Assembly (NCBI GenBank): GCA_964016885.1
Contig: CAXHJY010000254.1
Coordinates: 137,092 to 201,091 of the forward strand
DNA from: Eledone cirrhosa
Lineage: Eukaryota
Reading direction: 5' to 3'
Length of the DNA stretch: 64,000 nucleotides
Both the position numbers and the translations under genes were made by a program. Below are positions 1 to 64,000 of this stretch, piece by piece. Under the pieces are notes generated by a model. It ran no database searches. It saw only the letters and a program-made list of their open reading frames with translations, and was not told the origin of the DNA. Every line of letters starts with the position of its first letter. Within the stretch, counting starts at the first letter, position 1.

Positions 1-14
1 CCTATTAACCTAAG

Positions 15-533
<519 letters not shown>

Positions 534-624
534 ATCATCATCATCATCATCATCATCATTTTACGTCCGCTTTTCCCTGCTTGCAAGGGTGGGACGGGTC
601 TTATTCAGCACAGCATCTCCCCAC

Positions 625-627
<3 letters not shown>
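534..627 (-). mobile_element. 5'-truncated 3' end of an RTE-tailed SINE/LINE with an (ATG)n tail
   Basis: (cat)n followed by tttacgtccgcttttccctgcttgcaagggtgggacggg, nearly identical to 14478-14518 (SINE 3' end) and similar to the RTE 3' end at 14300-14370. Confidence 0.8.
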
Positions 628-709
<82 letters not shown>

Positions 710-710
710 G

Positions 711-743
<33 letters not shown>

Positions 744-750
744 GTATATA

Positions 751-904
<154 letters not shown>

Positions 905-940
905 TATATATATGTATATATACATATATATATATATGTA

Positions 941-1250
941 TGGAGAGGTAAATATTCATATTATATTTTTTAATGTATTTTAAAAAATTGATTGAATTTT
1001 ACTTGTTCTGCTTATCTTAATATTAAAGTTCTGGTGTATCAAATTAATACCATTGAACAACCTTGAATCATAGACAACCTATGTATTTCTGGGGGTACCT
1101 AGTATCCCTGGACATATTAACTTCAATCTTTTCTCCGTCCGTTGAGAACAATCCTGTTGCTCTATATAGCTGCTATTTTTTTAGTAGTAATTGTAGACAG
1201 CAAGTCTTTGATTTTCCCGCTTTTACTTCGGTCCAGTTTACATACGGGTC
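941..1250 (+). mobile_element. Truncated PLE-type non-coding tail, same family as 35929-36200
   Basis: Colinear similarity to 35929-36200 (aggtaaatatt...gaattttacttgttctgctta...aatcatagaca...gggggtac), which lies downstream of a partial HHR. Confidence 0.6.
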
Positions 1251-1291
1251 ATGTGTGTGTGTGTGTATCTGTGTATATGTATATGTGTATG

Positions 1292-1374
<83 letters not shown>

Positions 1375-2163
1375 GTGTATATGTATTGTATATGTATGTA
1401 TGTATGTATGTGTGTATGTATGTGTGTGTACATGAATATATATTTATATTTATATATATTTATATATTTTTTATATATGTGTGTGTGTTTTTATGTGTGT
1501 ATATGTGTTTGTGTGTGTGTTTATTGTTGCGCGTAAGTGTGTGAGTGAGTATGTGTTTTTTTGTTTTTTTGTGAATGTGTCTGTTGATTTTTGGCATATA
1601 GTTGATTAGTTTAAGAGAAGTTCGAAGATAATAGTAAGATATGCACTCAGTATTTTGAATCTGTCTGCAGAATTCTCTAGACCTTTGTCACTTAGTAGAA
1701 CCTTAATGACTTTAGCTTTTAAAGAATCTCCCTTTTCTTTAATTCTATCGACCATGACTGACCCCCCCACTGACTTTATAGACATCTGTTAGCTTAAGAG
1801 AAACTTATTGACAAGGAATGGTATGCCATCCGGAACCTGTTTATAGAATTCTGTCTGCCTTTGTTACTCTAAAAACATAAATAAATAAAAATAAAAATAA
1901 AAATAAACTATAGCTTTGTAGAATTAGCTTTTAATGAATTCCCTTTTCTATCAACAGATGACCTGCACCCATCCCACTCCCCACCCTCTCCTACCACTTG
2001 TAGAGACCTATAAATACCATATTTATTTTTTGATACCCAGATTCCTGATGATTTCTAATGAATGAAACAGTTCTAGTCCTGTAGAATCTCTTCTATATTA
2101 AAACTGTTATACTCTGCTATGTATTGAGTACCTTACTTACTGTGGTTACCTCCGATTCAACCC
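1251..2163 (+). mobile_element. Heterologous pseudo-LTR (pLTR) fused to the first Naiad-A copy
   Basis: TG/TA microsatellite, unique AT-rich sequence, a TATA-like box and an HHR. It occupies the same position relative to the ORF as 4631-5741 does for copy 2 but is different in sequence. Confidence 0.7.
2039..2089 (+). ncRNA. Type I hammerhead ribozyme (compact)
   Basis: AGAUUC-CUGAUGA-U UUC(UAAU)GAA U-GAA-ACAG(UUCUAGUC)CUGU-A-GAAUCU. Stem I is 6 bp, the core is intact, and the predicted cleavage is GUA after 2083. Confidence 0.88.
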
Positions 2164-2308
2164 GGAACTACAACTGGAACCGTCGAGCAAACTCTACGTG
2201 AGCTGATAATCTACTGTGTGTAATATTTATATTACAACACAACGGAAAATACTGTATATTTACCTCCTGTAAAGTCGAGCAACCCACACAGCAAACGCAA
2301 CCACAACA

Positions 2309-4630
2309 ATGGAAAAACACTACCTGGATATGTCACTCAAAAACATACCAATCCAAGGTAGAAAGGAATATTTATTGAGTATGATTAAAAAAACTAATGA
2401 ATTCATTCGACGTGTCAGGTGGAAAACGCTCCACTATGATAGAAGCCGTATGAACTCAACATTAGAAAGTGGTGTAAACAACAAATTCGGTTTTAGGACT
2501 TGTAAAAACCCACCCACCAACCCACTATTAGATGCATTTGAGCAGGACCTTATGAACTTAATCCTTAAAATTAAATTCAAAGGACGCAACACCAACAGCA
2601 AATTACAGAAAGATATAAAAAAACTACTGGACGACCTTAAAAACACCAAAGGAATTGTAGTAAAAGCGGACAAAACATCAAACCTGTACACTATGGATTG
2701 CACTACATACAACAACTTCATTCGAAAAGAATTACATAAAAAATATAGAAAAACGAGTGAAGTAACCCTTAAGCACATCAATGATGAGGCATGCGAAATA
2801 GTGAAAAATCTCGGAATCGAAGATAGGACAGGACCACTCTTACCGGCGGTACCCACCTTCAATCTTAAGGACCACAAGGTAAACTTTGATAATGACCCTA
2901 AAATTAGATTAATCTGCCCCTCTAAATCAGATATAGGTAAAATAAGCAAATATATCTTAGATAGAATCATCCCCCAAATTAAGGCTAAGGTTAACATTAA
3001 ACTCTGGGGGAAGACCCAAGAAGCAATAAGATGGTTTAATAGCATTAGCAATAAGAATAAATCTAAGTTTATCCAGTTTGATATCGATGAATATTACTCA
3101 TCGATATCACCTGAAACTTTGAATAGAGCCATTAAGTTTGCTAAGGATAACTCTGACCTTACAAACGATGAAATTAAGATTATATTAGAAGCTAGGAAAA
3201 CTATAGTCAAATTTGAGAACAGTTATTGGGTACGTAAAGATAGACCCTCTAACTTTGACATAACAATGGGCTCTAACGATTCGGCGGAAATAACTGATAT
3301 TGTGGGGTTATTTATCGCCTTTAGACTCCAGGAAAAATTCAGCAATCTCCACGGCGGAATATACCGCGACGATGTTCTCCTCCTAGCTAAAAACCTTAAT
3401 AACCAAAAACTAGAAAAACTACGCAAAGATATAAGAAAACTACTACTCGAAATAGGACTAACTATAACATATGAATACAACCTTAAAGTAGTTAACTTCC
3501 TGGATGTCACACTCAATTTAAACTCTGGTTTGATTAAACCGTTTCATAAATTGAATGAAAATCTCAAATACATAAATGTTGGGTCTAACCACCCCATCTC
3601 TATAATTAAATCTATCCCTAAAAATATTTCCCTTAGAATCTCGGGTCTATCTTCTAACATACAAGTATTTAAGGAACACGCCGAGTACTACGATAACGCC
3701 CTTAGTAAAGCAGGCTACCTCAACAAAATAGAGTACATAGATGGGAACAATCAAAACACCCAAAATAAATCCCACATAGGTAGATATAATAACACAACAC
3801 CAAACCACACTTACTACCATAGTATGCACACCAGTAAACCAACAAACAAAACTAATAGAAAGCGATGCAAAGAGTACTTATGGTATAACCCCGAATACAA
3901 TAGTTCCATTAGTACAAATTTACCAGTACTCTTCTTTAAAATAATTAAAAGACATTTTCCCACATCACACAAATACCACAAAATCCTAAACCCTACCACT
4001 ATAAGACTGTCATACTCTACAGCGTTAAACCTTGAACAACACATAAAAAAGATCAATACTAGAAGGTTAAACGAAAACACTAAGAACTTAAGTACAAAGA
4101 ACACAAAAAAAACAGTAAACAATACACTACAGAACATAAATAAACCACACCTAAGTTCGTCCGCAATACTACTCCAGAGAAAACCCAACGTACACAACTG
4201 TAACTGCACCTATCCTGACAACTGCCCCCTCGGCAATAACTGCCTGGAAAAAAATATTATTTATAAGTGTACCATTAAATCCGGAGGCAACGAGTGGTAT
4301 TACGTGGGATCAACGGCAACATCGTTTAAATCTCGATTGTATAGGCATTCTTACTCAATAAAACACCAGAGCCAAAGAAATGTAACAACTTTAGCAGAAA
4401 AAGCTTGGACGGTCAGGGATAGCGATCAAAAGTTTACCCTAAAATGGGAAAAATTAGCTAAAACCCAAAGCTTTTCCAGGAGCCAAAATTTCTGCAAATT
4501 GTGTAATCTTGAGATTTATTACATAATCACACACAAGAAGAAACTGCTGAATAACAGAATTGAACGAACATTATTCTGCCGTCACAGAACTAAAACCCTT
4601 TTTTCCCACTACAAGCCGAATATTACATAA
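2309..4630 (+). CDS. PLE polyprotein: reverse transcriptase plus C-terminal GIY-YIG endonuclease (Naiad-like), 773 aa
   Basis: ADKT, KDHK, IRLI, QFDIDEYYSSI, ITMGS, YRDD, VNFLDVTL, NHP and WYNP motifs, a CNC-x4-CPL-x3-C linker, IIYKC...YVGST...FKSRLYRH, and CKLCNLE. Confidence 0.93.
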   Translation: MEKHYLDMSLKNIPIQGRKEYLLSMIKKTNEFIRRVRWKTLHYDRSRMNSTLESGVNNKFGFRTCKNPPTNPLLDAFEQDLMNLILKIKFKGRNTNSKLQKDIKKLLDDLKNTKGIVVKADKTSNLYTMDCTTYNNFIRKELHKKYRKTSEVTLKHINDEACEIVKNLGIEDRTGPLLPAVPTFNLKDHKVNFDNDPKIRLICPSKSDIGKISKYILDRIIPQIKAKVNIKLWGKTQEAIRWFNSISNKNKSKFIQFDIDEYYSSISPETLNRAIKFAKDNSDLTNDEIKIILEARKTIVKFENSYWVRKDRPSNFDITMGSNDSAEITDIVGLFIAFRLQEKFSNLHGGIYRDDVLLLAKNLNNQKLEKLRKDIRKLLLEIGLTITYEYNLKVVNFLDVTLNLNSGLIKPFHKLNENLKYINVGSNHPISIIKSIPKNISLRISGLSSNIQVFKEHAEYYDNALSKAGYLNKIEYIDGNNQNTQNKSHIGRYNNTTPNHTYYHSMHTSKPTNKTNRKRCKEYLWYNPEYNSSISTNLPVLFFKIIKRHFPTSHKYHKILNPTTIRLSYSTALNLEQHIKKINTRRLNENTKNLSTKNTKKTVNNTLQNINKPHLSSSAILLQRKPNVHNCNCTYPDNCPLGNNCLEKNIIYKCTIKSGGNEWYYVGSTATSFKSRLYRHSYSIKHQSQRNVTTLAEKAWTVRDSDQKFTLKWEKLAKTQSFSRSQNFCKLCNLEIYYIITHKKKLLNNRIERTLFCRHRTKTLFSHYKPNIT

Positions 4631-4897
4631 AAGAGGGACATCCCCCAACTATATAAACCTTAATCTAGTTAGAAAAATATAAAAACAATCTCTTCTCAAC
4701 ATATATTAATAACCTTAAATTACCACACTAATAATGGAAAGATATGCTGATGAGAATAGGTACAAATATGCGATAATGAATGTGTCTAAAAACGTCCATA
4801 AGTATGTATATATATGTAAAAATGTATATAAATAAGTAAATATATATATATGTTTGATGTGTATAGTTAGATGTAAGTGTATTCATGTATTAAAGTG

Positions 4898-5006
<109 letters not shown>

Positions 5007-5562
5007 ATATGTGTATATGGATGTGTATGTATGTGTATGTGTGTACACATGGACTAGAGTATGTATGTATATATGTGTGTGTCTATACGTGTGTATATAA
5101 AGATAAGTTGAGTATGAAAATGTATACACATGAGCGCGTATGTATGTACATGAATACATGTGTGTATATATATGTGTATGCATGTGTATATATATGTAAG
5201 TATGAATATGTGAATTGTGAGTATATGTATTTTGTAGAGGTGTGCAAATATATTTGTTTGTGAATGCGTGGGTGAAAGGATACGTACACTTGAAAGAAAA
5301 ATTTAAGTCTGAATGTTAATTAAGTGCAAACACAAAACCAACCACGCATATCTTTACTATCTCTAATCCTTCTATAGATTTAGGAAAATAACCAATAATA
5401 TATTCTATAAAAAATGTCAAAACAACAGATGGGAATCTAATTACTCACTGCCACCAAGAATTCTCACTGCTATCGAAAAACCACTCCTTCAACTATTCTT
5501 CTAACAACTTCACCCCTCCCTCCTAATATTCTCTATAAAAACTAAATAGGTCCTCAGTAATA

Positions 5563-5682
5563 TTATTCTGATGAAATGACAGTAAATAATAACATTGAAA
5601 TATTGAATGTCTGCATAACTAAAAGTTTGTAGATAGCAGCTGTTTTAGGTTATGTAACTGTTATAGAAACACGTGTCAATAA
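5563..5682 (+). ncRNA. Type I hammerhead ribozyme with ~91-nt expanded stem II (Naiad-A pLTR)
   Basis: UUAUU-CUGAUGA-A AUGACAGU...ACUGUUAU A-GAA-AC(ACGU)GU-C-AAUAA. The stem III region ACACGUGU is palindromic. GUC cleavage after 5677. Confidence 0.85.
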
Positions 5683-5886
5683 ATTCCTTTCAACTAAACT
5701 GTATCCATTCAAATCTTTCTACTTTTCTCCGGATTACTTTTGGAACTACAACTGGAACCGTCGAGCAAACTCTACGTGAGCTGATAATCTACTGTGTGTA
5801 ATATTTATATTACAACACAACGGAAAATACTGTATATTTACCTCCTGTAAAGTCGAGCAACCCACACAGCAAACGCAACCACAACA

Positions 5887-8208
5887 ATGGAAAAACACTA
5901 CCTGGATATGTCACTCAAAAACATACCAATCCAAGGTAGAAAGGAATATTTATTGAGTATGATTAAAAAAACTAATGAATTCATTCGACGTGTCAGGTGG
6001 AAAACGCTCCACTATGATAGAAGCCGTATGAACTCAACATTAGAAAGTGGTGTAAACAACAAATTCGGTTTTAGGACTTGTAAAAACCCACCCACCAACC
6101 CACTATTAGATGCATTTGAGCAGGACCTTATGAACTTAATCCTTAAAATTAAATTCAAAGGACGCAACACCAACAGCAAATTACAGAAAGATATAAAAAA
6201 ACTACTGGACGACCTTAAAAACACCAAAGGAATTGTAGTAAAAGCGGACAAAACATCAAACCTGTACACTATGGATTGCACTACATACAACAACTTCATT
6301 CGAAAAGAATTACATAAAAAATATAGAAAAACGAGTGAAGTAACCCTTAAGCACATCAATGATGAGGCATGCGAAATAGTGAAAAATCTCGGAATCGAAG
6401 ATAGGACAGGACCACTCTTACCGGCGGTACCCACCTTCAATCTTAAGGACCACAAGGTAAACTTTGATAATGACCCTAAAATTAGATTAATCTGCCCCTC
6501 TAAATCAGATATAGGTAAAATAAGCAAATATATCTTAGATAGAATCATCCCCCAAATTAAGGCTAAGGTTAACATTAAACTCTGGGGGAAGACCCAAGAA
6601 GCAATAAGATGGTTTAATAGCATTAGCAATAAGAATAAATCTAAGTTTATCCAGTTTGATATCGATGAATATTACTCATCGATATCACCTGAAACTTTGA
6701 ATAGAGCCATTAAGTTTGCTAAGGATAACTCTGACCTTACAAACGATGAAATTAAGATTATATTAGAAGCTAGGAAAACTATAGTCAAATTTGAGAACAG
6801 TTATTGGGTACGTAAAGATAGACCCTCTAACTTTGACATAACAATGGGCTCTAACGATTCGGCGGAAATAACTGATATTGTGGGGTTATTTATCGCCTTT
6901 AGACTCCAGGAAAAATTCAGCAATCTCCACGGCGGAATATACCGCGACGATGTTCTCCTCCTAGCTAAAAACCTTAATAACCAAAAACTAGAAAAACTAC
7001 GCAAAGATATAAGAAAACTACTACTCGAAATAGGACTAACTATAACATATGAATACAACCTTAAAGTAGTTAACTTCCTGGATGTCACACTCAATTTAAA
7101 CTCTGGTTTGATTAAACCGTTTCATAAATTGAATGAAAATCTCAAATACATAAATGTTGGGTCTAACCACCCCATCTCTATAATTAAATCTATCCCTAAA
7201 AATATTTCCCTTAGAATCTCGGGTCTATCTTCTAACATACAAGTATTTAAGGAACACGCCGAGTACTACGATAACGCCCTTAGTAAAGCAGGCTACCTCA
7301 ACAAAATAGAGTACATAGATGGGAACAATCAAAACACCCAAAATAAATCCCACATAGGTAGATATAATAACACAACACCAAACCACACTTACTACCATAG
7401 TATGCACACCAGTAAACCAACAAACAAAACTAATAGAAAGCGATGCAAAGAGTACTTATGGTATAACCCCGAATACAATAGTTCCATTAGTACAAATTTA
7501 CCAGTACTCTTCTTTAAAATAATTAAAAGACATTTTCCCACATCACACAAATACCACAAAATCCTAAACCCTACCACTATAAGACTGTCATACTCTACAG
7601 CGTTAAACCTTGAACAACACATAAAAAAGATCAATACTAGAAGGTTAAACGAAAACACTAAGAACTTAAGTACAAAGAACACAAAAAAAACAGTAAACAA
7701 TACACTACAGAACATAAATAAACCACACCTAAGTTCGTCCGCAATACTACTCCAGAGAAAACCCAACGTACACAACTGTAACTGCACCTATCCTGACAAC
7801 TGCCCCCTCGGCAATAACTGCCTGGAAAAAAATATTATTTATAAGTGTACCATTAAATCCGGAGGCAACGAGTGGTATTACGTGGGATCAACGGCAACAT
7901 CGTTTAAATCTCGATTGTATAGGCATTCTTACTCAATAAAACACCAGAGCCAAAGAAATGTAACAACTTTAGCAGAAAAAGCTTGGACGGTCAGGGATAG
8001 CGATCAAAAGTTTACCCTAAAATGGGAAAAATTAGCTAAAACCCAAAGCTTTTCCAGGAGCCAAAATTTCTGCAAATTGTGTAATCTTGAGATTTATTAC
8101 ATAATCACACACAAGAAGAAACTGCTGAATAACAGAATTGAACGAACATTATTCTGCCGTCACAGAACTAAAACCCTTTTTTCCCACTACAAGCCGAATA
8201 TTACATAA
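5887..8208 (+). CDS. PLE polyprotein RT plus GIY-YIG (Naiad-like), second identical copy
   Basis: Protein identical to 2309-4630 in the ORF track. Confidence 0.93.
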   Translation: MEKHYLDMSLKNIPIQGRKEYLLSMIKKTNEFIRRVRWKTLHYDRSRMNSTLESGVNNKFGFRTCKNPPTNPLLDAFEQDLMNLILKIKFKGRNTNSKLQKDIKKLLDDLKNTKGIVVKADKTSNLYTMDCTTYNNFIRKELHKKYRKTSEVTLKHINDEACEIVKNLGIEDRTGPLLPAVPTFNLKDHKVNFDNDPKIRLICPSKSDIGKISKYILDRIIPQIKAKVNIKLWGKTQEAIRWFNSISNKNKSKFIQFDIDEYYSSISPETLNRAIKFAKDNSDLTNDEIKIILEARKTIVKFENSYWVRKDRPSNFDITMGSNDSAEITDIVGLFIAFRLQEKFSNLHGGIYRDDVLLLAKNLNNQKLEKLRKDIRKLLLEIGLTITYEYNLKVVNFLDVTLNLNSGLIKPFHKLNENLKYINVGSNHPISIIKSIPKNISLRISGLSSNIQVFKEHAEYYDNALSKAGYLNKIEYIDGNNQNTQNKSHIGRYNNTTPNHTYYHSMHTSKPTNKTNRKRCKEYLWYNPEYNSSISTNLPVLFFKIIKRHFPTSHKYHKILNPTTIRLSYSTALNLEQHIKKINTRRLNENTKNLSTKNTKKTVNNTLQNINKPHLSSSAILLQRKPNVHNCNCTYPDNCPLGNNCLEKNIIYKCTIKSGGNEWYYVGSTATSFKSRLYRHSYSIKHQSQRNVTTLAEKAWTVRDSDQKFTLKWEKLAKTQSFSRSQNFCKLCNLEIYYIITHKKKLLNNRIERTLFCRHRTKTLFSHYKPNIT

Positions 8209-8475
8209 AAGAGGGACATCCCCCAACTATATAAACCTTAATCTAGTTAGAAAAATATAAAAACAATCTCTTCTCAACATATATTAATAACCTTAAATTA
8301 CCACACTAATAATGGAAAGATATGCTGATGAGAATAGGTACAAATATGCGATAATGAATGTGTCTAAAAACGTCCATAAGTATGTATATATATGTAAAAA
8401 TGTATATAAATAAGTAAATATATATATATGTTTGATGTGTATAGTTAGATGTAAGTGTATTCATGTATTAAAGTG

Positions 8476-8566
<91 letters not shown>

Positions 8567-9122
8567 ATATGTGTATATGGATGTGTATGTATGTGTATGT
8601 GTGTACACATGGACTAGAGTATGTATGTATATATGTGTGTGTCTATACGTGTGTATATAAAGATAAGTTGAGTATGAAAATGTATACACATGAGCGCGTA
8701 TGTATGTACATGAATACATGTGTGTATATATATGTGTATGCATGTGTATATATATGTAAGTATGAATATGTGAATTGTGAGTATATGTATTTTGTAGAGG
8801 TGTGCAAATATATTTGTTTGTGAATGCGTGGGTGAAAGGATACGTACACTTGAAAGAAAAATTTAAGTCTGAATGTTAATTAAGTGCAAACACAAAACCA
8901 ACCACGCATATCTTTACTATCTCTAATCCTTCTATAGATTTAGAAAAATAACCAATAATATATTCTATAAAAAATGTCAAAACAACAGATGGGAATCTAA
9001 TTACTCACTGCCACCAAGAATTCTCACTGCTATCGAAAAACCACTCCTTCAACTATTCTTCTAACAACTTCACCCCTCCCTCCTAATATTCTCTATAAAA
9101 ACTAAATAGGTCCTCAGTAATA

Positions 9123-9242
9123 TTATTCTGATGAAATGACAGTAAATAATAACATTGAAATATTGAATGTCTGCATAACTAAAAGTTTGTAGATAGCAGC
9201 TGTTTTAGGTTATGTAACTGTTATAGAAACACGTATCAATAA
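9123..9242 (+). ncRNA. Hammerhead ribozyme copy in the terminal Naiad-A pLTR with a G>A change in stem III
   Basis: Same as 5563-5682 except acgtAtc instead of acgtGtc at 9235. Confidence 0.78.
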
Positions 9243-9276
9243 ATTCCTTTCAACTAAACTGTATCCATTCAAACCT

Positions 9277-9891
<615 letters not shown>

Positions 9892-10764
9892 CTAGCATTA
9901 AAGCCCGGCGTTGCTCGGAGTCATTAAGTTACCAAAGTTAGGTTGCACCACCCATTTTATGGCAGCACTTTTTTGTCTGCCAGGCACTGGGTGATGAATT
10001 GCAGACCTGGAAGCATGAGCTGCGCCAGCAGTGACAATTGTAGTTTCGCCTATGGATATTATCTCTGTGCAAAAAAGTGTTGAAAGTTATTGTTTCACAG
10101 TACTTGCGCAACACGCATGTAGACGATGCCAGCCGAACAACAGAGCTGTGATGGAGTTGTTCTGCATGGTTGTCTGTGTGTTTTCTAAATTTAAGACAGT
10201 AGGGAGGGTTGTGATATGAGGGAGAGTTAGCTGTTGTTTCTAGCAGGTTTAGTGACCTCATAGAGGATATATGTTTTCTAAATTTAAGACAGTAGGGAGT
10301 GGTGTGATATGGGGGAGAGTTAGCTGCTGTTTCTAGCAGGTTTAGTGACCTCATAGAAGATATGTTTTCTAAATTTAAGACAGTAGGGAGGGGTGTGATA
10401 TGGGGGAGAGTTAGCTGCTGTTTCTAGCAGGTTTAATAACCTCATAGAGGATATGTGTTTTCTAAATTTAAGACAGTTGGGAGTGTGAACGGACAGTATC
10501 ACCATCAAGCTTGGAAAGAGAAAGTAGCAGGAAGTATGAAGTTGTATAGATTTTGAATGGTAGTAAAAAGAGTTCAGCAGTTTAAATGAGAGAGTCAAAT
10601 CGTAAAATATTGAGTTTTATCTATTTTTTGCGTAATTGTGGGTGAAATTGAAAAAATTATCGAAACTATTTCGAATACTGAATTGTAAATTTCAATTGCA
10701 GAAATTCTATATCGTAGATTTCTATAACGAAGGAGCATGACCACACACTGAGCTTTATAGATTA

Positions 10765-10767
<3 letters not shown>
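9892..10767 (-). mobile_element. Non-autonomous Helitron
   Basis: The minus strand starts TC (TCATAATCTATAAAGC) and ends with an imperfect GC hairpin CCGAGCAACGCCGGG followed by ...TGCTAG. It is inserted between A and T with no TSD. Confidence 0.78.
10177..10480. repeat. Internal minisatellite of the Helitron, ~92-bp unit x ~3.3
   Basis: ttttctaaatttaagacagt recurs at 10181, 10274, 10365 and 10458. Confidence 0.9.
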
Positions 10768-10815
<48 letters not shown>

Positions 10816-10842
10816 CATATATATATACATATATATATATAC

Positions 10843-10895
<53 letters not shown>

Positions 10896-10975
10896 CATAT
10901 ATATACATATATATACATATATATATACATATATATATATACATATATATATACATATATATATATACATATATA

Positions 10976-13900
10976 AGGCCGCTCAAACAAGGTTGTAGAA
11001 ATGCTAGAACGTAAGGAGGTTGATGGCTGCTGCATCCAAGAGACCAGGTGGAGGGGCGGTTCTGCTAGATTCATTGTGGGTAAAAAACGATGCTATAAGC
11101 TTTTCTGGGTGGGAAATGACAATGGGCTGGGTGGGGTAGGAATCATGTTAGCAGAAAAATGGGTGGATAAGATAATAGACGTAAATAGAGTAAACGACAG
11201 AATAATTAAAATAAGACTTCTTCTAAATAGAACTACTGTGACGATAATATCTGCGTACGCGCCCCAATCCGGACTGCCTGGTGCTATAAAAGACACTTTC
11301 TATGAGACACTGATGCTCACTACATCCCAAATAACCGACACTGACTATATAATTATTGCTGGCGACCTAAATGGTCACGTTGGACAACATTGTGACGGCT
11401 ATGATGAAATCCATGGAGGCTATGGGTTTGGTACTAGAAATGAGGAAGGCTCCAGAATCCTGGAATTCTGTGACGCAAATAACCTAACAATCTGTAACAC
11501 TAACTTCAAAAAACGAGACAATCACTTGATCACCTACAGATCAGGGGAACATACCAGCCAGGTAGATTATATCCTTACCAGAAGACGTGACAGAGTGACT
11601 GTTGTAAACACTAAATCCCTCCCCCATGAAGAATGCACCTCCCAACATAGACTGATAATTAGCGACCTCATAGTCAGGACGAGACGTACTCGACAGCAGA
11701 AGAGGACTATCCTCAGGAGAAAAATATGGAAGCTAAAGGACCCCACAGCCAGAAATAAATTTCAAAGCATATTACTTGATGCTTTCGACAGTAAGGAAGA
11801 GCATTTAGAGTCGGATATTATAGAGGGACAGTGGGAATTCCTGAAAGCAAACCTGCTGATGGCGGCAGACGAAGTCTGTGGCCGGAGCAGGCCTATAGGC
11901 AGGAGGAGAGTAACATGGTGGTGGAAAAGTAAGGTGGAGGAGTCGATTAAGGCCAAAATGCAGGCTTGGAAAGTATGGCGGGATGGGGGAAGTAGAGAAG
12001 ACTATCAAGTGGCCAGGAGGGAAGCTAGGAGACAAGTGCACTTCGCAAGAAGGGAAGCAGAGGAAAGAAAGTTCAAGCATGTTCTACAACGCGAGGACCA
12101 AAAACGTGAGGTGTTCAGGATTGCCAGGTAATGTGTCAAGGAAAACCGTGATATTGTCGGGAAGAAGTGTGTCCGTAATGATGATGGCGTACTTGCCATC
12201 ACTGACGCGGATAAGAAGGTAGCTTGGAAGTGTCACTACGAAAGGCTACTAAATGAGGAGAATAAATGGGAGAACGACAGTCTCCCCCACATCGACCCAA
12301 TAGAGGGACCAGCAGTGCAAGTTGAAGGTAGTATAACAAGTAAGGCGATCAAAGACATGAAGACGGGCAAGGCGGCCGGGCCTTCGCAAATAGTTGCCGA
12401 AATGCTGAAAGCATCTGGAACGGTGGGACACAATATGGTCACCCGGATAGTAAACCAAGTCATACAGAATGGGGTCGTTCTGAAGGACTGGCGCAGCAGC
12501 ATCATCATTAACTGCTACAAGGGTAAAGGTGATGCCCTAGATAGGGGAAACTATAGAGGCATTAAATTAATTGACCAGGTCATGAAGGTCACAGAAAAAG
12601 TAATAGCGCAACTAATCAGAGAGAGAATTGATCTAGACGAAATGCAGTTCGGGTTCGTGTCAGGTAAAAGTACAACAGACGCTCTTTTCATTGTGCGACA
12701 ACTACAGGAGAAGTACCTAGCTAAAAGTAAACCCCTATACTTAGCTTTTGTTGACTTGGAGAAAGCCTTTGACAGAGTACCCCGCTCGATTATCTGGTGG
12801 GCCCTTAGAAAACTAGTTGGTGATGAATGGCTTGTGAGAGCTATACAAGCCATGTATAAAGAAACAGTCAGCAAGGTTAGAATTAACAACGAATATAGTG
12901 AAGAGTTTAGCGTAAAAGTTGGTGTTCATCAGGGTTCCGTCCTTAGCCCACTACTATTTATTATTGCCCTTCAGGCTATAACAGAGGAGTTCAAGACCGG
13001 CTGCCCATGGGAACTCCTATATGCAGATGATCTAACGCTCATAGCTGAATCAATGGCTGAACTAGAGAAGAAATTCCAAACATGGAAGCATGGCCTAGAA
13101 TCAAATGGCCTTAAAGTTAACTTGTCTAAGACTAAAGTTCTAGTTTGTAGGAAGGAAAATAGGGCACCGGTCCCATCTGGGAAATGGCCGTGTTCAGTGT
13201 GTAGGAAAGGAGTAGGTAGAAACTCCATTTTATGTCCCAAATGCAAAGTATGGGTACATAAAAGATATAGTGGGATCACAGGTAAGCTAACTAAGAATAT
13301 AGATTTTATATGTGGTCGGTGCTCTGGTGCAATAAGTAGCAGCAAGTGCCCACAGAATACTAACTCATTCCATTGCACAGATGGTTCTATAGAAATAGTG
13401 GACAGCTTCCGTTACTTGGGTGATATAATCAGCAGTGGGGGAGGGTGCTCTGAAAGTACAGTAGCTAGAATCATAACGGGATGGAAAAAGTTCAGAGAGC
13501 TTATACCACTATTGGCCGCTAAAGGGTTCTCGCTAAAAATGAAAGGCAGGCTGTATGATGCCTGCATACGAACAGCAATGTTACATGGCAGTGAGACCTG
13601 GGCATTGTGTGCAGAGGATATACGTAGACTGGAGAGAAACGAAGCTTGCATGCTCCGCTGGATGTGTAATAGTAATATACGTGAACGGCAAAGCATAAAC
13701 GAACGAAGGGAGAAATTAGAAATAAGAGGGATCAGATGTTGTTTACTCGAGAGAAGGCTACGTTGGTACGGTCACGTGATGCGCATGAAAGACGACAGCT
13801 GTATAAAAAAGTGCAGGGCAATAAAATTAGACGGTAGCCACGGAGTAGGCAGACCCCCAAAAACCTGGGACGACTTGATAAATTCCGACCTCACACACTT

Positions 13901-14370
13901 ACACCTCTCCAGGACAAGTCACTGGACCGAGATCTTTGGCGCTACACAGTAATAGAGAAGACCCGCCTTACTTAAGTGCAAAGTGAAACCTACTACAGTC
14001 AGTAGGCACCTCTAACAAAATACACCCCCGTCCCACTACCCCCACCCCATCCACACCACCCCTTTCAATGTAAAGTTATGTTGGTACCACAACATCCAGC
14101 CCGAAACAAATGAGGTCGTGTAGGTGTCACGACAAAAAAACACACGGTCCACACTGTAATGTGGCCGTGTAGGTAACACAGTAAAAACCTCCCAGTCCAC
14201 ACTGTAAATGTGGTTGGTGTTAGGAAGGGCATCCAGCCGTAGAAAACCCGCCAGACAGTCCTATAAGAGCAAGACAACCACTCTTGCCTCAAGTGGGAAA
14301 ACTCCCGTCCAAACCCATGCAAGCGTGGAACATGGACGTTAAGCGAAGATGATGAGGATGAGATGATGAT
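10976..14370 (+). mobile_element. RTE-clade LINE, slightly 5'-truncated, with a degenerate (GAT)n tail
   Basis: APE endonuclease and RT in one frame, a 3' UTR and a GAT-repeat tail. Both flanks are TA repeats. Confidence 0.9.
11001..13975 (+). pseudogene. RTE LINE APE-RT polyprotein, disrupted
   Basis: APE motifs QETRW, YAPQ, GDLNGH, QVDYIL and SQHRL. RT motifs NYRGI, QFGF, FVDLEKAFD, GVHQGSVLSP and YADD. An in-frame TAA at 12129-12131 separates two same-frame ORFs. A probable frameshift near 13910 hides the ...LDRDLWRYTV... C-terminus. Confidence 0.88.
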
Positions 14371-14452
14371 ATATATACTTATACATACATATATATATAT
14401 ATGTATATATACATATATATATATATACACATACATGTATATATATATACAT

Positions 14453-14800
14453 ATCATCATCATTCATCATCATTTCATTTTACGTCCGCTTTTCCCTGCT
14501 TGCAAGGGTGGGACGGGAACTGATTCTGGCTTGATTTCTACAGCTGGATGCCCTTCCTAACACCAACCTCATTTACAGTGAATGCTGGGTGCTTTTTTGC
14601 CGTGGCACCTCCACGACTACTTTGTAGTGGAATGATAGGGACCCAAGTCCCTATCATCTCATTTCTACAGCTGAGTAAACTGGAGCAATGTGAAATAAAG
14701 TGTCTTGCTCAAGGAAACAACACATCACCCGGTCTGAGAATTGAACTCACAACATTTCGATTGCAAGGCCAATGCTCTAACCACTAAGCCATGTGCCTCC
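14453..14800 (-). mobile_element. tRNA-derived CORE-like SINE with RTE-derived 3' tail
   Basis: A box TGGCTTAGTGG, B-box-like GAGTTCAATTC, CORE-like CCTTGAGCAAGACACTT, a 3' part similar to the RTE 3' UTR, and an ATG-repeat tail. Confidence 0.85.
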
Positions 14801-14836
14801 ATATATATATGTATATGTATATACATATATATATAT

Positions 14837-15162
14837 GGAGGCACATGGCTTAGTGGTTAGAGCATTGGCCTTGCAATCGAAAGGTTGTGAGTTCAATTCT
14901 CAGACTGGGTGATGTGTTGTTTCCTTGAACAAGACACTTTATTTCACATTGCTCCAGTTTACTCAGCTGTAGAAATGAGATGATAGGGACTGGTGTCCAT
15001 ATCATTCCACTGCAAAGTGGTCGTGCAGGTGCCACGCAAAAAAGCACCCAGCACTCACTGTAAATGAGGTTGGTGTTAGTAAGGGCATCCAGCTGTAGAT
15101 GTTAAGCCAGAACCAGTTCCCGTCCCACCCTTGCAAGCAGGGAAAAAGCAGACGTAAAATGA
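14837..15162 (+). mobile_element. tRNA-derived CORE-like SINE with RTE-derived 3' tail (second copy, opposite orientation)
   Basis: Reverse-complement homologue of 14453-14800 with scattered substitutions. Confidence 0.85.
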
Positions 15163-15225
15163 ATATACATATACATATATATATACATATATATATACAT
15201 ATACATATATATATACATATACATA

Positions 15226-15332
<107 letters not shown>

Positions 15333-15434
15333 ATATGTATATATATACATATATATACATATACATATATATATACATATATAAAATATTAAACAAATAA
15401 TGAATAAACAATTTCTTATATTAAACAAAAAAAG

Positions 15435-15589
15435 TTCATTATTTAACGATCGTTTCTAGGATATATATGTGTTAGAATTGGTATGCATATTCAACAGATC
15501 TATGTACAAAATTATACAAAATTATACAAATTATCAAGATTAAATATACATACCAAACACATATATACGCCGTCTTCAGAAATAATGAA
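15435..15589 (-). ncRNA. Type I hammerhead ribozyme with ~116-nt stem II (Naiad-B)
   Basis: UUCAUUAUUU-CUGAAGA-long hairpin-GAA-AC(GAUC)GU-U-AAAUAAUGAA. Stem I is 10 bp, with palindrome AACGATCGTT. Confidence 0.85.
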
Positions 15590-16245
15590 GTATATTTATT
15601 GATAATAACAACAATTCAAAATTTCAGGTCCGTTTGGGAACAAAAATTGACCAATGAAAACACAAAGGGTTAAATGCAGTTCGGTGTGTGTATATACATG
15701 TAAAACCCTTACACATATTTTACAAAAATGTATGTATAAATTGTATACGCATACTAAAAGGATGGATGCGAACACAAAATTTCAAGGTTAATGTCTCTGT
15801 GAGTTATTGACACTTATGAAGTTAAGTATATAAATATATTTTTTCATACTCACACATATCCGTACAATCACACATACACGCGCGTATATGCATAAATATA
15901 CACATAACCACGAACGTACAAACACACACACACCCCCACTCACATTTATATATGTGGATATAAAATCATAAGCACATGGATATTAATTCACTCACATAAA
16001 ACACTGGCATACACATTTTCAGATCAAGATACAGAAATTAGGTGGGAGGGGGGGGGGGAGGGGTCAGTATTCAACGGTCTGAACAGACTGCCTAATATAA
16101 ATGTATCTATAAACTAAGAAAAATAAAACAAATAAAACATAATGAATAAAACATTAAGGAGGAAAGAATAGAAAGAAGAACAGAAAAAAGAAAAAAGAAA
16201 AAAGAAATATATCAAGAAAATAAATATACACACATACACATACAT

Positions 16246-16290
<45 letters not shown>

Positions 16291-16859
16291 TATAAATATA
16301 TATAAAAAAAACATACATATATATATACACACATAGACACTTACACATCCATACATAAATATACACACATATATAAATAGATACATACATATAACCACAT
16401 CCACACTAAGAACATACATACACACACATATATAAACATATACATATACACACATACATACATATACACATATACATACAAATACACATACACATATATA
16501 TACACACACATATATATATATATATATATACACATATATATACATACATATACATATACACGTACATATACACACACATATACATATAATCACACATACT
16601 ATACAGACACAGATATATATAACCACACACATACATGCAAATATACAACACTTACATACTAATATACATACAGATATACACATACATAGCTATATATACA
16701 CACAAATATATACAGATTTACATATATACATACAGACAAATACTTACGCATCTATATATCGGTATATCCATACTAACACCAACTACACTATCACACAACA
16801 TAGAAATACAAAGAGAAAGGTATATACCTATACACACATACATATACAAATAGAAAAAC

Positions 16860-16904
<45 letters not shown>

Positions 16905-16934
16905 TACATATACATATATATATATATATATAAC

Positions 16935-16979
<45 letters not shown>

Positions 16980-17233
16980 TACACATACAAATACACATAC
17001 ATATACATACAGATATATACACATACATACATGTACACACACACAGAAATATATACGCATACATACATACACACATACATATAAAGTCATACACACATAT
17101 ACATCTACACGAACATACACATACACATATATAAAGATATATATACACACACACACACACACGCAACACATACACACATACACATATATATAAAAAAAAT
17201 AAATAATAAAGATATATACATATATATATATAT

Positions 17234-17281
<48 letters not shown>

Positions 17282-17663
17282 ATACACACACACCTAAATA
17301 TACATACACATACATACATACATAGACATACATGTACGTACATATACGTACATCGATATACATATATATATATACATACACACATAGACATATACATACA
17401 TACACACACAACTTACATACACACATATATATACATGTATATTCATACATAGAATTAGAAATATAATCATACATACATATGCACTTACTTATACTCATAT
17501 ATACCAATACATACGCATCCATTTATGCGTATATACATAAAAAACACTACAACGTTACCTAACTCAGACATACAAATAAAATATTAATAAAAAGGCATAT
17601 GTATATACATACACACACGCATTAATAGAGATATATATATACACACATACACATATACATATA

Positions 17664-17720
<57 letters not shown>

Positions 17721-17832
17721 ACCCATACATATACACATATATATATATATATATATATACAAAGATACCTACACATTCATACCACCATAAATACACATAC
17801 AAACACCCACATATACATATATATACACACAC

Positions 17833-17873
<41 letters not shown>

Positions 17874-17992
17874 AAAAACAGACATGCACATATATATATA
17901 TATTTTTCTACACTTATATATAGACATATTATATACATATACATAACTTCACTTATACACACATACACATAAGTTATATTATAATAATAAAA

Positions 17993-18023
<31 letters not shown>

Positions 18024-18048
18024 ACATATATATATATATATACATACC

Positions 18049-18114
<66 letters not shown>

Positions 18115-18174
18115 CAAACACATACATACACATATACACACATATGAATATAGATATATATTCACACATAGACA

Positions 18175-18223
<49 letters not shown>

Positions 18224-19876
18224 ATATACACAGACACATATACACACTCACATATATATATCTGTGTGCATGCACACACACATATATACATACATACATA
18301 TATATACACATAAACACATATATGTGCATACATGCACATACACACACATATATCACATAGATACGGAGATAGACATATAAATAGAGAGACATACATATAT
18401 ATACAACACACATACACACACATACATACACACGCATATACATATACATATATATATACATATATATATTCCTATATATACACTTAACATATATATATAC
18501 ACATATATACACATACATACACATATACGTACACACATTCACATACACATACATATATAGATGCATATATACATACATATACATACACACACAATCTTAC
18601 ATTCATATTTGCATGCACATATATGTATTTTTATATTTAGATATAAATACCCAAACCTATATAGACACCTACCTACATATATATTCATACATAGACGCTT
18701 ACAAATACAGATGATAATAGTATGGGGGAAAAGGGGGGGTTTGGAGAAGGGGATCAAAGTAAATATATGTTTCAAGAAACATAGAAAATTTTCCGTATCT
18801 TTATCCAATATATGTTTTTTTTACATATTTTCAGTGTTATAAAATACAACAAATAAAAACTAAGGCAAAATCTATGCATCTCAAAATAAACAAGTATACC
18901 ATTAACTATATGTTAACTAAACCAAAGATAGTTAACATATTGATTTCTAAGGTGTAAATTAGTTAGGTTTATAATATTTGAAGCAGAATTTTGAAGTTAA
19001 ATAGTAGTAGAGTATTAATTACAGTATAACTAAATTAAAGTTAATAACGTTATGGTATCAATATTAGGAAATGAAATTAGTAATAGGGAAAAAACAAATA
19101 AAATAAAGTAGTACATCGGTAGTAGAATATAAATTATAGGTTAACTAAATTAAAAATTATATATTTATTTCTATAGTATATGTTAATTAGGTATACAATA
19201 CATAAAGCAGATATTGTATTTCATCAATAGCATAATATAATTATATGCAAATAGAAATCAAAATTAATACGCATACATATACATATACATACACATACAC
19301 ATACATACACATATACACACAAATATATATATACATATATATACATATATATACATATACATACACACACACATACACATACACATACACATATACATAT
19401 ACATATCTTTTTCAAAAAATTGCATAGAATATATTAACTAGGTATATATCCAAAACACATCGCATTCTATGATTACATGACATTCTGCAATTCGTCTGTA
19501 TAAGGATACTAATATTAAGCAAATTAAAATTAAATTTTTAGGTTGATTAAAACTAAAATCAAATTATAAATATATTTCTAAAATATATATTAATTAGGTC
19601 AATAATACTAAAAATTATTTCTCTGTCATTGGATACACGATATTATTTTGTTATATTTTATCTGTAAAAGAATTATAATAAAAATAATAAAAGGTTTAAA
19701 TAAATTAAAATTAATCTATAAATTAAATTACTAAGTATATATTAGTAATATTTAAAGGTTTTTCACAATTTATGATTACATAATATTTTATATTCTGATC
19801 TGTAATAAAATTTTAATTAAATTAAATATATAGGTTAACTAACATTTAAATTAAATTAATTTCTAAAATAATGTTG

Positions 19877-22318
19877 TTAATTAGGTTTATAATATTTAAA
19901 TGTTTTTTTTAGTTTATGATTACACGATATAATTAATTCCTGTCGTTTATTTAATAAGATATCCTTAGACTTCATTATTTCAAATAGTTCTTGGGAACAT
20001 AATCTACATTCATTTCTATTATTTTGATAAGGGGTGGCTCTTTTGAGCACACTCCAGGTCAAATCATATTTTATATTCTTATTTTTATAACTATTGATTT
20101 TTTCAGCTAGAGATGTTGTATTAGCCAGTGCAGCATTTTTAAAACTATGCTTGTGGGTATTAAACCTTGTCTTAAAATTGTTAGAGGTAGCTCCTATATA
20201 TGAGCAAATAGAATCTGTAGTTTTAACATTACATTTATAGACTATGTTGTTAACAAGACAATTCCCTTTTAATGGGCAGTTTGCTTTGTTTCTACAGTTA
20301 CATCCTTTCGTTAATTCTGTATTTGAGGAGATATTATGGTTAATTTGATGTACTGGTGGTATAGTTATGGTTTTCTTACATTTATATGCATTATATGCAC
20401 TTATATTTTGTTTTATGTTATTTGTTGTAGAGTATGAGAATTTAACTGTAGACCTATTTAAGATTTGATGGTATTTGTGGTTTGGCGGGAAGTTTTTCTC
20501 AAGGATATAAAAAAATGTTTTAGCAATATTATCCTTAACTTGTAAATTAAAAGGAGCATTATACCAAGTAACCCGTCTATTACGGTTTCTATGTTGTTTA
20601 TTATTTTTATTATTTTTATAGGTTGTATCGTGATTTTTACTAGGAGGATTAATGTTAATGATCTCACCACAACTATTTTTAGTTATATTTTTAGATTTAG
20701 GTGTTTTATCCTTTTTATTAGGAGTTTTATTATTAATATTTATTAGAGTTGTATGATGAGTAGTTTTTTGAGAGTTACTATACTTTATATTAGAAGATTT
20801 GGTATTTTGGGGTATAGTGTGGGTGGCATTTAGGTGTGTTCTTTTCATTTGGTGTTTGTTGGTAATATTATGTTGTATGCTTTCAGTATTTTTAGTAGAA
20901 GGTATATACTCTAATCTATTTTTGTGGCCACTTCTATCTAGAGCTTCGTTATAGAAGGTCGCATTTTTATCAAATACATCTTGGTTAGAAGAAAGGTTAG
21001 AAATTCTAAGTGATATATTATATGCAAGGTTTTTAAGGATAGATTTAGGGTGATTAGATTGTGAGTGTATGTAATGTAAGTTTTGGTTAGGTTTATGGTA
21101 AGGTTGGTAGATACCCGTAGCTAAATCTAAAGTTATATCTAGGAAATTTACTACTTTACTTGTTTTTTCAAAAGTAATATTAAGATTATAATAGTCTTTA
21201 AGGAAAGTTCTAATATGTTTTTTGTTTTTTTCAATTTCTGAAAGGCTAAGGTTGTTAGAAAGAAGAAGACAGTCATCACGATATAAACCACCTTTGAGGT
21301 GGGGAAAAGAGGCATTTATGTTGAAAAGGAGAAAGAGGCCCACAAGATCAGTAATTTGGGCGGAATCACTTGAACCCATAGTAATATCAAAAAGATTACT
21401 GTATGTGTTTCTGGTCCAGTATTCATTCTGAAATTCAATAAGTGTTAGTCTAGCATGTGTAATAATGTTAATGTCATCCAAAGTTAAGTTAGATCTATTT
21501 TTAGCAAATATCAATGCTTTGTTCAGGAGTATAGGTGATATAGAAGAATAGTAATTATCTATATCAAATTGTAGGAAAGAAGCAGAAGATTTACACCTAA
21601 TATTTTTAAACCAGTTAATTACCTGGGAGGTGTTTTCCCAGAGTGGTAAAATAACGTGTTTTTTTATTTGTGGGATGACTCTATCTAAAATTTTTTTGCT
21701 AATTATTCCAATATCTGATTTGGAAGGACATATAAGTCTAATAGAAGGATTTGAGTTAAAGTTAGATTTGTGATCTTTCAGGTTGAAGTGTGGTCTTTTC
21801 AATGCCAAAGGTTCAGTTCTATCTTCAATGTTTAGTTTTTTTACTATGTTGTGTGTTTTGTTGTTGATGTTGGTGAGTGACACATTATTAGATTTTTTAT
21901 AATTTTTTCTGAGTTCTTTATATATGAACTCGTTATAATGTTCAATGTCCATATGATACAAGTTACCAGTTTTGTCCGAGTGGACATGGATTTTTTTAGA
22001 CTTTTTTAGGTCCAATAGGGTAGAATCAAGGTCCTTTTGAAAGACGGATTTATACTTTTTAAATTTGAGGTGTTTAATTAAATTAAAAAGGTCTTTCTCG
22101 AAGTCTTCAAGTAAAAAGTTGTGTGGTGGATTCTTGTAAGTATTGAAATCATACATATATTTCCGATCTGCTTGTTTAGATTTTCTATCGAAGTGGTAGG
22201 CTCTCCATCTAACCCTTCTGATAAAATTATTAGTTTTCTGAATCATAAGGAGTAAGAAGTCATCCTTAGAAGGTATTGGTATGTTTTTTAAGGAGGTTCC
22301 TAAATATTGTTTTTCCAT
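19877..22318 (-). CDS. PLE polyprotein RT plus GIY-YIG (Naiad-like family B), 813 aa from the ATG of MEKQYL
   Basis: SDKT, KDHK, QFDIDNYYSSI, ITMGS, YRDD, VNFLDITL, WYNAP, CNC-x4-CPL-x3-C, IVYKC...YIGAT...FKTRFNTH and CRLCSQE. Start placed by alignment to MEKHYL of family A. Confidence 0.93.
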   Translation of the reverse strand: MEKQYLGTSLKNIPIPSKDDFLLLMIQKTNNFIRRVRWRAYHFDRKSKQADRKYMYDFNTYKNPPHNFLLEDFEKDLFNLIKHLKFKKYKSVFQKDLDSTLLDLKKSKKIHVHSDKTGNLYHMDIEHYNEFIYKELRKNYKKSNNVSLTNINNKTHNIVKKLNIEDRTEPLALKRPHFNLKDHKSNFNSNPSIRLICPSKSDIGIISKKILDRVIPQIKKHVILPLWENTSQVINWFKNIRCKSSASFLQFDIDNYYSSISPILLNKALIFAKNRSNLTLDDINIITHARLTLIEFQNEYWTRNTYSNLFDITMGSSDSAQITDLVGLFLLFNINASFPHLKGGLYRDDCLLLSNNLSLSEIEKNKKHIRTFLKDYYNLNITFEKTSKVVNFLDITLDLATGIYQPYHKPNQNLHYIHSQSNHPKSILKNLAYNISLRISNLSSNQDVFDKNATFYNEALDRSGHKNRLEYIPSTKNTESIQHNITNKHQMKRTHLNATHTIPQNTKSSNIKYSNSQKTTHHTTLININNKTPNKKDKTPKSKNITKNSCGEIININPPSKNHDTTYKNNKNNKQHRNRNRRVTWYNAPFNLQVKDNIAKTFFYILEKNFPPNHKYHQILNRSTVKFSYSTTNNIKQNISAYNAYKCKKTITIPPVHQINHNISSNTELTKGCNCRNKANCPLKGNCLVNNIVYKCNVKTTDSICSYIGATSNNFKTRFNTHKHSFKNAALANTTSLAEKINSYKNKNIKYDLTWSVLKRATPYQNNRNECRLCSQELFEIMKSKDILLNKRQELIISCNHKLKKTFKYYKPN

Positions 22319-22662
22319 TGTGATATGGATAATGGACAATTGAAAGAGCTCAACTAAAAGTATATGGGTTTACAAAATCATACATATATATATGTATATA
22401 CATAAATATAAAATTAATACACACATACAGTACAAAAATACGAATATTTCCGTGAAAATAGGAGCAAAATTATGTAGATAAATCTACCAAGAGTTTACGG
22501 TAGTGTCCAATCCGTATGAAGAACTCAATGTATTCCGGATATCATGGAAAGAAGAGATGTAATGAAAAACCACTTTCGGTGAAAGATAAACGGTATACAG
22601 AGTACAAGATAAAATATTAAACAAATAATGAATAAACAATTTCTTATATTAAACAAAAAAAG

Positions 22663-22817
22663 TTCATTATTTAACGATCGTTTCTAGGATATATATGTGT
22701 TAGAATTGGTATGCATATTCAACAGATCTATGTACAAAATTATACAAAATTATACAAATTATCAAGATTAAATATACATACCAAACACATATATACGCCG
22801 TCTTCAGAAATAATGAA
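22663..22817 (-). ncRNA. Hammerhead ribozyme, Naiad-B copy 2
   Basis: Same sequence as 15435-15589. Confidence 0.85.
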
Positions 22818-23471
22818 GTATATTTATTGATAATAACAACAATTCAAAATTTCAGGTCCGTTTGGGAACAAAAATTGACCAATGAAAACACAAAGGGTTA
22901 AATGCAGTTCGGTGTGTGTATATACATGTAAAACCCTTACACATATTTTACAAAAATGTATGTATAAATTGTATACGCATACTAAAAGGATGGATGCGAA
23001 CACAAAATTTCAAGGTTAATGTCTCTGTGAGTTATTGACACTTATGAAGTTAAGTATATAAATATATTTTTTCATACTCACACATATCCGTACAATCACA
23101 CATACACGCGCGTATATGCATAAATATACACATAACCACGAACGTACAAACACACACACACCCCCACTCACATTTATATATGTGGATATAAAATCATAAG
23201 CACATGGATATTAATTCACTCACATAAAACACTGGCATACACATTTTCAGATCAAGATACAGAAATTAGGTGGGAGGGGGGGGGAGGGGTCAGTATTCAA
23301 CGGTCTGAACAGACTGCCTAATATAAATGTATCTATAAACTAAGAAAAATAAAACAAATAAAACATAATAAATAAAACATTAAGGAGGAAAGAATAGAAA
23401 GAAGAACAGAAAAAAGAAAAAAGAAAAAAGAAATATATCAAGAAAATAAATATACACACATACACATACAT

Positions 23472-23518
<47 letters not shown>

Positions 23519-24087
23519 TATAAATATATATAAAAAAAACATACATATATATATACACACATAGACACTTACACATCCATACATAAATATACACACATAT
23601 ATAAATAGATACATACATATAACCACATCCACACTAAGAACATACATACACACACATATATAAACATATACATATACACACATACATACATATACACATA
23701 TACATACAAATACACATACACATATATATACACACACATATATATATATATATATATACACATATATATACATACATATACATATACACGTACATATACA
23801 CACACATATACATATAATCACACATACTATACAGACACAGATATATATAACCACACACATACATGCAAATATACAACACTTACATACTAATATACATACA
23901 GATATACACATACATAGCTATATATACACACAAATATATACAGATTTACATATATACATACAGACAAATACTTACGCATCTATATATCGGTATATCCATA
24001 CTAACACCAACTACACTATCACACAACATAGAAATACAAAGAGAAAGGTATATACCTATACACACATACATATACAAATAGAAAAAC

Positions 24088-24132
<45 letters not shown>

Positions 24133-24162
24133 TACATATACATATATATATATATATATAAC

Positions 24163-24207
<45 letters not shown>

Positions 24208-24462
24208 TACACATACAAATACACATACATATACATACAGATATATACACATACATACATGTACACACACACAGAAATATATACGCATACATACATACAC
24301 ACATACATATAAAGTCATACACACATATACATCTACACGAACATACACATACACATATATAAAGATATATATACACACACACACACACACGCAACACATA
24401 CACACATACACATATATATAAAAAAAAATAAATAATAAAGATATATACATATATATATATAT

Positions 24463-24510
<48 letters not shown>

Positions 24511-24892
24511 ATACACACACACCTAAATATACATACACATACATACATACATAGACATACATGTACGTACATATACGTACATCGATATACATATATATAT
24601 ATACATACACACATAGACATATACATACATACACACACAACTTACATACACACATATATATACATGTATATTCATACATAGAATTAGAAATATAATCATA
24701 CATACATATGCACTTACTTATACTCATATATACCAATACATACGCATCCATTTATGCGTATATACATAAAAAACACTACAACGTTACCTAACTCAGACAT
24801 ACAAATAAAATATTAATAAAAAGGCATATGTATATACATACACACACGCATTAATAGAGATATATATATACACACATACACATATACATATA

Positions 24893-24951
<59 letters not shown>

Positions 24952-25063
24952 ACCCATACATATACACATATATATATATATATATATATACAAAGATACC
25001 TACACATTCATACCACCATAAATACACATACAAACACCCACATATACATATATATACACACAC

Positions 25064-25102
<39 letters not shown>

Positions 25103-25221
25103 AAAAACAGACATGCACATATATATATATATTTTTCTACACTTATATATAGACATATTATATACATATACATAACTTCACTTATACACACATACACATA
25201 AGTTATATTATAATAATAAAA

Positions 25222-25259
<38 letters not shown>

Positions 25260-25283
25260 CATATATATATATATATACATACC

Positions 25284-25335
<52 letters not shown>

Positions 25336-25395
25336 CAAACACATACATACACATATACACACATATGAATATAGATATATATTCACACATAGACA

Positions 25396-25448
<53 letters not shown>

Positions 25449-64000: not shown

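What the first reader, a model, noticed from the sequence alone, without database searches (positions are those of the whole stretch)
1251..2200. pLTR swap: an identical Naiad ORF sits behind two unrelated ribozyme modules
Seen: copies 1 and 2 of family A are identical from ggaactacaactgg (2164 and 5742) onward. Upstream, copy 1 has a different sequence with a compact GUA-cleaving HHR, while copy 2 has the family's own large-stem-II GUC HHR. The join lies 81 and 65 nt after the respective cleavage sites, at weakly similar sequence (ctccgatt / ctccggatt). Inference: an RT template switch or recombination between two PLE families at the homologous position, exchanging the promoter/ribozyme cassette as a module.
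Basis: partly seen in the sequence, partly recalled or inferred. Interest (0 to 1): 0.75.

Follow-up and report, generated by a model that had tools for sequence, protein, structure and literature searches.

The report
One-off patchwork of three Penelope elements
A young Penelope-type jumping gene is fused, at four shared letters and at a single place in the genome, to the tail end of a different Penelope family, which is itself fused to a piece of a third, non-coding element; it likely landed beside an older copy and trimmed it, so this is a by-product of insertion and not a ribozyme cassette swap that spread.

Summary
The join is in the assembly as described; the reading is mostly not supported. 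Window 2164-4980 equals 5742-8558 (2,817 bp). The ORF has Hydra-clade motifs, not Naiad. The upstream module (1252-2167) is the ordinary 3' end of a second Hydra-type family, C (own 713-aa ORF elsewhere, 40% identical). It meets family A at a shared GGAA, 5-9 nt short of C's normal end. The junction occurs once in 3 Gb; 1,321 sites keep A's own upstream sequence; no reciprocal product was found. The site is not homologous by any anchor, and the upstream likeness is chance-level (P=0.27). In 126 other A insertions, 6 have such a direct foreign 5' join (3 to PLE or retrozyme sequence). Best reading: A inserted into the (TA)n behind an older C end, with microhomology trimming (0.52); rival: template switching between RNAs in one event (0.38). 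No read bridged the junction in six runs, which probably lack this locus. The scan has noted similar one-off PLE composites on other DNA.

The parts
629..941 (.). Degenerate (TA)n tract at the left edge of the composite
   Evidence: sequence
942..1251 (+). Fragment of family D, a ~485-bp tandem, non-coding hammerhead (retrozyme-like) repeat; starts 10 nt after D's predicted cleavage site, runs through both normal D 3' ends (about 1020 and 1128) and breaks at a non-canonical point
   Evidence: 2,162 candidates, best others 98%, 485-bp tandem arrays; continuation and hammerhead motif in other copies
1252..1560 (+). Inner (TG)n/(TA)n microsatellite of family C; D/C join has 1 nt shared (A1251)
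   Evidence: aligns to C unit positions 4227 onward
1561..2167 (+). 3' end / pLTR of family C, a Hydra-type PLE; short 3' end at 2105, long 3' end 5-9 nt beyond 2167 (missing here)
   Evidence: 1,436 candidates, 40 scored at 97-100%; ends followed by (TA)n, or by C's ORF in L019; 713-aa ORF in L063
2039..2089 (+). Compact type I hammerhead motif of C (predicted GUA cleavage after 2083; U-U at base of stem II; palindromic core in loop III)
   Evidence: pattern scan; no Rfam hit; not the MFE fold
2164..2167 (+). C/A junction: 4-nt shared GGAA (6 of the first 8 nt agree)
   Evidence: single copy in genome
2164..5741 (+). Family A unit 1 (5'-truncated by 65 nt relative to the cleavage site), 3,578 bp
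2309..4630 (+). Open 773-aa Hydra-type ORF: RT then C-terminal GIY-YIG
   Evidence: no Pfam hit at E<=0.1
5563..5682 (+). Family A hammerhead motif with long stem II (predicted GUC cleavage after 5677)
5742..9281 (+). Family A unit 2, ORF 5887-8208, ending at A's short 3' end; terminal hammerhead has a private G>A at 9234
9282..9890 (.). (TA)n tract at the right edge (A's target)
   Evidence: sequence

Best explanation
A Hydra-type Penelope-like dimer (family A) is joined through a shared GGAA to the 3' end of a second family (C), likely because A inserted into the (TA)n tract behind an older C copy and its 5' end annealed a few bases inside C, removing the TA tract and 5-9 nt of C. Shown: anatomy, family identities, microhomology, single copy. 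Inferred: A's endonuclease cut the (TA)n, reverse transcription began at A's short internal start (9281) and ran through two units to about 2164; the 5' junction was closed by microhomology-mediated joining (during insertion, or by a later small deletion, which would look the same). The D/C join would be an earlier event of the same kind with a larger loss of D. The product could place ORF A behind C's promoter region, but C would not be inherited as a pLTR, because A's repeating unit and 3' end are intact and a circle cut at the two different ribozymes would pair A's 5' stem-I arm with C's 3' arm, which do not match.
For: The break lies 5-9 nt from C's normal long end, out of a 5,175-bp unit: expected if C's end was the target flank, unlikely for a random switch. 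PLE and retrozyme ends stacked at one TA tract are common here (e.g. L009, L016, L026, L167). In 126 other A insertions, 6 have a direct foreign 5' join with no TA left (6 of 40 once inversions, flank copies and one ambiguous case are set aside); 4 of the 6 partners look like resident DNA (frameshifted old PLE RT in L209, antisense interior of an RTE LINE in L257, unassigned sequence in L163 and L268). In L162 the foreign Hydra element's two arms differ by 20/765 while the A piece has 2 rare changes in 492 (P=0.045 if same age). Nearest-relative identity falls in the nesting order: A 99.7%, C 99.3%, D 98%. Literature: a Penelope 5' junction by microhomology without TSD in Adineta (PMC3846280, passage); 0-20-bp target deletions with microhomology at truncated L1 5' ends (PMC11702581, passages).
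Against: Needs two independent TA-erasing joins in a row, both to same-strand PLE-type partners (only 2 of 126 surveyed insertions have a same-strand PLE partner); the D/C join needs loss of about 250 nt of D plus TA. The age test in the window itself is inconclusive: A's pLTRs carry 1 and 2 rare changes per 492 bp, C 3 substitutions in 564, D 2-3 in 305. No empty or C-only allele was found: the left flank marker is single-copy in the assembly. D begins 10 nt after its predicted cleavage site, as a cDNA run to the end of a self-cut RNA would (but other D copies also begin near there).
Confidence: 0.52

Rival explanations
1. One insertion event with two template switches: reverse transcription started on A RNA, and the cDNA end then primed on C RNA (close to C's own internal start site) and later on D RNA, before closing on the left (TA)n. 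A DNA template for C or D is a variant of this.
For: Three pieces, all same strand, no TA between them, one TA tract at each outer edge. 4-nt microhomology, 6 of 8. D starts 10 nt after its predicted cleavage site. L171 has A head-to-head with a hammerhead repeat that ends normally at TA, as if two RNAs primed the two target ends. Four of 126 insertions have 5' fillers copied from neighbouring flank DNA (L169, L174, L211, L236), so these 5' ends do switch templates. Two-transcript and tripartite insertions are described for LINEs (PMC11702581 passages; PMC2104539 abstract). PLE RT starts internally at non-homologous sites (PMC11167929, parts 1-2 of 4 read).
Against: A plain switch has no reason to fall within 9 nt of C's end (about 0.4% of the unit), so the untested extra step 'second RNP primes at its usual start' is needed; the D break is not at a D end. 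No other C copy with the window's AG allele at 1956-1957 exists in the assembly, though A's source is missing too. Most surveyed foreign partners look like resident DNA.
Confidence: 0.38
2. Assembly or chimeric-read artefact on an unplaced 201-kb contig.
For: The window is the end of small contig C281. No contig or read piece spanning the join was listed in X1, X2, X3, X7, X21, X22. The two ORF regions show 0 differences in 2,817 bp while the pLTRs differ at 3 of 492; a control dimer (L073) has 5 in its body (P=0.006), which could reflect polishing.
Against: Similar foreign joins occur in 6 of 126 insertions on the largest chromosome; the join sits on microhomology near a biological end; an overlap assembler does not join on 4 nt (own knowledge). 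X1-X3 lack the window's private alleles (e.g. no depth for T2352 or A1166), so they probably do not carry the locus and cannot test it.
Confidence: 0.06
3. One reading: exchange of the promoter/ribozyme cassette between two PLE families at a homologous position, creating a new heritable configuration.
For: Both breaks lie between ribozyme and ORF start, inside each family's tail; copy 1 keeps an open ORF behind C's ribozyme region.
Against: Single copy; 1,321 sites with A's own upstream vs 5 with a non-T base, of which only the window is foreign; reciprocal pattern gave one hit, an A copy with a 3-nt deletion; anchors do not correspond and likeness is chance-level; A's 3' pLTR is unchanged.
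Confidence: 0.04

Closest known systems
Hydra clade of C-terminal EN+ Penelope-like elements (Craig et al. 2021, PMC8557442; passages read)
   Same: RWK/RWR, DKT, CxCX5C linker, CxxC and CxH motifs, C-terminal GIY-YIG, hammerhead motif in pLTR, (TA)n target, partial tandems, inverted arms and tail
   Different: Passages seen describe same-family tandems and inversions, not cross-family chains; tail here is about 119 nt (A) and about 65 nt (C) rather than 30-40 bp
Penelope 5' junction by microhomology and secondary insertion of Pen2a into Pen3 in Adineta vaga (PMC3846280; passages and Conclusions read)
   Same: PLE 5' end joined without TSD by microhomology; one PLE family inserting in another
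   Different: That paper reports no cross-mobilisation between its PLE types; here three PLE-type pieces abut with no target DNA between them
LINE chimeras and 5'-truncated insertions with target deletion (PMC11702581, passages; tripartite WEIRD/Mg-SINE/MGL chimera, PMC2104539, abstract only)
   Same: Same-strand fusion of pieces from different RNAs, or short target deletion, with microhomology; tripartite form
   Different: Those have TSDs or known pre-insertion sites that decide the mechanism; here the (TA)n target hides any TSD
Terminon/Athena head-to-tail telomeric arrays (PMC6431247, passages)
   Same: Chains of 5'-truncated, hammerhead-bearing PLE units, head to tail
   Different: Endonuclease-deficient, telomeric, separated by telomeric repeats; this is an interstitial endonuclease-bearing PLE composite
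Animal non-LTR retrozymes (PMC7229834 passages; bioRxiv 10.64898/2026.07.22.740005 part 1 of 5)
   Same: Family D: short tandem non-coding repeat with a type I hammerhead motif
   Different: Unit is 485 bp (somewhat above 150-450 bp) and only a ribozyme-less fragment is present in the window

Membership tests
Naiad PLE | N-terminal GIY-YIG before the RT | tested here: not met
   RT motifs (YRDD near aa 352) precede the linker and GIY-YIG (aa ~630-670)
Naiad PLE | DKA motif; no canonical hammerhead | tested here: not met
   DKT in A, C and B; hammerhead-type motifs present
Hydra PLE | C-terminal GIY-YIG, single ORF | tested here: met
   773-aa (A) and 713-aa (C) single ORFs
Hydra PLE | RWK and DKT motifs | tested here: met
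   RWK/DKT in A, RWR/DKT in C
Hydra PLE | CxCX5C linker; CxxC and CxH near the C-terminus | tested here: met
   CNCTYPDNC, CKLC, CRH in A; CNCLNKEAC, CDLC, CMH in C
Hydra PLE | Hammerhead in pLTR and (TA)n target | tested here: met
   motif scan (cleavage itself untested); 3' ends at (TA)n
Hydra PLE | Phylogenetic placement with named Hydra families | not tested
   no reference Hydra sequences were fetched; no tree built
Template-switch chimera (single event) | One TSD or one pre-insertion site enclosing all pieces | tested here: inconclusive
   (TA)n on both sides hides TSD; no second allele in the assembly
Template-switch chimera (single event) | All pieces of the same age | tested here: inconclusive
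   rare-variant counts overlap; nearest-copy identity ordered A>C>D
Propagating chimeric PLE family | Same junction at several loci | tested here: not met
   1 match with up to 1 mismatch in 3.0 Gb
Non-LTR retrozyme (family D) | Tandem non-coding repeat with type I hammerhead | tested here: met
   485-bp arrays, motif seen in L081; no Rfam hammerhead hit
Non-LTR retrozyme (family D) | Self-cleavage and circular RNA | not testable with these tools
   no RNA holder listed (queried on C/A only)

The most novel reading that the evidence does not exclude
Endonuclease-bearing Penelope-like elements prime on each other: the 3' end of one element's cDNA serves as primer for the ribonucleoprotein of another family at that family's own internal start site, so single insertions become cross-family chains (here retrozyme D + family C + family A dimer), an interstitial counterpart of Terminon chains. 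With about 5% foreign 5' joins among some 2,000 A insertions, dozens of such chains would exist in this genome, and some would put an intact ORF under a foreign pLTR.
Probability: 0.3. Interest if true: 0.55.

Novelty: new member of a known kind. Interest (0 to 1): 0.25.

Why it matters
As a single locus it matters little: it is a dead-end composite. Its use is as one of many natural records of how PLE 5' ends are closed, a step not yet worked out experimentally (PMC11167929 leaves it open). The survey gives a first rough split for one Hydra family: 81 inversions, 34 TA joins, 4 flank copies, 6 foreign joins, 1 ambiguous of 126. If part of the foreign joins are RNA-to-RNA hand-overs between families, PLE reverse transcriptases would be less family-faithful than the Adineta analysis concluded, and pLTRs and ribozymes would have a route to change partners.

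Tried and rejected
Read support: one run search (no RNA holder listed) and two layings (X1, X2, X3, X21, then X1, X2, X7, X22; 6 of 23 listed runs) showed only each family's native continuation at 2164/2167 and no listed bridging piece; tables are truncated and the runs appear to lack this locus, so this is not evidence either way. Empty-site search: both flanks are high-copy repeats; the only unique flank marker has one copy. Splicing as source of the join: no GT/AG at any position allowed by the microhomology (sequence). RNA ligation at ribozyme cuts: joins are 81 and 65 nt away from the predicted sites. Local donors: no C copy in the rest of the window or the 10 kb before it, and only a 78% D relative at 35.8-36.2 kb. 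Hotspot at 2164: two other A copies break at this base (L098 inversion, L099 TA), against roughly 0.6-1 expected by my estimate, not significant. Rfam and Pfam did not recognise the A/C/D hammerheads or the Hydra ORFs. Simple tandem duplication of a monomer cannot give the dimer, because 5722-5741 exists only in the internal copy. Literature searches listed no paper on cross-family chains of endonuclease-bearing PLEs; one search returned only irrelevant papers, and subscription journals and supplements (none opened) were not covered.

Full report
OBSERVATION. The window is the last 64 kb of a 201-kb contig (G000:C281) of a 3.0-Gb assembly. Positions 2164-4980 equal 5742-8558 exactly and the identity does not extend leftwards. 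Upstream of each copy my motif scan finds a type I hammerhead-like motif (core consensus recalled from general knowledge): a compact one with predicted GUA cleavage after 2083 and a long-stem-II one with predicted GUC cleavage after 5677; the join is 81 and 65 nt downstream. The two upstream modules are unrelated (score 8.0; shuffles 8.2 +/- 3.7). Rfam does not recognise either motif and the compact one is not the monomer MFE, so ribozyme activity is predicted, not shown.

WHAT THE ORF IS. [quoted passage not shown] These are the Hydra features listed in PMC8557442 (passages); Naiads have an N-terminal endonuclease and lack canonical hammerheads. No tree was built. Family A has 2,941 exact matches to a 25-nt pLTR probe.

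WHAT THE UPSTREAM MODULE IS. 1600-2163 has 1,436 candidate copies, the 40 scored at 97-100%. Of the 30 fetched, 20 others reach position 563-564: 19 end a few bases later in (TA)n and one (L019) runs into an ORF; nine stop at or near a shorter end around 2105. That ORF is 713 aa, in a 5,175-bp unit, 40% identical to A, with the same Hydra motifs. So the module is the normal 3' end of a second family, C. C natively continues GGAA, the first four bases of the shared A stretch; the join is a 4-nt microhomology (6 of 8 nt agree), 5-9 nt before C's usual long end.

IS IT A SWAP? The junction 21-mer occurs once, allowing one mismatch. All 29 other fetched A starts carry A's own pLTR. Genome-wide, 1,321 sites have A's own upstream bases and 5 have a non-T base: the window, one self-inversion, one TA join, two point variants. 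Of 106 C ends with a non-T after GGAA, the 20 examined all end in (TA)n within a few bases. The reciprocal pattern hit only an A copy with a 3-nt deletion. The breaks do not correspond: 81/65 nt from cleavage, 59/21 from the short end, 56/145 from the ATG; the ctccg(g)att likeness is reached by 26.7% of 4,000 random pairs. A lead from earlier scan notes (paired hairpins about six bases past each end) fits only partly: C folds a hairpin at 2110-2130 just past its short end and A has hairpins past both ends, which again places the two breaks at non-equivalent points. Since a pLTR is the 3' end of the preceding unit, and both A ORFs still end in A's pLTR, nothing in the repeating unit has been exchanged; a circle cut at the two ribozymes would have unmatched stem I arms.

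A THIRD PIECE. 942-1251 is not host DNA but a fragment of family D, with 2,162 candidates and 485-bp tandem arrays and a hammerhead-type motif in complete copies. It begins 10 nt after D's predicted cleavage site, passes D's two normal ends (about 1020 and 1128) and joins C's inner microsatellite with 1 nt shared. The composite is (TA)n-D-C-A-A-(TA)n, all on one strand.

HOW COMMON. I classified 5' junctions of 126 other A insertions on contig C1: 66 of the 67 insertions behind the first 100 of 2,941 matches (one was fetched on the wrong side and redone in the second set), and 60 loci in the second set, 59 of them from the first 100 of 1,321 matches (three listed sites not fetched; this set is biased to copies with the long tail). 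Script classes were corrected by eye: 81 self-inversions, 34 joins to TA or simple repeat (10 moved here or to inversions from 'other' or 'edge' classes are poor alignments, hits to other families or later inserts), 4 fillers copied from flanking DNA (L169, L174, L211, L236), 6 direct foreign joins and 1 ambiguous (L167). The six: L162 (same-strand ORF of another Hydra-type family), L171 (hammerhead repeat, head-to-head), L209 (old frameshifted PLE RT), L257 (antisense RTE LINE interior), L163 and L268 (unassigned). That is 4.8% (95% CI 1.8-10%), 2.4% for PLE/retrozyme partners, i.e. dozens genome-wide. A few loci may be duplicates of each other (L240/L241; L158 counted once).

MECHANISM. Nesting with trimming explains why the break hugs C's normal end and agrees with partners that look resident and, in L162, older than A (20/765 between the partner's arms vs 2/492 in A; P=0.045); it has precedent for Penelope (PMC3846280) and L1 (PMC11702581). 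It must, however, happen twice in a row. A single event with two template switches explains the chain, the common strand and D's start near its cleavage site, with LINE precedent (PMC2104539 abstract; PMC11702581), but needs the second element to be entered near its own start site; PLE RT does start internally (PMC11167929), so this is plausible and untested. The window's own age test does not decide (A pLTRs 1 and 2 rare changes per 492 bp; C 3 per 564; D 2-3 per 305). My rough weighing gives 0.52 versus 0.38. Reads did not test the join: six runs showed only native ends and X1-X3 lack the window's private alleles.

UNEXPLAINED. The two ORF regions have no difference in 2,817 bp and share private variants, while the pLTRs differ at 3 of 492 bp, about the average between arms of inverted A copies (120 in 22,900 bp over 70 pairs). 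A homologous switch to a second RNA from a source with two slightly different pLTRs, gene conversion, or assembly polishing could each do this.

VERDICT. Observation confirmed; interpretation partly supported. A one-off composite of Hydra-type PLE pieces, a new instance of a known kind of insertion by-product. Interest 0.25; the bolder reading (cross-family serial priming) has probability about 0.3 and would deserve 0.55. Supplements of the cited papers were not opened and might contain similar composites.

Noticed in passing
window 2025-2103 (reads): Reads and contigs jump back 75-77 nt around C's hammerhead and depth over 2059-2180 is 20-30 times that of the rest of C: a very high-copy ~77-nt tandem derivative made of little more than the ribozyme seems to exist.
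   Followed up: no
window 9234 and 9274: The terminal A pLTR has two private changes near its 3' end, one (G>A) in hammerhead stem III that breaks a pair next to the cleavage triplet; 0 of 38 other copies share it.
   Followed up: partly
window 2164-4980 vs 5742-8558: ORF regions identical while pLTRs differ at 3 sites and in TA length; unexplained asymmetry.
   Followed up: partly
window 15390-45070: Family B, a third Hydra-type PLE (48% to A), in tandem and inverted copies, with a GUU hammerhead motif with a 116-nt stem II region at 15579, 22807, 30053 (-) and 35106 (+).
   Followed up: partly
window 61169-61240 (-): Another hammerhead motif (Rfam HH9, 38.6 bits, below gathering score).
   Followed up: no
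window 10977-13952: RTE-like LINE (endonuclease, RT, PHD-like finger) split by one in-frame stop at 12129-12131; a second LINE at 53169-57376.
   Followed up: no
window 14464-15158: Long inverted pair of a repeat around a (TA)n centre; and a high-copy element starting at 9891 directly after the TA tract (1,194 candidates).
   Followed up: no
L169, L174, L211, L236: A 5' ends joined to 30-350-nt copies of DNA flanking nearby TA tracts, mostly inverted: DNA-templated filler at PLE 5' junctions.
   Followed up: partly
L214 (2216-7105): Inverted element of another Hydra-type family whose right arm is cut inside the ORF and ends in family A's pLTR: the closest thing to a true 3' pLTR replacement seen, but the ORF lacks its endonuclease.
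   Followed up: partly
L242 (590-773), L164 (748-1699): Later insertions inside A copies: a SINE-like piece with a short direct repeat of A sequence on both sides, and an element of the kind seen at window 9891.
   Followed up: no
L062 6180-7470 and 9800-9870: Just before the window, a further PLE 3' fragment with the CxCX5C-type linker and a second element end with a hammerhead-like motif (read by eye).
   Followed up: no
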